Origin: a virus
Taxonomy: Duplodnaviria > Caudoviricetes
DNA length: 64,000 bases
Virus record (IMG/VR): IMGVR_UViG_3300029288_005873
Location: 192,001-256,000 of that record
Reading direction: 5' to 3' (one strand)
The notes beneath the pieces were generated by a model. The model had not been told where the DNA came from. It was given only the letters and a program-made list of their open reading frames with translations, and did no database searches. This document shows positions 1 through 64,000 of this stretch, one piece after another. The stretch's first letter is position 1; each line of letters begins with the position of its first letter. A program made the position numbers and the translations under genes.

Positions 1-136
1 TCCAATCTTTGGACGGCATCCAAGATAGAACGAATGTGCATCTTGGTATTATGATTCATTGTTACAAGATTATCATTGATCGTTATCAACATCCGTAGAG
101 ATATAATGGAGATAATGACTAGAATAATCAGACACG

Positions 137-451
137 CTAACATCTCAACATTCCATCAATTTCCGGCATCTCTACGGACACCTTGATGTTGTTTTCCGCA
201 AACCATAGTATGCTTTCAATGATACACGGAATCGCATACTCGGGAACCACCAAAAGGGCTGGTCCTCCATGCCTTTGGCGCCAATTGAGCGAAGTCTGCG
301 GAAATGTCAATACGACTTCCTTCACACTGGCAATATCTGGTAGAACTCCAATCAGTGTTCCTGTACCAGTGACCTCAAGCTGGTCGTTCTCGATGGTTAT
401 TCTGTATATCCCGTCGCCGATTTTCTTAACGGCATTGTCGTATCTGGACAT
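137..451 (-). CDS. hypothetical protein
   Basis: 104 aa ORF with GGAG RBS in the minus-strand gene run. Confidence 0.6.
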   Translation of the reverse strand: MSRYDNAVKKIGDGIYRITIENDQLEVTGTGTLIGVLPDIASVKEVVLTFPQTSLNWRQRHGGPALLVVPEYAIPCIIESILWFAENNIKVSVEMPEIDGMLRC

Positions 452-609
452 TTCTCTCCACCTTTCAGCAGGCTAACATGCGCACAAGAAGAATTGAAAA
501 TATAAACCATGCCAACCATACAATAAGCGAGCCAGCAAATGCTGGGAAAATGGCACGAAAAACTTTCCGTGCTCTCTTGAATCTCCTAGGTTTTCCGAGC
601 ATCAACTCC

Positions 610-1164
610 TCAGTTCTTTTCGCCTTTTGGCGGAATAGTGACGCGCATTGCCTCGCCGCGCAGCTCAGCTTCACGGCATGATACAACGCGCAACTTGCCT
701 TTGTTGATTTGCTCCATTGCTTCAAGAAATTCCTTGTCTTCCTTTTCCGCATGTTTTCGAACATCAGGCAACATCTCTGCCATTTTGGCAAGAACTGCTA
801 TACGCTGTTCTGGAGTTAGGACTACACAATGAAGCCAACCGTGAATTTTGTAGTACTCCTTACCTGATCCGAATTTCCGCAAAGGCGTCCGCCCCAACTC
901 TTCCATGAAGTACTCAAAATCCAAGGAAGGGAATCCTAATTTGAATTCGCCGATCTCAATGTCCTCCCACACCCTATTGGTAGACACGATACCAGGCAAA
1001 TCCGCTCTACCTTCTTTGGTCTCTTTCATCTCGACCGTTTCGCCGCCTCTGGCTTCGATGTCGGCAATCAAATCTCCCGCAAGCTCGCTTGGACAAAAAT
1101 GTGTTTTATAGCCAGCAAACAGGACGACTGCCCATGATCCAGGCTTTAGTTTGTCGATTTTCAT
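610..1164 (-). CDS. hypothetical protein
   Basis: 184 aa ORF, GGAGG RBS. Confidence 0.7.
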   Translation of the reverse strand: MKIDKLKPGSWAVVLFAGYKTHFCPSELAGDLIADIEARGGETVEMKETKEGRADLPGIVSTNRVWEDIEIGEFKLGFPSLDFEYFMEELGRTPLRKFGSGKEYYKIHGWLHCVVLTPEQRIAVLAKMAEMLPDVRKHAEKEDKEFLEAMEQINKGKLRVVSCREAELRGEAMRVTIPPKGEKN

Positions 1165-1194
1165 TGATTCGCCTCCACCATATGAAACTGGTTT

Positions 1195-1395
1195 CTAGCC
1201 AGTCTTTTTGTCGCGCACAGATTTGAACTTGTTGTGGGTCTTGTCGACTGTATCAGCTTCGTCCGCCAACTCCTTGGCGCCGTCCTTGTCTCCAGAATCT
1301 TCAGCAATACGGCGCGCCTCCTCCAAATGATCCTTGGCAGCCTTGGTTTCCTCGATGATGTGATCCAGATTTCTTTCCTTCGCGGTTTTTGCCAT
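1195..1395 (-). CDS. small charged helical protein
   Basis: 66 aa ORF, AAGGAG RBS. Confidence 0.65.
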   Translation of the reverse strand: MAKTAKERNLDHIIEETKAAKDHLEEARRIAEDSGDKDGAKELADEADTVDKTHNKFKSVRDKKTG

Positions 1396-1421
1396 TTCGT
1401 TCTCCTTGCGACATTTTGCCG

Positions 1422-1784
1422 CTATGACATGTTTGAAAGCCTTTTCTTTACTGCTAATACAACTGCTGTACTACGATCCGAAACCTTCACGGCGTCAGCC
1501 AGAGTCATCTCTCCCATTGCGCAAGCCGCTCGAACAACATCCGATGGATCGTTCGCAAACGACCAACAAAGCAGGACCATTGATCCATGCTCTCTTGTAG
1601 CAATTACAACGTCCATGAATGCTGCGTTGTTTAAGTCGCCGCCTCCATCCAATATTAATGCTGCTTTCTCAACAGCTGCTTTTGCGCATTCTACGACCGT
1701 TCGAATATATTCCACAAAAGGCTTGGCAGAACCACCATTCCTCACGTTCTCGAGCAGTCGGATGGCATTCTCTTTGTCTGTCAT
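1422..1784 (-). CDS. hypothetical protein
   Basis: 120 aa ORF; ATGA overlap with upstream gene. Confidence 0.6.
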   Translation of the reverse strand: MTDKENAIRLLENVRNGGSAKPFVEYIRTVVECAKAAVEKAALILDGGGDLNNAAFMDVVIATREHGSMVLLCWSFANDPSDVVRAACAMGEMTLADAVKVSDRSTAVVLAVKKRLSNMS

Positions 1785-2047
1785 CGGAAATCCTTTTGGC
1801 TGCTACATCCACAAAAGGGAACCTTTTCCGCTGGCACAAGAAGGTTTTCAACATTGTTACATGGCACATTAGCGATCGATGCGCTTCCGTCATAGATCAT
1901 TATGGCAAAGCACAACCCAGAACGCGGATGCTTAAAAAACACCATCTTCTCTGCCATATTTGGGACTTCCTTGCGTAGCCAATCATTGTCATTGTCGCAG
2001 GAGCAAAGCAATGCGACAACTAATAGAATCAAACAAATGATTCTCAT
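1781..2047 (-). CDS. putative lipoprotein
   Basis: Signal peptide with lipobox-like LCSC; ATGA overlaps on both sides. Confidence 0.55.
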   Translation of the reverse strand: MRIICLILLVVALLCSCDNDNDWLRKEVPNMAEKMVFFKHPRSGLCFAIMIYDGSASIANVPCNNVENLLVPAEKVPFCGCSSQKDFR

Positions 2048-2682
2048 CCATTTTCCTCCAATCCAGCAAGTTTTCTCTTATTTTCAGCAGTCATGCCCTT
2101 TATTTGATGTTCCCTGCGTAGAGCATCCCCCTTTGTCCCAACTAATTCTTTATATACAAGGCGCAAAGGACGATGAGCCCGTGCCCATTTTGATCCCCTC
2201 TTTGATGTGTTGTGCTCCACCACACGTCGTTCAGGATCTGTCGATATACCACAGTACAGATGACCATTAATTCCAAGTGCCAAATACACCCACCATGCGT
2301 TTGATTTCATCCTGAATTGCCGCCCATCTGAGTTGATTGGTCCATCAATATAATCCAGTATCCAGTTCCCTATTTCCACAAATTCTAGAACAGCAAATGC
2401 TAGAACTGGACCATGCGAGAACCCCAAGAAAATCCACAAAGCTATGAGAACAATAGACTTTATAATGGGAGCTATACTGACAATGCGGTCATCTACCATG
2501 CTGCCGATGTACGAAATCGACCCATCTGCCCGCGTCCCTTCAACTACATGAGGCCATGGGCGGAACTTGGTAACTTTCCCTCCTTGTACCCATACGGCTA
2601 CGCAATGCGATAATTCATGTAGCACAACCCCAAGACGCCAGTAAATAACAAAAAGGGCGAAGCACTCTACAAACAGCCACAT
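2044..2682 (-). CDS. M50-like membrane metallopeptidase fused to GIY-YIG nuclease
   Basis: HELSH, TM helices and SDG motif; C-terminal VYL..LYCGISTDPERRVVEHN..ALRREHQIK (YhbQ-type GIY-YIG); start re-assigned to MWLF. Confidence 0.7.
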   Translation of the reverse strand: MWLFVECFALFVIYWRLGVVLHELSHCVAVWVQGGKVTKFRPWPHVVEGTRADGSISYIGSMVDDRIVSIAPIIKSIVLIALWIFLGFSHGPVLAFAVLEFVEIGNWILDYIDGPINSDGRQFRMKSNAWWVYLALGINGHLYCGISTDPERRVVEHNTSKRGSKWARAHRPLRLVYKELVGTKGDALRREHQIKGMTAENKRKLAGLEENG

Positions 2683-2701
2683 TGTATCTCCAATTACAAA
2701 A

Positions 2702-3316
2702 CTATGGTTCACACTTTGGACAGTAGCGATACGTTGGACCCATTCCAGGATCTTTGATCTGGCAGCCACAGGCTGCGCATGTCGCTCTCCCGTCCGTGTT
2801 CAATGACTTCAAACTAGTCGTCCCAATTGAGTATCCCTTTTTATTCTCAAATAGGAACATCTGAGCACTATTCTCTGGAAGACGGTAGAAAGTTCCGTTT
2901 TTCCGAATACCAAATGTTTTGTTTACCGGCGCACCTAACTTCACTTCCGCCGAGGGCTCACCTGAATATACCTCTACATCATCCACATGAATAAGAGTTA
3001 TGTTCTTTGCCATATCGCGCAAAAGAACATTCACCCACCATGTATTAGGAAGGAAAGAGTCCATAGCCAATATGAAATCGGGATTAATCAATACATAATC
3101 ATCCTTTTTTGGAACCATGGTTGCTCCTGGCAAAAATACGGGAGGATCACTTTCGTCAAACCAGATAAGAGATCCCGTTTTGCTCCAAACATCAAACTCC
3201 TGATTAAGGGGTTTGCCAATCTTTAATCTAGACACGCTCATTATGCTAGGATGATTACAAATATCAATGACTTCTACCGTGTTACCAGACTTTACCAAGT
3301 CATATAATATTGACAT
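2702..3316 (-). CDS. C-terminal Zn-ribbon (CPKCEP) family protein, copy 1
   Basis: Ends LNTDGRATCAACGCQIKDPGMGPTYRYCPKCEP; start uncertain. Confidence 0.75.
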   Translation of the reverse strand: MSILYDLVKSGNTVEVIDICNHPSIMSVSRLKIGKPLNQEFDVWSKTGSLIWFDESDPPVFLPGATMVPKKDDYVLINPDFILAMDSFLPNTWWVNVLLRDMAKNITLIHVDDVEVYSGEPSAEVKLGAPVNKTFGIRKNGTFYRLPENSAQMFLFENKKGYSIGTTSLKSLNTDGRATCAACGCQIKDPGMGPTYRYCPKCEP

Positions 3317-3400
3317 CCAAGGCGAAGGAGTGGAAAAAAGAGTCAAATGGTTAATGAATACGGGATTTACGCGAACCTTCTACCCCTTTACAGGAAGCAT

Positions 3401-3682
3401 TTATAGGCTCCTGACTGTAGCGCCCTTGAACGGCCAACCCACACAAACAAGCAACGTCACACGTCTGCCTTGAGGGTTTTTTCCGCTCACGGTGAAACCC
3501 GCATCATCGCTTTTGCTACAGCCACGGTACTCTAGAAAAAACACAGCCTTGCCTTCGATCTTGACTTCCGTGAACCCAAGGTTTGTTACGGCGCGTACAG
3601 CATGATCTTCATCAACCATATACCCACATCTAGATACTGCGATAGCACAGCATACCAAGATTACCGCCAGAGCTTTTCTCAT
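3401..3682 (-). CDS. putative secreted or lipoprotein
   Basis: Hydrophobic N-terminus, GC..D and VC.G..KGATVR pattern. Confidence 0.6.
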   Translation of the reverse strand: MRKALAVILVCCAIAVSRCGYMVDEDHAVRAVTNLGFTEVKIEGKAVFFLEYRGCSKSDDAGFTVSGKNPQGRRVTLLVCVGWPFKGATVRSL

Positions 3683-4326
3683 TCGTTTCCCCTTTCTTCA
3701 TATTCCCTGATTTTTCCAAACACGCGATCGAAAACATACGGATCATTGATTGTTCCTACAGATTTCTGTCCAGGAATGTCTGTCCACACACGACCGTCGG
3801 GCGATACTCTTGGTTCGCCACATCCGAATTTATCCTCAACAACTTCCATGCCGCTTTGTTCACATTCCCAAAGAAGCTTTTCCCAATTCTTCTTGGCTCG
3901 ACCTCCCCTTACCAATATCCTTGTGGCTGTTTTTCTACCCCACCACAACCCAAACTTGTCAGCATCGCGCCAAACCCAAGGCTGGACCATACACATATCA
4001 TGCCAGATGTCACTAGATACGCGCACATTAATTCTATCTGCTGAGCGAGCATCCATCAGAACATGCCACAACCTCTCCTGGCATGTGCCATTCGTCACCA
4101 TGAATAGTGGTTCTCTGGATACGAACGACGCAATCCCAAGCATTACCAGAAGATCAGGATGTAGAGTGGGTTCTCCTCCGCCTATAGCAATCGGAGAATC
4201 GTACATCAAAGACGCATCAACTGCTTTGCGAAAAGTCTCAATTGACATATCCTTGCCTCTTTTAGAACACGAATAGAGGCAATGTGCGCATGTCATCTGG
4301 CATCTAGAGGTTACCTGAACATACAT
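3679..4326 (-). CDS. radical SAM protein
   Basis: CQMTCAHC, GGGEPTLHP, VTNG. Confidence 0.9.
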   Translation of the reverse strand: MYVQVTSRCQMTCAHCLYSCSKRGKDMSIETFRKAVDASLMYDSPIAIGGGEPTLHPDLLVMLGIASFVSREPLFMVTNGTCQERLWHVLMDARSADRINVRVSSDIWHDMCMVQPWVWRDADKFGLWWGRKTATRILVRGGRAKKNWEKLLWECEQSGMEVVEDKFGCGEPRVSPDGRVWTDIPGQKSVGTINDPYVFDRVFGKIREYEERGNE

Positions 4327-4340
4327 TTAACCACCAATAC

Positions 4341-4703
4341 CTACATTAGAGTGAATGCGATCCGATAGTTTGCGCGACAGCCTTGGAAAAACACTGTAAG
4401 ACTGCCTACGATTTTCTTATCAGAAACCCGAATCACTAGCACAGAAGGTCTGTTGATGAATGCTCCTTCAACACGGAAATGACCACAGGCTAGTTCTCTA
4501 TTGTCTACTGTCTCGATATTGCCAAGAATCGTTCTCGGCGGTTCGGTCGAGCAGTCATGTTTTCTGATCGACGCCAGCGATTTGTATGTGCCAGCCTTGG
4601 CGAAGCACCCAGCTTCGGGGTTTGGAACAACTGTATTAATATCTTTTGTCCCATTCCCAAGGCATGCTGACAAGAATAATACACAAAATACCAACGCCTT
4701 CAT
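4341..4703 (-). CDS. putative lipoprotein (paralog of 5416..5859)
   Basis: MKALVFCVLFLSAC lipobox after AAGGAG RBS; the longer ORF runs through an RNA gene. Confidence 0.6.
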   Translation of the reverse strand: MKALVFCVLFLSACLGNGTKDINTVVPNPEAGCFAKAGTYKSLASIRKHDCSTEPPRTILGNIETVDNRELACGHFRVEGAFINRPSVLVIRVSDKKIVGSLTVFFQGCRANYRIAFTLM

Positions 4704-4713
4704 ATTATCTCCT

Positions 4714-4786
4714 TGGACCAGCGACAGGATTCGAACCTGCGTCCCCAGTCGGTTGACCAGGATCCTAACCTCTAGACGACGCTGGA
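4714..4786 (-). tRNA. tRNA-like RNA / pseudo-tRNA (Glu/Gln-type body, 6-nt anticodon loop, no assignable anticodon)
   Basis: CCAGCG/CGCTGG acceptor, GTCTAGAGGTTAGGAT D arm, GCAGG-TTCGAAT-CCTGT T arm, CCA; loop CAACCG. Confidence 0.65.
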
Positions 4787-5018
4787 AGGTTTCCGTTTTT
4801 CCATAGAGTACAACTGCGTACGTCAGGTTCTTCCATGGCGGAAACAATTCTTGGTTGAGACGATTGACCGCGCACAGTCTCATATCATACAATAGCATCT
4901 TATTTGTGGTGGCAAATTGTCGCTAGCACGGTTTGCGACAACCTGCGAGCCAAAAACTAATGCTATATAATGTGCTAGCCCAAGCACTAGCTGCAGCGGT
5001 ACAAGGTCGCCCGCTTTT

Positions 5019-5369
5019 CTACGGTTCGCACTTTGGACAGTAGCGATACGTTATACCCATTCCAGGGTCTTTAAGTTGACAGCCGCAGACCGCACATGTA
5101 ACCCTCCCGTCCGTGTTCAGGAACTTTAGATTCTTGGCAATCTCTGGATCCTTTTTTTCATTCTCGGCAGAAGCTAATCGAAACCTACTGAAATGCCAGT
5201 GTCCTATCTCTCTATCTTCTTTTTGTTCCCATTTTATGTGTAGCCAAAGTTCATTAGTGTCGTGATACACTACGACACCAATAGTATTGGCGCCAACATG
5301 CATATTATATGCTTCTTTTTCATTCAAAGGGACGACTTTACATCCAATTGGGAAGTCAGAAATGTCCAT
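5019..5369 (-). CDS. C-terminal Zn-ribbon (CPKCEP) family protein, copy 2
   Basis: SH3/KOW-like N-terminus (FPIGCKVV), conserved C-terminus. Confidence 0.75.
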   Translation of the reverse strand: MDISDFPIGCKVVPLNEKEAYNMHVGANTIGVVVYHDTNELWLHIKWEQKEDREIGHWHFSRFRLASAENEKKDPEIAKNLKFLNTDGRVTCAVCGCQLKDPGMGITYRYCPKCEP

Positions 5370-5415
5370 TGTTATTACACCCTATGGGTTTGAATGTAAT
5401 CAAGAACCTACTATG

Positions 5416-5859
5416 TCAGCCTCCAGATTTCTTATGCTGGAGCTTCAGAAGAAGGATTTCGTAAATGGCGTAGCAATCCTGGAAATGGACGGTCATGATG
5501 CCCCTTCCACCATTAGTAGCAAACGCCATAACAATCCTGACGTTAGCTTTCAGTTGGGCGTTGATTTGATTTGTCTCGTTCATTCCACACTTGACCGATT
5601 TCTCGGCAACAAAGGTGGGTGCGGCAAAGTTGTCCAACGGTGCCTTGTCTTGGCATGTCGTTTTTCTCAACTCTCGAACCAGAAGGTACATACCAGGTTC
5701 CATGAAACATGTTGGTTGAGACGTTGGAGCTACAGCTGGTGTATCTGGAACGGTTGTAACAAGAGGTGTGGGAGTAGGAACTGGATTTTGGGTCTTGACG
5801 TGCGCCGCACAGGATACAAACACCAACATTGACAGCATGATTGCGATTTTCATTATCAT
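5416..5859 (-). CDS. putative lipoprotein
   Basis: FVSC lipobox, Pro/Thr linker, CF..PG.Y....R...C shared with 4341..4703. Confidence 0.6.
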   Translation of the reverse strand: MIMKIAIMLSMLVFVSCAAHVKTQNPVPTPTPLVTTVPDTPAVAPTSQPTCFMEPGMYLLVRELRKTTCQDKAPLDNFAAPTFVAEKSVKCGMNETNQINAQLKANVRIVMAFATNGGRGIMTVHFQDCYAIYEILLLKLQHKKSGG

Positions 5860-5868
5860 CTCCTTTGG

Positions 5869-6096
5869 TTAGTTAGCCGCTGGCTTCAACTTTCCCTCTG
5901 CGATCTCAAGCACGACCGTGACCTTTCCCCCCGACTCCAAGTGGCGCACGGCCGAAAATCTCCCATTTCCGATCATGTGTACGATCACCCCAGGTTGTGG
6001 AATAGCCTTCCCGCGCCTGTCGAGCGAAAATAGACGCACGACATCTGGAGCTAGGAAGCTGACCTTGATTTCCGACACTCGCTGCTCATTAACCAT
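5869..6096 (-). CDS. hypothetical protein
   Basis: ORF from MVNEQR with AAGGAG RBS, downstream of tRNA-Arg. Confidence 0.55.
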   Translation of the reverse strand: MVNEQRVSEIKVSFLAPDVVRLFSLDRRGKAIPQPGVIVHMIGNGRFSAVRHLESGGKVTVVLEIAEGKLKPAAN

Positions 6097-6117
6097 TGTA
6101 CCGCTCCTTGTTGTGGG

Positions 6118-6191
6118 TGACCACGGCAGGACTCGAACCTGCATGAAAGCCAATTTAGGAAATTGGTGGTCGTCCTTTGACCCACGTGGCC
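6118..6191 (-). tRNA. tRNA-Arg(CCU)
   Basis: GGCCACG/CGTGGTC acceptor, CCAAT-TTCCTAA-ATTGG anticodon arm, GCAGG-TTCGAGT-CCTGC T arm. Confidence 0.85.
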
Positions 6192-6192
6192 G

Positions 6193-6435
6193 TCAATACT
6201 TTCCTGATAGAAGTGCAAAAAGCGACACAAGTTTTGGATCAATGTGCCACTTATCATCGCCCTCCGACCACCATGGCGCAAGAACATCTGAAGCTACAGA
6301 TTTCAAAGATCTCCTAACGCGCCATGCTTTAATTCCAATCTTTTCGGCAATTTCCTTTGTTGTAAAAACCGTCTGTCCGTCTGAACATATATTGCCCAGA
6401 GCTTCAAAAATCTCAGCTATTAGACGCCGTCTCAT
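6193..6435 (-). CDS. possible winged-helix DNA-binding protein
   Basis: FTTKEIAEKIGIKAWRVRRSLK HTH-like segment. Confidence 0.45.
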   Translation of the reverse strand: MRRRLIAEIFEALGNICSDGQTVFTTKEIAEKIGIKAWRVRRSLKSVASDVLAPWWSEGDDKWHIDPKLVSLFALLSGKY

Positions 6436-6521
6436 TCTTCACAATTCCTAATCTTGGGCTTATGTTCAAGGGCTTTACATGCCATCAAATATACATCTCC
6501 GATAGCAAGATCGAATCTAGG

Positions 6522-6746
6522 TTAGGCAACTGGAGCCGCCAAGTTGACTTTCGTACTAGGAAGCCTGATCGACTTTACACCCCCGAATGATTCAATAGCT
6601 TCTACAAACGCAACCAATGCTTCAATCATTGTTGGTTCTCCGTGGTTCCAGAAATCCAGGTTTCCTTCGAGAGTCGATATATTCTCGATATGTGCGTTCC
6701 ATGAATGCTTCTGTACGCCTCCCTCGACGGTCGATCGTCGCTTCAA
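6522..6746 (-). CDS. hypothetical protein
   Basis: 74 aa ORF; frame ambiguous with overlapping 6622..6873. Confidence 0.35.
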   Translation of the reverse strand: MKRRSTVEGGVQKHSWNAHIENISTLEGNLDFWNHGEPTMIEALVAFVEAIESFGGVKSIRLPSTKVNLAAPVA

Positions 6747-6856
6747 ATTCGTCGTTCAGTAATATCTCCTCGGCTAATCTAAGGAATTCTTGATCATGTG
6801 CTTCATCCAATTCATCCGCAATCGCTAACCTACGGGCACGCAGAAACTGTCTCCAT

Positions 6857-7135
6857 CTACGCTTGATTGCCATTTTCGACCTCAGGAGGTTCTGGGGTCG
6901 GCTCTATGCGCTGTGCGTGCCAGACCTGACCTTTTACCTGCGATTTGTACAGGAAATCCCAGCCAAGCTTAAGCTCGACAACCATTGTACCAGAACACCA
7001 TACCTGTAGGCGTCGCACCTTTGTCTCATTATTCCAGAACAAATAGACCCAATAGTCGCCCGGACTACTCGGCCATCCATCGGTCCATTCAACTTTCATG
7101 TTGACTCTCCTCGTCATGTGGAATTTCAGGCTCAT
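6857..7135 (-). CDS. hypothetical protein (WP..PG.YW motif)
   Basis: Resembles adjacent 7089..7343. Confidence 0.55.
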   Translation of the reverse strand: MSLKFHMTRRVNMKVEWTDGWPSSPGDYWVYLFWNNETKVRRLQVWCSGTMVVELKLGWDFLYKSQVKGQVWHAQRIEPTPEPPEVENGNQA

Positions 7136-7343
7136 CTATCGACATGAACCAGAATGGTCGATCAATCTCCCTCTCCCAAATAAAAGCGCCGTTTCTGGCT
7201 ACAGCAATGCCATTGGCACATTGACGAACACGTACCATACCAATTGACCTAGCCATACCAAAACGTGTCTCGTATTCTGTTCTACCGTAGAACCACCACC
7301 ATCCTTCACGATCTGGCCACCTATTCTTAATCCACATCCACAC
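7089..7343 (-). CDS. hypothetical protein (WP..EGWWW motif)
   Basis: Trp-rich, paralog-like to 6857..7135. Confidence 0.55.
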   Translation of the reverse strand: MWMWIKNRWPDREGWWWFYGRTEYETRFGMARSIGMVRVRQCANGIAVARNGAFIWEREIDRPFWFMSIDEPEIPHDEESQHES

Positions 7344-7722
7344 ACTCTAGAAGCTTCGAGGTTGATGATCCTATGGCGCTTTCAGCCAACCGTTCCATCA
7401 TCACCTTGGCTATCTTTTTCTTCTGACGTGTTGACAACGAAAACGTATTCCACGTCTTGTTTGATTCTATACCGACCGCGATAGTATCATTGATCTCAAT
7501 CCACGCTTCGCTTCTACCCTTTACAAGCCTGACACCTCCGTCAAATTCAATCACAGGATAGTCAGCACCACCCCTATGCTGTAGATGTACCTGACGTATT
7601 GGTAACCAGGACACTTGGTCTATGAGCTGGTCTATCTGAGAACGCATGGGTTTTTTTGCAAATACTAAAGCTCCTGCCGTAAAACCAAGGCAGACACAGA
7701 TTGACGCCACCAGGAAAGACAT
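7327..7722 (-). CDS. N-terminally anchored membrane protein
   Basis: TM helix; paralog of 7734..8132 (Q..WLPI, E.DGG.RL). Confidence 0.65.
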   Translation of the reverse strand: MSFLVASICVCLGFTAGALVFAKKPMRSQIDQLIDQVSWLPIRQVHLQHRGGADYPVIEFDGGVRLVKGRSEAWIEINDTIAVGIESNKTWNTFSLSTRQKKKIAKVMMERLAESAIGSSTSKLLECVDVD

Positions 7723-7733
7723 TTTTCAACTCC

Positions 7734-8132
7734 TTAGGGATTAAGCAGCTTGGTTTCCGCACTAGAAAGTGCCAACTCCGCAACTCTGTTTCTGAATACA
7801 GATCCAAGCTTCACACGCTCATCTGGCGACAGCCCAATTCTCGTTCCCCTATATTCCAAGAAGGCCGAATTGATTGGTTTATCTTCAGCAATTAAGCGGA
7901 TTCCTCCATCCAATTCAAGAATTGGAACAACGGTTCCAACAATCGGTGATCGGGAAGGAAAACCTCTTTCATCACATCTTCTGTGAACTATTCCGGAAAT
8001 TGGGAGCCACTTTGTTTGCTCCAGAAGTTCGTCGAGCGGTTCTTTTTCGTCTCTATCCCGATTTTTGATGCTTACTCCAATTACCCCACCAAATACCAGG
8101 CAGAGTGACATAAGGGCGATCGTCGTCAGCAT
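7734..8132 (-). CDS. N-terminally anchored membrane protein
   Basis: TM helix; paralog of 7327..7722. Confidence 0.65.
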   Translation of the reverse strand: MLTTIALMSLCLVFGGVIGVSIKNRDRDEKEPLDELLEQTKWLPISGIVHRRCDERGFPSRSPIVGTVVPILELDGGIRLIAEDKPINSAFLEYRGTRIGLSPDERVKLGSVFRNRVAELALSSAETKLLNP

Positions 8133-8134
8133 AT

Positions 8135-8983
8135 CTACTCCTTGGCTTCACGCACCATCTCTTCACGCACACTCTCCCATGACATAGAGCACCTATGACA
8201 ACTTGGCACAAACATATCCCTAAACGCCCCATGAAACTGTTTGAATCTGGATCTAAACCCTCCGTTAAGGTAGTTTCCCACCTTATCATATGTCCAGATA
8301 CCAAATGGGCATTTTGAAATCAATCCACCTTCGTCAATTAGGAACTCATACATCCTATCAGGAGCATGACAGTAGCAGCTAAACATCCCAAAAACTGAAT
8401 CCATAGCAAGACTATGCCTGCCAACTGGAATGGGAGGTGACTCGGACCGCTCCTTTGTCGCTACGACATACGGCACCTCAGCTTTATCACATGCCTCTTT
8501 AGCTTTATCGACATGCTTATTTGTGTGCCATTTATCGTATGACAGTGCCAAATATATGGAATCATGACTCTTTAGGAAATCAATAACCCTTCTTCTCAGC
8601 TTTGATCCGCCAGCCCAATCGCCGTTGGACACAAGTCGCATAGCAACTGGTCCCACTGTACTAGCCAAGGTGTTAAGAACATCTTCCCAGTCAGGATTAC
8701 AGAAGAACTCCCCGCCCATAACATTCAGGCGACTAATTTCGTTTGCGACGACAAACTTTGCCACATCACCAGCCATAGCTGGCGTCATGTGATCATTTTT
8801 TCTAGGGTCGCATTCGAAACAGCAATGGGCGCATTTCTGCGTACACTTTGTCGTGATCCTGATTGTTGGTTTCAGACGTCTTGGGCACATGTCCTTTTTA
8901 TCACAGGAATCGCACTTACATGTGCCTGGTCCACCAGGTGCTAGGCATTTCCTCTCCAAGCAGATATCACATGGTGGATTCAT
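8135..8983 (-). CDS. radical SAM protein with Cys-rich N-terminus
   Basis: CTQKCAHC, MGGE, VSNG. Confidence 0.9.
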   Translation of the reverse strand: MNPPCDICLERKCLAPGGPGTCKCDSCDKKDMCPRRLKPTIRITTKCTQKCAHCCFECDPRKNDHMTPAMAGDVAKFVVANEISRLNVMGGEFFCNPDWEDVLNTLASTVGPVAMRLVSNGDWAGGSKLRRRVIDFLKSHDSIYLALSYDKWHTNKHVDKAKEACDKAEVPYVVATKERSESPPIPVGRHSLAMDSVFGMFSCYCHAPDRMYEFLIDEGGLISKCPFGIWTYDKVGNYLNGGFRSRFKQFHGAFRDMFVPSCHRCSMSWESVREEMVREAKE

Positions 8984-9103
8984 CGTTTGCCTCTTTTCCA
9001 GATGCGGAAAATGAAGATAGCCGCAGATGCAAACAAGATCCCACCAGGCAATATAGCTAGAAGAACAATGAGTGCTATGCGGATCATGATTTCTCCACGG
9101 TAG

Positions 9104-9544
9104 CTATTCCCTTTCGGTCACTGGGAGAGTTGCCTCATATTGCTCTAACATAGGCTTTAGCCTACGGTAATCCTCAGATCTGATTGCGGCTCCACATGGT
9201 ATAGATATAATTGGTTGTTGTGTCCTAAACTTGTTTACTTCGACCTTTGTGTTACCTTTCGAGAATAGCCTTTTTGTCTTGAAGATAAGCTGATCAGTCA
9301 TGGTGTCGGTTTTTTCCAACAATTTCTTTGACATAGTATCAATCAGCCAAACAAATCCATTATAAATGGCAAAGGGGCAGATGAATGCGGCAAGTATCGC
9401 ATAACAAGTCATAGTAATGGGCCAAAGAGTTCCCCAAAATGCAGGAAACTCAGCTTTAAGAACCCTTTTCTCGACATTATACATCACAATGGCAATGACC
9501 GAGTAGATCACTGAAAAGAGGAAACCAATTAGAAACGCATACAT
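9104..9544 (-). CDS. membrane protein
   Basis: Two N-terminal hydrophobic helices, AGGAG RBS. Confidence 0.6.
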   Translation of the reverse strand: MYAFLIGFLFSVIYSVIAIVMYNVEKRVLKAEFPAFWGTLWPITMTCYAILAAFICPFAIYNGFVWLIDTMSKKLLEKTDTMTDQLIFKTKRLFSKGNTKVEVNKFRTQQPIISIPCGAAIRSEDYRRLKPMLEQYEATLPVTERE

Positions 9545-9568
9545 TATTCTTCTCCTATTGAACCAACC

Positions 9569-9979
9569 TCAAGGTTCGCACTTGGGGCAGTATCGATACA
9601 TCAAACCCATTCCAGGGTCTTTAAGCTGGCAGCCGCAGGCTGCGCATGTTGCTCTCCCGTCCGTGTTCAAAAACTTTAAGTCTTTGGTTATACCAGATTT
9701 GCTGACCTGGAGGAAAAGCGACGGCGCATTGAACATATTATCCGCCATTTTCCAATATGCCCCAGAGACTTCTTTGATGGCTATGCCAGCAAGATATTGA
9801 AGCTTTGGTTCCAAAACAACCAAGATACTTCCCTTATCTTCCTCGTGCTCTTTTATATTCTTTACAGCAAAGGTTCCTTCGTGATTGAATAGATACCTTA
9901 GCTCGGGCGCATATTCTTCTTTCGCTTTTGCCTCAGGATTCACAACAACACTATCCCCGACTTTGGGAATGTAGTTCAT
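9569..9979 (-). CDS. C-terminal Zn-ribbon (CPKCEP) family protein, copy 3
   Basis: YIPKVGDSVVVNP N-terminus; conserved C-terminus. Confidence 0.75.
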   Translation of the reverse strand: MNYIPKVGDSVVVNPEAKAKEEYAPELRYLFNHEGTFAVKNIKEHEEDKGSILVVLEPKLQYLAGIAIKEVSGAYWKMADNMFNAPSLFLQVSKSGITKDLKFLNTDGRATCAACGCQLKDPGMGLMYRYCPKCEP

Positions 9980-10014
9980 GTTATTCTCCCCATAGGATCC
10001 CAGAACCCATCATT

Positions 10015-10410
10015 CTATGGTTCACATTTTGGACAGTAACGATACATCAAACCCATTCCGGGGTCCTTAAGCTGGCAGCCGCAGGCTGCGCATACCGTCC
10101 GCCCATCCGTGTTCAGGGATTTCAAGTTCTTGTTGGAACTTGATTTTTCGCCAGCAGAAAAAAGAAAGAGCGAGGGAGGATTAGACATATGTCTTGCGGC
10201 ATTCCAATAAGCACCGGTATTGCGACATATGGATATGCCTCTACCATTCTCCAAGACCACAACAATATGACCAGGATTATGTGTATGGTCATGTACCTCA
10301 ACAACAGTCTCATTTTTAATGACTCCTGGAGATGGTCTATACTCCCAATCTAAAGCTTCAGCTGCCGGATTTATGTCCACCACATCCCCAACCTTTGGAA
10401 TGTATGCCAT
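10015..10410 (-). CDS. C-terminal Zn-ribbon (CPKCEP) family protein, copy 4
   Basis: Start re-assigned to MAYIPKVGD; conserved C-terminus. Confidence 0.75.
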   Translation of the reverse strand: MAYIPKVGDVVDINPAAEALDWEYRPSPGVIKNETVVEVHDHTHNPGHIVVVLENGRGISICRNTGAYWNAARHMSNPPSLFLFSAGEKSSSNKNLKSLNTDGRTVCAACGCQLKDPGMGLMYRYCPKCEP

Positions 10411-10424
10411 GATTTTTTCTCCCA

Positions 10425-10982
10425 CTATGGCTCGCACTTTGGGCAATGCTGATATTTTGGACCGAGACCGATAGGGATCTTCAGCGGACCACCGCATTTG
10501 GCGCAGATCGTTGCGCCAAGTTTTGTGTTAGAATCCCTGAGCTCAACAGGACTCAGACCATCGGTCGAAAATACATCTACGCTTTCCAGAAAACGAGGAT
10601 CAAATAGATTGTCGCGCGCCTCTACCTCTCGCTCTGCCATAGCAATAGCACAAGGAAGTTCTTCTTTTGTATACAACCCAGCGTACTTTGCCCACAAAGA
10701 ATTGTGAAACAAAGTACCTTGTACCGTCCATATTGCTGAAATCTTGTGGCTTTTTGCCAATGGGGATAATGGAGCAGGAACTACTTGAACTCGTTCTCCT
10801 GGATTTAGAATCGGCCATAGCCAGATTTTTGGAATATGTAACGGATGATTGTTTGTCAGATCCCACAAGCCCTCGAGAAATACCGTATCATCCCATATCT
10901 CAGTTACCAGATATGGACGAACAGGAGGATGCCCTATCATTGATGCATTCACTAATACTTCCATACCTTTTTGCAGTATCAT
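10425..10982 (-). CDS. C-terminal Zn-ribbon (CPKCEP) family protein, copy 5
   Basis: Ends CAKCGGPLKIPIGLGPKYQHCPKCEP. Confidence 0.75.
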   Translation of the reverse strand: MILQKGMEVLVNASMIGHPPVRPYLVTEIWDDTVFLEGLWDLTNNHPLHIPKIWLWPILNPGERVQVVPAPLSPLAKSHKISAIWTVQGTLFHNSLWAKYAGLYTKEELPCAIAMAEREVEARDNLFDPRFLESVDVFSTDGLSPVELRDSNTKLGATICAKCGGPLKIPIGLGPKYQHCPKCEP

Positions 10983-11176
10983 CTCTTATCCTTAACTTCA
11001 GGATACTTTGCTCGCATTTCCAGTACGGCAGAAGCTCCGTATTTATTCACTAGCTCCCACATGGTCATTTCGATTTCGTTACCCTTGGGGTCCAACGTAA
11101 CGAAAGTAATGCTATTTACGACGCCAAGTCCGACGACCGTGGTGTGACGCACAAAGCGTGGAAACGTGTTCTCCAT
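10979..11176 (-). CDS. hypothetical protein
   Basis: ORF from MENTFP, GGAGG RBS, ATGA overlap. Confidence 0.55.
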   Translation of the reverse strand: MENTFPRFVRHTTVVGLGVVNSITFVTLDPKGNEIEMTMWELVNKYGASAVLEMRAKYPEVKDKR

Positions 11177-11192
11177 TGTCTTTTCCTCCCGT

Positions 11193-11762
11193 TTACTTCG
11201 AGAAGACATCTACTCCGTGCTTAACTAGCCTGTATGCTCCGACTGCTATAAGGACGGCGCCCACCGCATCGAACGCATACCCAGACTTTTCCCTGATCTC
11301 TTTCCAGTCACTGCGACCGAAAAAGCCCACGGCAAAATCCACGAACGGAGCCAACATTCCAAGGACATAAAGAACAGCACCAGACGATCTGTCCGTTTTC
11401 ACAACCCCTGTTGACATAAGGATATCTGATACAACGAAAGCTGTTGTTCCAAGCGCATATGGCGCAATGGAAATCGCCACATGCGTATTGTCACCAAGCC
11501 TTATGTTGTCAGGATAGTTGTAGTAATAGTAACCAAAATGAAACTTTCCTTCAATACTACAAGGATATGGGGCAAATTTCCCAACTTTAAGACCAGGAAC
11601 TACCGCAAAACTGGTAGTCATGTGTGCCAGTTCATGATGAAGTGTCTCGTGAAAAAACGCAACTGGCACCAAACCAAGAGCGATCCCTAGATTCTTTTTG
11701 TTCACATCTGCCATTGCGCTTGTTGAAAAGGTCAAAATGAGTACCAAAATGATCGCTTTCAT
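11193..11762 (-). CDS. putative membrane zinc metallopeptidase (M50-like)
   Basis: Signal peptide, HELAH, SIAPY, SDW and TM helices. Confidence 0.6.
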   Translation of the reverse strand: MKAIILVLILTFSTSAMADVNKKNLGIALGLVPVAFFHETLHHELAHMTTSFAVVPGLKVGKFAPYPCSIEGKFHFGYYYYNYPDNIRLGDNTHVAISIAPYALGTTAFVVSDILMSTGVVKTDRSSGAVLYVLGMLAPFVDFAVGFFGRSDWKEIREKSGYAFDAVGAVLIAVGAYRLVKHGVDVFSK

Positions 11763-11775
11763 TTATCTCCCCGCA

Positions 11776-12009
11776 TCAGCCGCGCATTAGCGCAGACCTA
11801 TTGCGAACAATGTACTCCTTCACGATTCCTGGTGTAACCACACCCATATCACATGATCTGAATAGAGCGTAATTGCTAACGCGTCTAACGACTTTTGAAG
11901 GCGAACGTATGAGGACATAGTGATCTTCCATCGCCAACATCCTTCCACCGACACGCCATTCCCAAATCGCAGTTCCTACGTGAACTTTTCTCCAAGCTTT
12001 CCAAGCCAT
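11776..12009 (-). CDS. hypothetical protein
   Basis: 77 aa ORF in gene run. Confidence 0.5.
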   Translation of the reverse strand: MAWKAWRKVHVGTAIWEWRVGGRMLAMEDHYVLIRSPSKVVRRVSNYALFRSCDMGVVTPGIVKEYIVRNRSALMRG

Positions 12010-12029
12010 CTTTCTCTCTTTTCTTTGGT

Positions 12030-12512
12030 TTACAGATCCTTGATCATCTTCCTCAGGATCAGTTCAACAACTACATCGCGATTTGCTCCTAATGGAATAT
12101 TCACATCACTTGTTCGAGCATATCCTAAAACACCCTCAAGTGTCGGATAATAACTATCAAGTGCTCTCTTGATAGTTTTACGACGCACATCTTCTACATT
12201 TGTGGTGGGCTTAGAAACAGGAAGTACAGGATTTGGCAATGAGCAGATAGCACTAGGAGTGATATTCTCAAGCTTAGGCTGATGCTTCATATCTTCCTTG
12301 CGCGCCCGCTCAATTGCTAGAGACAGCTCATACATGTGCCGTCGGTGATTAAACTCCAGCTGAAGTGTTTCCAGGCAGTGGTTTTCAAACCGACCAATCC
12401 AATTCATATGTTGGATACTAGGAAGTTCCTCCGCTTCTCTCTCAGCTGCCTCACGAGAAAGACCGTCCCCGCGCGCAAGTGTGTACTGTAACCAATTCAT
12501 CGAAGCCTCCAA
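12030..12512 (-). CDS. hypothetical protein
   Basis: 160 aa ORF in gene run. Confidence 0.6.
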   Translation of the reverse strand: MEASMNWLQYTLARGDGLSREAAEREAEELPSIQHMNWIGRFENHCLETLQLEFNHRRHMYELSLAIERARKEDMKHQPKLENITPSAICSLPNPVLPVSKPTTNVEDVRRKTIKRALDSYYPTLEGVLGYARTSDVNIPLGANRDVVVELILRKMIKDL

Positions 12513-12521
12513 GACGGTCTA

Positions 12522-12713
12522 TCACATCGCTTTGACTAGCTTGGCTAGCAGAAGAATGATCGAGACCGCCACCATGAGGCTCCCCGCAACCCCAGGAAGC
12601 CAAATAGCAAAGATCAGCGAACCAAAGTTCAGCTCTCCGTTACTCAGCTGCCGCCACATGAAGAAAGCTGACATCAAAATCAGCAGAACACCACACAGCA
12701 TGATTCCGATCAT
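12522..12713 (-). CDS. small membrane protein
   Basis: Two TM helices, GAGGAG RBS. Confidence 0.6.
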   Translation of the reverse strand: MIGIMLCGVLLILMSAFFMWRQLSNGELNFGSLIFAIWLPGVAGSLMVAVSIILLLAKLVKAM

Positions 12714-12776
12714 CTTTTCCTCCTCAGAAGCCTTCGGTACACAACTCCGCTAGGCATTGTTTTTACAGCACAACCC

Positions 12777-13094
12777 CTATTCGCAATTCGCAAACTTCTT
12801 ACGCAGCTTTTGGTAAAGAACCCATTCGGGATCTTTCTCCCTGTTCATCCGGATTGTTTCATTCTTTACCGCATCTGGGATTTCCTTCTTCCACCCCATT
12901 ATGAACCAGTTGAGTCTGTCGATCTCCTGAATTGCCCAAAGCCCATCACCACAGTGCCTACAATCATCGATACCGTCCATAACCGCCCTATCATACATGC
13001 TTAGTATGGCGGCACTCGTTTCAGTTGGTAAACATCCTGTGTCCTCCAGTGGATGCATTTTGTGCCAACATTCCAATGCTGCTTTGTTGTCCAT
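12777..13094 (-). CDS. hypothetical protein
   Basis: 105 aa ORF. Confidence 0.55.
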   Translation of the reverse strand: MDNKAALECWHKMHPLEDTGCLPTETSAAILSMYDRAVMDGIDDCRHCGDGLWAIQEIDRLNWFIMGWKKEIPDAVKNETIRMNREKDPEWVLYQKLRKKFANCE

Positions 13095-13097
13095 TTT

Positions 13098-13484
13098 TCA
13101 TCCTTTTCGGCGTCCCAATTTCCTACAATGTAGGACTTGTGTCCATTCACCGTATTGTACTCCATGCCACCTATGACCATCAGGTCCATCAAACCATACG
13201 TCGTACCTACGTCCTGCGATATTATGCCTGCCGATTTTAGGTTTCGAGCAGGCAAACCTTAGCGTACCTGGCCAATTGGATACAAACCAAGAACCTTTCT
13301 TCCGCTCCGTTAGATAAAGCGAGAGCTTATCTCCTGTTTCAGAAACAACCATCTTGTGCCGATCCAAGATGGCACAGCAATCATAGCATACTCGACTGCC
13401 GTTATGATACTCGGCATATCCAGTACCGCTAGATTTACTTTCTGGTTTTTCCTTGTCACAGATGGAACAATGAAACGTCGTCAC
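13098..13484 (-). CDS. phage hypothetical protein with Cys pairs
   Basis: CSIC/CYDC; SNWPG..RYDVWF.GPDG..WHG. Confidence 0.6.
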   Translation of the reverse strand: MTTFHCSICDKEKPESKSSGTGYAEYHNGSRVCYDCCAILDRHKMVVSETGDKLSLYLTERKKGSWFVSNWPGTLRFACSKPKIGRHNIAGRRYDVWFDGPDGHRWHGVQYGEWTQVLHCRKLGRRKG

Positions 13485-13491
13485 GGCTCAC

Positions 13492-13752
13492 CTATAGCGT
13501 GATTGTGAAGCGACCGACGGACTTGTTGACCTCAGAACGAGACACCTTAGCTCCGCACTTACGAGCAAGGCGCAGTGCCGCCTTGGCATCGTGGCTGATC
13601 CTGGCAACATCAGTGGTTGACGTGCCGTCTTCGCCCATGACCTTCACCATCTGCTTTTTGCTCCACCCGAGCATCTTGGCGAGACCTGATGCCGTGAACT
13701 CCTCGCCCTTGTGGTTGGAAACAAACGCTCTCATCTGCTGGATTCTACTCAT
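13492..13752 (-). CDS. possible HTH DNA-binding protein
   Basis: Start MSRIQQ after AAGGAG; FTASGLAKMLGWSK. Confidence 0.5.
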   Translation of the reverse strand: MSRIQQMRAFVSNHKGEEFTASGLAKMLGWSKKQMVKVMGEDGTSTTDVARISHDAKAALRLARKCGAKVSRSEVNKSVGRFTITL

Positions 13753-13948
13753 GTTTTTCTCCTTTATTTCTTGAGCATAAGCCCAAGAAGCAGTGTTGGA
13801 ATCGGTCCCATGACTACTGCCAGCGCCTTTTGCCACAATGGTGCGCCATTTGGATGACAGGCGTTAACCATCATAGCACTTAGAAAACCACATCCAATCC
13901 AAACTACAGAAACCACACAAGCTACAATTACTGTGATCATTGTTTCTC

Positions 13949-14526
13949 TCAGATCTTAGTCAACTTGTACTTGACTCCTTCGATCTCGACCACTTTCCCT
14001 TCGCAGGTGGACGGCCCTTGACCGTTTTCTTCGTACTTCCAGTCATCCACAATGGGATTGTTCCCTTCCCACCTAATCTCAGCTTCTTTTCCAAATTCCG
14101 AGATCACCACTTCGTAGAATAGGATTATCCCTTCAGCCCAAAGCTTATTGCTTTCGGCATAAAGTTTTTCACCCTCAGCGAAGAATCTGCGACCTTCAGC
14201 ACAAAGCTTGTCACACTCAGCACGAACTTTGTCGCCCTCAGCAAGAAAGCCGCTGCCTTCGGCACAAAGTTTATTGCCTTCAGCAAAAAGCTTACACCTT
14301 TCGACACGAAAGTCTCCACCTTGTTCACGAAGCTTGCGACCTTTAGCCCATAACTTATCGCCTTCGGTGTAGAGCCTTTCTTTTTCGATAGTTAGTTTAT
14401 TACCCTCATTACAGAGCCTAATGCCTTCGGCACGAAGTTTGTCACCTTCGACACGAATTTTTTTTCGCCTTCGGTGTAAAGTCTACACCGTTCATTATAG
14501 GCATTTTGGATCTTTTGGTTGTACAT
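13949..14526 (-). pseudogene. heptad (EGxKLxA) repeat protein, frameshifted at an A8 tract; paralog of 37768..38184
   Basis: Starts MYNQKIQNAYN; after one added base continues through 21-bp repeats to TCEGKVVEIEGVKYKLTKI*; not in the ORF track. Confidence 0.8.
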
Positions 14527-14527
14527 T

Positions 14528-14980
14528 TTATTCCTCAGGAACTTTGACTTTTACCAGCTCGGAACGAGCACATGCAATGGCATTCGCCACTTCTTTCTCG
14601 ATAAACGTCTCGTCGTACCGCGCAGAAAACTCTTTACGGTATGACTCCGTCCCGTCCTCAGCAGCTTTCCGATCCCGCATTGTTCCAACCACGCTTTTGA
14701 GAACCACCATACATTTGTCTAGGTACTCGACCGCATCCTCAAGCATGAAATACTCAGCAGTCAGCATCTCTTTCCGAGTTGGTTTGTCTGAGAATGGCCA
14801 ACAAGGCGCATACTCAGGATGTTTCTTTTCACATTCCCTGGCGCAGATGGGACAAGGGTGTTCCCAAAAACCGTTTTCATCCAGTTCCCCACTACCAAAT
14901 GTCAGACCATCATGGATCCCAGTGGACACACTACAATTCGGATTACCACAATGTGGCATTTTCCGTTCCTTGTTTTCCAT
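14528..14980 (-). CDS. hypothetical protein with Cys-rich N-terminal domain
   Basis: Start MENKERK after AGGAG; CSVSTGIHDGLTFGSG..CPIC. Confidence 0.6.
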   Translation of the reverse strand: MENKERKMPHCGNPNCSVSTGIHDGLTFGSGELDENGFWEHPCPICARECEKKHPEYAPCWPFSDKPTRKEMLTAEYFMLEDAVEYLDKCMVVLKSVVGTMRDRKAAEDGTESYRKEFSARYDETFIEKEVANAIACARSELVKVKVPEE

Positions 14981-15286
14981 GCCTATCTCCTGTGTTTGCC
15001 AGGATTGGGATTTCCCCAAGGACGGATCCCTTCTCCTGGACTTTTTTACTACACTAAGGTCCGCCGTCATTCGAACCCAACACGGCAATCAATACGGAGA
15101 CACCCTTGTCTAGACCGTGTTCCAGATAAGGGTCGCCCGTCGCTGCGGACGGATCACATTCCATCATGGCAAAGGTTGTGCTCGAGAGCCTTGACTCAAT
15201 GCCTAGTTTGTCTCTCCATCACTGACCGACCTTGGGTATCAGTCGCAGCCAGCCAACACACCCCTGTTGGCTAGGATTAGAATTAG

Positions 15287-15605
15287 TGAGCCCAGCAGGA
15301 TTCGAACCTGCGACCAACTGGTTAACCTGCCACACTTGCTTTCACAAGCCAACTTTTCGGAGTTGTTGTGGTCTGGACCATATCTTCACCCTCAACATTA
15401 CTTGGTCGGGTGTTCTGCTCATGGCCTCTGAGGACTCCCAAAATATTCTGGGTTGCCTGCGGATTATCCAATCTTTAACATTTTTACTCATAGTGAGTAG
15501 TTAAAGCTCTAAGGACGTTCCCGCATATCGCAGAATTCATTTCATATATTACTATATGAACGCTCCAATCGAAGCCAGTTGCTCTGCCAACTGAGCTATG
15601 GGCCC
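15287..15605 (-). tRNA. tRNA-Lys(UUU), intron-containing (exons 15572-15605 and 15287-15325)
   Basis: GGGCCCA..ACTGG-CTT^TTAA-CCAGT..GCAGG-TTCGAAT-CCTGC-TGGGCTC-A. Confidence 0.93.
15326..15571 (-). ncRNA. group I intron in tRNA-Lys anticodon (34/35)
   Basis: P1 GCUU^C/GGAGC with U.G at the splice site, R CUCAGAGGCCA, S AAGAUAUGGUCC, terminal G. Confidence 0.9.
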
Positions 15606-16019
15606 GAATGCGACAGCACAGACAAGCTGTAACTGTCGCCCGCAAGAGTCAGGAAGGCTCCGATCTTGCCGTCACACTTGCCATCAAGAACATCATGTGT
15701 TCTTGTGCCTCCTGGATCGTGTGACCTTTCCGGAACTTATTTATAGTCGGCTTTCGGAGAGAACACTGGCAAACTTCACGCCCCTAACCGACTGATCCAC
15801 ATTTCGGAAAACTGAACTTGCGACACAACATTGTGCGGGATTCTCTTAGCCTTTCTCTACGGACCTCGTCGCCATCCGCATCTCAGCTTTTCGAGAACGA
15901 TGTTCATTTCTTCATGGAGAACTCTCGCCTCGGAATAGCTTCGACACTTCTTCGCTTCTCTCAAGAGTTTATGTGCGTAATCCGCCCACTTACTCATTAG
16001 CCTTTGTCCTCCCCGTGTT

Positions 16020-16253
16020 TTAACCGTTACGGACTTCTTTCACTCGACGAATGAACTCTTCTACGTCGTCTTTGTGAATACGAATACTATGGTAGTCACC
16101 TTCAATACCCCATAGAAATCGAAGCCCCTTACCTAGAAAAGGATCGTTATCGGGGTAGAGGTAATGACTAGCATATTGACACTGCATACCTAGTTGCTGT
16201 CTGGCAACATCCCCGAAATTAACATATTCATCCTTCATGTTTGCGGTATCCAT
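16020..16253 (-). CDS. hypothetical protein
   Basis: 77 aa ORF, GGAG RBS. Confidence 0.6.
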   Translation of the reverse strand: MDTANMKDEYVNFGDVARQQLGMQCQYASHYLYPDNDPFLGKGLRFLWGIEGDYHSIRIHKDDVEEFIRRVKEVRNG

Positions 16254-16286
16254 GGTTCACTCCCTGTATCAAAATGGGGGGATCGT

Positions 16287-16601
16287 CTACTCCACCACTT
16301 CGATCACATTGAACCTTCCGATCCTGATGTAGACGTCAGGGGGTCTCTTCAACTTTTCCGCATTGTCAAACCAAACCCCTTTGCCTGTCTCGCTGAGCCC
16401 ATTTGACCAAACCGTTGGCCAAGAGAACAGCTCGGTTGCCCTTTTCAGTTTTTCGTAGAACCAAGAATATTCTGGAGCCAGCTCTCCGTGTGCGCTGATT
16501 GCCTTGATAACATCAGCCTTCGACGGCAAGTCGTTGAAGTAAAAAGAATCGTCAACATTGCTGCTGTCCAGTACCATGTGGATACGAAAAACATGTTTCA
16601 T
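16287..16601 (-). CDS. hypothetical protein
   Basis: 104 aa ORF. Confidence 0.6.
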   Translation of the reverse strand: MKHVFRIHMVLDSSNVDDSFYFNDLPSKADVIKAISAHGELAPEYSWFYEKLKRATELFSWPTVWSNGLSETGKGVWFDNAEKLKRPPDVYIRIGRFNVIEVVE

Positions 16602-16623
16602 TTCTCTATCTTCTTATGGGTTT

Positions 16624-16650
16624 TGGTGCTCCTAGCCGGATTCGAACCCA
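16624..16650 (-). pseudogene. 3' fragment of a tRNA gene
   Basis: GGTTCGAATCCGGCTAGGAGCACCA with no 5' half, next to an HNH gene. Confidence 0.6.
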
Positions 16651-16738
16651 CAGAATAGATTTATTATCCATTTCTATCAATAAATTCACATAAGATCGTA
16701 AGCATACTTTATCCAACAGGGGATCGAAAGGAGCAACA

Positions 16739-17524
16739 ATGAGAAATCTAGACAAGAAACCGAAGTGGTATCTACCACAGTTGCCCTTACTTGTAAAAGA
16801 AAGTTATAATCTATCACAAGTAATAGACAAATTGGGTTTCTCTAAGTCCGGAGATATGTATAAAACAATTCAACAATACATATCCCAACTAAATATTGAC
16901 ACTTCTCATTGGAGACGTTTTTACCATAGTCATCGCCATGTTCCAAATCCGTGTGATAAAGAAGTATTTATTCTTAACAGCGATTGGTCTAACCGTTTCA
17001 TAAGATTAAGAATTATTAAAAAAGGCATTATGCCATATTTATGTGCTCAATGCGGCATCTCAACTTGGAACGGTTCAAACCTTTCACTTCAGCTTGATCA
17101 CATTAATGGAAACAATCGCGACAACCGTCTAGAAAATCTTCGTCTACTCTGCCCAAATTGTCATTCGCAAACAGAAAATTGGGGCAAGAAACGAAAAACA
17201 AACAAAGAATCACCAATGTCTCTTTTGGTTCCGTTATCCGACGAACCAAAAAATCTGTTCTGCCTGGACTGCGGCTCAAAAGTATCTCCTGGTTCCTTTA
17301 GATGTTTGGATTGTTCGAACAAATACAACCAATTAACTAAGCCGTCACCTACAAAAATCGTCTGGCCGCCTTTGGACGAACTTGTTGTTATGGTGGAGAA
17401 ATCGTCCTATTTAGCTGTAGGAAAACAACTAGGAGTTAGCGACAACTGTGTTCGTAAACATATCAAAAAAAGACTAGGGACTTTGCCTGAAACAAAGTTC
17501 TCACACAGTAATGTCTCTAACTGA
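16739..17524 (+). CDS. HNH homing endonuclease
   Basis: CAQC..LQLDHINGNNRDNRLENLRLLCPNCHSQT, second Zn finger, C-terminal HTH; AT-rich, opposite strand. Confidence 0.92.
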   Translation: MRNLDKKPKWYLPQLPLLVKESYNLSQVIDKLGFSKSGDMYKTIQQYISQLNIDTSHWRRFYHSHRHVPNPCDKEVFILNSDWSNRFIRLRIIKKGIMPYLCAQCGISTWNGSNLSLQLDHINGNNRDNRLENLRLLCPNCHSQTENWGKKRKTNKESPMSLLVPLSDEPKNLFCLDCGSKVSPGSFRCLDCSNKYNQLTKPSPTKIVWPPLDELVVMVEKSSYLAVGKQLGVSDNCVRKHIKKRLGTLPETKFSHSNVSN

Positions 17525-17532
17525 CTAATTCT

Positions 17533-17799
17533 TTATATTACGTTGTACAGCATCGCATGAATCTCATCCCCCAACCTTCCCCCAAGGCAAGGTATAGTTC
17601 CACGATCAGCACCATCTGATTCTGTGGCGTCCAAAACATTCCATGCCACATGTTCAGGAACTTCAACCTTCATGGGGAAACTACCATCAGGGTCTTCAAT
17701 ACAATCCAGAAGCAGTTGCGCGGAGTCGTACCTCCCAGCAATCCACCTGAGAGAATCCAACTCCCCTTCATTCTCTACGGTGAATCGGTATCGGTACAT
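17533..17799 (-). CDS. hypothetical protein
   Basis: 88 aa ORF, GGAGG RBS. Confidence 0.6.
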   Translation of the reverse strand: MYRYRFTVENEGELDSLRWIAGRYDSAQLLLDCIEDPDGSFPMKVEVPEHVAWNVLDATESDGADRGTIPCLGGRLGDEIHAMLYNVI

Positions 17800-17993
17800 G
17801 TCCCCTCCATTGCCGTTGCAGCAGCAACCAGCTCATCTTCCATCTTACCGATCTCATTGAAGATTTCGACGTACGACGAAGCTTCGACCTCATGCTCCTC
17901 GATCGTATTTCCATCGACGCCGACAACCTGAAGGGTTCGACCATCGCACACGATCTCCACACCAAGAGACGGAACTGGGCGCTTGAGAACCAT
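17775..17993 (-). CDS. hypothetical protein
   Basis: Start MVLKRP after GGAGG, just downstream of the conserved promoter-like motif. Confidence 0.55.
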   Translation of the reverse strand: MVLKRPVPSLGVEIVCDGRTLQVVGVDGNTIEEHEVEASSYVEIFNEIGKMEDELVAAATAMEGTCTDTDSP

Positions 17994-18033
17994 GACATCC
18001 TCCGCCGACCAAAAGGTCGATTGTCCACAGGAA

Positions 18034-18064
18034 AAAACATCCGCGGAATTTTTTCGCTGCAAAA
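18034..18064 (-). promoter_or_regulatory. conserved 31-bp promoter-like motif, copy 1
   Basis: TTTTGCAGCGAAAAAATTCCGCGGATGTTTT; near-identical at 45296 and 49426. Confidence 0.65.
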
Positions 18065-18071
18065 GATCTTT

Positions 18072-18656
18072 TCAAGCTCCTGGTCGCTCCTCTGGTTCAA
18101 TTCTACGCGAAACCTGCTCCCATGAGCGTTCTAGAGCCGTATGCCGATGTCCGATGAATACGGGATCTCGACCGCATGCATCAGATAGACTGCGAATTAG
18201 GCACCAGAACTCCACATCAAACGATGGTGGGGTCCAAGGTGACGACAAGCATACAAAAACGTCGTGGAACGCCGCCCCCTTAAGCTCATCGTCAGAGCAG
18301 TCATACGACTTTACACGCGAGGGAAGGAATGTGCGCCACGAACCACAGCACAGTCCAAACCATGATTCGTTATCCGTGTGGGAATCTTTATGGATAATGC
18401 CCAACATCCTCTCTGGTTCGACAATCGAGAGAATGTCAGCATGGCATTCCGCAACCCAGAGACGCGCCTCCGATCCACTTGGTTTGAGCTTGAGTAGCAA
18501 CTCAAGTCGTCTGCTCCAATTTGGATTAAGATGTCTTTCCGATCCTCGGGACATTTTATTATGTGGATGTGAACACCATCCACAGCATCCATGTTGACCA
18601 ACAGAACAGTCCCCAGTGACCCAGTCCCAATCTATCGACAGAAGGACGGACGACAT
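18072..18656 (-). CDS. arginase-fold / UPF0489-like metal-dependent hydrolase
   Basis: LSIDWDW, ECH, DSHTD, CLSSPWTPP motifs. Confidence 0.55.
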   Translation of the reverse strand: MSSVLLSIDWDWVTGDCSVGQHGCCGWCSHPHNKMSRGSERHLNPNWSRRLELLLKLKPSGSEARLWVAECHADILSIVEPERMLGIIHKDSHTDNESWFGLCCGSWRTFLPSRVKSYDCSDDELKGAAFHDVFVCLSSPWTPPSFDVEFWCLIRSLSDACGRDPVFIGHRHTALERSWEQVSRRIEPEERPGA

Positions 18657-18665
18657 GTTGATCTC

Positions 18666-19285
18666 CTATTTCACGATTACCGCATACATGCGGTCCCACA
18701 CCTGCTCCAAGAGGGGGATTCTTTCCTCAGACCATGTGCTTGCCAGAATTACACGAGGGAGTTCGTAGGTCTCCTTCATAGCCATTGTTATTACTTCTCC
18801 GAGCGCATTTCCTCCGCTGACGATATCGTCGATTACTGCATATGGAGTGCTGACGAAGAAGCCTCCGCAATGCTTCCTTGGTTTATAGCCGTCTTTTGGC
18901 ACAAAAGCCTTCCGAACATAGGGATACCGCAAAAGCCATCTGCGCGCCACTGAGGACCTGTCCGCATACGGACTTTATACCAATGGTCTGCAGCCAATCG
19001 GCAACCGCCATATACGCAGAAATCCTTCCAGATCCAGCCATCCTAGGCACCCCGAGATTACGGTCCCAGCAGTAGCTCTTTCTGTAGCCGTCCTGTCCAT
19101 ATGCTGGGACAATGTTGACCTTGCCATCATCCCAGGACCAGGATGTGCCGTTCTCATCGTTTACTTTCCTGAGTTTTTTTGCCGCTGCGTCCAATGATTA
19201 AGTTGTCATCAATATCCGCAACGGATCTCGTGACTTCCGCAACTGCGAGGTCGGCAAACACACAACCATCTCTCACAATCATCAT
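18666..19285 (-). pseudogene. phosphoribosyltransferase-like gene split by two frameshifts
   Basis: GQVLSGAQMAFAVS and VIDDIVSGG in different frames; shifts at A7 tract (19174-19180) and near 18920. Confidence 0.5.
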
Positions 19286-19890
19286 TTATCCCTCATCACG
19301 TAGACTCCGGGCTGTATCTGATCCATGCCTTCGAGCTCTGGACCGAATTCAGGAAAACCCTCGGCAAGGTCCAACGCAAGCAGACGCCAAGGGCTGGAGT
19401 TCTCGATCTTCGCCCTTTCCATGTATTCAGCATACAGACTGCCACCTTCGTCATGAGTTCCAATCAGGTTGGAATACTTCTTCGCCACCACATTCACTAC
19501 CTTCGAGAACTCTGAATCTTCTTTGCGCCTGTCGTCAACATCCCACTTATGGAGCCTCGCAAGAAGGAGCATTGTTCCAATGAACGTCTCGATCTTGCTA
19601 TCGTCCCAGTATTTGTGCCTGACACTGACGACGCCAGCATCATCCTCCGATGAGATCCAGCACTCGAACTGTTCGGAAAAGCCCGAGACTCCACGATCCC
19701 GGTTGTCGTTCCAGAAATACCCATCGTCAAGCAGAGAGCAAATCCGTTGAACGATGCGCATAGCCACGTCTATGGAATGTCTTTCGTTCTGGATATCCTT
19801 TAGGATCAGGTCGCAGATCGGTCCACGCCTGTCCAGACGATTTGTTGAGAGCTGGTAGACAATCAGCCCCTTGATAAGGTCGATCCTCAT
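19282..19890 (-). CDS. hypothetical protein
   Basis: 202 aa ORF, ATGA overlaps. Confidence 0.65.
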   Translation of the reverse strand: MRIDLIKGLIVYQLSTNRLDRRGPICDLILKDIQNERHSIDVAMRIVQRICSLLDDGYFWNDNRDRGVSGFSEQFECWISSEDDAGVVSVRHKYWDDSKIETFIGTMLLLARLHKWDVDDRRKEDSEFSKVVNVVAKKYSNLIGTHDEGGSLYAEYMERAKIENSSPWRLLALDLAEGFPEFGPELEGMDQIQPGVYVMRDK

Positions 19891-20057
19891 TTTGCCTCCA
19901 TGCTCTTGAGCAAAGCCAACTGCTGATCGCTAAGTAGACACAGTAGTAGGCTGGTGGACAGTTTTCCGATCTCTTTGAATATCCTTTTGTACTCCGCCTC
20001 GTCGCCCCCGGATCGGCCTTTCGCCAGCATATCGATGATGGCTTCGCGCCTATTCAC
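19887..20057 (-). CDS. hypothetical protein
   Basis: GTG start after AAGGAG. Confidence 0.5.
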   Translation of the reverse strand: MNRREAIIDMLAKGRSGGDEAEYKRIFKEIGKLSTSLLLCLLSDQQLALLKSMEAK

Positions 20058-20067
20058 AGTGGCTCCT

Positions 20068-20445
20068 TTATTTAGTGGTTGAGAGAAGATCTTCAAGTTC
20101 CTTTGCCACACTTCTGTCGATGTCGAATTGCCACCTTTTTACGATCGTACCTTCTGGCGCATGTGTCATAAGATCCTGCGCCATCCATTTCGCCCTGTCG
20201 CCATTCATGCTGTGTACGTTTACTACCTTTGGGAACACGCTATTGGCAATCATCCACTTGACCACATCCATTCCCGTAATCTCACACGGGTATGGACTCT
20301 GGCGGAAATCTTTGAGGTCATGGTCGAGCGAAATCGCCTCCACCTCACCCGTGGACAAGAGCGCAATTGCCTCATCAGCCGTGCGAACAACCGTCCATCC
20401 AGACGTTGGATCACGGCAGTCCTGGTCATCAAGCCACACAAGCAT
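20068..20445 (-). CDS. cyclic-phosphate-processing receiver domain (cREC) protein
   Basis: LVWLDD..R.P..GW.VVRT.DEAI.LL..ISLDHDL..TG.D..W..VHSMN. Confidence 0.8.
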   Translation of the reverse strand: MLVWLDDQDCRDPTSGWTVVRTADEAIALLSTGEVEAISLDHDLKDFRQSPYPCEITGMDVVKWMIANSVFPKVVNVHSMNGDRAKWMAQDLMTHAPEGTIVKRWQFDIDRSVAKELEDLLSTTK

Positions 20446-20454
20446 GTTATCCTC

Positions 20455-20682
20455 CTACACAGGCTTTACAGCTAGCCTGAAATGTTTCCCGATGAACGCT
20501 GGCCATATGACAAGACGTTCCCTTGGAACCAGAATCAGACCTCCGTTCCGTCCTTCGATCTCATGATGCGCCCAGTCCCATCCTTGCGGTAAGCTACCTC
20601 CCCGCTTGACCACCATAAACCTGAATGCGCCCATGAACACGGCGGCATTCAAGAAGGCGAATACCTTAGCAATCCTCAGCAT
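20455..20682 (-). CDS. hypothetical protein
   Basis: 75 aa ORF, AAGGAGG RBS. Confidence 0.55.
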   Translation of the reverse strand: MLRIAKVFAFLNAAVFMGAFRFMVVKRGGSLPQGWDWAHHEIEGRNGGLILVPRERLVIWPAFIGKHFRLAVKPV

Positions 20683-20692
20683 GTAGCCTCCT

Positions 20693-22909
20693 TTAGGCTG
20701 GCTGCCGTTTCTTGATGGTCTTTACAGCTGAAATGACGAGATCGTCGCCACCCACACGAACGAATATCTTCCCGCCAGAGAATTCCTTTCCAGATAGGAC
20801 CATGGCAGCCACTGGTTGGGTTATTCGTTCCCTCACGAGGCGGTCCATTGGTCTTGCTCCGTATACTTCATCGTATCCGTGTTCTGCAAGCCACTCTCTT
20901 GCTTGATCAGACGCCTCGAGACTAAGCCCTCTATCAGCCAGTTGCGAATTCAGCTGGCTGATAAACTTGTCCGCAACCATCAGCATAATACTAGGAGACA
21001 GGCGATTGAACTTGACGATCCCGTCTAGCCTATTGCGGAACTCAGGAGAGAAGGCTCTCAGGTATGAATCACCTTTCGGCTCCTCCACTTTACCACCGAA
21101 TCCAGGCACTCGTCTTGACTTTTCTCCAGCGCCGACATTCGTCGTCATGAGGACGATCGCATGTCTGAAGTCAGCACGGAGACCCGACGCCCCAGTCATA
21201 GAACCATAGTCCATCACCTGAAGAAGCAGGTTGAACACGTCAGGGTGCGCCTTCTCGATCTCGTCGAATAGAACTACGGAATGTGGACTCTCACGCAGAG
21301 CGTTTACCAGAATGCCCTGCTGCTCGAACCCTACATATCCTGGAGGGGCTCCCACAAGTCGAGACACGGAATGCTGCTCCATGTACTCACTCATGTCGAT
21401 TCTTACAAGCCTCATCCCCAATGCGGAAGCGATCTGCTTCGCAAGCTCCGTTTTTCCCACTCCAGTGGGTCCATCAAGTAGGAATGAGCAGATTGGACGC
21501 TCTTTCGGAGAGAGCCCAACAGCAGATGCTAGAATGGCTGCGGACACCTTGTCTATGGCTTCATCCTGTCCGAAGATCTCCTTGCGCAATGTATCAGGAA
21601 GACTACGCACAGAATCGGACTTTGACAGCCTCCTGACCTGTACGTTCGCCATAGCGGATACCGTGTCCTCAATATCAGACTCACTCACGACATCCTTTTT
21701 TGCTAGCCTGACCTTTGCCCCAGCCTCGTCGATCACATCTACGGCACTTCCGGGCAGCTTTCTTTCGCGCATGTGCTGACCGGCAAGCTCGACCGCAACC
21801 TCTAGCGCTTTCTTATCGTACTTTATCCCATGATGCCATTCGTACTTTGTAGCCAAAGCCTCTAGTATTAGGACAGAAACCTCCGCCGAAGGCTCGACAA
21901 GGTTTACTGTCTGGAATCTACGCGCTAGAGCTGTATCTTTCTCTATGCGTTTACGGTACTCGTCATTCGTTGTGGTACCAATACAGCGTAATTCGCCTGA
22001 CGCAAGTGCAGGCTTCATGATGTTCGACATATCTAGCCCACCTTCAGATGTTCCTCCAGCACCCATGATAGTGTGGACCTCATCCATGAAAAGGATGATG
22101 TTTCTACCCTTAACCTCCTCCAGTATCTTCTTCATCCTTTCCTCGAACTCACCACGATATCTTGTGCCTGCGACAACAGACCCTATGTTCAGGCTGATGA
22201 CTTTTGTTCTCGATAGGAATTCTGGCACATTCCCAGACTCTATGCGGAGGGCAAGACCCTCAACTATCGCTGTCTTTCCCACGCCAGACTCCCCAATGAG
22301 AATGGGGTTATTTTTCCTGCGTCGAGCAAGGATATGTATGACTCTGTCCACCTCGGTGTCCCTGCCTACGAATGGATCGATCTTTCCGCGCCGCGCCAGT
22401 ACGTTGAGGTCTGTCGAAAATTCGGACAAGGCAGTGACCACTGGCGCAAAAATTGGATCAACCGCTGGTGGCGGCGATGGAGGCTCGGGCAGAGGAACCT
22501 CTTTCTTTTCCACAGCGGTTTGCGGACTGGTCTCCATCCCGAATTTGCTTGGGGAAATCCCAGACTTCTTCAAGATGAAGCCGAACTCGTAATCCATGGC
22601 AAGGGCAGTCATAAACTCCTTTATTCCAGCATCCCCACTGATGTCGACGGAGAGTGACATGCTCTTGATTTTGACGCTAAGAGTTGCGCGGACAGGACCT
22701 TTCGTCAGCACAGGTGATCTTTTGGAAATCCGCTCCTCGGTTACCTTTAGGATGGCATCGGTATCGCATCCATATCCAGCAAGGAATGCTTTGCCATCTT
22801 TGTTGCGCACCATTGCGCACAGGAGATTGTCGATGTTGGCTATTCTAAACCTTCTTTTGGCTGCATCCTTAATTGCGGCATCCAGGATGGTTTTCAGTTC
22901 GGACTTCAT
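20693..22909 (-). CDS. clpA: Clp protease ATP-binding subunit (ClpA-like)
   Basis: Two AAA+ modules (GESGVGKT, GPTGVGKT), no ClpB middle domain, PGF loop (ClpP-binding IGF-like). Confidence 0.9.
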   Translation of the reverse strand: MKSELKTILDAAIKDAAKRRFRIANIDNLLCAMVRNKDGKAFLAGYGCDTDAILKVTEERISKRSPVLTKGPVRATLSVKIKSMSLSVDISGDAGIKEFMTALAMDYEFGFILKKSGISPSKFGMETSPQTAVEKKEVPLPEPPSPPPAVDPIFAPVVTALSEFSTDLNVLARRGKIDPFVGRDTEVDRVIHILARRRKNNPILIGESGVGKTAIVEGLALRIESGNVPEFLSRTKVISLNIGSVVAGTRYRGEFEERMKKILEEVKGRNIILFMDEVHTIMGAGGTSEGGLDMSNIMKPALASGELRCIGTTTNDEYRKRIEKDTALARRFQTVNLVEPSAEVSVLILEALATKYEWHHGIKYDKKALEVAVELAGQHMRERKLPGSAVDVIDEAGAKVRLAKKDVVSESDIEDTVSAMANVQVRRLSKSDSVRSLPDTLRKEIFGQDEAIDKVSAAILASAVGLSPKERPICSFLLDGPTGVGKTELAKQIASALGMRLVRIDMSEYMEQHSVSRLVGAPPGYVGFEQQGILVNALRESPHSVVLFDEIEKAHPDVFNLLLQVMDYGSMTGASGLRADFRHAIVLMTTNVGAGEKSRRVPGFGGKVEEPKGDSYLRAFSPEFRNRLDGIVKFNRLSPSIMLMVADKFISQLNSQLADRGLSLEASDQAREWLAEHGYDEVYGARPMDRLVRERITQPVAAMVLSGKEFSGGKIFVRVGGDDLVISAVKTIKKRQPA

Positions 22910-22949
22910 CCATCACCTCACTGGTTTTTTGACATTTAGCGACAAACTT

Positions 22950-23567
22950 TCAGGGCTCACATTTTGGGCAGTACTTGAACATCGGACCCATATGCGGATC
23001 GCGAAGCCTGCCACCGCATCTGGCGCACACAGTCGCCTCTGGCATTGTATTTGCTGCCTTAAGGGAAATCTCATCGATGGCAGCTTCGTTCATGCGGAAC
23101 AGTGTTCCGTCAAACAGCCACCCTGCTTCCTGACGATAGCATAGGTTCCCATGGTTCTCCAAATGCGCACCGCAATCCATGTCTCCGTTAGGCCAGTTGT
23201 TTTCAAAATCTCCGCCGCAGGAACATGGTAGGACTTTTCCTTTGTATCCATTATATTCGAAAATGTTTCCAGGAACTGGAACAGGATCAAGGGAACAACT
23301 CTCGACCTGTCGTTTGTCGTCCCCAGAGATAAACTCGAACATAGGAGCTACATTATTGTAATCTGCGTAGAACTGACCACCTGGGAAAGCTAGATCAAAT
23401 GACATAAGATTAGCCAGTTTTACATTGACGAAGGTTTTATTGCTTGTGACTACGTGAACCTCATCAACCCTGACAACATCTTTTATATTCCGTCTCGCTT
23501 CCCCAAGGTAGGAATGTTTTGAACCCTCAGGATTCAGCCTCACCATATCCCCAGACCACGGGATCAT
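22950..23567 (-). CDS. C-terminal Zn-ribbon (CPKCEP) family protein, copy 6
   Basis: Ends CARCGGRLRDPHMGPMFKYCPKCEP. Confidence 0.75.
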   Translation of the reverse strand: MIPWSGDMVRLNPEGSKHSYLGEARRNIKDVVRVDEVHVVTSNKTFVNVKLANLMSFDLAFPGGQFYADYNNVAPMFEFISGDDKRQVESCSLDPVPVPGNIFEYNGYKGKVLPCSCGGDFENNWPNGDMDCGAHLENHGNLCYRQEAGWLFDGTLFRMNEAAIDEISLKAANTMPEATVCARCGGRLRDPHMGPMFKYCPKCEP

Positions 23568-23821
23568 TTCACCACCTCTAGCGTATAGCTGGCGCGCACC
23601 GAGACTCGATTAATTTGACCACGGAAAACCATGTGCTCACCCATCTTACCCTTAGTCTCCATGTACTCTGATACAGTCATCTCGACCAGCCTGATTGTTC
23701 CATCATTCCTGACAGAAACGACAGATACCTTCACGAAGCTGTCATCAGCTACAGACTTCCCGTCTTCGCAGACGTCATCATATATCCCAGGAGAGGTTGA
23801 CTTCGGCCATTGGTCGTTCAT
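23564..23821 (-). CDS. hypothetical protein
   Basis: 85 aa ORF, GAGGAG RBS. Confidence 0.55.
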   Translation of the reverse strand: MNDQWPKSTSPGIYDDVCEDGKSVADDSFVKVSVVSVRNDGTIRLVEMTVSEYMETKGKMGEHMVFRGQINRVSVRASYTLEVVK

Positions 23822-23831
23822 GATTCACTCC

Positions 23832-24149
23832 TCAATTCTTTCCGAACAGGCTGCGATTGTCTATACCGTTTGCTAACTCAAACTCGGTACAGAGGTTGGA
23901 AAGCTCTTTGTATTTCTCCCACCCAACAACCTTTGCTCCCTTGGATATCCGTATCGGATCTTCGCTTCTTGCCGCCAATTTCTTGGCCGCTAGCCAGCCG
24001 TACGCTCCCGGGAGCAGAAAAATCCAAAGAAACACAAAACACAACCAAGATTCGCCCGATTCGCTCCAGGCAGCTTTCGATCGCAACATCCCAGCAGTGT
24101 ATCCAGCCCCCAAGGACCACACCAAAATTCCGACCAATATCCACGTCAT
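23832..24149 (-). CDS. membrane protein
   Basis: Two TM helices. Confidence 0.6.
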   Translation of the reverse strand: MTWILVGILVWSLGAGYTAGMLRSKAAWSESGESWLCFVFLWIFLLPGAYGWLAAKKLAARSEDPIRISKGAKVVGWEKYKELSNLCTEFELANGIDNRSLFGKN

Positions 24150-24757
24150 CGGTCTTCTCCCTTGCTGTTTTTGCCGACCAGGTCCTTGATCGTGCTTTCC
24201 TTCAAGAATGCTACGGGATTTAACATCATTGTTGCGATCTCTTTGGAATTAGCTGATTCTACGATATCATAGATGTCGCTAATGGAAAAACCGAGGGTAA
24301 ATATGTCTTCAACTGTTTCTACCAAACACTCTGACACCGATCGCACGGTCTTGATGGGAATGTTCACCATCTCAATAGAAGCAAGCTTCTTTGACAGCAC
24401 AATTTCTGTTTGGCGAACTGCTGTTTCCCACCGAATGATGGAATCTACCTCTTCGACTCCAACGTGGTAATTATCACTGGCAACAAGCATATCAATGCCA
24501 ACCTTGATGGTTTTTCCACGCCAACATTCGGCTACTGGTTCCACATCGTACGAGTTACCTTCTTTGTGGACAACTAGCACTGGGACAGTTGTACCATCGA
24601 GGAACAACCCACCGTTTCGCCGAAATTTTCCGCACGCTTGGTCGGTTGGATCGTGCTCCAGTTGGTTCTTTATATCTCGCCCACAACGCCATCCCGGACG
24701 CCGTGAAAATAGACTTGATCCGAAGTAGACACATTCCGAACACATAGCATCAATCAT
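24146..24757 (-). CDS. hypothetical protein with N-terminal Cys cluster
   Basis: Start re-assigned to MIDAMC (GAGGAG RBS) downstream of tRNA-Pro. Confidence 0.6.
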   Translation of the reverse strand: MIDAMCSECVYFGSSLFSRRPGWRCGRDIKNQLEHDPTDQACGKFRRNGGLFLDGTTVPVLVVHKEGNSYDVEPVAECWRGKTIKVGIDMLVASDNYHVGVEEVDSIIRWETAVRQTEIVLSKKLASIEMVNIPIKTVRSVSECLVETVEDIFTLGFSISDIYDIVESANSKEIATMMLNPVAFLKESTIKDLVGKNSKGEDR

Positions 24758-24771
24758 CTTGATCTCCTCAC

Positions 24772-24849
24772 TGGTCGGGGTAACTGGATTTGAACCAGCG
24801 ACCTCTCGGTCCCAGGCCGAGCGCTCTAACCAGGCTGAGCTACACCCCG
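24772..24849 (-). tRNA. tRNA-Pro(UGG)
   Basis: CGGGGTG acceptor, CTCGG-CCTGGGA-CCGAG, encoded CCA; C at position 33. Confidence 0.9.
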
Positions 24850-24976
24850 ATGCCAACTTCTAGAACTCTTTGGCTTGGATAAAGCTGGCAAAGACCCAAA
24901 CCAAACGGAACCGATATGGTTCCAGGGGCGCCCTTCGGCGCCTCCACCAGTCCGTTTTAGGAACGGACAAACCAAT

Positions 24977-25714
24977 TCACTTTTTCATCGTTGCCAGTTG
25001 ACCAAGTAGTGTTTGGTCGGGATCGATACTTACTTCAACTCCTCCGACAACTGCTTTGTCTCCCTTGCGACTGAAAATCGTTCCTGGTTCAATCTCTCCA
25101 ACTGCTTCTCTTGCTTTCCGATTCTCTTCTTCGTCACCACGGAAAATCTCATGTTCAAAAGCAGAATGAAGCAAGCGGGCTTCTTCCTTTAGCCCAGCTT
25201 CATTAAGAAGCTCCAAAGCCTTTCTCTGATTCTCACTTGGGATCATAGCAATTGTCACTCTATCTTTTGACAAAGAAGCCAAAGACATCGAGGGCGGACC
25301 ACGAAACTTCGCCTCGACTCCAAACTCCTCTTCATGATTGGCGCGGACAGCATCAAGAATGTTGACCGTCATCTTCATCAGCCTAACCATTTGTGGAACT
25401 GTGAAGATGATTTCAGCCTGCCCGCCACAACCACGTGCGAAGAAATGGATTCGTTGATCGTAAAGACCAAAGTGATTGACGTGACACGTGGCTCCAACAC
25501 TGTCTGAAGACTGAAAATACGGAGCACCAAAGGCGAATTTCCCGCCTTTGTAATAATGCCCAATAATTCCAGCCTTATGGCATTTGTCGCAGCCAGAGCC
25601 AAAGCAATCCTGACATTCGCTCATGTTTCCTTGGCGCCATCCGTCTTCGAGAAGTTCTTTCACTTCAGCAGAAGTGAGTATGCGATCATAAGGATTTTCA
25701 GGAATGTTTACCAT
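24977..25714 (-). CDS. hypothetical protein with CxxCxGxGCxxC motif
   Basis: Start re-assigned to MVNIPENP after AGGAG. Confidence 0.6.
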   Translation of the reverse strand: MVNIPENPYDRILTSAEVKELLEDGWRQGNMSECQDCFGSGCDKCHKAGIIGHYYKGGKFAFGAPYFQSSDSVGATCHVNHFGLYDQRIHFFARGCGGQAEIIFTVPQMVRLMKMTVNILDAVRANHEEEFGVEAKFRGPPSMSLASLSKDRVTIAMIPSENQRKALELLNEAGLKEEARLLHSAFEHEIFRGDEEENRKAREAVGEIEPGTIFSRKGDKAVVGGVEVSIDPDQTLLGQLATMKK

Positions 25715-25737
25715 TGCTTTGTCTCCTGTTTTGTTTT

Positions 25738-26080
25738 TGGTGGGCCTGTCCGGACTCGAACCGGAAACCCGCGGTTTATGCAAACTATCTACGTGTTTCC
25801 ACGCCGCTTTTCAGCGTTTGTAGTCTGGACTATCCCTTCCCTTTCGGGTCTGCCGTCTAGTCTCTACACCTTCAGGATTTCTCCCGCTTGGCTCGGGATT
25901 GGCATGAGAGTTTCCTCTTTTAGCTTTCCCCGACTTTGACAGAATTCACTAACACACTTGCCTCGGTTGCCCGCACATAATATGTTAGAGTCCCAAGTAG
26001 TGAATCATGCGCCAAAAAAGCGTTTAGATTTCAACTACTTAATCAAGACCGCCGCTCTAACCTAATTGAGCTACAGGCCC
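25738..26080 (-). tRNA. tRNA-Ile2(CAU), intron-containing (exons 26046-26080 and 25738-25780)
   Basis: GGGCCTG/CAGGCCC acceptor with C4-G69 and C5-G68, loop CT^CATAA, CCA; tilS adjacent. Confidence 0.88.
25781..26045 (-). ncRNA. group I intron in tRNA-Ile2 anticodon loop (33/34)
   Basis: R GUAGAGACUA, S GGGAUAGUCC (P7 GACUA/UAGUC), extended P1 ending GGGAC, terminal G. Confidence 0.9.
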
Positions 26081-26198
26081 AATGTCGCCTTACATTCGCC
26101 TACTAAGCCAAAAACTGTTGGCTTGCATTCGACTACTAAGACGACCTATTCCTTTACAAAGGTCAAATCTCGAATTGTCTCGCCGAAAGCGTCTGGGC

Positions 26199-26882
26199 TC
26201 ATTCTTGTTCTCCCTGATACATTTTGCTGATGACCTTTGGAAATCCTGGATTGATTTTCAACACTTCTGGCATAATCACTTGTCTAATCCTAACTCTTGG
26301 ATAAGAGACATCATGATTGCCGGGGTCCATCACATATGGAACCTGTTTTCGCTTACACCAATCGACCATGTCTGCTTTGCGACTGAGAAGAAACGGTCGA
26401 ATAATATGAACCGAATACTTTGCCTCGTATTCTGATGTTGTCATACCTAGATCTTTTAGTGCTGGTTTTGACAGATCTTTTGTCCACAGATATCTGTCGC
26501 GTGGAATCAACTGTCCTTCACCATGAAGACTTGTAAAAATCCAAGTCTCCATAGCATCGTCTAGAGTGTGAGCCATTACAAGCGTTTTGCTCGGCGCCAC
26601 CTTTTTGAAAAACTCATACCTTGCTTGTCGCCAAAAGTTTTCTTTGCTCTCACCTTCTGGCATTTCGGTTTGAATCATACCAGTGATTAGAGGAACTCCC
26701 ATTCGTCGCATCATATCAACGACAAATTCCTCCGCATCTGCTCCGTGTTTTGTACCATGATTAAAGTGTAGAGCAGTCACATTATGAGCGCGACGGAGGA
26801 AGTCAAGAGCAGCCATTGAATCAGGACCACCACTTACAGCTACATAAACATCTTTCGGCACTTCCATTAGAAGACGAAACAT
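26199..26882 (-). CDS. tilS: tRNA(Ile)-lysidine synthase (short form)
   Basis: AVSGGPDSMA PP-loop, HFNHG, RQARY, AHTLDD, IIRPFL, DPGN..R..IR. Confidence 0.9.
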   Translation of the reverse strand: MFRLLMEVPKDVYVAVSGGPDSMAALDFLRRAHNVTALHFNHGTKHGADAEEFVVDMMRRMGVPLITGMIQTEMPEGESKENFWRQARYEFFKKVAPSKTLVMAHTLDDAMETWIFTSLHGEGQLIPRDRYLWTKDLSKPALKDLGMTTSEYEAKYSVHIIRPFLLSRKADMVDWCKRKQVPYVMDPGNHDVSYPRVRIRQVIMPEVLKINPGFPKVISKMYQGEQE

Positions 26883-27092
26883 CTTTATCTCGTTTTGATG
26901 ATGTTATACCACTGTTACTATTCCCACTGACCAGTTGGTCTGGTATCATAATGATCGGCAAGTCTATGTAAACGAGTCGAGAGCCGATTGTCTTTATAGC
27001 CAAAAGACTTCTCGATTAGCCATAGACAAAATTCCTGCCAATGATCATAAATCCAACTCTTCATATTGTACCAGAACATTCTCTTCTCCCTT

Positions 27093-27162
27093 TGGTCTTC
27101 TGGATTGGGTACGAACCAACATTTCCGTTCGCGACACGGCGTCCTCGTTAGACGACCAGAAG
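27093..27162 (-). tRNA. atypical 70-nt tRNA-like RNA (nominal anticodon CGC)
   Basis: CTTCTGG/CCAGAAG acceptor + ACCA, reduced D loop, CCGT-GTCGCGA-ACGG, GTTGG-TTCGTAC-CCAAT. Confidence 0.6.
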
Positions 27163-27186
27163 GTATCAGTGTAAGTTTATTAGACG

Positions 27187-27257
27187 GTCAGACCACGGGT
27201 GATACTTTTCACATAGTCTATCTGCCATGTTACTTTCAGTATCACCCGTGGTCTGAC
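27187..27257. repeat. perfect 20-bp inverted repeat directly 3' of tmRNA
   Basis: GTCAGACCACGGGTGATACT (27187-27206) and AGTATCACCCGTGGTCTGAC (27238-27257). Confidence 0.9.
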
Positions 27258-27261
27258 TAGT

Positions 27262-27637
27262 TGGACGTGCCGGAAGTCGAATCCGGGTCCGCAACATCTT
27301 GATCGTGAAGTCATCCACATGCTTGGTTTCCATTTACTATTCCAGCAGGCGGGAAACGCGCCCATACTGAAAAGACCCATTGAGGCATTTTCGGTGGAAG
27401 TCTCAGGGTTTGAGTAGCTTCCTTAGTAGCCTCTCCCTACAATCCCTGTCCGATGACGCCGATCCCCAGAGTCACAGGGCCGGAGCCCGAGGTCAGCGGA
27501 TGCTAGGCAGCTGCCAGCATCTGGTTCGCGTTGTTGTTCGCGTTTGTTGTCTGTCCCAGTTTTTTCATGGCAGCCTGGAACACCTGCCAGCATGCACTCC
27601 AGTCTCTCAATACCACGTCGATACCAAATTCACGCCC
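27262..27637 (-). ncRNA. ssrA: tmRNA, tag ANNNANQMLAAA* (27503-27541)
   Basis: 5' GGGCGTGAA..TCGAC, 3' GGACCCGGATTCGACTTCCGGCACGTCCA, G3.U70 pair, GCATG/CATGT helix, tag ending LAAA. Confidence 0.95.
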
Positions 27638-27642
27638 GTTAG

Positions 27643-28059
27643 TTAAAAATGTCCTAATCGTATTTTTCTACAAGCGCTCTGAGTTGAATTAACATTATAT
27701 CCAGTTATTTTGGATATTCTTTTGTACCCATATCCCTCCTCAATCAACTCTCTTATCCATTCGTAATCTATAATACTAGAAAAAGTTCCATCTTCCCAGT
27801 GATGTTTTGTATGTCCTCCTCTGCTTTTTAGTTCCAAATTATCGGGGTCATCATTCAGCTTATTCTTATCTTTGTGATGAACACATTCATTTGGTCCTAA
27901 TATTCGACCTAACTTTTGTTCCATTACATATCTAGAACGTAGTATATAGCCTCTACAATTTGCTCCGACATGGTCTGGAACATAGACAGCTATTCTTCCA
28001 CCACCAACCTTACTCTGCTTTAGTTTGTTTACTTCTATAATTATCTCTTCTCGTTCCAC
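27643..28059 (-). CDS. HNH endonuclease with C-terminal HTH
   Basis: RYVMEQKLGR.L...ECVHHKDKNKLNDDPDNLEL..GGHTKHH; AT-rich. Confidence 0.88.
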   Translation of the reverse strand: MEREEIIIEVNKLKQSKVGGGRIAVYVPDHVGANCRGYILRSRYVMEQKLGRILGPNECVHHKDKNKLNDDPDNLELKSRGGHTKHHWEDGTFSSIIDYEWIRELIEEGYGYKRISKITGYNVNSTQSACRKIRLGHF

Positions 28060-28078
28060 TTACTTCTCTCCCATAAAA

Positions 28079-28204
28079 GCGAGCACCAACCGAGGATTCT
28101 CGAGAATATAATCTCCACGGTTTCCCCCAGCAAGGGGCGAGCGATTTGTACCATGGACATTGCTGTGCCCAAGATTTTTGTCGCTCCAGATATTTGGTGC
28201 CCGC
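28079..28204 (-). ncRNA. candidate structured RNA with kissing loops
   Basis: 10-bp closing stem GCGGGCACCA/UGGUGCUCGC; hairpin loops CAGCAA and UUGCUG are complementary. Confidence 0.55.
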
Positions 28205-28238
28205 AAAACGCCTTCAGGGTCTCTCCCGTCGGGCATCG

Positions 28239-28320
28239 AGCCGCTAGAGGGATTCGAACCCCCGATCTCTTTTGGAGGACGGATTACAAGTCCGTTGCCA
28301 TACCTCTTGGCGATAGCGGC
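28239..28320 (-). tRNA. tRNA-Thr(UGU) with long variable arm
   Basis: GCCGCTA/TAGCGGC, ACGGA-CTTGTAA-TCCGT, 15-nt variable region, GGGGG-TTCGAAT-CCCTC. Confidence 0.85.
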
Positions 28321-28352
28321 ACAAACCTGCGGCACGTTTGCCGCAGGTTTGT
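28321..28352. terminator. perfect 14-bp hairpin abutting the tRNA-Thr 5' end (terminator or processing stem)
   Basis: ACAAACCTGCGGCA-CGTT-TGCCGCAGGTTTGT. Confidence 0.6.
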
Positions 28353-28366
28353 TTATGACATCATGT

Positions 28367-28615
28367 CTACAACAGATCGAAAGACTCCCAATCCGGCTCG
28401 TCGAGGAGCCATTCGTCATCGAGGATTAGGTCCATCAAGTTCTCACGCATTTGCCTGCGCCATGATTCCTTATATTCGCGTTCGACTTTTTCTTGTTCCT
28501 TTAGCTCCTCGAGCATCTTGCGGTCGATCTTGGCTTGTTCCTTAAGCCCATCGAACTCCTCTTCCTCCCACTCGCGTTTCCAATTGGAGTCGTGTACCAC
28601 GGAACGAACCATCAT
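28367..28615 (-). CDS. acidic coiled-coil protein
   Basis: 82 aa ORF, AGGAGG RBS. Confidence 0.55.
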   Translation of the reverse strand: MMVRSVVHDSNWKREWEEEEFDGLKEQAKIDRKMLEELKEQEKVEREYKESWRRQMRENLMDLILDDEWLLDEPDWESFDLL

Positions 28616-28621
28616 GACCTC

Positions 28622-28897
28622 CTATCTTGCTTCGACAGAATATCTTCCGCTCCTGTTGACAAGCCAGAAGCGTGTGCCGATGTCACCGAGACCAAGCAGA
28701 AGCATCTCCCTGCCGAGAGTCGGCATTCTTATTACTGGGGCTCCCAATCCTGCCACGGACTGACGAAACCTTCTAACCAGAAATGACGCCCTCTGCGGAG
28801 TCACTTCTGCGAACCATGTGCCGAACCCAGCAGCATGTGAAGCCCTGTGCCACTTCAATGGCGCAAGAACCAACGGAATCCTGAAATATGGCGCCAT
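28622..28897 (-). CDS. hypothetical protein
   Basis: 91 aa ORF in gene run. Confidence 0.5.
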   Translation of the reverse strand: MAPYFRIPLVLAPLKWHRASHAAGFGTWFAEVTPQRASFLVRRFRQSVAGLGAPVIRMPTLGREMLLLGLGDIGTRFWLVNRSGRYSVEAR

Positions 28898-29284
28898 TTA
28901 TGGCACCTTTTTATTCATACAAAATACAACATCCTCTCCTAACTTAATGGCAGGCTTATCTTTATAACTGACGCAATCGTTTAACAACGTGTTCAGAGCC
29001 ATGATTAGTCCACCTGCTGTTACACAAGTTGACATTGTTGCTAGATCGCATGATAGACCAACTTTCTGGGCGTTGATCCAACCATATGCGTCCTTGAGCC
29101 CCATGCCGGTTACTTCACGAAATGCCTTAACTGCCAGAATTCTGAAATCATCCAGAACTCGCCTGCTGACCATTAGTGTCCAACTGGTCCCAAGAGTTAT
29201 GCCAAGTTCATGACGCAACTGGTTGAGCTCGTCTTCACGTCTATTGTTGTCGGCAACCTCCTTCAGGAGACCATCGCGTTCCAT
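28898..29284 (-). CDS. ribosomal protein L7/L12 C-terminal-domain-like protein
   Basis: RILAVKAFREVTGMGLKDAYGWI resembles KI.VIK.VRE.TGLGLKEAK..V. Confidence 0.6.
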   Translation of the reverse strand: MERDGLLKEVADNNRREDELNQLRHELGITLGTSWTLMVSRRVLDDFRILAVKAFREVTGMGLKDAYGWINAQKVGLSCDLATMSTCVTAGGLIMALNTLLNDCVSYKDKPAIKLGEDVVFCMNKKVP

Positions 29285-29476
29285 CTGTAGCTTGTTAATC
29301 TCGAACCCTATTACCGAGGATCTCGATTTCCTTCTCCATATCGCCGATTATAGCATCGAGAGCCTTTCGGCGCTTCCCACCCAGACCAACCACGAGACCT
29401 GACAGGACCATCACCAGTTTTCTTAGCATCTTATCCATCGTCATCTCCTTTTATTTGCGGATTGGACTATGCCGAC

Positions 29477-29947
29477 TCATTCGGCGTTTGGGCGGATCTC
29501 CGTTTCCTTCTCGCGACACTCCTTCCATTCCTTGCTTCCGTGGGCCGTCAGCAAGACGTTGAGCTGGAAGGTCAGGACCTTCCCATCGACCTCGATCTGA
29601 ACCTTGTCGCCGTGATGAAACCCGACCGATCCAGTTTTGAACTGTTTACCCCTGACCACACACCTCCTGAGAACATCGGACGCCATCAGCGGACTTGCGG
29701 ACATGATGGCCGATTTGATGCCGGAGTCGACATACTGCCTGTCGTTCTCGATCGCTATCAGGTTTATCCCCAGCTGGAAATCATAGCTGGTATTACCACA
29801 CCTGATCGGGACAGATCCTTGGGCAAAGAAGCCGACCTTGCCGGTGCCGAACGTTTTCGGCTCCAGAACGGTATTCCCCAACACCTTATTTAGGTTGATG
29901 GGTTGGGTCTCCAGGACATCGCTTTTGTATCCTTCCCTCTTCGCCAT
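29477..29947 (-). CDS. tandem FxTGSxG-domain protein (paralog of 44418..44882)
   Basis: Two copies of F.TG.VGF...G.V......FQL..N. Confidence 0.7.
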   Translation of the reverse strand: MAKREGYKSDVLETQPINLNKVLGNTVLEPKTFGTGKVGFFAQGSVPIRCGNTSYDFQLGINLIAIENDRQYVDSGIKSAIMSASPLMASDVLRRCVVRGKQFKTGSVGFHHGDKVQIEVDGKVLTFQLNVLLTAHGSKEWKECREKETEIRPNAE

Positions 29948-30056
29948 TTCCCTCTCCTTTGTCCGACATCAGGATTCCCCCAAGCAACCCGCCTCCAGGT
30001 TACTTGGGCGAGCCCCGAAGGCCCGCAGGTTTCTGTTATACTTTTAGTTAGATGCT

Positions 30057-30260
30057 CTACGCTTTCGTAATACTACCGCTGGGGCAGAGGATCTTCTCAA
30101 TTTTTTCCACCCCCGTGGCGGCATCTTCGAGAGCTCCCTTTGCCAGAGTCTCGTTGTACGGCTGAAAATCCAAGGCATTGTTGACGGAGAGCTTGATATG
30201 TATAAGCTCAATCTTGATCTTCTCGAATTCCTCTGCCGTCAAAATCACCAATCTCTGCAT
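30057..30260 (-). CDS. hypothetical protein
   Basis: 67 aa ORF. Confidence 0.5.
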   Translation of the reverse strand: MQRLVILTAEEFEKIKIELIHIKLSVNNALDFQPYNETLAKGALEDAATGVEKIEKILCPSGSITKA

Positions 30261-30493
30261 CTTACCCCTATTTCCAAGCCTTCTCTGCTGCTTGGACAGC
30301 CTTCGCTGCCTTCTCAGCCGTTCGCTTGGCTGCCGAAACCCCGTCCTCCGCAGGCTTCGAATGCCAGAGAGTGTATCCGCCGACGACCGCCAGTGCCAGA
30401 ACTGCCAGGATCAATAGCTTCCCGAATGTTCCGCGCTTCTTTGCCATATTTTCTCCCTTTCGGCTGGTTGTTTTCCCCTATAATTATGATAAG

Positions 30494-30875
30494 TTACAGG
30501 AGATATTCCATTTCCTTTGCTACGGATTCCGCCAGGCTGGCATCCCATGGTTCGATAGGATCAGATATCCGACCGTCTCGCCGAAGGCGCCACCACCGCC
30601 CAATTTTCATTGCCTCATCTAAGGACAGAATAGAGACGGCATTTGCTACACCGAACTGGGTGGAGGTAATATCCACAACCATGTCATCGAGTAGTATGAA
30701 CCAATGACCTGGAACATGTCCAATGTCCACCTTGATTCCAGCTGCCCGAGCATGTTTGAAGATGAACGATGTCGCGTCTTTACACCACCCTCTAAGGTTG
30801 CTGGGATGGCTGCGTTTATTAGCTACACGTTCAGATTTTACATACCATGGACGTGAGCTTTTCGAGATCGGTCAT
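30494..30875 (-). pseudogene. transglutaminase-like paralog with N-terminal frameshift
   Basis: MTDLEKL.. start is out of frame with ERVA..GWC..GHWF..VDITSTQFG. Confidence 0.65.
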
Positions 30876-30915
30876 AACTATCCCCTTGGAGAAATTGTTT
30901 CCGACCACATCGCAT

Positions 30916-31043
30916 TGGTTGGGTCGCCAGGACTCGAACCTGGATCTTTCAGGCTTATGTGCCTGCCCGAGTTCACGGGATTCCAGCTCTAGCTGGTTAT
31001 GTTGCCATAGGCAACCTACAAGTCGCCATTACACCACGACCCA
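30916..31043 (-). ncRNA. 128-nt multi-armed tRNA-like RNA
   Basis: TGGGTCG/CGACCCA acceptor + ACCA, CCAGG-TTCGAGT-CCTGG T arm, four hairpins between D-like and T arms. Confidence 0.75.
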
Positions 31044-31044
31044 C

Positions 31045-31117
31045 TAGGGGCGGAGGGAATCGAACCCACGACCGACGGATTAGAAGTCCGTCGCTCTATC
31101 CGCTGAGCTACGCCCCT
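31045..31117 (-). tRNA. tRNA-Arg(UCU)
   Basis: AGGGGCG/CGCCCCT, ACGGA-CTTCTAA-TCCGT, A20. Confidence 0.93.
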
Positions 31118-31268
31118 ACAACTTCTTCCTCTCTGCTACCAGCAAATCGGTCGCATTGACTAACTTCATTGCTGCTAGCCGTTCGCTTTCCGTAAGGTTC
31201 TCTCTACGCACTAGCTTCTCAAGAAGATCGGCTAGCGCTTTCAGTTCGACATCAGACATTTGCTGCTC

Positions 31269-31823
31269 CTACGGGTTCCCTAGGATCATGTCGGCACCGC
31301 GAAGAATGCCTAGGTCAAATGGACTGCCATCCCCACCAGATCTCAGCTTCTCTGCCATCTGCGAATATGAAAGACGCATCAGGCGTCCACCTGACACAAC
31401 GCTGATCCTACATTTGTTCACCTTACATACTTCACACAAAGATGCCAATTCTTTGCGGTTTGTGACCCTATCTACTTTTCCATGTGCGGTATTGGAGGAT
31501 GAGCATGGGTACATATCGCTAGGATCCACAGATATGGTTCCTTCTCCTGCGATTGCTAGTCCACTCTCAACAACCTCAAGAGTTCTCCCAATCAAAGCGG
31601 CGGTTACCATCTTTGCTTCGGTGGAAACACAGTCGATCTTTCCGATTCCAGCCTCCGCCAAGGCGCCAAGAATTGCTTTCGCAAACTTCTCGGCATCTTC
31701 AGCCGTAAGGCTGAGCATTGCACGCCCAGGCACCTCCATGCTTAGCGTAGGTCTGTCCGCCCTCCCACTTAGCTTGACGTCGTGGAAGGGACCATATCGT
31801 CCCAAGTTGATGTCGATTCTCAT
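31269..31823 (-). CDS. hypothetical protein
   Basis: 184 aa ORF, GGAGG RBS, ATGA overlap. Confidence 0.6.
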   Translation of the reverse strand: MRIDINLGRYGPFHDVKLSGRADRPTLSMEVPGRAMLSLTAEDAEKFAKAILGALAEAGIGKIDCVSTEAKMVTAALIGRTLEVVESGLAIAGEGTISVDPSDMYPCSSSNTAHGKVDRVTNRKELASLCEVCKVNKCRISVVSGGRLMRLSYSQMAEKLRSGGDGSPFDLGILRGADMILGNP

Positions 31824-32203
31824 TCCGCCTCCAGAAAACGCTCCGCCATCTGGACCAGATATCTATCCCCCTCAATAGACGGTTTCTTGTGCCTTTTGAT
31901 CAGTTTCCACCAGTCGCCGATATTACCAGCTTCTGCGTAGTGGATTATGGCAACCTTTTCAGGCTGCCCGAATTGGGTTGACGTGATGTCGATGATCATG
32001 TCACCGAAAAGAACGAACCAGTGCCCAAGACCTTCGCCAATCTCTGTGGTGATTCCGTTTTCCTTCGCCAGCTTCCACAGAAATTCCGAAGCATCGAGGC
32101 ATAGTCCGCCGAGATCTGACGGCCATCTGTCCTCTTCCGCCACACGTTCGAAGGCCCTTCGAGCCCTCCACGCCAACTTCTCCAGCCTCTTGAGGTCGTT
32201 CAT
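31820..32203 (-). CDS. transglutaminase-like (papain-fold) protein
   Basis: Putative Cys-His-Asp triad: GLC, GHWF, IDITSTQF. Confidence 0.6.
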   Translation of the reverse strand: MNDLKRLEKLAWRARRAFERVAEEDRWPSDLGGLCLDASEFLWKLAKENGITTEIGEGLGHWFVLFGDMIIDITSTQFGQPEKVAIIHYAEAGNIGDWWKLIKRHKKPSIEGDRYLVQMAERFLEAE

Positions 32204-32985
32204 GGACGAGCCTCCTCCGTCTGCTGTTGCTCCGCCAGGATCTTCTCGAACTCCTCCTTGGCGATATTTGTTGTTTTGTCGTGGAGATTTGACGGAGAAT
32301 CACTGATGTACATCTTTTCCCACCACGGTCCGATTTTTCCAGCTTCCACCAGCGGCTTGACAGCCACCCTATCGGGTTGACCAAATTGGGTGGATGTTAC
32401 GTCGATCACGAAGTCACCATACATTACGAAATAATGTCCCACACCTCCGCAGACTTGTGTATCGATCCCGCGCTCGACCGCAACAGCATGGAGGAACTTG
32501 GAGGCATGGTAGCATAGACCGGTAAGATCTTTGTTCCATGAGTCCCTCTCAGCTGTACGTTCGAAAGCTGTGCGAACCTGATACGCCAAGGCGATCAGAT
32601 TCTCCATGTCGAAGGAGATCTTGTCAAACTCATCTTCCGCCCATTTCATCGCCATGCTGTTCTGAGGAATGAAGAGAGTTTTCGACAGCAGTTTCCACCA
32701 GTCACCGATCTTTTCGGCTTTCTCCAGCGGCATTACGGCAACCCTGTCAGGCTGACCAAACTGGGTCGACGTGATGTCAACCACGATGTTTCCATCGTAT
32801 AGAATAAAGTAGTGACCGCTGCCTCTGCCGATTTCCGTGGTGATTCTATTGTCGGCTGCGATTTTGTGGAGAAGGCATGATGCGCAGTAGCACATGCCAT
32901 AGAGATCATCTGACCAGCCCTTTGCCTTTGACACCCTCTCGAATGCCATGCGAAGCTTCCAGGCGATTTCGATCAGCTTATCCAT
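32200..32985 (-). CDS. tandem transglutaminase-like domain protein
   Basis: Two copies of G.C..AS, GHYF, D.TSTQFGQPDRVAV. Confidence 0.6.
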   Translation of the reverse strand: MDKLIEIAWKLRMAFERVSKAKGWSDDLYGMCYCASCLLHKIAADNRITTEIGRGSGHYFILYDGNIVVDITSTQFGQPDRVAVMPLEKAEKIGDWWKLLSKTLFIPQNSMAMKWAEDEFDKISFDMENLIALAYQVRTAFERTAERDSWNKDLTGLCYHASKFLHAVAVERGIDTQVCGGVGHYFVMYGDFVIDVTSTQFGQPDRVAVKPLVEAGKIGPWWEKMYISDSPSNLHDKTTNIAKEEFEKILAEQQQTEEARP

Positions 32986-33000
32986 GTCTCTCTCCTAGTT

Positions 33001-33210
33001 TTATCTTACTTTGATCACGGCGACCTTGGTCAACCGGGCGTATCTGATGTTGACTTCCTTGATCCCAGCCTTCACCAGCTGCTCCTTGTTGACGTATCTG
33101 CCCATGTCGGGACCGATACTCTGGATCACGAAATCTTTATTCGCATCGAAATCCGTAATTACATCTTTCTTTGAGTTATATGATCGTCCATAAGCAGCTG
33201 AAAGAACCAA
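33001..33210 (-). CDS. small phage protein
   Basis: AYGRSYNSKK....DF.ANKDF; AAGGAG RBS. Confidence 0.6.
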   Translation of the reverse strand: MVLSAAYGRSYNSKKDVITDFDANKDFVIQSIGPDMGRYVNKEQLVKAGIKEVNIRYARLTKVAVIKVR

Positions 33211-33265
33211 GATATTTTCTCCTTGTTTGAATGGTTGTTATCTATTAATATTCTAGAATTAAAAT

Positions 33266-34093
33266 ATGATGACCAATGATGAGAGAAAAGCCAAAAACAG
33301 AGAAGCTTCTCGCCGTTACAGGAACAAATACCCTGAGCGAGTTAGGGATAATATCCGACGCTATAAAGAACGACATCCTGATCGACAAAAAGAATCCGTT
33401 CGTCGATACAGGATTAAATATCCAAATAGCGTCAGGAATAGCGATTTAAAGTCGACATATGGAATAACCCACGACGAATACTTACGTTTACTGGATAATC
33501 AAGGTGGGCATTGTGCCATATGTGATCGAAGCTCCAACGGTAAAGCTGCTTTGGCAATTGACCACGATCATAAGACTGGTAGAATTCGTGGTCTTTTATG
33601 TTGGCAACACAACTCATTATTAGGTCACATCAATGATGATATTAGTCAATTATACAAACTAATATGGTATTTAAACCAACCCACCATTGATATAGATTCT
33701 ATTATGGGTGAACGTCTTCCTTCTCCAGGTAAACATGGACGACGATATCCCCGCGAGTCAGCTAAAAACCGTTCAGAAGTCAGCAAGCGCTACCGTCTAA
33801 GACACGCCGATATTATAAAAGAACAAATGCTAATTAGAAAATACGGCATAACTCAGTCCTGCTATAACACAATTCTCATAAATCAAGGAGGACATTGTGC
33901 CGTATGTGATAGAACCATTAGCGAAAATGGAAAACCACTATGTGTCGATCATAATCATGTAACCAACAAAATTCGCGGATTACTATGTTGGCGACATAAT
34001 CTTATCCTCGGTTTTGTTGAAGATGATATTACACAATTAACACAGCTTATTACATATCTGGAGAAACAATCAACTCAACCAACCATCGTTTAA
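33266..34093 (+). CDS. endonuclease VII-like homing endonuclease, tandem domains
   Basis: Two copies of YGIT..QGGHCA.C..DH.H.T..IRGLLC..HN..LG; AT-rich, opposite strand. Confidence 0.9.
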   Translation: MMTNDERKAKNREASRRYRNKYPERVRDNIRRYKERHPDRQKESVRRYRIKYPNSVRNSDLKSTYGITHDEYLRLLDNQGGHCAICDRSSNGKAALAIDHDHKTGRIRGLLCWQHNSLLGHINDDISQLYKLIWYLNQPTIDIDSIMGERLPSPGKHGRRYPRESAKNRSEVSKRYRLRHADIIKEQMLIRKYGITQSCYNTILINQGGHCAVCDRTISENGKPLCVDHNHVTNKIRGLLCWRHNLILGFVEDDITQLTQLITYLEKQSTQPTIV

Positions 34094-34108
34094 TCCGAAG
34101 AAACTATA

Positions 34109-34645
34109 TTATACAAGTTCGGACCATGAAACATCTATGGGGTCGGCGCCATGCTCAGAATTGCGTATAGCGTCAACAATGTCTGTTCCTTCTACTATCT
34201 CTATTGTGCCATCTTTCCAGCACACCTTGTATTTGGACAGCCTACCCTCTCCTGATATGAGGTCGATCAGGCGATCCAACTTTCTTGTGTGCGGGATGCC
34301 TCCCTCCGCCATTCCAAGGCGCGTTATTGCCCCTTTCGCCTGATTTAGTGCCTTCAGGGCATCGCGTCTTAACCTCTCCTTGGTTCCATTACCGAGAAGA
34401 AGTTTAACCTTCACCGAACGGTTAATCCACAAGTCTTCAAGTCTGGCAGGAATCTCGAAAAGGCTGGCATCACGCCACCCAGACGCATGTAACGTCACCA
34501 TGTGGACGACTCCGTTCTCATCCACCATTAGGAAAAGATGACCATCAACATTGTGTATGGGATCACTACCACTTGAGTTGACAACATATGGAAATCCCGC
34601 TGCGGAAAGATCAAAGCTTGTCTTGTCGGCTTTTGATAGCGTCAT
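34109..34645 (-). CDS. hypothetical protein
   Basis: 178 aa ORF. Confidence 0.6.
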   Translation of the reverse strand: MTLSKADKTSFDLSAAGFPYVVNSSGSDPIHNVDGHLFLMVDENGVVHMVTLHASGWRDASLFEIPARLEDLWINRSVKVKLLLGNGTKERLRRDALKALNQAKGAITRLGMAEGGIPHTRKLDRLIDLISGEGRLSKYKVCWKDGTIEIVEGTDIVDAIRNSEHGADPIDVSWSELV

Positions 34646-34662
34646 GATAATTAACCTTTCAT

Positions 34663-34746
34663 TGGTGCAGGGAGCGGGAGTCGAACCCGCACGCCATTAG
34701 GCTGGGGATTTTAAGTCCCTTGCGTCTACCATTTCGCCACCCCCGC
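34663..34746 (-). tRNA. tRNA-Leu(UAA)
   Basis: AGGGA-CTTAAAA-TCCCC, long variable arm, A73, CCA. Confidence 0.95.
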
Positions 34747-34842
34747 ATCGCTACAATAACTAGGTCTTACTGGTTTACCAGATTCAACCTAGATCTCTGG
34801 CGTTCCCGCCAATCCGCTTGTAGCACACGGCTAAACTTTTTG

Positions 34843-34924
34843 TGCGAGGCAAGGGAATTGAACCCTTACGTCTTTCGACACGGGATCCTAAGTCCCGCGC
34901 GTCTACCTGTTCCGCCAGCCTCGC
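34843..34924 (-). tRNA. tRNA-Leu(UAG)
   Basis: CGGGA-CTTAGGA-TCCCG, long variable arm, A73. Confidence 0.95.
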
Positions 34925-34930
34925 TTATCT

Positions 34931-35302
34931 TCAAGAGTGTCCTTGGAGATATAAACTTCTCGTTCTTTCTATCTCCGGAGAAGGTTTTCCAAACAACTGT
35001 TCTGTTAACCTGAGATATGCTTTCCACGGCAGCCGAAGATCTTGGGATACTCTGGCTGCGAGATCCATCAATCCTCGCGAAAATGCTGGCAATCTGCTTC
35101 CTGAACGCACCAGAGAAACATCGTCCATGCTGTCGTTGTTGTGGAAATAAGCCTGCTCTGGAGATTTATCTCCTTCGTTTTTGTACCTTTGTAGCTCATC
35201 GGCAAGCTTGTTGAAGAATACGACATCATACGGTATTGCTCCAGAAAACCAGAGTTTCCTCCAACGACGTGACCATATCACCGGCATTTTTTGGAATCTC
35301 AT
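34931..35302 (-). CDS. hypothetical protein
   Basis: 123 aa ORF. Confidence 0.55.
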   Translation of the reverse strand: MRFQKMPVIWSRRWRKLWFSGAIPYDVVFFNKLADELQRYKNEGDKSPEQAYFHNNDSMDDVSLVRSGSRLPAFSRGLMDLAARVSQDLRLPWKAYLRLTEQLFGKPSPEIERTRSLYLQGHS

Positions 35303-35329
35303 TTTGTTAACTCCATCAAACGGATTAGT

Positions 35330-35626
35330 TTACCAGCTTTTCTCCCATTCCCTTTCTTCTTCACGTGTAAAAGCTGCCGCATCATCTTCGTCACGTTGAC
35401 GCGCAGCTTCATCCTCGGCTGTACGTTTTTCCACCTTGTCTTCCGCCGAGGAGATCGTCTCTGACCAACTGCCGTAATCCACTTTGAGATCGTCCAGTGC
35501 TTGCTTCACGACTTGAGCCATCGCTACCTCGATAGCCTCTCTGGTAGTGGGATAAAATGGCAGGTCCAAATCCTTCTCCAAATTCTTGATGATTTTCTGG
35601 ACATTTTCCCTTCTCATCATGATCAT
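35330..35626 (-). CDS. acidic hypothetical protein
   Basis: 98 aa ORF, AAGGAG RBS. Confidence 0.6.
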   Translation of the reverse strand: MIMMRRENVQKIIKNLEKDLDLPFYPTTREAIEVAMAQVVKQALDDLKVDYGSWSETISSAEDKVEKRTAEDEAARQRDEDDAAAFTREEEREWEKSW

Positions 35627-35669
35627 TTAGATTCTCCTTATGACAAAGTCCTTTATGGACTGAAAATGG

Positions 35670-35864
35670 TTAGTAGGTTGTTACCCAAATCGGGAATGAT
35701 GTCCCCATTTTTTCCTCGCAGGCTTCTCCCCACTTCCTGTGAGCATCATTGTTCAATGTGTAATTTAGGAGAACCCCATCTTTGTGATTCTCGACAACAA
35801 ACCCCTTGGGACGTTTTCCAAGGAGCTTTTGTGCTGCTTTCAGGAAGCGTTTACGCATACTCAT
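35670..35864 (-). CDS. hypothetical protein
   Basis: 64 aa ORF, AAGGAG RBS. Confidence 0.55.
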   Translation of the reverse strand: MSMRKRFLKAAQKLLGKRPKGFVVENHKDGVLLNYTLNNDAHRKWGEACEEKMGTSFPIWVTTY

Positions 35865-35874
35865 GACACTCTCC

Positions 35875-36636
35875 TTATCCGAGGGTACATCTCCTCAGAA
35901 CGGGGTTGAAAAGTTCTATTTCACCAACACCTTTACACTTGGTACAGGTGTGAAAGATTCTCCGCACTCGAGGAACCATTCCCTTTAGGTCATCGGAACG
36001 ATAACCAAAGAGACCGGCGAACAAATCCCAAGTATCGTAGTATCTTTGGCTTTTCTGGCGCATCAGTATGAGCTGAACTTCCAACGGAAGTTTTGACAAC
36101 TCCCGCTGAAAAGTGCCGTTTTTGTTTTTGGGATTACATTCGCTACAATAGCGAACGATCATCCCTTTCCCGTTACAGTTGTTACATTTCCCAACAACCT
36201 TACCTCCCCTCTTGAACTCCCCACTGCCACCACATTTTCTACAAACCATCTCCTGTTTCCAGTGCCCATGACACTCGGGACACACGACCCAACCCGCTGT
36301 TGAGTTGGCTTCGTTATATCCCTTACCGAAACAATTGTCGCACGGAACTCCTGCTTTCGTGTGCGGAAGACCATTCCCCAAATCTTTTAGGGATTTGCCG
36401 TCCGTTGTGTATAGCATAGCGTTTGAAGAATCGTCCGACACGTCCAGAATAACATCTCCCTGAGTCAGGAGGTAGTCGTATGCTTCCTTTACCTTGATGA
36501 ACTCAGCAGAAGCATTTTCGCTTTTGTTGAGATCAGGGTGGGTTTCATGACTCCTTCTCCTGAACGCTGATTTGAGAATGACAGTCGTTACCGGAAGGAT
36601 GATACCAAGAACCTTGGAAGCTTCATGGACGGTCAT
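35875..36636 (-). CDS. DnaJ-domain protein with CxxCxGxG zinc fingers
   Basis: HPDLN J-domain and several CxxCxGxG repeats. Confidence 0.88.
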   Translation of the reverse strand: MTVHEASKVLGIILPVTTVILKSAFRRRSHETHPDLNKSENASAEFIKVKEAYDYLLTQGDVILDVSDDSSNAMLYTTDGKSLKDLGNGLPHTKAGVPCDNCFGKGYNEANSTAGWVVCPECHGHWKQEMVCRKCGGSGEFKRGGKVVGKCNNCNGKGMIVRYCSECNPKNKNGTFQRELSKLPLEVQLILMRQKSQRYYDTWDLFAGLFGYRSDDLKGMVPRVRRIFHTCTKCKGVGEIELFNPVLRRCTLG

Positions 36637-36651
36637 TGTCGTCTCCAGTCG

Positions 36652-37209
36652 CTATTCGGTTTTTGCTTGTTCCTCAGCCAGTGGTAGAACTTGCTTTGTG
36701 ATCTTGATATCACAACATCGATTGTAGCCAGGACATTCGGTCAGATGATACGACGCTATCAGCATCTGTGATGCTGTTAGCGGAAAATCAAACAATTGTT
36801 TGCTATGAGTAACTCTCTCCTCTACTACATCCATAGATTCTCTCTGTCCCAATCCGGTTACTTCACGCAGTGCATGAACAGCACTAATCCTGTTTTGAGC
36901 CATCCATTCGATCGGAACTTCAACATACCAACACACCAGCAGACTTCTCAGAGGGACCATATCACTACATTTCTCAGACAACTCCAACTCGCCGATGCGT
37001 TGTTTGAGTTCCTTGACGTTCTTAACCCGTTCGCAGAGAGCTTTATCAAGAGCTTCAGCACGATCTTTACAGTACTCCAGATCCTTTGTGAGAGTCTGGA
37101 TTGTGCTCCACATCCTATCCCTCACCACTTCGAAAGCGTTGGCGAGATTGTTATCCACCTTGCGAAGCAAGGCAATCAACGCAATAAAGATCGTAAACAG
37201 GGCTTCCAT
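36652..37209 (-). CDS. coiled-coil protein with L7/L12-CTD-like domain
   Basis: RISAVHALREVTGLGQRESMDVVE; start re-assigned to MEALF. Confidence 0.55.
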   Translation of the reverse strand: MEALFTIFIALIALLRKVDNNLANAFEVVRDRMWSTIQTLTKDLEYCKDRAEALDKALCERVKNVKELKQRIGELELSEKCSDMVPLRSLLVCWYVEVPIEWMAQNRISAVHALREVTGLGQRESMDVVEERVTHSKQLFDFPLTASQMLIASYHLTECPGYNRCCDIKITKQVLPLAEEQAKTE

Positions 37210-37454
37210 GATATCTCCTGTATCGAATGTGTTGGACAGCTTATGGCTAAACCTCAGCCATCTTTCTGTATTTCTCTGAGAGAAGATCGGCAGCGACCTG
37301 AAGGTCCCAGTATTTGACTTTTCTGAGAGCCGAATACAAAGATATGGGAACTGTTGAGAATATGATATCGCCAAGCTCTGACAGCATGTCGATATTACAA
37401 TCCCAACTCTCCCATCTGATCGCTCTGTGTAGCGCCTCTTCTTTTGTCATGTCT

Positions 37455-37757
37455 TTATCCCACACAACCAGACTCCTGAATTTCATGTTCGCTTTGGATG
37501 AACAATCCAGGTCCAGTGTACAGCAGCGCATCAGGTAGTTTCTTTCCACCAGGACCCTCAGGTGTGATCACAATACATGAACGGTCGAAACTACGAAGCC
37601 AGCCGATCACGTAACTGGAGCCCCATGTGTCACACCTGACACGGATACGCGTATTGACAAGACCAATGAGGAATTTGTATATTAAGTCCTCATTGGTCTT
37701 TGGTTTTTGATTTCTGGTAGCGTTTTTTTGACTATTGCTACATCTCGCCTTCCCCAT
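37455..37757 (-). CDS. possible Hfq/Sm-fold RNA-binding protein
   Basis: FL..L....V......G.L.SFD..I.I....LLY pattern parallels the Hfq Sm1/Sm2 motifs. Confidence 0.45.
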   Translation of the reverse strand: MGKARCSNSQKNATRNQKPKTNEDLIYKFLIGLVNTRIRVRCDTWGSSYVIGWLRSFDRSCIVITPEGPGGKKLPDALLYTGPGLFIQSEHEIQESGCVG

Positions 37758-37767
37758 GGTCGTTCCT

Positions 37768-38184
37768 TTAGACCTTGGTCAGCTTGTACTTGATGCCGTC
37801 GATCTCGACCGTCTTCCCTTCACAGGTGGGCGGTTCCTGGAAGTTTTCCTCGTATTTCCAACCGTCCACTATGGGATCGTCTCCGTCCCAACCAACTTCC
37901 TTTTCCGATCCAAATACGGAGATGACCGCTTCGTATAACAGAATCAAGCCCTCATTCCTCAAGTTGTTGTTTTCGGCATAAATCTTATTGGCTTGGGCAA
38001 AGAGCCTATTGGCATGAGCATGTAGTTTGAGTGTCGAAGCTTTGACGGCTTTGTTTTTGGTGGCCTCGACATACATATGGTTTGCCGTAGCATAGAGCTT
38101 GTTGGCATCGTCGGCAGATTTCTTACATTCGGCGCGAATCTGACACAGCTTGTTGTAAGCCTCCTGAATCCTTTTGTTGTACAT
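37768..38184 (-). CDS. heptad-repeat protein (paralog of 13949..14526)
   Basis: ANxLYA repeats; C-terminus TCEGKTVEIDGIKYKLTKV. Confidence 0.7.
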   Translation of the reverse strand: MYNKRIQEAYNKLCQIRAECKKSADDANKLYATANHMYVEATKNKAVKASTLKLHAHANRLFAQANKIYAENNNLRNEGLILLYEAVISVFGSEKEVGWDGDDPIVDGWKYEENFQEPPTCEGKTVEIDGIKYKLTKV

Positions 38185-38195
38185 TCTCTACTCCT

Positions 38196-38687
38196 TTATG
38201 GTACTCGATTTGGATCATAACAACAGATAGTACCCCGTTGAATGGAAAAACCTTCACATGAGTCCTTCTGATAACAGCTTTCACAAGGAGATAGTGATAG
38301 GTTTCTCTTATCCTCTACCTCCCACCCGTTCAGTGCCGCCACAGCCTTCAGGATGTTGAGGAAACCAGTGATCCTATCTTTGTCCCAGTTCTTGTGGCTG
38401 AACCGAACGACCGTCCCGGTCGCGATCTCGTTTCCCATGCCATCGAAGAACGGAACGACGACACAGAACTCATTCCGCTCGATATACTCACGAGCTTCGT
38501 GATCCCATTTCTCGCTGTATACGTATTCCCCACACAGGAGAGACACGATGTGCCGAAAGATAGTGTGAGCTACGTCCATAAAACTCTGTCTTTCGCTCCC
38601 CGGACGCATGGATAACTCACAGATGGTCCCCGGCACATCATTATGAATGTGATACACACACACCTTGGAGATTTCGTTGATCTTCAT
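38196..38687 (-). CDS. hypothetical protein
   Basis: 163 aa ORF, AGGAGGGGAG RBS. Confidence 0.65.
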   Translation of the reverse strand: MKINEISKVCVYHIHNDVPGTICELSMRPGSERQSFMDVAHTIFRHIVSLLCGEYVYSEKWDHEAREYIERNEFCVVVPFFDGMGNEIATGTVVRFSHKNWDKDRITGFLNILKAVAALNGWEVEDKRNLSLSPCESCYQKDSCEGFSIQRGTICCYDPNRVP

Positions 38688-38699
38688 GTTCTCCCCTCC

Positions 38700-40205
38700 T
38701 TATGCTCTCGGCTGCTCCGTTGTGACCATGTAGCCGTCCTTGTCCACGATGCGTCTTCCAGACGCCGCCCCGATGGCGGAAGCCTCATCCTCCCACAGGC
38801 TCTCCACCCTTAGGTTGTCCGACACCACGGCGAAGAGACCCAGATGTAGGCGTCGGGAGTATGTCCTTCCGACCAGACCTCGGAAGTCCCCTCTCGCCGG
38901 AAGTCCTCCGATGGGACCGCAGGTCCCTTTCTCCAGAGCCGAAGGCTCCTTGATCTCTTCGGCAGGAGCCGAAGGCTCCTTGACCACGACCTCGTCCTTC
39001 ATGAAATTATCCCACGCTTTCGCCAGCTTCGCGGGCTCCCCTTCGGATACACCGAAGTTCAGCTTCAACTGCCGGAGAACCAACAGTTTCACGCAGCTTA
39101 GCTCCATGCCGGGGATGCTCAGGTTCCTGTACCCGGCACCCTTCTCCGGTTCCCCCTTGACTTTCTTTCCATCCACAAGAAGCGTGGGCTTGGGCTGTAG
39201 CTGAATCCTCACCTTCCTGCCGCCCTTCGGACGAGCAGACCCTCTCTCGACAGCCGACCGATGCTTCGTTCCAGCAACATCCCTGATCACGGATAGAACG
39301 GCGAATACATCATCGGGCGAGGCTCCGTCCACCTCGCAGTTACCGGCGTACACATAGTCGCCGTTGAAGTACTCGGTCAGCTGTACCCTCGTGTTCATTC
39401 CGCCTTCCTTGATAGGTGCGGAGCCGGCGCCTTGGCTGACCGCGGCGGCACTCCCATCTAGCTCGAGCTCACCAGACAGGGGGGATGCGCCGGGTTCCTT
39501 CGGCGCCGGCTCCGCATTCGGCTGCGAGGGCTCGGAGCCGGCGGCGGGCTTGGGCGGAGGAGGGTTGTTGATCGGAAAACCCCAGTCATCGTAGTTTGGT
39601 CGGAACGGAGGCTCGCCCGGTTTTCTCACCAGCGGAGGCGGAGCCTTCTCGTCCTCTTCATCCTCTGGGTCGAACTTGCGACCCGACCTCCACCCTGCTG
39701 CCATCTCCAGCCGGTCCAGCACCCCATCGGATGCCTCCAGAACCGACCTGGCTGCCCCCAGGTTTGCATCCGATACCGCCAGAAGCTCCCCAACATTCGC
39801 AACCGACAGGACCGCCTCCACGGACCTCACAGTAGCCTCGGGCGCCATGCGCCCGCCCCTCAGGTTCCACGGATCGGGCGTGTTGCGAACATCGATCGGG
39901 GCGGAGGCCTTGGGCATCCTGAACTCCCCAGAGTTCCCAGATGCCACACACACCTTCCCGTTCCCGCAGGACATCTCCACGTAGTCCTTGTATCCCCAGC
40001 AGGGAGCCGTAGCCGGCTCCCGGACTTTCCCCTGCGGAACCGTGAGGCTGCGGTCGGTCAACCACGCCTGCTCGTCAACCTCATCAGATAGGGCAGGACC
40101 GTAGGCATCCATGTCCCACCTCTCCGGTGCCTCGACATGGGCTCGGTCATGAAGCTCGTCGCGAACATCGTAGCCGGACACTACTTGGCGCATCTTTTTC
40201 TCCAT
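38700..40205 (-). CDS. large protein with Pro-rich linker
   Basis: 501 aa ORF with GC3-biased codons. Confidence 0.7.
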   Translation of the reverse strand: MEKKMRQVVSGYDVRDELHDRAHVEAPERWDMDAYGPALSDEVDEQAWLTDRSLTVPQGKVREPATAPCWGYKDYVEMSCGNGKVCVASGNSGEFRMPKASAPIDVRNTPDPWNLRGGRMAPEATVRSVEAVLSVANVGELLAVSDANLGAARSVLEASDGVLDRLEMAAGWRSGRKFDPEDEEDEKAPPPLVRKPGEPPFRPNYDDWGFPINNPPPPKPAAGSEPSQPNAEPAPKEPGASPLSGELELDGSAAAVSQGAGSAPIKEGGMNTRVQLTEYFNGDYVYAGNCEVDGASPDDVFAVLSVIRDVAGTKHRSAVERGSARPKGGRKVRIQLQPKPTLLVDGKKVKGEPEKGAGYRNLSIPGMELSCVKLLVLRQLKLNFGVSEGEPAKLAKAWDNFMKDEVVVKEPSAPAEEIKEPSALEKGTCGPIGGLPARGDFRGLVGRTYSRRLHLGLFAVVSDNLRVESLWEDEASAIGAASGRRIVDKDGYMVTTEQPRA

Positions 40206-40240
40206 GGGGTCCGAAGGACCCGAAAAGGTTGATCCCCCAG

Positions 40241-40888
40241 CTACCCCTGACGCTTCACTGTCGTCCTGCCCGGCTCCCTATCCAGAACCACAAGACCTCG
40301 CCTCATCGGCTCAGGCCTGGACTTGTCACCAGCTGAGAACTTCCATGCCTTGCCGTCTCGCGAACACGTCGGGTTACGACACTCGAAGCCATCCGCAGAC
40401 CTGCTGACCGACCACCTCTGACGGCAGTTCGGACACTTCGGCATCGTCTCAGACGGAGGTCCCGATACCATCACCATCTCTATCCCCCTATCCTCCTTGC
40501 CGCCCATGAAGTCCAGCACTCGATCAACATGCTTACACTCGTCTTCGGAACAAGGCGGTCCGCCCGGCTTCCTGCCATCACAGCACATCGAGGATACTAC
40601 CACACCATCCTTGTATGACAAGGACACGTAATGCATGATGGGAAACCACTTCACCCATCCGCACTCCCTCTTGTCCTCGCTACACCTTCCGTTTTTCAGG
40701 CATCCGTGGCACGTCGGATGCCAGTCAGAGACGCGGTATGCCCTGCTCCCCGTCCCAAGCCCGGCGGGAGCTTCGGGCTTAGGAGCCTTCGGCTCCTTGC
40801 CCATGATTCGGTCGATCGCCGCCCCTGTTTCCGCCAGCTTCGCCATCGTGGCAGCAAGTCTGGACCTCAGAACGTCAGATCGCCCCAT
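40241..40888 (-). CDS. multi-zinc-finger (SWIM-like plus ribbon) protein
   Basis: CHGC, CC..CKH, CPNC..C...C; start MGRSD after AAGGAGG. Confidence 0.6.
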   Translation of the reverse strand: MGRSDVLRSRLAATMAKLAETGAAIDRIMGKEPKAPKPEAPAGLGTGSRAYRVSDWHPTCHGCLKNGRCSEDKRECGWVKWFPIMHYVSLSYKDGVVVSSMCCDGRKPGGPPCSEDECKHVDRVLDFMGGKEDRGIEMVMVSGPPSETMPKCPNCRQRWSVSRSADGFECRNPTCSRDGKAWKFSAGDKSRPEPMRRGLVVLDREPGRTTVKRQG

Positions 40889-41096
40889 CGTTTCCTCCTT
40901 GGAATCTTCGGGCGTTGCCCTTGAAAACCTCAATACTCTGTGGGTCTCAAGGGCAGCCCCCGAAGGGCTGCTTAAATTCACTATCGTATTTTGGAGTCAC
41001 CGCTTAGTGCCAGGTCATACCATTCCTCTTCAGGTTAGGTTTTTCCTATTCGCACATGCGCTTCTCGCAGTTCTAGACGTGAATTTTTGAAGCTAC

Positions 41097-41364
41097 AACC
41101 TAGGGCCAGGTCATACTCTTTCCCTCGTTAGCAGGCTTTACAACTCATACCATATACACCTATATGGTACACACATACGCTTATATAAGTTTTAAACATG
41201 AATTTGGAGTTATAACCTAGGGCCAGGTCATACCTTTTCCCTCGTTAGCAGGCTTTACAACTCATACCATATACACCTATATGGTACACACATACGCTTA
41301 TATGTTTTAAACATGAATTTGGAGTTATAACCTAGGGCCAGGTCATACCTTTTCCCTCGTTAGC
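41097..41364. repeat. AT-rich tandem repeat, 115-117 bp unit x about 2.3
   Basis: AACCTAGGGCCAGGTCATAC at 41097, 41214 and 41329; internal TACCATATA/TATATGGTA palindrome. Confidence 0.92.
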
Positions 41365-41559
41365 GTGGATTTTGGGGTCTCTCCATTCGCCCATGCGCTT
41401 CTCGCAATCTTTGATGCTAAACAAAGACAAGAAACCACAGGTTACTTCGGGTGCTCTCGCCACGGCATTTGGTTTTTCCTTACGGGCATTAGTGCCCAAC
41501 TGCCTATGACTTCGATATACAAACTTCCCCTCGGGTCCTGCCTGCTGCCTCCCCCTCAG

Positions 41560-41655
41560 TGGCACCAAGTGGGTTTGAACCACCAGCCCTCTCTGTCCGA
41601 GAGTCGGATACTCGGGACCGGAGCCCCGGTTGCCCGCCCCTGTGGCGGTGGTGCC
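41560..41655 (-). ncRNA. 96-nt tRNA-like RNA downstream of rpsL
   Basis: GGCACCA/TGGTGCC acceptor + A, GGTGG-TTCAAAC-CCACT T arm, three or more internal hairpins, no 7-nt anticodon loop. Confidence 0.65.
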
Positions 41656-41715
41656 GAAACGGTGGGACCATAACCCTCGTTAAGCTATGGTCCCACCGTG
41701 CTGCTCAACACTTCC

Positions 41716-42120
41716 CTACTTCTTCGCCCGCTTCACCCCGTACTTGCTCCTGCTCTGGTTCCGGGGGTTCTTCTCACCACCGTTGCGGACCGTGTCTCCC
41801 GCAGCATCCGTCCCCTTGGCACCACGCACGATGTGATACTTCACACCGGGCAGGTCCTTCACCCTGCCGCCCCTGATCAGCACCGTCGAGTGCTCCTGCA
41901 GGTTGTGCCCGATTCCCGGGATGTACGCGATCACCGTGATCCCGTTCGACAGCCTCACCACCGCCACCTTGCGGTTCGCGGAGTTCGGCTTCTTCGGACC
42001 GACGGTGTACACCCTCAGGCACACACCCTTGCGCTGCGGACATCCCTGAAGCGCTGGCGCCTTGGATTTGTTCGCCAAACGCTTCCTACCTTGCCTCACC
42101 AGCTGGTTGATCGTCGGCAT
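41716..42120 (-). CDS. rpsL: 30S ribosomal protein S12 (uS12), phage-encoded
   Basis: [53 protein letters not shown]; GGAGG RBS. Confidence 0.97.
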
Positions 42121-42442
42121 CTCCGTCCTCCTCTTCCTGAAGCATTGCGTCGATTTCCTCGATTTCATCCTCCGAGACACCATTGTCCAGGAGGATTTTC
42201 CTCATTTCCTCGATACTACACTCCTCGAGCACGATCTCCCTGCGATCACCCTTCTTCGCAAGGATGTGGTCCAGCTCCTTCTCATGCTTCGCCGCCTCGT
42301 GCCGCAGACGGTTGACGCACGAAAGAAGCTTCTCGTTCTTCACGTGAGCCTTCTTCAGAAGATCCATCATCTCCTCGGCCATCGATGATACCGTTGATAC
42401 CGCATCCAGACGCTCCGTGACCGAACTCGAATTCGAACCCAT
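42086..42442 (-). CDS. coiled-coil acidic protein overlapping the rpsL start
   Basis: 118 aa ORF, AAGGAG RBS, directly after twister 1. Confidence 0.65.
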
Positions 42443-42481
42443 CGCTCATCTCCTTATCGGGCTGTAATCCTCACGTCCCTT

Positions 42482-42545
42482 TCCATCCCTCTGCGTTTTC
42501 ACGGGCTTGGGACCGTCGTCCCTTTGGGACGGCCGCATTGATGGA
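42482..42545 (-). ncRNA. twister ribozyme (type P1), copy 1
   Basis: UCCAU-CAA-UGCG-GC-CGUCCC/GGGACG-ACGG-UCCCAAGC-CCGU-GAAAA-CGCA-GAGGG-AUGGA. Confidence 0.9.
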
Positions 42546-42790
42546 GCCCGCCTAGCGCCTGGATGCGCATCGGCGGGCGGCACGGATATGTGCCTTGTGC
42601 GCTCCCCAATTGTATGATCCGCATGTCGGGGAATGTCTTCCTCTCGCTTAGCGGGGAAGCTCTGTCCCATGCGGACCGCCCCATGTAGACTGTCCGCTAG
42701 CTGGGGCGCAAATGCCAGCGGACCAAGTATGCTCAAATAGTGACGGGAATCTCATTCCCTCATCCCTTCTGATGCTGTAGCTATCAGCAC
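42546..42790 (-). ncRNA. candidate large pseudoknotted RNA ending at twister 1
   Basis: Intergenic; at least six stems and two loop-to-downstream complementarities (CGCCCCA/UGGGGCG, UCCCC/GGGGA). Confidence 0.5.
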
Positions 42791-42801
42791 CTATTTTTTC
42801 G

Positions 42802-43224
42802 TTAGTTCATCTTGGCGTCCATGGCGGCAACAACATCTGCCGCCATCTCCTCTACCGCCTTGTCGATCCCCATCTCATCGATCATCTCTTGGGCGCTGTC
42901 AGACAGACACATGACATTGACACCCTCCGGCACTAGGTCCAGGTCCTCCTCAGTGAAGAACCCAGCCTCGACCTTGGCGCGGTTCGGAGAGGCTAGGACC
43001 AAGTCCCTGTTGGGCATCTCCACCAGAATGCCGTCGTCCATCAGCTCCACAACCGCATACAGCATCTGTGACCGTCCGAGATCGTCCGAGCACATGTCGC
43101 AGAGCACCTCGAACGAGAAAGGCGCTTTCCTGCCCTCCACCAATCCGAACAGGAAAGCCTCCAGAACCTGGCTCCTCATTGTCTGATACCCGAATATCGC
43201 CTCTTCCGTCCTGTAAATCTTCAT
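42802..43224 (-). CDS. hypothetical protein (possible winged helix)
   Basis: 140 aa ORF, ATGA overlap. Confidence 0.6.
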   Translation of the reverse strand: MKIYRTEEAIFGYQTMRSQVLEAFLFGLVEGRKAPFSFEVLCDMCSDDLGRSQMLYAVVELMDDGILVEMPNRDLVLASPNRAKVEAGFFTEEDLDLVPEGVNVMCLSDSAQEMIDEMGIDKAVEEMAADVVAAMDAKMN

Positions 43225-43267
43225 GGTCGTCTCCCCTTGTATGATGAGGTGGACTCTCCCACGATCT

Positions 43268-43633
43268 CTAGCGCACTTTGAATCCAGCCTCCATGCATTT
43301 CCAGCGCGGAACTTCGGCTCCTACGGAGCCCATGAACCGTTCCGAGAGAAGCCGCGCTGAGAATTCGTCCCTCGTCATCGCGAACGCCAGAACCGCACAC
43401 CACCCCTCCTGCTTGGCCAGGTCCATCGTCAGCAGCTCCATGGGAATGCTCCTGGCGCTGGACAGGGAATTGTTGTCCGTGTCGCTGAGCTTCAGCAGCA
43501 TCTCCAGACCGCTGAGGACCTGTTCCATGTGCGATTCCATGGCATCATCGGTCACGTTATTGCTGACCCAAAGCCGGAGAGACACTACCAGTCCAGCTAT
43601 GAGATCCCTGTTTACCGGAACCATGACTTTCAT
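43268..43633 (-). CDS. hypothetical protein
   Basis: Start MKVMVP after AGGAGG. Confidence 0.6.
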   Translation of the reverse strand: MKVMVPVNRDLIAGLVVSLRLWVSNNVTDDAMESHMEQVLSGLEMLLKLSDTDNNSLSSARSIPMELLTMDLAKQEGWCAVLAFAMTRDEFSARLLSERFMGSVGAEVPRWKCMEAGFKVR

Positions 43634-43720
43634 GTCGTTCCTCCTAGGGTTGTACACCTTTCCAGGAAAATTTCTCCTGGACCGAAATGCCGATCTGAGT
43701 TTTGGGAAAAACGCTAAGGC

Positions 43721-43948
43721 TCAGAAGTCAGAGTGCTCCTTTGTGCGGTAGTTAACCACATCCTCCACAAACTCCTGAATGGAACCTACCCACACTTGGA
43801 TATACTCCGGCAGCCCGAAGGGACGAATTATGTTCTCTGGCTTTGTCCCCTCTGGCACCACACCCAACAGCTCGGGTGAACTGTATGAGCCGCCTATCCA
43901 GCAAACCACGAGCGGTTTCGGTTTGACACGTCTTACCTTGTCAGCCAT
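43721..43948 (-). CDS. hypothetical protein
   Basis: 75 aa ORF. Confidence 0.55.
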   Translation of the reverse strand: MADKVRRVKPKPLVVCWIGGSYSSPELLGVVPEGTKPENIIRPFGLPEYIQVWVGSIQEFVEDVVNYRTKEHSDF

Positions 43949-43986
43949 GGCTTTAACACCTTTTGGCTATTTTTCAGCCACGCATT

Positions 43987-44016
43987 AAAAGCCCCCCAGG
44001 AGGTATTCTGGGGGCT
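43987..44016 (-). terminator. intrinsic terminator
   Basis: GC-rich stem AGCCCCCAG../..CTGGGGGGCT followed by a T run on the minus strand. Confidence 0.75.
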
Positions 44017-44053
44017 CTATGGCTCCGGGTCCTGCGGACCCATCCATGCTTTT

Positions 44054-44260
44054 CTACGTCCCCGCCGTTTCCGCAGCCTCATTGAGGGCTCGGGAGATCC
44101 TTTTGCTGAGCTGGGTCGGGGTCATATTCTCCAAGGCTGCCTCCAGGAGGTTGCCTGCTGCTTCGAGGAGGGTTCGTGTTACGCGATCAAGTTCCAGCTC
44201 GGCGATTGTCCACGTCTCCGCCATCATGGTAGCGACGCTTTCCCTCTGCTCTTTGGTCAT
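44054..44260 (-). CDS. small helical protein
   Basis: 68 aa ORF, AAGGA RBS, directly after twister 2. Confidence 0.65.
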   Translation of the reverse strand: MTKEQRESVATMMAETWTIAELELDRVTRTLLEAAGNLLEAALENMTPTQLSKRISRALNEAAETAGT

Positions 44261-44284
44261 GGCGTTGTCCTTTCACCTACATTT

Positions 44285-44349
44285 CCCCACCCCTCCGCAT
44301 TTGCACGGGCTTGGGACCGTCGTCCCGAAGGGACGGCTGCGTTATGGGA
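44285..44349 (-). ncRNA. twister ribozyme (type P1), copy 2
   Basis: UCCCA-UAA-CGCA-GC-CGUCCC/GGGACG-ACGG-UCCCAAGC-CCGU-GCAAA-UGCG-GAGGGG-UGGGG. Confidence 0.92.
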
Positions 44350-44417
44350 GGGGCGCGAGGCGCCCCTTTATGTAGGACCTCCGGTCCTTGGTAGGGGAGT
44401 TGTAGAGCTTCTAGCTC

Positions 44418-44882
44418 TTAGTCGGTGGTGGGGCGCTCGGCGGGGCGGTCGTCGTCCCAGGTATCGGAGCCGATGGCGACGACGGAGCAGCTGAGCTGGA
44501 GGGCGAGACCGGCGACAGTGGCTTTGCCGTTGGCGTAGAAGCCGCACTTGCCGGAGGCGAAGATACGGGCGGTGGCGACGGTCTGGTCGATTTTGAGGGA
44601 CTTGAGGGTCTGGGGCTCGAGGGCGAGGAACTTCTGGATATCCTCGTCCTTGAGGCGTTTGGGGTCATCGGGCTTGGAGTGGGCGAGGGTGACGTTGAGG
44701 GAGACCTGGAAGGTCTTGGGCTCTCCGGCGACGTCGAGGGTGACCTTGCCGTTGTGGTTGAACCCCACCGAGCCGGTGGAGTTGGTGCGGGGCTCCATGG
44801 CACCGACGCCCAGCTGCTTGAGGCTGATGCTGCCCATGGTCAGGACGTCGCTCTTGAACCCCTCGGTCTGCTTCTTCGACAT
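44418..44882 (-). CDS. tandem FxTGSxG-domain protein between two twister ribozymes
   Basis: Paralog of 29477..29947; strongly C/G-ending codons; AAGGAG RBS. Confidence 0.75.
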   Translation of the reverse strand: MSKKQTEGFKSDVLTMGSISLKQLGVGAMEPRTNSTGSVGFNHNGKVTLDVAGEPKTFQVSLNVTLAHSKPDDPKRLKDEDIQKFLALEPQTLKSLKIDQTVATARIFASGKCGFYANGKATVAGLALQLSCSVVAIGSDTWDDDRPAERPTTD

Positions 44883-44923
44883 GGTACATTCTCCTTCGGG
44901 ACCTTTGGTCCCATGTTAGGGTT

Positions 44924-44988
44924 GCGCCCCTCTGCGTTCGTCCGGGCTTGGGACCGGCGCCTCACCATTGAGGCGGCCGCATTGGCGC
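44924..44988 (-). ncRNA. twister ribozyme (type P1), copy 3
   Basis: GCGC-CAA-UGCG-GC-CGCCUCA/UGAGGCG-CCGG-UCCCAAGC-CCGG-ACGAA-CGCA-GAGGG-GCGC. Confidence 0.9.
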
Positions 44989-45086
44989 TGGAGGGGTTGA
45001 GTATCAGAGCCCCCTCCGGGCTCCGGGGTTGGGCCAGGCTATGCGCCCCCTTCCAACCACTGGCGGCGTCCCGCCAGATGAGATGT

Positions 45087-45266
45087 CTATCGCGTGATTC
45101 CCATCAACTGCTCGGCCTTCCTCGTGTTCCTGGTCCTGTAGTGGAGGGGGCGGCATTTATTGATGTCCCCAGCAGCCCTCCTACGGCTTGGCGGACAGAT
45201 CTCCACCTCCACCGTTTGCCCATCAATCACCTCGATGCGGACATTCTTGGCTTTCATCGCCTTCAT
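45087..45266 (-). CDS. small basic protein (59 aa, below ORF-track cutoff)
   Basis: MKAMKAKNVRIEVIDGQTVEVEICPP..; first ORF after promoter-like motif copy 2. Confidence 0.5.
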   Translation of the reverse strand: MKAMKAKNVRIEVIDGQTVEVEICPPSRRRAAGDINKCRPLHYRTRNTRKAEQLMGITR

Positions 45267-45295
45267 CCTTGGCAGCGATTTTCCCTCGCGGGTTC

Positions 45296-45326
45296 AAAAC
45301 ATCCGCGGAAATTTTTCGCTGCAAAA
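45296..45326 (-). promoter_or_regulatory. conserved 31-bp promoter-like motif, copy 2
   Basis: TTTTGCAGCGAAAAATTTCCGCGGATGTTTT. Confidence 0.65.
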
Positions 45327-45396
45327 ATTTTTCATCCATCGCGCAGGATCTTACTGTTCCGGGAAACTCCTGTGGCAATTACCTCATTTGAGCCTC

Positions 45397-45915
45397 CTAG
45401 GGAAGGATGAGGACTTCACGAAACATAGACCATGTTCCTGGGGCATAGAACCTAATACAATGGTCTATGACGGGATCAATGCTGAATGGGTCCATAAGGA
45501 CCGGTTTTCCGTCATTGTTCAGCATGACCTGAAGGTCTTGTGGCTCCATGTCGTGGTCCAGGAGAGTTTTGGCTATGACCTTCATGTCACTCAGAATCGG
45601 CTCCCAACCTCCTATTGCGTTTAGCAGGGGCATGACGGCGGCAGCCGCATTCCATCCATAGAAGGCGTCCAGGATTTCGACGGTCGGCACGAAGGGGCGC
45701 ATCCTATCCAGGCAGTTGTGTTCCTTCTTCAGTTGGACTGCGTGCTCGGTCAGCGCGACCGCCCGGTCGCCACTGGCGTAGACCAGCTTGTACCCACCTT
45801 CGCCCAGCCAGCGGGAGAACGGGTGCGCTTCCACGATTCGGCGGACACCCGTATCCGTGATGAGCTGTGCTACCCATTCTGGGGCATCTGGGAGTAGGAC
45901 CTCTTGACGCACCAT
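45397..45915 (-). CDS. protein-kinase-like fold protein
   Basis: LGEGGYKLVY glycine loop, DLQVML, LMDP. Confidence 0.55.
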   Translation of the reverse strand: MVRQEVLLPDAPEWVAQLITDTGVRRIVEAHPFSRWLGEGGYKLVYASGDRAVALTEHAVQLKKEHNCLDRMRPFVPTVEILDAFYGWNAAAAVMPLLNAIGGWEPILSDMKVIAKTLLDHDMEPQDLQVMLNNDGKPVLMDPFSIDPVIDHCIRFYAPGTWSMFREVLILP

Positions 45916-45916
45916 G

Positions 45917-46180
45917 TTATTCCACCTGTTCTAGCTCTCCGATGGAGACGGAAAGTGTGTGGAAGTTAAAGTTGGACCTCAGGAAACCGGAAGCGTCCAT
46001 GACTCGTTCTCCGCGCTCCCAGGCAGCGATGGTGTTCCAGTTCCCGCAGACTGACTCGAACTTGACCTGAACCGGAACGAACGTGTTACCCGTATGGGCG
46101 ACGACCCGTCCCACCTTTGTACGTTTCCCATCGGTCGAACGCCAGATGACCATGGAGCCGATGGCAGGAAGGCTTGTCAT
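45917..46180 (-). CDS. hypothetical protein
   Basis: 87 aa ORF, ATGA overlap. Confidence 0.55.
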   Translation of the reverse strand: MTSLPAIGSMVIWRSTDGKRTKVGRVVAHTGNTFVPVQVKFESVCGNWNTIAAWERGERVMDASGFLRSNFNFHTLSVSIGELEQVE

Positions 46181-46473
46181 TCCTGCACGATGTGGGGTCC
46201 CTCGTGGTCCTTTGCCGTGCGCCAGCAGTAGGTGCGCCCTTCGAGGGTAATATACATTCCAAGCTCATCCTTGCCGGTGAAGGTGCCGTACTGGACGACT
46301 CGGTTCCAGACTGCCATGGATACTTTCTCCATGACCGGGAGGATGTGCTCGGCATTAATCTGCTTCACCTGAGGACGGACGCTTTCGGCAAAGAGAGCGT
46401 ACGCCAGGCTTTCGGCGTCTCCTTTGGTGGGCGCGTTCATTTCCATCTTGATGGTGACCAGGAAGCGTTTCAT
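46177..46473 (-). CDS. hypothetical protein
   Basis: Start re-assigned near MKRFL after AAAGGA. Confidence 0.55.
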   Translation of the reverse strand: MKRFLVTIKMEMNAPTKGDAESLAYALFAESVRPQVKQINAEHILPVMEKVSMAVWNRVVQYGTFTGKDELGMYITLEGRTYCWRTAKDHEGPHIVQE

Positions 46474-46661
46474 GATGGTCATTCCTTTCTGGTGTCCGTA
46501 GAACAGGAAAAACATACAGGAGCTGCCATAGTGCTCCAGCCGCAGCTTCCTGGAGATGTCGCATTTCCCCTCGATGCGAACTCCCATGCACGAGGTTTCC
46601 ATACCCATGTACTACCAGTGAGCACAGAAGTTACAGGTGTGTCTGTTGTCCATGGCTTCTC

Positions 46662-47000
46662 CTACGGCTGGACGGGTCCCTCGGCGAAATCCTGGCGCGC
46701 CTCCAGGTCGATCTGGCGGTACCGCGCCATCTTCTCCTCGTAGTTGGGCTGGCGAGGGAGGTACTGACCGGCGTCGCCGAAGTCCTCCAAAGGGCAGCAG
46801 GACTCCATGCAGCTGACATGGTCGAGAACGTTCAGGAAATACCAGGCAGCCTGGTCAGCGTCGTTCAGCATGGGGCGGAACCCGAGGTACGACGGAGCCG
46901 TCTCGGGGAGCTCGAACCGGCGAAAGAAGTAGCCGTCGAAGTTGCTCTTGTTCAGGACAGCCACGTATCTCCTGCTGGGGGACACCATGTTCTTGGTCAT
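46662..47000 (-). CDS. hypothetical protein
   Basis: 112 aa ORF, AAGGAG RBS. Confidence 0.6.
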   Translation of the reverse strand: MTKNMVSPSRRYVAVLNKSNFDGYFFRRFELPETAPSYLGFRPMLNDADQAAWYFLNVLDHVSCMESCCPLEDFGDAGQYLPRQPNYEEKMARYRQIDLEARQDFAEGPVQP

Positions 47001-47030
47001 TGGTTCTCTCCTTGAGGGACCTGCGGTCCC

Positions 47031-47702
47031 CTACTTGCGGTTGAACTCCTCGTAGTTCTTGAGCTGGGGGTCGTTGTCCTCGCCCCACCGCTGGTTCAGA
47101 CCCCGCTCCAGGAACAACTCCTCCTGGAGATGCGCCCATTCGATCGCCTTGGTGGCATTAGAGATGCTCGCTCTTACCAAGGCGGTACCGATTTCGTCAC
47201 TATCCCAGCACTCGTCGATGCTGGAACAGGAGCCGCGCCCCACCTTCGGGTCCAACCTGATGGCTTCCACCAGAGCGGGCATGTTGACCGCAGCTTTCCA
47301 GGCGGTCAGCGCCGCGCAGTCAACCGTCCGCTGCCACAGGCACTCATCGCACTTGGCGCACTTCGCGCAGGGGTGTACTACTTGCTTCACCTCGCGGGTC
47401 GCGAACCAACCCGCATCCGGGTTGTGGGTCTCCTTCCGGAACTCGGAGAGGTCGGCAGTGTAGCCACCAGAGCAGCGCAGGCACTGACTCCACCACGCGC
47501 CATTCTGCTGAACCTTCCAGCCACGGATGACGACCTGGTTCTTCAGGGTCGGATGAACCTCAGGAGCGCCACACGTCGGACACTCCATCGGCGTACCCTG
47601 AACGTGGAACCGCTCGGTCTGGCTTACACTGCCGCACATGCAGGGAAGCGCCCAGGAGGGACGCGCTACGCCCAGCAGACGACCGCACTTTGCGCACCGC
47701 AT
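47031..47702 (-). CDS. Cys-rich multi-zinc-finger protein
   Basis: Several CxxC pairs, AAGGAGG RBS. Confidence 0.65.
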   Translation of the reverse strand: MRCAKCGRLLGVARPSWALPCMCGSVSQTERFHVQGTPMECPTCGAPEVHPTLKNQVVIRGWKVQQNGAWWSQCLRCSGGYTADLSEFRKETHNPDAGWFATREVKQVVHPCAKCAKCDECLWQRTVDCAALTAWKAAVNMPALVEAIRLDPKVGRGSCSSIDECWDSDEIGTALVRASISNATKAIEWAHLQEELFLERGLNQRWGEDNDPQLKNYEEFNRK

Positions 47703-47968
47703 CAGAGGCCTCCTTGCTAGAAAGACACCGGCTTCCTGTCGAGTACGACCATCTCGTGAATCCTGGCCGAGTCGATACCCGACTCCTTCGCAGCCAGGAC
47801 CAACGTCCTGCTGTACATCTCGCTGTCGCCGTCACGCAGATAACGGCGAAGCAGGTTGATGTACAACACCGTGGCGTACGCTTTTCCGGGCTCCATGAGA
47901 ACCCTCCCGAGTTGTTGCGACCCCCCCTATGAAACCTGGGTCTTTGTTGGGATTTTCGATCGGTTTTG

Positions 47969-48229
47969 CTAGCGCACCCTCGTCTTGGCGGCGAGGATGG
48001 CCGCGATCGCAGCGCGGCGCAAAGGTCGCGAGCGACCCGCAGCCTGAAGCGCCTCCATGAGCGGCGCCGCCTTGGGAAGCGCCAGGTGAAGACGCGACCG
48101 AGCGGTCAGCAGATCACGGTCAAACTCACCCGCAATCATGCGGTACACCATGGTGTCCTTGAGACCCGCACGCTCGAGGCGGTTGATGAACCTGTACGCC
48201 TGCGTCCTGAAAGGGCACGTCACTCTCAT
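47969..48229 (-). CDS. small basic protein
   Basis: 86 aa ORF, AAGGAGG RBS. Confidence 0.6.
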   Translation of the reverse strand: MRVTCPFRTQAYRFINRLERAGLKDTMVYRMIAGEFDRDLLTARSRLHLALPKAAPLMEALQAAGRSRPLRRAAIAAILAAKTRVR

Positions 48230-48308
48230 GTCTCGACCTCCTTGGGTTGGGTAAGCACCTGAACGATTTCAGGCACTTACCGAGCCTAAAGCTCGGTCGA
48301 TTAGGACG

Positions 48309-48695
48309 CTAAGCGTCCTTGTCCGCATCCAGCAGGTCGCGCTGAATGCTGTCCACCTCAGCTAGCACTTCCGCCAGCCGCTGCTCCAACTTGACCAACT
48401 GGAGACCACGCTTCAGGGGCGTCATGTCCTCGTCCGCCTTCACACGTTCCAGTCTCGCATGAAGCACGCGGGCTGTCGCCATCAGCGAAGTCACTCGCCT
48501 CTCAGGCGTTAAATTCCCCGCCTTGAGGTCATCCGTGTTCTCCACGCCACGCCCTACCGCCCTACCACCCACTAGCTCCTCCAGCCGCTCGGCGCTCTGG
48601 TTCTTGATGTTGCTCGCCCTCGTCGCAGAGCGCCCGCCCCTCGGGCGGATTTGCTGCTGCTCCACGTACCCGAACACCACCTTGACGTCAGCCAT
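48309..48695 (-). CDS. coiled-coil protein
   Basis: 128 aa ORF, AAGGAGGAG RBS. Confidence 0.65.
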   Translation of the reverse strand: MADVKVVFGYVEQQQIRPRGGRSATRASNIKNQSAERLEELVGGRAVGRGVENTDDLKAGNLTPERRVTSLMATARVLHARLERVKADEDMTPLKRGLQLVKLEQRLAEVLAEVDSIQRDLLDADKDA

Positions 48696-49374
48696 CGATC
48701 TCCTCCTTGGCGAAAGCCGCTCGGCACGCCTCCCGCCTCGCCATCATGACGCGCCGCGCCTCCTTGGCAGCCCGGCGCTCCGCCCTGGCGTTGCGATCGG
48801 CGTACCCATTCGGATCGGTACGCCGCCACTTCTCCCCCATCTCCGCCGCTCGAGCCGCCTTGCGCTCCTTGCGGTTCTGCTGAGCCTTGTGGCTCATACC
48901 CGCTTGGTCCAAGATCTCGCCGCAGCAGAACCCGTAGCCGTACCACTGCTCGCTGCTCGTCGCCCTTAGCGCCAGTGCGACTGGGGTGATGATGGCGCGG
49001 GACGGTATGGAAGGCGGGTACACTATGTCAGCCGGAGTCTTGATATATCGTTCCGGCACTACGGGCTGTATCATCTCCAACCAATCAGAGCGGAACACCA
49101 TCTGGTCCGCTATGGCTGTGATGGCATAGCCTTCGCGCGAACCATTACCTACGCGCGTGGGCGCTCCCATCTCGCGTGCCTGTTTGGCCAGACGCCCATC
49201 CACGCTGCCCTCCCACTTCGCGACAAACTTGCGTCCCAGGCCCGCTACCCAGCGCGCCACCCTTCCTAGCGCCTGGGTCTCGTTCTCCGCCTCCACCATC
49301 CCTACCACCTTGGTGGGGAACCGAAGGGCATGGCAAAGCAGGATTGCCTGGTTCAGGATGACATACCGTAGCAT
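48688..49374 (-). CDS. hypothetical protein with basic C-terminal helix
   Basis: Start MLRYVIL; first gene after promoter-like motif copy 3. Confidence 0.6.
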   Translation of the reverse strand: MLRYVILNQAILLCHALRFPTKVVGMVEAENETQALGRVARWVAGLGRKFVAKWEGSVDGRLAKQAREMGAPTRVGNGSREGYAITAIADQMVFRSDWLEMIQPVVPERYIKTPADIVYPPSIPSRAIITPVALALRATSSEQWYGYGFCCGEILDQAGMSHKAQQNRKERKAARAAEMGEKWRRTDPNGYADRNARAERRAAKEARRVMMARREACRAAFAKEEIDG

Positions 49375-49425
49375 CTCGCTCCCCTTTCCGCTGCCTTGCC
49401 TCAAGGCGCAAGGCTGGCAAGGTTC

Positions 49426-49456
49426 AAAACATCCGCGGAATTTTTCCGCTGCAAAA
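49426..49456 (-). promoter_or_regulatory. conserved 31-bp promoter-like motif, copy 3
   Basis: TTTTGCAGCGGAAAAATTCCGCGGATGTTTT. Confidence 0.65.
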
Positions 49457-49463
49457 AAATTTT

Positions 49464-49479
49464 TGGCAAGATTTTTGCT
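49464..49479 (+). promoter_or_regulatory. sigma54-type -24/-12 site
   Basis: TGGCAAG-ATTT-TTGCT (GG-N10-GC). Confidence 0.4.
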
Positions 49480-49599
49480 AAGCCGAAAGCGCTACGTGCC
49501 GGGACCTGCGGTCCCTAGTACCACGGATTGTAGCAAGTCGGACTCCGGGGATAACAATACACCGACTTGTACCAAATGCTAACAACGTAGCTATGGCTA

Positions 49600-49668
49600 T
49601 GACATTTTTGTCATTGCCCTATGACATGCACGCCACTGCGCGCGAGCTCGGCTATGACTGCGGCGTCA
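49600..49668. promoter_or_regulatory. three phased TGAC-N6-GTCA operator-like palindromes
   Basis: Start at 49600, 49622 (one mismatch) and 49655, each preceded by CTA. Confidence 0.55.
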
Positions 49669-49690
49669 CAGCTCCCCCGTCTCCTATAAA

Positions 49691-49740
49691 AAGGTGGGGG
49701 ATAGTGGAAAAGAGTGGAGAAAAGTGGAACACAGTGGGAA
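49691..49740 (+). promoter_or_regulatory. five GTGG boxes at 10-bp period (MraZ-box-like array)
   Basis: GTGG at 49694, 49704, 49714, 49724 and 49734. Confidence 0.6.
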
Positions 49741-49953
49741 GAACATAGTAAAACGTACTAAAAGACAGGGTTAGTGTACAAAATATAAGTACATAAAAAC
49801 ACCAATGTTTTAGCATAGTTACGCTATTAAAAATAGCTCTAAAAAAAACTCAATGATTCCCAGGTCTTCCTTGAACGTTTAGGGATAGTTGGAAAAGGAT
49901 TCTTGTACGGAGTAATGGGGTATTTTATGGGTAGGTTTTACAAAAATGAAAAA

Positions 49954-50538
49954 CTAAGGTTTTCCAATTGTATCAAAGATTGCTTTAAGCAGAAGGGTAT
50001 TACTGGCTATATGGACTATGCCATCGGAGAGTTCATAGCGGAGCATTCCTTGAGGATCAGCATAAACGGAGATATCCACGAAGGGGAGATTTCTTTGAGC
50101 ACATCCTTGGGAAAGAATGTGATTAGCGAGGATTGTATAGGCGGCACGTTCTTGGTCAGAACCTGCTACGGGGAATTCATCACGGTCAATGCGCAATTTT
50201 GGGGCAGGTGGAACTATGCCAAGGATTGCTGGTTTAGGGGTAAGTTGAGATGCCTTATCCAAATACAGGTCAATCCACTCTTGAAGGAGGGGTTGAGGTT
50301 GTCTTCCTCTATTTTTCACATGGACATCGACCCAACAACGCATGTCTATTTCGCCAAAGCAAAGAAGGAGGGAATCCTCCGGGGCGAATTGTATAGAGGC
50401 GACGGAATCAAGGAGTAGTGTTTCATTAGGGTGTCCTATACGTTTAAGGGTAACTGGACCGAGCCAATGAGTGGTAAAACCTGGAGTTTTTTCAAAGGGG
50501 ATGAAGCAGTGGGAGTCGCCCATTGTATGAATTGTCAT
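49954..50538 (-). CDS. SGNH-hydrolase-like protein
   Basis: GDSH, FGEID.R, SDG.VH. Confidence 0.75.
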   Translation of the reverse strand: MTIHTMGDSHCFIPFEKTPGFTTHWLGPVTLKRIGHPNETLLLDSVASIQFAPEDSLLLCFGEIDMRCWVDVHVKNRGRQPQPLLQEWIDLYLDKASQLTPKPAILGIVPPAPKLRIDRDEFPVAGSDQERAAYTILANHILSQGCAQRNLPFVDISVYADPQGMLRYELSDGIVHIASNTLLLKAIFDTIGKP

Positions 50539-51179
50539 ATTGCCGCCTCCATGGCAATTTTGAGGTTTTGGGGATCAAGGAGGTTGTATAATCCAGCAAG
50601 AGTTGGGATATTATGTATAGAGCAGTAATCATTCCAGCCGGCGAAGTCAGACCAGGCATATACAAAGACAAAGCCGATATTAGCGGATTGGGCAGCCTGA
50701 TGATCTAAGCGGGAATCACCTATATAGAGTGCTGGGTGTTGGACATTGAGTTTACGTAGGATATTGTGTTTAGGTTCAGGGGCACCAAGGATATCATCAA
50801 ACAAGTTAAGAAGACCTTTATGGTCTAGAGCTTCAGATATTTCATTAGGATCCCCTCCCGAGACAACGATCCATGTTGTATTGGGAAGGAGATTTTTAAG
50901 TTGGCGTAATGGGGCGCAGGGAGCGGACAGGAGGGATGCGCGCACATAAGAAGCATAGGAAGCAACGAGGGGTTCTATTGGTTCTTGACTTTTTATGATA
51001 TTACGCAGGAAGTGCTCAAATTTAGCATAGCGCGTCATTCCGCCATTTTGGAGATGGTAGTTAACTAGAGCCTGTGAGGGAACTTTTCCAAAGGGGGCTG
51101 TTGTTTGCCTAAAGGCTTCAGTTTTTAGGGGGTTAGAGTTAAATATAGTTCCATCGCAGTCAAGGATTAAAGTTTTCAC
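50535..51179 (-). CDS. HAD-family phosphatase
   Basis: DCDGT, VSG, K and IGDSRLD motifs. Confidence 0.9.
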   Translation of the reverse strand: MKTLILDCDGTIFNSNPLKTEAFRQTTAPFGKVPSQALVNYHLQNGGMTRYAKFEHFLRNIIKSQEPIEPLVASYASYVRASLLSAPCAPLRQLKNLLPNTTWIVVSGGDPNEISEALDHKGLLNLFDDILGAPEPKHNILRKLNVQHPALYIGDSRLDHQAAQSANIGFVFVYAWSDFAGWNDYCSIHNIPTLAGLYNLLDPQNLKIAMEAAI

Positions 51180-51892
51180 AGGCCTCTCCTACGCAGGGCG
51201 GTTTCGGCGATTAGGATATCGTCAAAGGTATCGACTGGGATAGAATCGGAAGACATAGGGATCATATGGACATCCATACCCAATTCAAGGAAGCGGAGTA
51301 TTTCGATATCCTCTATAGATTCCAAAGGTGTTTTGCCCGATTTTGCGAAGATTTCGAGGGAAGTTTTAGGGAAGGCATAGAGGCAGACCTGTCTATGAGC
51401 GCCGGAGAATGAGAGAGTTTTTGTAGTTGGGATAGGGGCACGAGAAGCATAGAGGAGGCGCCCATCTGGGCGCACGACAACCTTTGGCATAGAGGGGCTA
51501 GTGAAAGTTTGTTCAGAAAGGGGACAGAAGCCATTGAGCACTCTATCTGGGTAGAGATCAGATTGTGCGATAAGGGTTAAGAGGTCATTGGGATTAAGCA
51601 AGGGTTCATCGCCTTGGACATTGATACAGCGATCAGCATTAAGAGAATTGAGTGCGAAAGCGACTCTATCTGTTCCTGTAGGGCATTGTGGGGTCATGAT
51701 ATATTGGATACCATAGAGGGCACAGATGCCGGCGATTTTGACGTCATTAGTAGCGACCCAGAGATTTTGTTTAGGCACCACTTTAAGGCATTGGAGACAA
51801 GTTCTAATGATCATAGGGATACCGTTAAGGAGAATTAAGGGTTTCCCCGGCAAACGTGATGAATCGAAGCGGGCTGGGACGATGACGATCAT
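51176..51892 (-). CDS. kdsB: CMP-KDO synthetase-like cytidylyltransferase
   Basis: VPARFDSSRLPGKPL, GTDRV, NVQGDEP, SRAPIP, E.LRFLE. Confidence 0.9.
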   Translation of the reverse strand: MIVIVPARFDSSRLPGKPLILLNGIPMIIRTCLQCLKVVPKQNLWVATNDVKIAGICALYGIQYIMTPQCPTGTDRVAFALNSLNADRCINVQGDEPLLNPNDLLTLIAQSDLYPDRVLNGFCPLSEQTFTSPSMPKVVVRPDGRLLYASRAPIPTTKTLSFSGAHRQVCLYAFPKTSLEIFAKSGKTPLESIEDIEILRFLELGMDVHMIPMSSDSIPVDTFDDILIAETALRRRGL

Positions 51893-52812
51893 AGGCGATT
51901 CCTATCGAACTGATTAAGCCCATTGAGTTTTGGGAGAATGCGGGCGATATCGGACAATGAGAGTCCTGAACCAATCATTTCATAGACATATGTAGGATGT
52001 ATATTATGAAGGGCAGCCAGGTGATAGATTGGATTCGGTCCCCAGCCCAGTTTTTCTTGGAGGATTGCGAAGCGTTTCATAATAGTAAGAAGGGGTTGGG
52101 TATTCAAGTTAGGGAACAAATCTGGGAGCAATTGTTCTGTTCTTGTATTACCTGGACCGCGTCCCATACCCAAGATTGTACAATCGACAATTGTGTTTTC
52201 GGAAAGAGCTTGAATTGAGTTAGCCAGAGCCAGACCTCTACTATTATGGGCATGGACGCCTATTTTACCTTGCCATTGTGAACGAAGGGCGGACAGGGCA
52301 TTTGAGACATCTTTAGGGGACATACCGCCCAAGCTATCGGCAATATAGATTACAGAGATAGGTAGGGTAGAAAAGAACATAGCAGCATCCGCGAGTTCGG
52401 AATAGGAACGCAGGGAAGCCTGCATAATATTGACCATGATTTCGAGGCCTTTATTATGTAGTTGTTTTATAAGGGGTGCGGCGGTTAGGATTTCATGGTA
52501 ATGGAATGCTATACGCACCACTGAGATGAGGGAATTTTGGGGGAACATAATTTCCAAGCTAGAGGGATTAAGTTCCGAGGCATTCACCATAACGCAGAGT
52601 TTCTTCTGGTTTTTTGGGAGTGTACGGACAAAGTCATCAGTAGCATTAGCACAGCTCGGAAGGACGTTCCTTGGGGTCCGGAAGCCTATTTCCAGGTAAT
52701 CAACTGGGAGGCTATTCATAGCGATGATATAGTCATCGATAAGATCTTTTGGAAAATTCCAGGCATTCTGATAGCCGCCATCTCTAAGGGTACAATCAAG
52801 AATTTCGACCAT
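51889..52812 (-). CDS. DRE-TIM pyruvate aldolase (4-hydroxy-2-oxovalerate aldolase-like)
   Basis: LDCTLRDGGY, ADSLG, GVHAHN, GMGRGPGN..TE. Confidence 0.85.
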   Translation of the reverse strand: MVEILDCTLRDGGYQNAWNFPKDLIDDYIIAMNSLPVDYLEIGFRTPRNVLPSCANATDDFVRTLPKNQKKLCVMVNASELNPSSLEIMFPQNSLISVVRIAFHYHEILTAAPLIKQLHNKGLEIMVNIMQASLRSYSELADAAMFFSTLPISVIYIADSLGGMSPKDVSNALSALRSQWQGKIGVHAHNSRGLALANSIQALSENTIVDCTILGMGRGPGNTRTEQLLPDLFPNLNTQPLLTIMKRFAILQEKLGWGPNPIYHLAALHNIHPTYVYEMIGSGLSLSDIARILPKLNGLNQFDRNRL

Positions 52813-53397
52813 TTAGGCTCCGTGTAGGATGATTTTTCCCTCTTGGGCGAGGCGTAGAAGGGTTGAAGCCTCGTCCTGGAAACTATGACAGGTTGAAGGT
52901 GGAATAATGTAATGATTCCAATAATGTCTGCGAATTCTTTGGACATTTGTTTCAAACCCAAAGATATGAGGAATGAGACCAGCAGATACACAGACATGGA
53001 TAATTGCCATTCCACTAGTTGGCATTGGGGATGGAGGTAAAGAAAGCGAAGATAAATTCAACAGATAAATCTGATTACTAGGATGTAAGGGATTTTCTTT
53101 AGGATCCCAGGGATAAACGCAAATGCGGCTAGACATCAATCTAGAGGCGAACATATCGTCATCTGGAGGATCAGAAGGTTTACATTTGAAAGTATTAACA
53201 TTCATGACCCTTAGGGTTGTGCGTGATCCGACGGAGGTTTCAAAACCCACAGTTGGTGCTCTATTAAATCTGATTACATCGGTATAGGTATCGATATGAG
53301 GTCCGAACTGTTGATTAAGCAAGATATCGCTAGATCCCACTATAGCTAGATTAGTAGAGAGGACATCTATTTTGAAAGGAAGAATTGATCCGCACAT
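52813..53397 (-). CDS. GT29 sialyltransferase-like glycosyltransferase
   Basis: Sialylmotif L (AIVGSS..L..G..ID....VIRFN.AP..GF...VGSRTT), S (PTSG), HY and H...E. Confidence 0.85.
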   Translation of the reverse strand: MCGSILPFKIDVLSTNLAIVGSSDILLNQQFGPHIDTYTDVIRFNRAPTVGFETSVGSRTTLRVMNVNTFKCKPSDPPDDDMFASRLMSSRICVYPWDPKENPLHPSNQIYLLNLSSLSLPPSPMPTSGMAIIHVCVSAGLIPHIFGFETNVQRIRRHYWNHYIIPPSTCHSFQDEASTLLRLAQEGKIILHGA

Positions 53398-53423
53398 GCC
53401 TTAATATCAACAAATTGATAGTT

Positions 53424-54257
53424 TTAGCTAAACAGCAGGCAACCTTCGAGGCAGAGTTTAGGAGGTTGTTTATTCGCAAAATCTTGGAGAAGTTTAGCAC
53501 GAATAGGACCTTGCCAAATATCTTCAAGGCTTTGTGAGAACAAGTTACCTAGGGGGATAGAGGCGTCATAGTCGTAACAACATAGGACTATGGAGCCGTC
53601 CGCCAGGATTGTACAGACGTCATAGGGGTCACGACAAGAAAGAACCTGATTCAAATCGAATGGAGGGCGTTGGACATGGGGTTGAATAACTGGATTCAAT
53701 TTGAAATGTGGGACTTTAGTTGTACCTGGCACGCCGATAGATTTACAAAAGGCTAGGAATTTGGGAACTTCATGGACGTTATGGGCGAAAACAAGAAACT
53801 GTGCGCCCAATGAAGTAGTCATTTTAGCGGCGGCGTGGTGTTTTTTGAGGATTTTCAAGACATTAATAGCTTTATCGAGTGAGCCACCGATTCTATAAGC
53901 GCCGTAAGTTTCTTGGGTCATTCCATCTAGAGAAACAGAGACGCTAGCACCAGAGACAGCGAGCTTAGCGGCGTCTTCATCAGAAAGACAATTAGCGTTG
54001 GTATGTATGCCTGCGGAAGCAAACTGTAAAGTTCTTGATATTATTGAAAAAATATCTCGATTAAGCATAGGTTCGCCCCAGATATGGAGGGCGACATGTG
54101 AGGCATAGGGAGAGATTTTATTGGCGATAGTATCATATTCGCCGATGGTCATATGTTTTTTAGGAAGTATTGTTTTGCCGCAACCGACGGCACAGAGTGG
54201 GCAGCGCAGGTTGCAGCCGCGCACGGTTTCGACCGAGAAGATTTTAGGAAAGTTCAT
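53424..54257 (-). CDS. radical SAM/SPASM domain protein
   Basis: CNLRCPLC, GEPML; C..P..I..DG.I..CC.D..LGN..SLEDIW. Confidence 0.9.
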   Translation of the reverse strand: MNFPKIFSVETVRGCNLRCPLCAVGCGKTILPKKHMTIGEYDTIANKISPYASHVALHIWGEPMLNRDIFSIISRTLQFASAGIHTNANCLSDEDAAKLAVSGASVSVSLDGMTQETYGAYRIGGSLDKAINVLKILKKHHAAAKMTTSLGAQFLVFAHNVHEVPKFLAFCKSIGVPGTTKVPHFKLNPVIQPHVQRPPFDLNQVLSCRDPYDVCTILADGSIVLCCYDYDASIPLGNLFSQSLEDIWQGPIRAKLLQDFANKQPPKLCLEGCLLFS

Positions 54258-54799
54258 CTAACCCTCTTCCAGGCGAGTATATTATCGGGGTGACCTGGTC
54301 GTGGATCTATACGCACTTTATATCCGAGGGAAGTTAGGTCTTCTGGGTATACATTCCAGAGGTGACGTTCGAACACGTTATCGTAGCACAAATCCTGTGG
54401 AGCTTCGCCGTTGGGACAACCTAGGACCACGAGTGAACAAGCATTTTCTAGATTAGCGAGAGCTTTTGTAAAATATTCCTTATGGACGTGTTCAGGACCA
54501 TGCCACCAGAGTCCAAGGTCATAGGGAGCCGGCAAAAATGAAGAAACCACATCGCCACAGATTACGGGGACGCCATAGGTATGTTGAATAAATTTGGCGT
54601 TTTCCGGCCAGATTTCGATAACGGCGGTATTCCATCCAAGTTGAATCAAGTCATGGAGCATATATGCTCGTTGGACGGAGGCACCGACATACAGTAGTCT
54701 TTTATCTTGTCCGTTAAGGATTTCTGGAAGCTCAGCAAGGAGCGCCCCTTTTTCTGGAAGGTCCTGTGGTCCCATTGGAACATCATATTGATTTGACAA
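54254..54799 (-). CDS. SAM-dependent methyltransferase-like protein
   Basis: LLYVGA, IEIW, GDV, WWHGPEH. Confidence 0.6.
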   Translation of the reverse strand: MSNQYDVPMGPQDLPEKGALLAELPEILNGQDKRLLYVGASVQRAYMLHDLIQLGWNTAVIEIWPENAKFIQHTYGVPVICGDVVSSFLPAPYDLGLWWHGPEHVHKEYFTKALANLENACSLVVLGCPNGEAPQDLCYDNVFERHLWNVYPEDLTSLGYKVRIDPRPGHPDNILAWKRVR

Positions 54800-54870
54800 G
54801 ATTAACCCTCCTGTCGTCTAGATGTCCTATAATTGATAGTTTTTACTTGGGTGTGTATACACCAAAATTG

Positions 54871-55627
54871 TTATCTACATATATACCAATTACCAGGAGG
54901 AATTTCGATAGGCTCTATTTTGGAATTATTCCCCATTACTGATTGCCAATATAATGGTCCGCCTCCTGATGTAACAAAAACATGGGAATAAATAGGAAGT
55001 AGAGATACAAAAGCAGCAAGTTTAGTTGGACCAGCTTCATCAGCGGCATGCATAGAGATAGCTAGAGAAAGATCATTTGGTGGTGGTTTTAGGATAGGAC
55101 TAGACGAATGCGATATAGGAACGCCGCGCTGACCGAGATACATTCGTTGTAGGGCAGAAAGTTCAGGAAGGTCATGGATTATCCATTGTCCGCGAAAACC
55201 TAAAGAATGAGCAATCCTAGCAAAACTACCATAACCTCCGCCGAATTCGAAAACGAAATTAAAATCAGAAATACGATGACCGGTCATACGTTCTAGAACG
55301 AGCATTTGGTGAGCGTGTCCAATGGCAGTACTAGAAGCGCCTTCTAAATCTATAGATGAAGTAAGACCATCTGCCAGGACAGGAAGCCAGCGAGAGAGCC
55401 AATCTGGATCAGCTTGTAATGGGGGTAAGCGTACCGAATTAGCCTCTTGGTCCAGACCATAGACCGCCGCGACTTATTTCCGGCCATTCCCACCAATTAG
55501 AAATATTGCCAGAAGCTCCTCGGGTACGGATACCTATACAAATATCATTCCAATGATCAAGGGAAGTTTCATGTGGTATTGGTTGTCGCATCTCATCGAC
55601 AAAATTTTGTTCGAATTTATCCATCAA
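54871..55627 (-). pseudogene. putative sugar O-methyltransferase split by a 1-nt frameshift near 55465
   Basis: The 54871..55305 frame (VFEFGGGYG, HDLPELSALQ) stays open up to about 55470, where it meets the 55439..55627 frame. Confidence 0.65.
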
Positions 55628-55669
55628 CTACCCCAAATACAACCTATGACCTTGGATCTGGTAATCTTC

Positions 55670-56389
55670 CTACCCCAGCCCCCAGCGTTTAGAAAGAACA
55701 TCAGCGATCTCTTGAGCAAATTTTGCCCCGGCTTCTAAATCCTTGGATTCGTTGGTTTTAGTACAACGGCATTCTTTGCCACAATCTCCGCCGCCACAAC
55801 AATTCGGCATCGTTGCCTGATCTAATTCCTTTTCTTCACAACAAGAATGGCAGCATTTCTTCTCAAGCGCTTTCCTAAAGGCTTTCTTAAAAACGTTTAT
55901 CATTTCTTTATCGTGAGTAAACTCCTCATCTAGCCATTCATTAGTCTGACAGCTGAATTTTGGACCACAACACTCATTACAATTTTTTCCACAACGATTT
56001 TTACTACAACATGTAAGAGGGAAGAGGGGATCAACTGGATCAAGAAGATCTTGTTCTTCCAACTCTTTAAGGGTTTTTAGGATGGGTTCCTCTGAACTCT
56101 TCTTGGTCAAATCTTTGCGCTTAATAATTCCTTTTTCACCTGAAGCATCAAGGATATGGTTCCAATTAGGATAAGGTAGGTTTGGAATTGAGTTAGGCCA
56201 AACCATAGGATTGAGCTTATCAGCTTGCTGATGAAGCATTGTCGCAAACTCACGCAAATCATCAGCCACCTCTTGAATTGGAACCCGAATAGGCTTAGGG
56301 GGTCGTGGGGGTTCTTTGGTTACGGGAAGCGGACCAACCACGCGGTCGAGAATAGCGTTAACGATTTTTTTCAATAATTCCGTGATCAT
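55670..56389 (-). CDS. Cys-rich hypothetical protein
   Basis: Repeated CC clusters; N-terminus related to 56393..56746. Confidence 0.6.
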   Translation of the reverse strand: MITELLKKIVNAILDRVVGPLPVTKEPPRPPKPIRVPIQEVADDLREFATMLHQQADKLNPMVWPNSIPNLPYPNWNHILDASGEKGIIKRKDLTKKSSEEPILKTLKELEEQDLLDPVDPLFPLTCCSKNRCGKNCNECCGPKFSCQTNEWLDEEFTHDKEMINVFKKAFRKALEKKCCHSCCEEKELDQATMPNCCGGGDCGKECRCTKTNESKDLEAGAKFAQEIADVLSKRWGLG

Positions 56390-56392
56390 TGA

Positions 56393-56746
56393 TTACTCCT
56401 TGTTTTTTGCGGCCATACATTCTTTGATAAAATACCTCATTTCATCTGGAGACATTTTATCGGCAGAAGTTTTACGCATTTCGAGGATGGTTTTTTTGAT
56501 GTTCTCCATTTGCTCATAAGTTGGAGCGTATTGTTTATAGATTGAGGGCATAACTGCGGCTGGCGGGGGATCGACTTTGTCTGCCAATTCTCTCAACTGA
56601 GTCGCATATCCCTTGGGCCAATAATCTTGAGACATTTCTATTTCTTCTTCGAGGCAGCTTTGTTTGATTTCAGATTTTTCGGGTTGAGGCTCAGCAATAA
56701 AAGCGAGCAATCTCTCTAGGATTTTCTCCAACAATTTCCTGATCAT
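56393..56746 (-). CDS. hypothetical protein
   Basis: AT.L...ADK..P shared with 55670..56389. Confidence 0.6.
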   Translation of the reverse strand: MIRKLLEKILERLLAFIAEPQPEKSEIKQSCLEEEIEMSQDYWPKGYATQLRELADKVDPPPAAVMPSIYKQYAPTYEQMENIKKTILEMRKTSADKMSPDEMRYFIKECMAAKNKE

Positions 56747-56810
56747 ATCTTTCTCCTATTCAAAAATTCCCCCATTTTTAAGGGGGTAAAAAATCAATGA
56801 TTATGGGATA

Positions 56811-57014
56811 TTATCCAAAAACAAGTTCCAATAGACGTTCTGCCTTTTCATTGCGGAACGCTGGATCTTTGAGGCGGTCGTCGTCGAGGTTGTCATACAT
56901 GAACATGGCAAGATTGGCTATCCATGCCTCCATATAGCCGGGGTCGGTAGCGATAGCCTTACGTATGCGGTCGCGTGCTGCGGCTATGGGGTTAGTAGTG
57001 TTTATGACCTTCAT
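56811..57014 (-). CDS. hypothetical protein
   Basis: 67 aa ORF, AAGGA RBS. Confidence 0.55.
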   Translation of the reverse strand: MKVINTTNPIAAARDRIRKAIATDPGYMEAWIANLAMFMYDNLDDDRLKDPAFRNEKAERLLELVFG

Positions 57015-57242
57015 ACTTTTCCTTTCTTATTAGAAGGTCTGAAAGGGCCATCTTTTGATTTCCGGGTTTAGTCCAGATCTTTTTAAGTGTTTCCAAGATT
57101 TTAGATCCAATGGTCATCTTTTCTACCTCCTGTCTATTATATATCTGATTATTGATAGTTGCTAGGGAAATTTTCACAGATTACGGGATTTTTCAAGAGG
57201 GAGATATTTAGATGAAGGAAATGTTTTTGAAGGGGAGTTTTG

Positions 57243-57482
57243 CTAAGAGGAAGTCCGGCAAGCAAGCACTTCATGTTTTTTGATACCATAGTCAAGCACT
57301 ATCCAACATTTTACACCATGGACAGATCCAGCAATGCGGAGTTCGCCACCAACCAACCGAACAATAACCGTGGAGATGCCGCCATCAGGCCATTTAATCT
57401 CTAGTTTATCGTTATCAACTATCTTCTTTTCATCCAGGATAAAACATCCTTGTGGATTGCGTTCGATAGGAGAATACGGCAT
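57243..57482 (-). CDS. hypothetical protein
   Basis: 79 aa ORF, AAGGAGG RBS. Confidence 0.55.
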   Translation of the reverse strand: MPYSPIERNPQGCFILDEKKIVDNDKLEIKWPDGGISTVIVRLVGGELRIAGSVHGVKCWIVLDYGIKKHEVLACRTSS

Positions 57483-57503
57483 TCATGCGGACCTCCTTAT
57501 GAT

Positions 57504-57755
57504 TTATGCTCTTGTAGAAAGCGGAAGAGCCGCCTCCAAAGGAGCCAAAGTACTATGCCTAGTTTCGACAAGCATATCTTCTGGAACGGCATAAACCATA
57601 GATATTGGTTTTACCTTGTAATATACTTGCTCATCCACAGTGTCTCTTCCTACAATCTCAAATTTGACTTTTCCAAAACCCCTTATCTCGACATGTTTTC
57701 CCACCTCATGAAACTCCGCTGCCCTTTTCGAGATTGGAATATCGAAAGTTTTCAT
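57504..57755 (-). CDS. hypothetical protein
   Basis: 83 aa ORF, AGGAG RBS. Confidence 0.55.
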   Translation of the reverse strand: MKTFDIPISKRAAEFHEVGKHVEIRGFGKVKFEIVGRDTVDEQVYYKVKPISMVYAVPEDMLVETRHSTLAPLEAALPLSTRA

Positions 57756-57772
57756 GGTCTTTTTCTCCTGTT

Positions 57773-60679
57773 TTAGCTAACTCTCCAAATTTCTATGCGG
57801 GCTCTAGTAATGCTAACGGTGCCGCCCGTAGGTGATGCAAATTGAATTAGGAAAGTTTTTGGGGTTCCAGTAAATACGACATACTGAAATCCATCAAGTT
57901 GTTGTCTATCAGTGGTCAGTGTCGTCAATCTACCTTGTATGAAACAAAGTTCTACCGCATCAGTAGAATTATAAAGTCTGGCAGAGACATCTCTTGATCC
58001 AGTACCACCCACTATAACTGCGAGTTCGGCATGACAACCAACTCTATAAGTTCCAGCAAGTGCTGCCGTTGTGAGGGTTAATTTTGTCTGGAAAGCAGCA
58101 TTTGTAGTTGTAGAAGCGCCTTCTGAAGCAGCATTTGTAAAATCCCTACCAAACATTGAAAGTATATTTCCCAAAGTAGCATAAACTTTTACTTGACCAG
58201 CGGCACTGTCTTCCATCAAAAGAACATCTGCAGATACTGGAATTGTTTTCTGAGTAAAAGTAGTAAAATCACCTGCCCCTCTTGTCAATCCAGAATGGAC
58301 ATGATCGGACCTAGAGAAGGTTGAAGCTGATCCTGTAGCATTATCTGTAGAGACAGCAACGGGACTGCCTGCCAATAAGGCATGCTGATGATCTGATCGA
58401 GCCAAGCTAGTAGCAACTCCCTCATCAGTCGTGTTACCGATAGCCAAGGGTGAAGGGGCAGCTGTTGAAATGTCGTGCTTATGATCAGATTTTGCTATCT
58501 CATTAGTTGTTCCAACCGATGCCAACGAACGTTCAACAGGTAGGGGTGGAGTCGATGTAAATGGAAGTTGCGCAGTGGCAACTTGCGTCATAGCATTAAG
58601 CCCACAAAATCCATTAGCAAGATTCTTTTCTGCCCTTAATTGATATTGTTGGTGGTCATTATCAGCGAGTCCAGAAAGAGAACCATGGTCAGTAATGATT
58701 GTTCCTGCTGCCGCTAGTTGTCCGAGTTTGGGGCGCTGATCATCAATTGTTGTAATATCTATAGCTCCTCTCTGTACTATAATTCCCGCAAGACGAAGCG
58801 CCACATTATTAAATACATTTGGTGGGTTAGGATTGTTTAATGCTAAAATGGCAGAATCGTATACTTGCTGCCCATATACTACATGATATTCTGTACCACC
58901 GTCATTTGAGGTCAAATAAACAAGATCACGTTTGAATTTACCACTAGGGACTAGTTGAATAGTACCAGAACCTATAAAATTATATGCATCATAACCATCA
59001 GGATTTATAGCAGTTTGTCCTGGTGTTGCCATCCAGCCCCCAGAAGCTGTACGATTCCAATAAGTGAACGTTATTGGAGAATGGGCATCCGCTGTTTTAG
59101 GTACGTTGTATATATAATAACTACCAGCATCAACGCTTATTTGTAAAGAAGGCGAACCATATTTAGTGACTGCTGTTCCTGATACAGAAATCGGACCCAC
59201 AACATCACGAGCATAGATAAAACTAGCTGGAGTTGGCTGAGCTAAAATAGCATGTCTTGAACCTAGGATAGTTACATTTCCGCCGTCTGTAGAGGCGACT
59301 GCAAAAGATATGCTATTGTATGGAGACGTCACAAAAGGGCTGGCAGAAAATACACCATTGACATCACAAATTACGAAGGCGATGGGCATATTTGGATCCA
59401 ATGTCAGGTTGGTTGAAGGCCAGACAAGTCTACTTAGAAGACGCCCATCATTAATAAAACCATAGCCTTCCGAAATATTTACGGTAAGACCAGAAACCCT
59501 TGTAACTTCACCACCTTGGACAACACCAGTGTTGCCATTCGCTTTTGTATAACTGACAAGAGGAATGGTTGCAGAAATAGGACCACACCAAATTTCACCA
59601 CGAACCACATTTCCATAATCTAATGTGTGATTATCATCCACAAATGAAGCAACAAAACGTGTACCTTCTGGAACTGAAATAAGATCACGACGTAAAAATC
59701 CACCAGATACAGAAATAATACACGTATCCGTATCAGAAAGTATATCCCAAGTAAAAACATCTTCAAAAATAAAGCAAGAAGCTAGATATGCTTCTGTATC
59801 AATACTTGTTGGACCAATATGGATAGCATTTGTCCCTAAAGTAAAAGCACAAGAAATCAAAACAACAAAGGCGCCATTATCAACAAAAATACCATTGGTA
59901 CCGCCTGCTCCATATAGACTATCTGTCAAATATAGAACGGAATCGTCTCCTTGTACTTCAAAGCCGTTCCTACAAACCACTCCATAAGGTATAATACAAT
60001 TTGTAGCTAAAACAGTTCCACTATTAATTTGTAGAAAAGTCTGCATAGGATTACTGTTGTTTGTAGATACTTCAGTAACCTGTAGATTTCCTGAAACAGT
60101 ATTACATGTTATGCCATAATATCCATCTAATATAATAGAATTATCAACACGAAAAGGTGTGGGATTGATATCATTATATACTATTGCCGCACATCCGTTG
60201 CCAGTAGGACCCACAATATCAATATCGGTTATTCCTGAAGAATGTGATCCAGTTATAAAATTGTCATAATTATCAAGAGTTGCTACTACAACAGAATGCC
60301 CATGCCCGCCCTTACCTATAAGGGAGACGTAAGGTTTTAATGTGAAGGGCTGTTCGAAATATACCCCAGGAGCAACATAAATCGCATATTGATCGAGAGC
60401 TGAGGCTGTTACAGAATCTATAGCCGATTTGATCGATGTATATTCTCCCGTAGGAGCTACGGTTATAGTATGATACCGTTCACTAAGGATTGGATCATTT
60501 TCCGTTAAATAGCGATTTGTAGCTGAGGGTGTTCCGGACGAACCAGCTAATGCTGCTTTTTGTCCATCAGTTGGTACATTTCCAGATAAAAGTTCAATAC
60601 TTGAAACTCTTCCATCCAAACCCACTATTTGGTCTCGTAAACCATAAGAGCCTGGCCAAACTTTTGGTCCAATTGCCAT
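57773..60679 (-). CDS. tail fibre/spike-like structural protein with pectin-lyase-type beta-helix
   Basis: TVAPTGEYTSIKSAID..IYVAPGVY.E cap motif, beta-helix repeats, three (A/S)(R/K)SDHxH repeats. Confidence 0.7.
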   Translation of the reverse strand: MAIGPKVWPGSYGLRDQIVGLDGRVSSIELLSGNVPTDGQKAALAGSSGTPSATNRYLTENDPILSERYHTITVAPTGEYTSIKSAIDSVTASALDQYAIYVAPGVYFEQPFTLKPYVSLIGKGGHGHSVVVATLDNYDNFITGSHSSGITDIDIVGPTGNGCAAIVYNDINPTPFRVDNSIILDGYYGITCNTVSGNLQVTEVSTNNSNPMQTFLQINSGTVLATNCIIPYGVVCRNGFEVQGDDSVLYLTDSLYGAGGTNGIFVDNGAFVVLISCAFTLGTNAIHIGPTSIDTEAYLASCFIFEDVFTWDILSDTDTCIISVSGGFLRRDLISVPEGTRFVASFVDDNHTLDYGNVVRGEIWCGPISATIPLVSYTKANGNTGVVQGGEVTRVSGLTVNISEGYGFINDGRLLSRLVWPSTNLTLDPNMPIAFVICDVNGVFSASPFVTSPYNSISFAVASTDGGNVTILGSRHAILAQPTPASFIYARDVVGPISVSGTAVTKYGSPSLQISVDAGSYYIYNVPKTADAHSPITFTYWNRTASGGWMATPGQTAINPDGYDAYNFIGSGTIQLVPSGKFKRDLVYLTSNDGGTEYHVVYGQQVYDSAILALNNPNPPNVFNNVALRLAGIIVQRGAIDITTIDDQRPKLGQLAAAGTIITDHGSLSGLADNDHQQYQLRAEKNLANGFCGLNAMTQVATAQLPFTSTPPLPVERSLASVGTTNEIAKSDHKHDISTAAPSPLAIGNTTDEGVATSLARSDHQHALLAGSPVAVSTDNATGSASTFSRSDHVHSGLTRGAGDFTTFTQKTIPVSADVLLMEDSAAGQVKVYATLGNILSMFGRDFTNAASEGASTTTNAAFQTKLTLTTAALAGTYRVGCHAELAVIVGGTGSRDVSARLYNSTDAVELCFIQGRLTTLTTDRQQLDGFQYVVFTGTPKTFLIQFASPTGGTVSITRARIEIWRVS

Positions 60680-60694
60680 AGAAGAAACCCTCCG

Positions 60695-61354
60695 TCAGCC
60701 TTCCACACCATATTCCATGACTATATGGTCAAACGCATAGCTTGAGGCGTCTACTAATGACCTTGGAGTTGTGACAAGTGTATTACTTGTAAGACGAAAC
60801 TCCAGAAATCTAGCAACTACATCAGCTCCCACAGCACCACCTGGAGCTCTGCTAGGTGTAGGTGTAAGTTTGCCATTTGACATGGGGAAAATTGGGTCCC
60901 CTGGAAACAGAGAAGTGTTGGTTGGTACTAATCCCAACGTAGCATCGGTATCTACCGCATCAAGTGTTACTCCATAAGTTCCAGGTTTGTTCCAAACCGT
61001 TACCTTACCACTTCCGCTGTTGGTTTGCGGACCTAGATTAGAATTGGTACGACCAAGAACTGAACCGACAATTTGCCCAAAAAGAATACCATATCCAGAA
61101 CTTCCATCATCCAATAACCAAAGAGGTCTGAGTCCATTCTGACCAAGATATGGAGCAACCATCAATCTGCGTTGATCGCTAGTGTTATCCATACTCTGTC
61201 TAGCATCAAAAGCAGCCACTTCTGAAGATGTATTAGATCTAGGACCTCTCCATACAGTACCTATCTCACCACCCATAATTGTACTAGCATAGGAATCCAT
61301 TAAATCAAACTGTCCAACGGGTTGGATTCCTGGCTGAAGAATACGAAGCGCCAT
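60695..61354 (-). CDS. putative virion structural (head decoration-like) protein
   Basis: Gly-rich beta protein next to the fibre gene; GSGKVTVW..PG.Y. Confidence 0.45.
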   Translation of the reverse strand: MALRILQPGIQPVGQFDLMDSYASTIMGGEIGTVWRGPRSNTSSEVAAFDARQSMDNTSDQRRLMVAPYLGQNGLRPLWLLDDGSSGYGILFGQIVGSVLGRTNSNLGPQTNSGSGKVTVWNKPGTYGVTLDAVDTDATLGLVPTNTSLFPGDPIFPMSNGKLTPTPSRAPGGAVGADVVARFLEFRLTSNTLVTTPRSLVDASSYAFDHIVMEYGVEG

Positions 61355-61426
61355 CTATTATTTCCTCCCAAGCCCTCCCAGTTTTTACAAAATATGGGCA
61401 TATGGATATAAACATATTAATAGTTT

Positions 61427-62515
61427 TTAGGGATTACGTGATCTACAATGACGCGAACCGCAGCAACATCGGGTCGGCACTGAGGCGCCTGTAATAGAAT
61501 AATCGTGGCATATTTCCTCACCAGCGCCAATGTCACGGACGGCAATTGGCACAGAAAGACCACCTGCCCGCATTAAAGTTACATTGGGCTCACAGGAATG
61601 ATTCATGGAATCACAAGAAAATGCCGCAATAGCTTCTCCTGTTTTGATAACGCGAGGCGCCATCGTTCCTAATCCATGTATTTTGGAGTTCTCAATTTTT
61701 GCTTTTGCCGCCTTTTGAAGCCTTACATGAAGCAACAAAGCACGAATGATTCTATCATTCACCTCTGCTCTGACATTGATGTTGGCTCCTCTTGGGGTCT
61801 CTGTAACAAGGCATATTGGAACCCCCTCATGATGAAGTCGGTCCTCAAATGAACCATCATGATGATTCAATGATAAACCCCCATGGAGCTGGGCACTATT
61901 TTCAGATATAGTACGGTCTTGTGTTATCCCAAAGGTGACCATTTCCGCCAAGGCAGCATTGGCTGCCGAAACGGGACGGGCACCATAGGCATAAGCATGA
62001 GCTGTAGGAAAGCCATCCTCATGAAGTGACAGGAATAGATCTCCTGACATCTGTTTGAGGAGTGAGAGATTTTCTAGAAGTATTCGTCCTTCTTTGGAAG
62101 GCGGTGTGGGATCAATATCAGGATGGCAGAAGCCATCATTGGGATTTTCACCCCATTGGTTACGTCTTTGAGCAACGCGCAAGCCTGTTGGGTTTAGAAC
62201 AGGTATTATGGAGAGCGAAATGCCGTCCAGCCAAGGATCGGCAGCTGTTTCAAGCATATGTAGGATGCCGAGCGGACCGCCGGGTTCTTCGCCATGAAAA
62301 CCTGCGGCGACCAGCACGGCTGGGGCACCCGGTGGCGCGGGACGCTGGAAAGCAAGGATTTCATCGCCAGAAGGTAGCGTTCCTAAGACTCGCTGGGAGA
62401 AACGTCTACGTCCAAAAGCAATCATTAGGCGGGGGAATATCTGTTTAGGATCGGTTGGAGCATGCCATGGTTTATTGGTCTGTGGAGAAGAATTTTTGAA
62501 TTCGGTCATTGACAT
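61427..62515 (-). CDS. M14 zinc carboxypeptidase/deacylase fused to SET and post-SET domain
   Basis: AGFHGEE, LNPTG, LSLHED, ETP; then SKIHGLG, NHSCEPN, RDI.AGEEI..DY, C.CGS..CR. Confidence 0.8.
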   Translation of the reverse strand: MSMTEFKNSSPQTNKPWHAPTDPKQIFPRLMIAFGRRRFSQRVLGTLPSGDEILAFQRPAPPGAPAVLVAAGFHGEEPGGPLGILHMLETAADPWLDGISLSIIPVLNPTGLRVAQRRNQWGENPNDGFCHPDIDPTPPSKEGRILLENLSLLKQMSGDLFLSLHEDGFPTAHAYAYGARPVSAANAALAEMVTFGITQDRTISENSAQLHGGLSLNHHDGSFEDRLHHEGVPICLVTETPRGANINVRAEVNDRIIRALLLHVRLQKAAKAKIENSKIHGLGTMAPRVIKTGEAIAAFSCDSMNHSCEPNVTLMRAGGLSVPIAVRDIGAGEEICHDYSITGASVPTRCCCGSRHCRSRNP

Positions 62516-62534
62516 GCCTCCAAAAGAAAAATTT

Positions 62535-64000
62535 CTAACCGGGCGGAGCACCTAGATTTTTTGTTTTTACATCTAAAGATGATGGAAAATGTGGAGGACG
62601 ATCATCCCATGATATATTAGAATTTGATTTATCAAGCATATCTTTTACAGAATTTACCATTAAACGAACAGCTGCGATCCAACGATTCTTTTTATTAATC
62701 TTCTTTGAACCAATTTTGTAGAGAATTTTGAATATTCTAGAATATTCAAAAGAAACTGTTGAAAGATTAAGATTAGGATTTTTATTTTTGGCATCAATAT
62801 AACCAAAAAAATCTCCCTTAATCCAATATTTTAGGAAAATAAGACGTTCTTCTATAGTCATAGGTGCGGCTATTTCCCGCCATTTTTCTATCGAGTTGCG
62901 CAAATTAGATTGAAATTCAACATCTCGGAGTACATGGTTTATTCTATCACCTTTTGTGCTTGTATATGAACCGGGTTCTTGTTTATTCAAACGTCTTCGT
63001 TGATTTCTAGAAAGTGCCCATGCCTCTCCGCTAGGAGATATTTTGCGATTCCGAACAGACATTGGAGGCAATCCTGCTTGCATTTTCAATTTCAAAGCTG
63101 CTTTTAAGAGGTCTTGTGACAAATGTACCATTTCGTGTCGCAAAGCTGTTTCCAAAGTTGTAAGTCTAAAGTGTAAATTTTCAATTGTTGGAGGTAATCC
63201 TGTTAGAACTTCAATTGCTGGCCAAAAGCCTCCACTATTTTCAGTTGGAGCAAAGCCGGCAAAATATGCTGCACCTACATCTTTTGGGATTTTCGGTACC
63301 GCTCGAAGATAGTAATGCGACCATGGCAATTTTGTTATTAGATTTTCATATTTCCAACCAGAAATATCAATTGGAAGCTTTCTTTCCTGAGTTGTTAGAA
63401 CACCATTGCTAAAATATGAATAATCTTTAGATAATTCTACAAGTTTCTTTTCTAATTTTTCATATTTTGGATCATTTTCCGGAAGAATAGAAAGCCAAGT
63501 ACTAGCATACATTTTCTTAAGCCAGTCCCAAGCTTCATGTATCATTTTTGGTGGAATATCCATTAAAGCAGCAGCTTGCCGTTCCAATTTTGGTAATCCG
63601 AGCATCTCCTTATGGGATCCTCGCGGCATCGGAAGAGTAATTTGACGATAGGCACCGGGCATCAGGTCAAATCTACGCTCAACAGCATTATAGGCTTCAG
63701 GTTCGGTGTCCAAAAGCTTAGCAAAGGGGGTGCCATAAGTTGTGACCTCCGTCTTGCCATCTTCGTAGAACGTCACAAAACCCCTAGGCGCCTTCTTGGC
63801 AGCCTCTGAGGGTATTCCCAACTCATCAATAAGGGATCGATGATCAACACCTGGAATCTCAATTCCATCATGGACATTTCGTCTATAGACTAGCTTTAGC
63901 GCATTGGCATCCCAAATCCAGATAAATTCATCTAGGACACCTAGGCGACGCCCAGCATGCCTGGATATGGGAATATCATTTTCAAATTGCTCGAGGAATT
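62535..64000 (-). CDS. large hypothetical protein with HExxH motif (5'-partial)
   Basis: Frame stays open to the window end; LRHEMVH. Confidence 0.6.
   Translation of the reverse strand, partial: FLEQFENDIPISRHAGRRLGVLDEFIWIWDANALKLVYRRNVHDGIEIPGVDHRSLIDELGIPSEAAKKAPRGFVTFYEDGKTEVTTYGTPFAKLLDTEPEAYNAVERRFDLMPGAYRQITLPMPRGSHKEMLGLPKLERQAAALMDIPPKMIHEAWDWLKKMYASTWLSILPENDPKYEKLEKKLVELSKDYSYFSNGVLTTQERKLPIDISGWKYENLITKLPWSHYYLRAVPKIPKDVGAAYFAGFAPTENSGGFWPAIEVLTGLPPTIENLHFRLTTLETALRHEMVHLSQDLLKAALKLKMQAGLPPMSVRNRKISPSGEAWALSRNQRRRLNKQEPGSYTSTKGDRINHVLRDVEFQSNLRNSIEKWREIAAPMTIEERLIFLKYWIKGDFFGYIDAKNKNPNLNLSTVSFEYSRIFKILYKIGSKKINKKNRWIAAVRLMVNSVKDMLDKSNSNISWDDRPPHFPSSLDVKTKNLGAPPG

Follow-up and report, generated by a model that had tools for sequence, protein, structure and literature searches.

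A pseudoknotted non-coding RNA with two similar modules directly precedes a twister-P1 ribozyme in a phage genome

Introduction

Operons of phages and prophages punctuated by self-cleaving ribozymes are known from hammerhead and twister clusters (Perreault et al. 2011, PMC3088659; review PMC6765202), and it has been proposed that such ribozymes of phages and bacteria divide polycistronic mRNAs into segments that differ in stability (PMC6765202). The roles of bacterial and phage self-cleaving ribozymes are nevertheless largely unknown, and sites adjoining them have yielded new RNA classes. The locus described here resembles these operons in that several ribozymes lie in the intergenic gaps of co-oriented phage genes: three twister-P1 ribozymes are found within 2.5 kb, and three more in a distantly related phage contig (L021). 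It differs from them in what precedes the ribozyme. Described spacers are short, whereas here a pseudoknotted structure of ~250 nt is placed between the upstream gene and the twister.

Three other kinds of RNA offer points of comparison. Both tmRNA (PK2-PK4) and the tobacco mosaic virus 3′ UTR, in its upstream pseudoknot domain, contain strings of H-type pseudoknots. Like these, the RNA of this locus has consecutive, similar H-type pseudoknots near a 3′ end in a translation-related setting, a likeness of architecture. Unlike tmRNA, it has neither a tag reading frame nor sequence similarity to the tmRNA of the phage itself or of the related phage L002, and it is devoid of tRNA-like acceptor/T-arm geometry because its CCA-like tail emerges at the junction of its last two hairpins (S5 and S6). 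Small bacterial RNAs derived from 3′ UTRs are freed from the mRNA by an endonuclease and share its 3′ end. The present RNA is similar to them in lying directly after a stop codon, in having no promoter of its own and in ending with a stable 3′ hairpin, and its A-rich linker is a candidate RNase E-type entry site. In contrast to those small RNAs, its 3′ end would be made by a ribozyme instead of an intrinsic terminator, it is far larger and pseudoknotted, and its release would be a presumptive step. Finally, GOLLD and ROOL are likewise structured ncRNAs of phage genomes found near tRNA and tmRNA genes; the RNA is two to three times smaller than these, has no Rfam match and has one twin in place of a family of homologs.

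The locus is a compact test case of ~310 nt, in which a twister appears to make the 3′ end of a duplicated pseudoknot RNA, within a phage island where a protein of the ribosomal decoding centre is encoded as well. Ribozyme-punctuated phage operons have been known since 2011; the locus would work in the same manner, its trailer being unusually ornate.

Results

Genomic setting

The window, a stretch of 64,000 nt, corresponds to bases 192001-256000 of a 441,904-bp IMG/VR phage record. Between 38.4 and 49.6 kb of the window lies an island with a GC content of 57-66%, against 44% for the genome, and a gap of 359 nt between two ORFs of this island (42443-42801, minus strand) holds the ~250-nt RNA and the ribozyme that follows it, twister 1. 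Positions in the RNA are counted from window position 42790, so that position p is 42791-p. The features of the locus are the following.

42802..43224, minus strand: upstream ORF P0001 (140 aa, from the ORF list and its translation), with its stop codon 11 nt before the RNA
42791..42801, minus strand: A-rich linker CGAAAAAAUAG between the P0001 stop and the RNA, unpaired in folds
42731..42775, minus strand: long irregular 5′ hairpin with a GGGAAU-GAG-AUUCCC tip (RNA 16-60), from the minimum free energy (MFE) fold and pair probabilities
42677..42723, minus strand: pseudoknot module A (RNA 68-114), with the 10-bp stem S3 pairing 42714-42723 with 42692-42701
42702-42708 with 42677-42683, minus strand: pseudoknot of module A, CGCCCCA with UGGGGCG, with no spacer to the 3′ strand of the stem and a third loop of 8 nt
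42602..42676, minus strand: pseudoknot module B, duplicate of A (RNA 115-189), with the 9-bp stem S4 pairing 42668-42676 with 42617-42625
42626-42633 with 42602-42609, minus strand: pseudoknot of module B, UUCCCCGA with UUGGGGAG, with a third loop of 7 nt
42637-42659, minus strand: hairpin inserted in module B
42579..42594, minus strand: hairpin S5, GGCAC-AUAUCC-GUGCC (RNA 197-212), pairing probability 1.0, directly adjoining S6
42546..42578, minus strand: hairpin S6, GCCCGCC...GGCGGGC with an inner GCGC/GCGC hairpin (RNA 213-245), pairing probability 1.0, a GC clamp just 5′ of the twister
42540..42545, minus strand: 3′ tail UCCAUC, whose last five bases are the twister 5′ side up to the predicted cut, CCAU being the P1 strand
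42483..42544, minus strand: twister-P1 ribozyme (twister 1), Rfam RF03160 match
42086..42442, minus strand: downstream ORF P0002 (118 aa), starting 40 nt past twister 1
41716-42120: phage uS12 gene, next after P0002
44287-44348 and 44924-44988: two further twister-P1 ribozymes (Rfam)

Genes connected with translation are abundant around the RNA (uS12, a tRNA-like element, a tmRNA and many tRNAs). Remote homologs of P0001, with 29-45% identity, are encoded on other phage contigs; no copy of the RNA is found downstream of them, and a small gene stands there instead. A 59-aa ORF located before the third twister of our phage (45087-45266; matched part 45105-45242) is homologous to the small gene directly following the P0001 homologs in contigs L010 and L012, and its 91-aa neighbour has a homolog at 47043-47273. 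It follows that the island represents a rearranged form of a gene block common to GC-rich phages. P0001 itself gave no Pfam or PHROG match. Its single-sequence fold reached a pLDDT of 40; an alignment-based model (11 sequences, pLDDT 84) displays a helix-helix-helix-strand-strand core whose best PDB matches, all weak (E 0.06-0.2), are winged-helix DNA-binding regulators (MarR, GntR, DtxR).

Fold of the RNA

A first, sequence-only reading had proposed a pseudoknotted RNA of ~245 nt on the minus strand, and its stems are indeed all present in the sequence. The minus strand folds with an MFE of -104.4 kcal/mol and a z-score of -4.0, which none of 200 dinucleotide shuffles equalled, whereas the plus strand reaches a z-score of only -1.9. 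The value of -4.0 is the most extreme of its neighbourhood, yet 6 of 45 windows of the same size in the GC-rich island have z-scores below -3.7, so that by itself it is supportive and not decisive. These neighbouring windows favour an interpretation that we hold to be rather unlikely: a non-functional GC-rich spacer, situated at the recombination joint of a P0001 module and a P0002-uS12 module, would fold well owing to its GC-richness and internal repetition, with S6 and the twister as its only functional parts. The strand-specificity of the fold argues against such a spacer, as does the general rarity of non-coding stretches this long in phage genomes, which are densely packed.

Pairing probabilities were taken from the unconstrained ensemble, and pseudoknots were defined as second-layer helices with the nested pairs masked. 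Six of the stems listed earlier pair with probabilities of 0.6-1.0: besides S5 and S6, these are S2 (GGGAAU/AUUCCC, 32-37/41-46; 0.6-0.8), S3 (GUCCGCUGGC/GCUAGCGGAC, 68-77/90-99; 0.97), S4 (GUCCGCAUG/CAUGCGGAU, 115-123/166-174; 0.88) and the hairpin CUUCC..GGAAG inside S4 (132-154; 0.95). The remaining one, CUGAU/AUCAG (4-8/18-22, 42769-42787), has a probability of ~0.05 and is outcompeted by the longer hairpin 16-60. The two pseudoknots that had been proposed were both recovered as the top second-layer helices. The first, CGCCCCA/UGGGGCG (83-89/108-114), has a duplex energy of -13.2 kcal/mol; the second, originally read as UCCCC/GGGGA, extends to 8 bp (UUCCCCGA/UUGGGGAG, 158-165/182-189) with -10.9 kcal/mol. 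A 7-bp stem combined with a 7-mer pseudoknot is found at ~70 distinct places (108 raw hits, many of them nested) in 884 kb of this genome, which corresponds to a chance rate of about 2% per 250 nt, or ~1 per 12 kb.

We regard the segment 42540-42790 as a real non-coding, strand-specific structured RNA. No sigma-70-like promoter and no defined 5′ processing site were found for it. The motif GAAAAAATAG was considered as a promoter and rejected, since it is scattered through the coding sequence of the genome. The A-rich linker at 42791..42801 is a possible entry site for an endonuclease. On the plus strand, the first hairpin of the sequence-only reading together with a T-run (42773-42800) scores as an intrinsic terminator, which could halt antisense transcription into the RNA.

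Duplicated pseudoknot modules

The two pseudoknots belong to modules that resemble each other throughout. Both begin with GGUCCGC, end with UGGGG and contain a linker of 7-8 nt that includes UACA; in both, the C-rich loop strand abuts the 3′ strand of the stem (GCGGAC or GCGGAU). The local similarity score of A against B is 32, as compared with 16.9 +/- 3.4 for shuffled sequences, none of 2000 shuffles being as good. When the modules are aligned by structure, three pairs show two-sided compensatory differences (U74-A93/A121-U168, G75-U92/U122-A167 and G84-C113/U159-A188), two show one-sided compatible differences, and none is disruptive. A pattern written from both modules was found nowhere else in this genome. 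As read from the sequence, the core of the RNA consists of one H-type pseudoknot module duplicated in tandem, a new observation and the strongest internal evidence that the structure goes beyond chance. Duplication with two-layer pairing kept through three compensatory differences is not expected of junk and stands against the spacer.

A repeated GGUCCGC...GCGGAY...UACA.UGGGG, in which the stem sequence is kept exactly and pairing is maintained by compensation, is expected of a repeated recognition site. It could thus belong to a trans-acting ncRNA, scaffold or decoy, the released pair of modules binding a phage or host protein or the translation apparatus and the twister merely making the 3′ end. 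We consider this unlikely, though deserving attention, and it draws further support from the translation-gene-rich neighbourhood (uS12, tRNA-like element, tmRNA, tRNAs). The RNA shows no GNRA tetraloops or other recognisable tertiary motifs and has no promoter of its own, which argues in the opposite direction; there are also no homologs that would reveal selection on its loops.

Twister 1 and the 3′ end of the RNA

Twister 1 matches RF03160 over the whole model (1-68 of 68) with 65.1 bits and an E value of 4.4e-14, slightly below the curated cut-off (gathering score 67.2) and far beyond chance. In the Rfam alignment all its core nucleotides are present (AA at the cut, GC.GCC, GGUCCCAAGCCCG and GAGGG), as are stems P1, P2 and P4 and the variable hairpin. 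An alignment of 15 twisters, taken from this phage and others, shows an invariant core and covariation in P1 and in the P3/variable hairpin. The ribozyme is predicted to cut at C42540|A42539. The idea that twister 1 sets the 3′ end of the RNA is thus supported by the adjoining RF03160 match, but the end itself has to be moved: the predicted cut places it at 42540, 6 nt past the position first assigned (42546). From twister chemistry, the upstream product is expected to end in a 2′,3′-cyclic phosphate.

No more than three twisters were found in the 442-kb genome. They lie together within 2.5 kb, each followed by a start codon 25-45 nt downstream. In this phage and its distant relative L021 taken together, five of six twisters follow a stable, mostly GC-rich hairpin at a distance of 0-1 nt. 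The hairpins are located as follows.

42546-42578, 44349-44368 and ~44990-45020: hairpins at the twisters of this phage
just upstream of 7265, 10257 and 10936 of L021: hairpins at the twisters of the distant relative

S6 thus belongs to a hairpin-plus-twister design that recurs. Its occurrence in two distantly related phages suggests a conserved unit capping the upstream cleavage product. The other five twisters have a single upstream hairpin only, so that the structure before twister 1 is much more extensive; this counts in favour of a trans-acting RNA. The recurrence of the hairpin fits the more ordinary role of a ribozyme-terminated 3′ trailer.

A switch that controls the twister was considered as well. 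Pseudoknot B, stabilised by a ligand or protein, would free the twister, whose conserved AAUGCGGCC would otherwise be blocked by the 5′ strand of S4, and the ratio of joined to separated messages would be set in this way. The nested-pair ensemble of the 312-nt sequence is compatible with such an allosteric mechanism, the twister 5′ strand pairing with S4 (114-121) at ~0.85 and the twister fold reaching 0.14, and riboswitches with tandem aptamer-like modules are known. However, the complementarity between S4 and the twister has a z-score of -1.0, with 14% of shuffled upstream sequences as good, and nothing similar was seen at the other five twisters. The two pseudoknots (-13 and -11 kcal/mol) together with the tertiary pairs of the twister favour the native fold, transcription reaches the twister only after S4 has been completed, and no riboswitch family matches the RNA. 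The anti-twister pairing of S4 was accordingly rejected as not above shuffles, the riboswitch-type role proposed earlier is not borne out in that form, and we judge an allosteric switch improbable.

Coding potential

Two open frames are present on the minus strand, of 96 aa (42446-42736) and 61 aa (42499-42684). Both frames traverse the twister. In the only other copy of the locus, on contig L009 (see below), a 1-nt insertion cuts one frame short and joins the other to a different N-terminus; since this indel shifts both frames, the protein frame 42446-42736 is not conserved, in keeping with an RNA. The 96-aa frame starts with TTG and has no apparent Shine-Dalgarno sequence, and both products have the low-complexity composition, rich in Arg, Pro and Gly, that is to be expected when GC-rich non-coding sequence is translated. 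A protein-coding role is scarcely credible on these grounds. The stretch has no similarity to the small gene that follows the P0001 homologs in other phages, and the notion that the RNA is a decayed copy of this gene was rejected for that reason.

Comparison with known RNA families

At the gathering score, Rfam 15 assigned no family to the 250-nt RNA. At E <= 10, the 270-nt stretch gave two chance-level matches, one of them on the opposite strand: CRISPR-DR23, with 18 bits against a threshold of 45, and a human lncRNA model without structure. The RNA can accordingly still be called an orphan, as it was at first: nothing in Rfam 15 goes beyond chance level, riboswitch models included. Its structure is unlike any described Rfam family and is known from two near-identical genomes only.

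A degenerate tmRNA was also considered and rejected, as neither Rfam RF00023 nor ARAGORN gave a match at the RNA; no tRNA was called there by Rfam or ARAGORN either. The phage's own tmRNA is located at 27259-27637 (Rfam, ARAGORN), and BLAST of the RNA against this tmRNA and that of L002 returned only chance words of 7-12 nt.

Self-cleaving ribozymes cluster with one another in the vicinity of phage genes, and this clustering has led to new classes (PMC6765202). A pseudoknotted RNA within a cluster of three twisters might, by analogy, be a new self-cleaving or otherwise catalytic RNA found by its position, like pistol, hatchet and twister-sister. We regard this as highly improbable. The RNA, with its 250 nt, exceeds the small self-cleaving classes several-fold in size, and hammerhead, HDV, pistol, hatchet and twister-sister models gave no match in it at E <= 10. 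As read from the sequence, the hairpin of module B comes before the pseudoknot strand, opposite to the order in HDV, and the arrangement of the RNA's elements is unlike the nested double pseudoknot of HDV. The original suggestion of a new ribozyme, riboswitch or scaffold is not supported as worded, there being no covariation from independent homologs.

Relatives of the locus

The only other copy of the RNA was found on Logan contig L009 (2177 bp, an independent assembly), with the same gene order and the same arrangement of RNA and twister. The gap is 99.2% identical, with three differences in 359 nt. Two of these fall inside the RNA, both at unpaired positions (linker position 64, and the 1-nt insertion, in the inner loop of S6), which counts against a mere spacer. 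The parts of the contig have diverged to different extents.

129-aa gene: nucleotide identity 80%, synonymous divergence 0.38
P0001: nucleotide identity 97.9%, synonymous divergence 0.066
twister 1: nucleotide identity 100%
P0002: nucleotide identity 88.5%, synonymous divergence 0.32

The simplest reading of this pattern is a recently exchanged mosaic block. As the synonymous sites of P0001 are also nearly unchanged, exchange explains the identity of the twin as well as purifying selection does; the 99.2% identity was dropped as proof of such selection in view of the synonymous divergence of 0.066 in P0001, compared with 0.32-0.38 in the flanking genes. For the same reason the twin provides no covariation. 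It does establish the element as real and as shared; the only other sample known to contain it is ERR7015388.

Among 50,697 GenBank phages, a BLAST search with the gap matched the twister part alone. A covariance model of the RNA (R1: 252 positions, 62 pairs) found only the RNA itself over the 442-kb genome, as did nhmmer and BLAST, and R1 detected no relative in 34 fetched loci, which included six uS12 loci, five P0001-homolog loci, L021-L024, six genome_contigs pattern hits and ten twister loci. Seven exact-pattern scans of viral, metagenome and genome collections revealed no relative either: the RNA-based scans gave 0 hits in viral_contigs (three scans) and in metagenome_contigs (two scans), and 6 chance hits to GC-rich bacteria in genome_contigs. 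Searches with the flanking proteins brought up the twin L009 alone.

At the equivalent place, relatives of uS12 have ordinary promoter or terminator regions or, in L002, a tmRNA. The regions upstream of uS12 in L003, L004 and L006, examined as possible analogues, were set aside as ordinary promoter plus terminator regions. Ten further twister loci from other phages had nothing comparable upstream, and long non-coding stretches near twisters in L021, L026 and L033 were likewise rejected as analogues, with z-scores of -0.6 to -1.7, similar to shuffles, and no alignment with the RNA. Because relatives of both P0001 and uS12 lack the RNA, the RNA and twister 1 must lie at a joint of two modules of different ancestry. 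This is exactly where a non-functional spacer would be found, and the two near-identical copies, explicable by recent block exchange, agree with such a spacer as well. The absence of the RNA beside P0001 and uS12 homologs in other phages similarly weakens the case for a trans-acting RNA.

Discussion

The reading that we favour, to which we would grant slightly less than an even chance, is that the RNA is a structured 3′ trailer terminated by a ribozyme, which may in addition be set free as a stable ncRNA. It builds on the hairpins that end before five of six twisters and on the role proposed for such ribozymes (PMC6765202). The RNA domain would be carried on a polycistronic transcript with the 75-aa, 129-aa and P0001 genes and would fold co-transcriptionally into five units: a long 5′ hairpin, two tandem H-type pseudoknots and two GC-rich hairpins. 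The twister-P1 would then cut itself between C42540 and A42539. The upstream product would end in S6 and a 6-nt tail with a cyclic phosphate, and the downstream product would be the P0002-uS12 message, which would start with a 5′-OH and the folded ribozyme, 40 nt ahead of the P0002 start codon. The structured domain would serve as an exonuclease-resistant 3′ trailer with a ribozyme-defined end, and a further cut in the A-rich linker past the P0001 stop may yield a discrete, stable ncRNA of ~250 nt. We infer in vivo cleavage, protection from nucleases, release on the 5′ side and any function in trans from the features of the locus.

Several observations made above converge on a ribozyme-terminated trailer: the position of a twister-P1 directly 3′ of the domain, in a group of three twisters within 2.5 kb that each precede a start codon; the recurrence of the S6-type hairpin; the strand-specific fold (z -4.0 vs -1.9), with both pseudoknots and tandem modules whose differences preserve pairing; the non-coding character of the stretch, whose ORFs cross the ribozyme and have their frames swapped by the indel of the twin; and the twin itself, in which the arrangement is the same and both changes in the RNA are unpaired. 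Against it stand the windows of the island with similar z-scores (6 of 45), the lack of a promoter or defined 5′ processing site, the lack of independent homologs and hence of covariation for the fold, and the equally good explanation of the twin's identity by recent block exchange. A trailer also accounts poorly for the size of the domain. The other five twisters need a single upstream hairpin only, and the ~200 nt of extra structure found here exceed what end protection requires, which points to a further function.

These ~200 nt of duplicated pseudoknots, beyond the need of the other twisters, keep a trans-acting scaffold or decoy under consideration. It is conceivable, though we would not expect it, that this RNA represents a new class of tandem-pseudoknot phage ncRNAs with ribozyme-made 3′ ends, of which it would be the first known member, and that it acts in trans or, on sensing a ligand or protein, sets the extent to which twister cleavage uncouples the two messages. 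If it were stable and trans-acting, phages would use ribozymes to mature ncRNAs, and their tampering with translation would have an RNA component; the RNA and the uS12 encoded just downstream might, for instance, both act on the host translation apparatus. If instead the RNA is a mere protective trailer, it offers a reusable natural design of hairpin, ribozyme and short leader that insulates cistrons. Since only two near-identical copies are known, nothing can yet be drawn from comparative analysis and the value of the locus is limited for now.

The tmRNA of L002, located at the place equivalent to that of the RNA, is one more point in favour of a trans-acting RNA. L002 is a 193-kb phage whose uS12 is the closest relative found (71% identity), and its tmRNA (L002:3146-3487) lies directly upstream of a small gene and uS12, in the position held in the window by the orphan RNA and the twister. 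In our phage, matches to group I introns occur on the minus strand among the tRNA genes and the tmRNA, at 15356-15581 and 25802-26012; one of them scores 56.7 bits, above the Rfam gathering score, and the second 33.9 bits, below threshold.

The distant relative L021, a 55-kb contig of ~64% GC, encodes a P0001 homolog, bL12, an AAA_33 kinase and tRNAs together with its three twister-P1 ribozymes. Its long non-coding leaders (6043-6901, 7331-7651 and 10318-10557) follow the twisters instead of preceding them. Of these leaders, two are clear paralogs, sharing CACCUGGGACGAMCCCAGCA, ACAACUGAAUAGC, GUACGUGG..CCACGCUAAUC and CCGAUAGG..AGGAGAGAG, and their ACGAA-loop hairpin covaries in a third copy located before bL12. 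The L021 leaders look like a separate, unnamed family of leader RNAs.

Follow-up and report, generated by a model that had tools for sequence, protein, structure and literature searches.

Two twister ribozymes of type P1, here called T3 and T2, bracket one gene of a huge phage and probably trim a longer transcript into a short linear mRNA that carries this gene alone and provides a very abundant protein. The elements concerned are given below in the direction of transcription, with the third twister of the window in last place.

45291-45332 (-): repeated intergenic motif of repeat family D12, also present upstream of the 154-aa gene in relatives
44989-45076 (-): conserved pseudoknotted non-coding RNA directly 5′ of T3, with no Rfam family
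44924-44988 (-): T3, upstream type-P1 twister, Rfam RF03160 at 59.5 bits (E 2.8e-12), with covariation
[quoted passage not shown]
44898-44912 (-): 5′-UTR hairpin between T3 and the RBS, seen in sequence and in the fold
44891-44896 (-): Shine-Dalgarno (SD) sequence AAGGAG, the sole one in the 640-nt piece linked to an ORF
44418-44882 (-): 154-aa gene of no named family, with extreme codon bias and a ~65-aa beta-rich domain in two tandem copies
44374-44418 (-): two small 3′-UTR hairpins, 44418-44404 and 44388-44374, seen in sequence, the second also in the fold
44349-44367 (-): strong GC hairpin, a stem-loop of the twister P0 type, which ends 5 nt short of the T2 cut
44287-44348 (-): T2, downstream type-P1 twister, Rfam RF03160 at 60.6 bits (E 1.3e-12)
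44054-44260 (-): 68-aa gene, starting 30 nt past the T2 core; a terminator-like hairpin lies behind it at 43993-44014
42483-42544 (-): T1, third twister, cut at C42540^A42539

The window, the whole stretch of 64,000 nucleotides analysed here, corresponds to C1:192001-256000 of a 441,904-bp virus record that carries near-terminal direct repeats, tRNAs, a tmRNA and a group I intron. Within the window, the phage tmRNA was found at 27259-27637 (-), the group I intron at 15356-15581 (-), adjoining a tRNA-like 3′ end, and a tRNA with undefined anticodon at 4716-4786 (-). The stretch is present in DNA from landfill metagenomes, and in the source-like DNA run X1 two overlapping contigs match the window with no difference. 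For comparison, 13 distinct lineages with DNA, the window counted in, were scanned with Rfam and a custom model; protein identity among these related lineages is 55-71%. A search of viral_contigs by protein and by DNA pattern returned no relatives.

The gathering score of RF03160 is 67.2 bits. T2 and T3 lie just below it, so that a default scan missed both, and they were recovered as full-length matches by an Rfam search with an E-value threshold; the L004 orthologue of T2 passes the cut-off with 67.6 bits. With E values of about 1e-12 on the minus strand, these matches bear out the preliminary description, in which the gene was flanked by two twisters. We observed that 91.5% of the cells were paired in an alignment of 24 twister copies from this phage group (94–98% for P2, P4 and the pseudoknots T1 and T2), with compensatory changes at 16 of the 21 pairs, both pseudoknots among them, a result matched in 0 of 500 shuffles. 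The columns of the cut-site A (general acid), of the second A and of the general base G were invariant. T3 and T1 carry a C at position -1, which natural twisters tolerate (PMC11662667). Judged by their sequences, T2 and T3 are very likely active ribozymes. Motifs, cut positions and conservation can be read from the DNA; cleavage in vivo is inferred. Beyond T1, T2 and T3, no twister was detected in the whole 441,904-bp record.

T3 is predicted to cut at C44984^A44983, leaving the entire catalytic core (44983-44924) on the released RNA, and T2 at U44344^A44343, leaving just 5 nt of T2 on it. The distance between the two cuts is exactly 640 nt, as had been described, and this piece indeed holds a single SD-led ORF, since the ATG at 44882 is the only start with an SD match among all starts of at least 30 codons. 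In 7 loci, 35–45 nt separate the end of the upstream core from the ATG, and this interval usually includes a hairpin as well as a strong SD; an equivalent of the 5′-UTR hairpin is present in most relatives, including L016, which is without a flanking twister. Together, the same-strand T1, T2 and T3 delimit two pieces, the one-gene piece and another of 1,804 nt. The latter, running from T2 to T1 (44343-42540, -), holds several genes and would have the same end chemistry, given read-through of the 43993-44014 terminator. T1 itself is located after a structured RNA and before a 118-aa gene and rpsL; the structured non-coding stretch reaches up to the T1 cut (42800-42540, -), with a z of -3.7 for 42440-42810.

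The 154-aa ORF has 23 homologues with 48–87% identity and sits in a similar phage gene neighbourhood across relatives. Its GC3 is 0.93 for a genome median of 0.37, and by four measures its codon bias exceeds that of all 163 other ORFs of 120–200 codons; the strong bias noted beforehand thus places it at the top of 164 ORFs of similar size and implies a protein that is presumably abundant. The product gave a confident structure model (pLDDT 91). Its ~65-aa beta-rich domain occurs singly or repeated in several hundred unnamed proteins, and one unnamed 65-aa Atlas cluster matches a single domain (TM 0.80 by target). Searches of the protein against Pfam, PHROG and NCBIfam provided no match, and searches of the model against PDB, VIA-wide (best Z 3.5) and BFVD no clear fold match. 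A CFA/I fimbrial match was rejected, with no passing stretch or weak ones only.

Downstream of the gene we found the 3′ hairpins already reported, three in number, the last with -16 kcal/mol. This last hairpin proved to be a constant feature: each of the 10 intact downstream twisters is preceded, 0–5 nt from its cut, by a hairpin of -13.8 to -17.3 kcal/mol, which corresponds to the known P0 stem-loop. Behind six of these 10 twisters, an SD-led ORF is absent within 150 nt, and these six therefore define the mRNA 3′ end of the 154-aa gene. A terminal hairpin with a short tail shields linear bacterial RNA against 3′ exonucleases. In human cells, the upstream fragment of Tornado is cleared more slowly when it bears a cyclic phosphate (PMC13622603).

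The non-coding RNA directly 5′ of T3 was analyzed over 8 copies (window, L004, L010, L011, L014, L016, L022 and L025). It is ~90–120 nt long with 48 invariant columns, and shows 98.9% pairing with compensatory changes in three helices. Besides an H-type pseudoknot, it contains a hairpin with a GACG cap and another stem whose loop reads GCAYA. It usually terminates at a twister cut and, because it lies directly 5′ of T3, T3 would also form its 3′ end. The unit of non-coding RNA and twister precedes other genes as well in L011, L016 and L025, while in L005, L011 and L014 the upstream twister of the 154-aa gene is not directly joined to the non-coding RNA. A search of Rfam gave no match for this RNA; HDV-like, pistol and tRNA-like readings, judged by eye, did not fit. 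Possible identities are a riboswitch, a ribozyme or a protein-binding RNA, in each case undescribed, and it may exceed the twister bracket in novelty. Further upstream, the D12 motif has other copies in the window at 18029-18070 and 49421-49462, with four more copies of its core elsewhere in the genome; a count of the core gave six copies, all on the minus strand. It is a candidate for a phage-specific promoter or operator heading the transcript.

We then considered how far the bracket is conserved. Both twisters are intact in 7 of the 13 lineages (window, L004, L022, L011, L007, L010 and L014). Two lineages have the upstream twister only: L005, with a truncated downstream copy, and L025, in which the upstream twister is divergent and the downstream copy consists of its tail, followed by the contig end. 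Three have the downstream twister only: L012, whose upstream twister is decayed with its cut site lost, L018, and L015, where the upstream twister is absent from 209 nt of upstream DNA. L016 has neither. Decayed remnants persist in L005, L012 and L025. In the protein tree, lineages with both ribozymes fall to either side of the midpoint root, and L005, which has kept the upstream twister alone, groups as sister of L011, which has the pair, with support of 96/89; losses have therefore taken place more than once. The pair is thus old and common, not obligatory. Despite one or both missing twisters, GC3 remains at 0.97–0.99 in L012, L016 and L018; the codon bias is less extreme in L005 and L015. 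As a separate observation, the near-identical L009 and L012 differ upstream of the gene by an inverted hairpin loop, that is, by micro-inversion in GC hairpins; such events can yield chance complementarity of 5′ and 3′ regions, such as a 17-bp match in L007.

The most likely model, that of linear processing, would run as follows. Transcription would start near the repeated motif at 45291-45332, and T3 would cut co-transcriptionally, completing the 3′ end of the upstream pseudoknotted RNA. The 5′-OH end of the mRNA would then be buried in the folded ribozyme body, ahead of the hairpin and the RBS. Protection by a 5′-OH depends on the host nucleases: it helps against RNase E, and the glmS 5′-OH product is degraded in Firmicutes. 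T2, acting in the role of a terminator, would cut behind its P0 hairpin and give the mRNA a 3′ end made of the hairpin, a tail of 0–5 nt and a cyclic phosphate, which may stabilize it; the same cut would release the message of the 68-aa gene, ending at the terminator-like hairpin 43993-44014. Either ribozyme can be lost in this model, because each end protects or insulates independently. Processing of polycistrons is a standing proposal for bacterial twisters (PMC6765202). Two observations run against a purely linear mRNA. Seven lineages spread across the protein tree keep both ribozymes at the same gene, a retention that fits selection on the pair, but also selection on each end separately, and the 3′ end can pair over 9–10 bp with the upstream core in window, L004 and L022.

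The preliminary description had proposed that the 640-nt piece may be circularized into a nuclease-resistant mRNA. For this, host RtcB or a phage set of kinase, 2H phosphoesterase and Rnl2-like ligase would seal the ends; pairing of 44356-44348 with 44932-44924 would bring the ends near each other and deprive the rebuilt twister of its general-base strand, so that the circle persists and is translated from its one RBS. We consider such a circle unlikely, although the part of the proposal that concerns end chemistry stands: a 5′-OH with a 2′,3′-cyclic phosphate is the right substrate, Tornado circles do form in E. coli with native RtcB (PMC12628768), and retrozymes are persisting circles that contain ribozymes (PMC11722881). 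The absence of a ligase gene from the window, as first described, holds, and the genome encodes one elsewhere, a PF09414 Rnl2-like RNA ligase (C1:148459-148947, 53 bits). In addition, the phage has a stand-alone AAA_33 kinase (C1:128098-128499), similar to the kinase domain of Pnkp, and, within a 709-aa frame, a 2H domain (C1:394652-395068); this set makes a heal-and-seal route possible. The three enzymes are nevertheless 88–158 kb from the locus, the phage has many tRNAs that they could repair, and since huge phages carry tRNA-ligation genes (PMC7162821) they are explained without a circle. The RtcB gene that had been suggested for a search was not found in the phage genome by a search whose control was positive in 10 of 14 genomes, and searches of the phage for T4 Rnl1 and Pnkp-ligase gave no match, with equally silent controls. 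As to the pairing, the 9-bp complement joins the 3′ arm of the P0 hairpin plus one base (44356-44348) to T3 (44932-44924). Complements of 9–10 bp between end and core exist in window, L004 and L022, L010 having 6 bp with another segment, and pseudoknot-free folding prefers this pairing in window, L004 and L010. The folding model, however, omits the twister pseudoknots, which oppose it; the pairing is missing from L007, L011 and L014, and window, L004 and L022 form one clade. At each of 6 loci, end pairing stayed inside the shuffle range, and the cognate 5′/3′ sum (-48.2 kcal/mol) equalled the permutation mean (-48.2 kcal/mol), with 51% of permutations as good. A further difficulty is the junction. 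The upstream P1-type core is retained and ligation rebuilds the cut site; the junction is therefore again a substrate, and a circle sealed by a repair ligase would restore a cleavable twister and tend to reopen. Reopening might be slow, as P1 at the junction is mismatched in 7 of 7 loci (1–2 of 4 positions pair) and as twisters with P0 stem-loops cut less (mean fraction 0.40 versus 0.85; PMC11662667). But twisters without P1 cut at near wild-type rate (PMC5408937, PMC11662667), and because P1 is dispensable the ligated junction stays cleavable; the mismatch thus argues against viroid-type self-ligation and gives a circle no protection. Moreover, six of the 13 lineages are without an intact pair, their codon bias mostly intact, the strong hairpin before 10 of 10 intact downstream twisters is typical of a linear 3′ end, and circular and spliced products were sought for hammerhead-flanked prophage genes and went undetected (PMC3088659). 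The back-joint of 44344 to 44983 was absent from four DNA runs, as expected for DNA. Overall, the sequence evidence leans against a circular mRNA. The circle, if true, would be a circular mRNA that codes for a protein and is produced naturally, by ribozymes and a ligase, in a DNA phage; the literature that we searched contains no report of one.

Three other explanations were weighed against trimming into a linear mRNA. The bracket might be a mere by-product, T3 finishing the non-coding RNA and T2 giving the next gene a fresh 5′ end, with the 154-aa gene sitting between them to little benefit. The cores of all three twisters of the window do finish 30–45 nt before a start codon, and the RNA-twister unit ahead of differing genes in L011, L016 and L025 would fit. 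We hold this for quite improbable all the same: the upstream twister stands apart from the non-coding RNA in three lineages (L005, L011 and L014), and the six downstream twisters without an SD-led ORF behind them all have their hairpin facing the 154-aa gene. Degradation follows glmS cleavage and 3′-UTR twisters can alter reporter expression (PMC6765202); the cuts could accordingly destabilize the message or tune expression down, for instance by uncoupling downstream genes or exposing a 5′-OH to exonucleases. The codon optimisation of the gene, the highest in its size class, and the conserved protective hairpins at both mRNA ends make such a role very unlikely. That the unit is a mobile RNA element resembling a retrozyme or viroid and inserted into the phage genome is hardly credible. 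Same-class ribozymes in the same orientation do bracket a unit of 630–730 nt, and the truncated copy in L005 suggests that duplications occur. The unit is nonetheless present in a single copy in the genome, T2 and T3 differ in P1, P2 and P3 with no longer shared direct repeat (61% to the reference in repeat family D6), P1 is not rebuilt at the junction, and the gene stays in a similar phage neighbourhood.

The order of ribozyme, hairpin and RBS at the mRNA 5′ end is that of RiboJ-type synthetic insulators; here it occurs in nature, is built on a twister and goes with a 3′ end likewise generated by a ribozyme. The layout of a ribozyme-flanked gene itself is known in phages since 2011, when hammerheads flanking single prophage genes were described, with cleavage shown and single-gene mRNAs proposed (PMC3088659). 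Both cases have several same-strand ribozymes around one gene or a short block in phage (PMC3088659). In contrast to the hammerheads, whose flanked genes are not constant, the twisters studied here surround one orthologous gene in 7 of 13 lineages and come with a constant 3′ hairpin. New features are a bracket that has stayed with an orthologous gene, a 3′ hairpin that is constant, and natural variants with a single ribozyme. The roles of self-cleaving ribozymes of bacteria and phages are still largely proposals, and this locus, where an orthologous gene has two, one or no flanking twisters depending on which of the 13 lineages is considered, offers an unusually clean natural test set. The ribozymes share with described type-P1 twisters (RF03160, PMC11662667) the core stems, both pseudoknots, the general acid A and the general base G, and T2 also the upstream P0 hairpin; they differ by the scores of T2 and T3 just under the gathering cut-off and by the C at -1 of T3 and T1. 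The likeness to Tornado, which had been invoked for an RtcB substrate, extends to the 5′-OH and cyclic phosphate and not to the design. Tornado uses a 5′ P3 twister with a tRNA-like homology arm (PMC13067282) and a designed stem that aids ligation (PMC13622603), whereas the 5′ ribozyme here is of P1 type, its core remains part of the cargo, and the search for a selected ligation stem found none. Retrozymes and viroid-like RNAs (PMC11722881, PMC6765202) are likewise units bound by two same-class ribozymes with ligatable ends; the present unit differs by its single copy and its conserved phage gene, and by the absence of both long terminal direct repeats and a rebuilt P1.

Ribosomal protein genes were also noted around the twisters. 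The window encodes a phage uS12 at 41716-42120 (-), with a TIGR00981 score of 192.6 bits, over the cut-off, and an insertion of ~10 aa. Its best cellular matches reach 74% and come from unrelated phyla, and ~17 metagenomic homologues of similar length rank higher; PMC7162821 lists ribosomal proteins of phages, and S12 is not among them. Ribosomal protein L7/L12 is found in the twister-punctuated cluster of relatives (L005 5822-6337, L012 4880-5392 and L014 15769-16365), in L012 directly behind the downstream twister. Finally, several repeats were observed elsewhere in the window: an intergenic repeat of 115–117 nt in three to four copies at 40990-41364, downstream of a tRNA-like element (41559-41655); a family of five dispersed copies of ~40–128 nt at 2702-10463; a coding repeat with a 21-nt period at 14117-14457, with a paralogue at 37763; and a family of three copies ~400 nt apart at 31901-32789.
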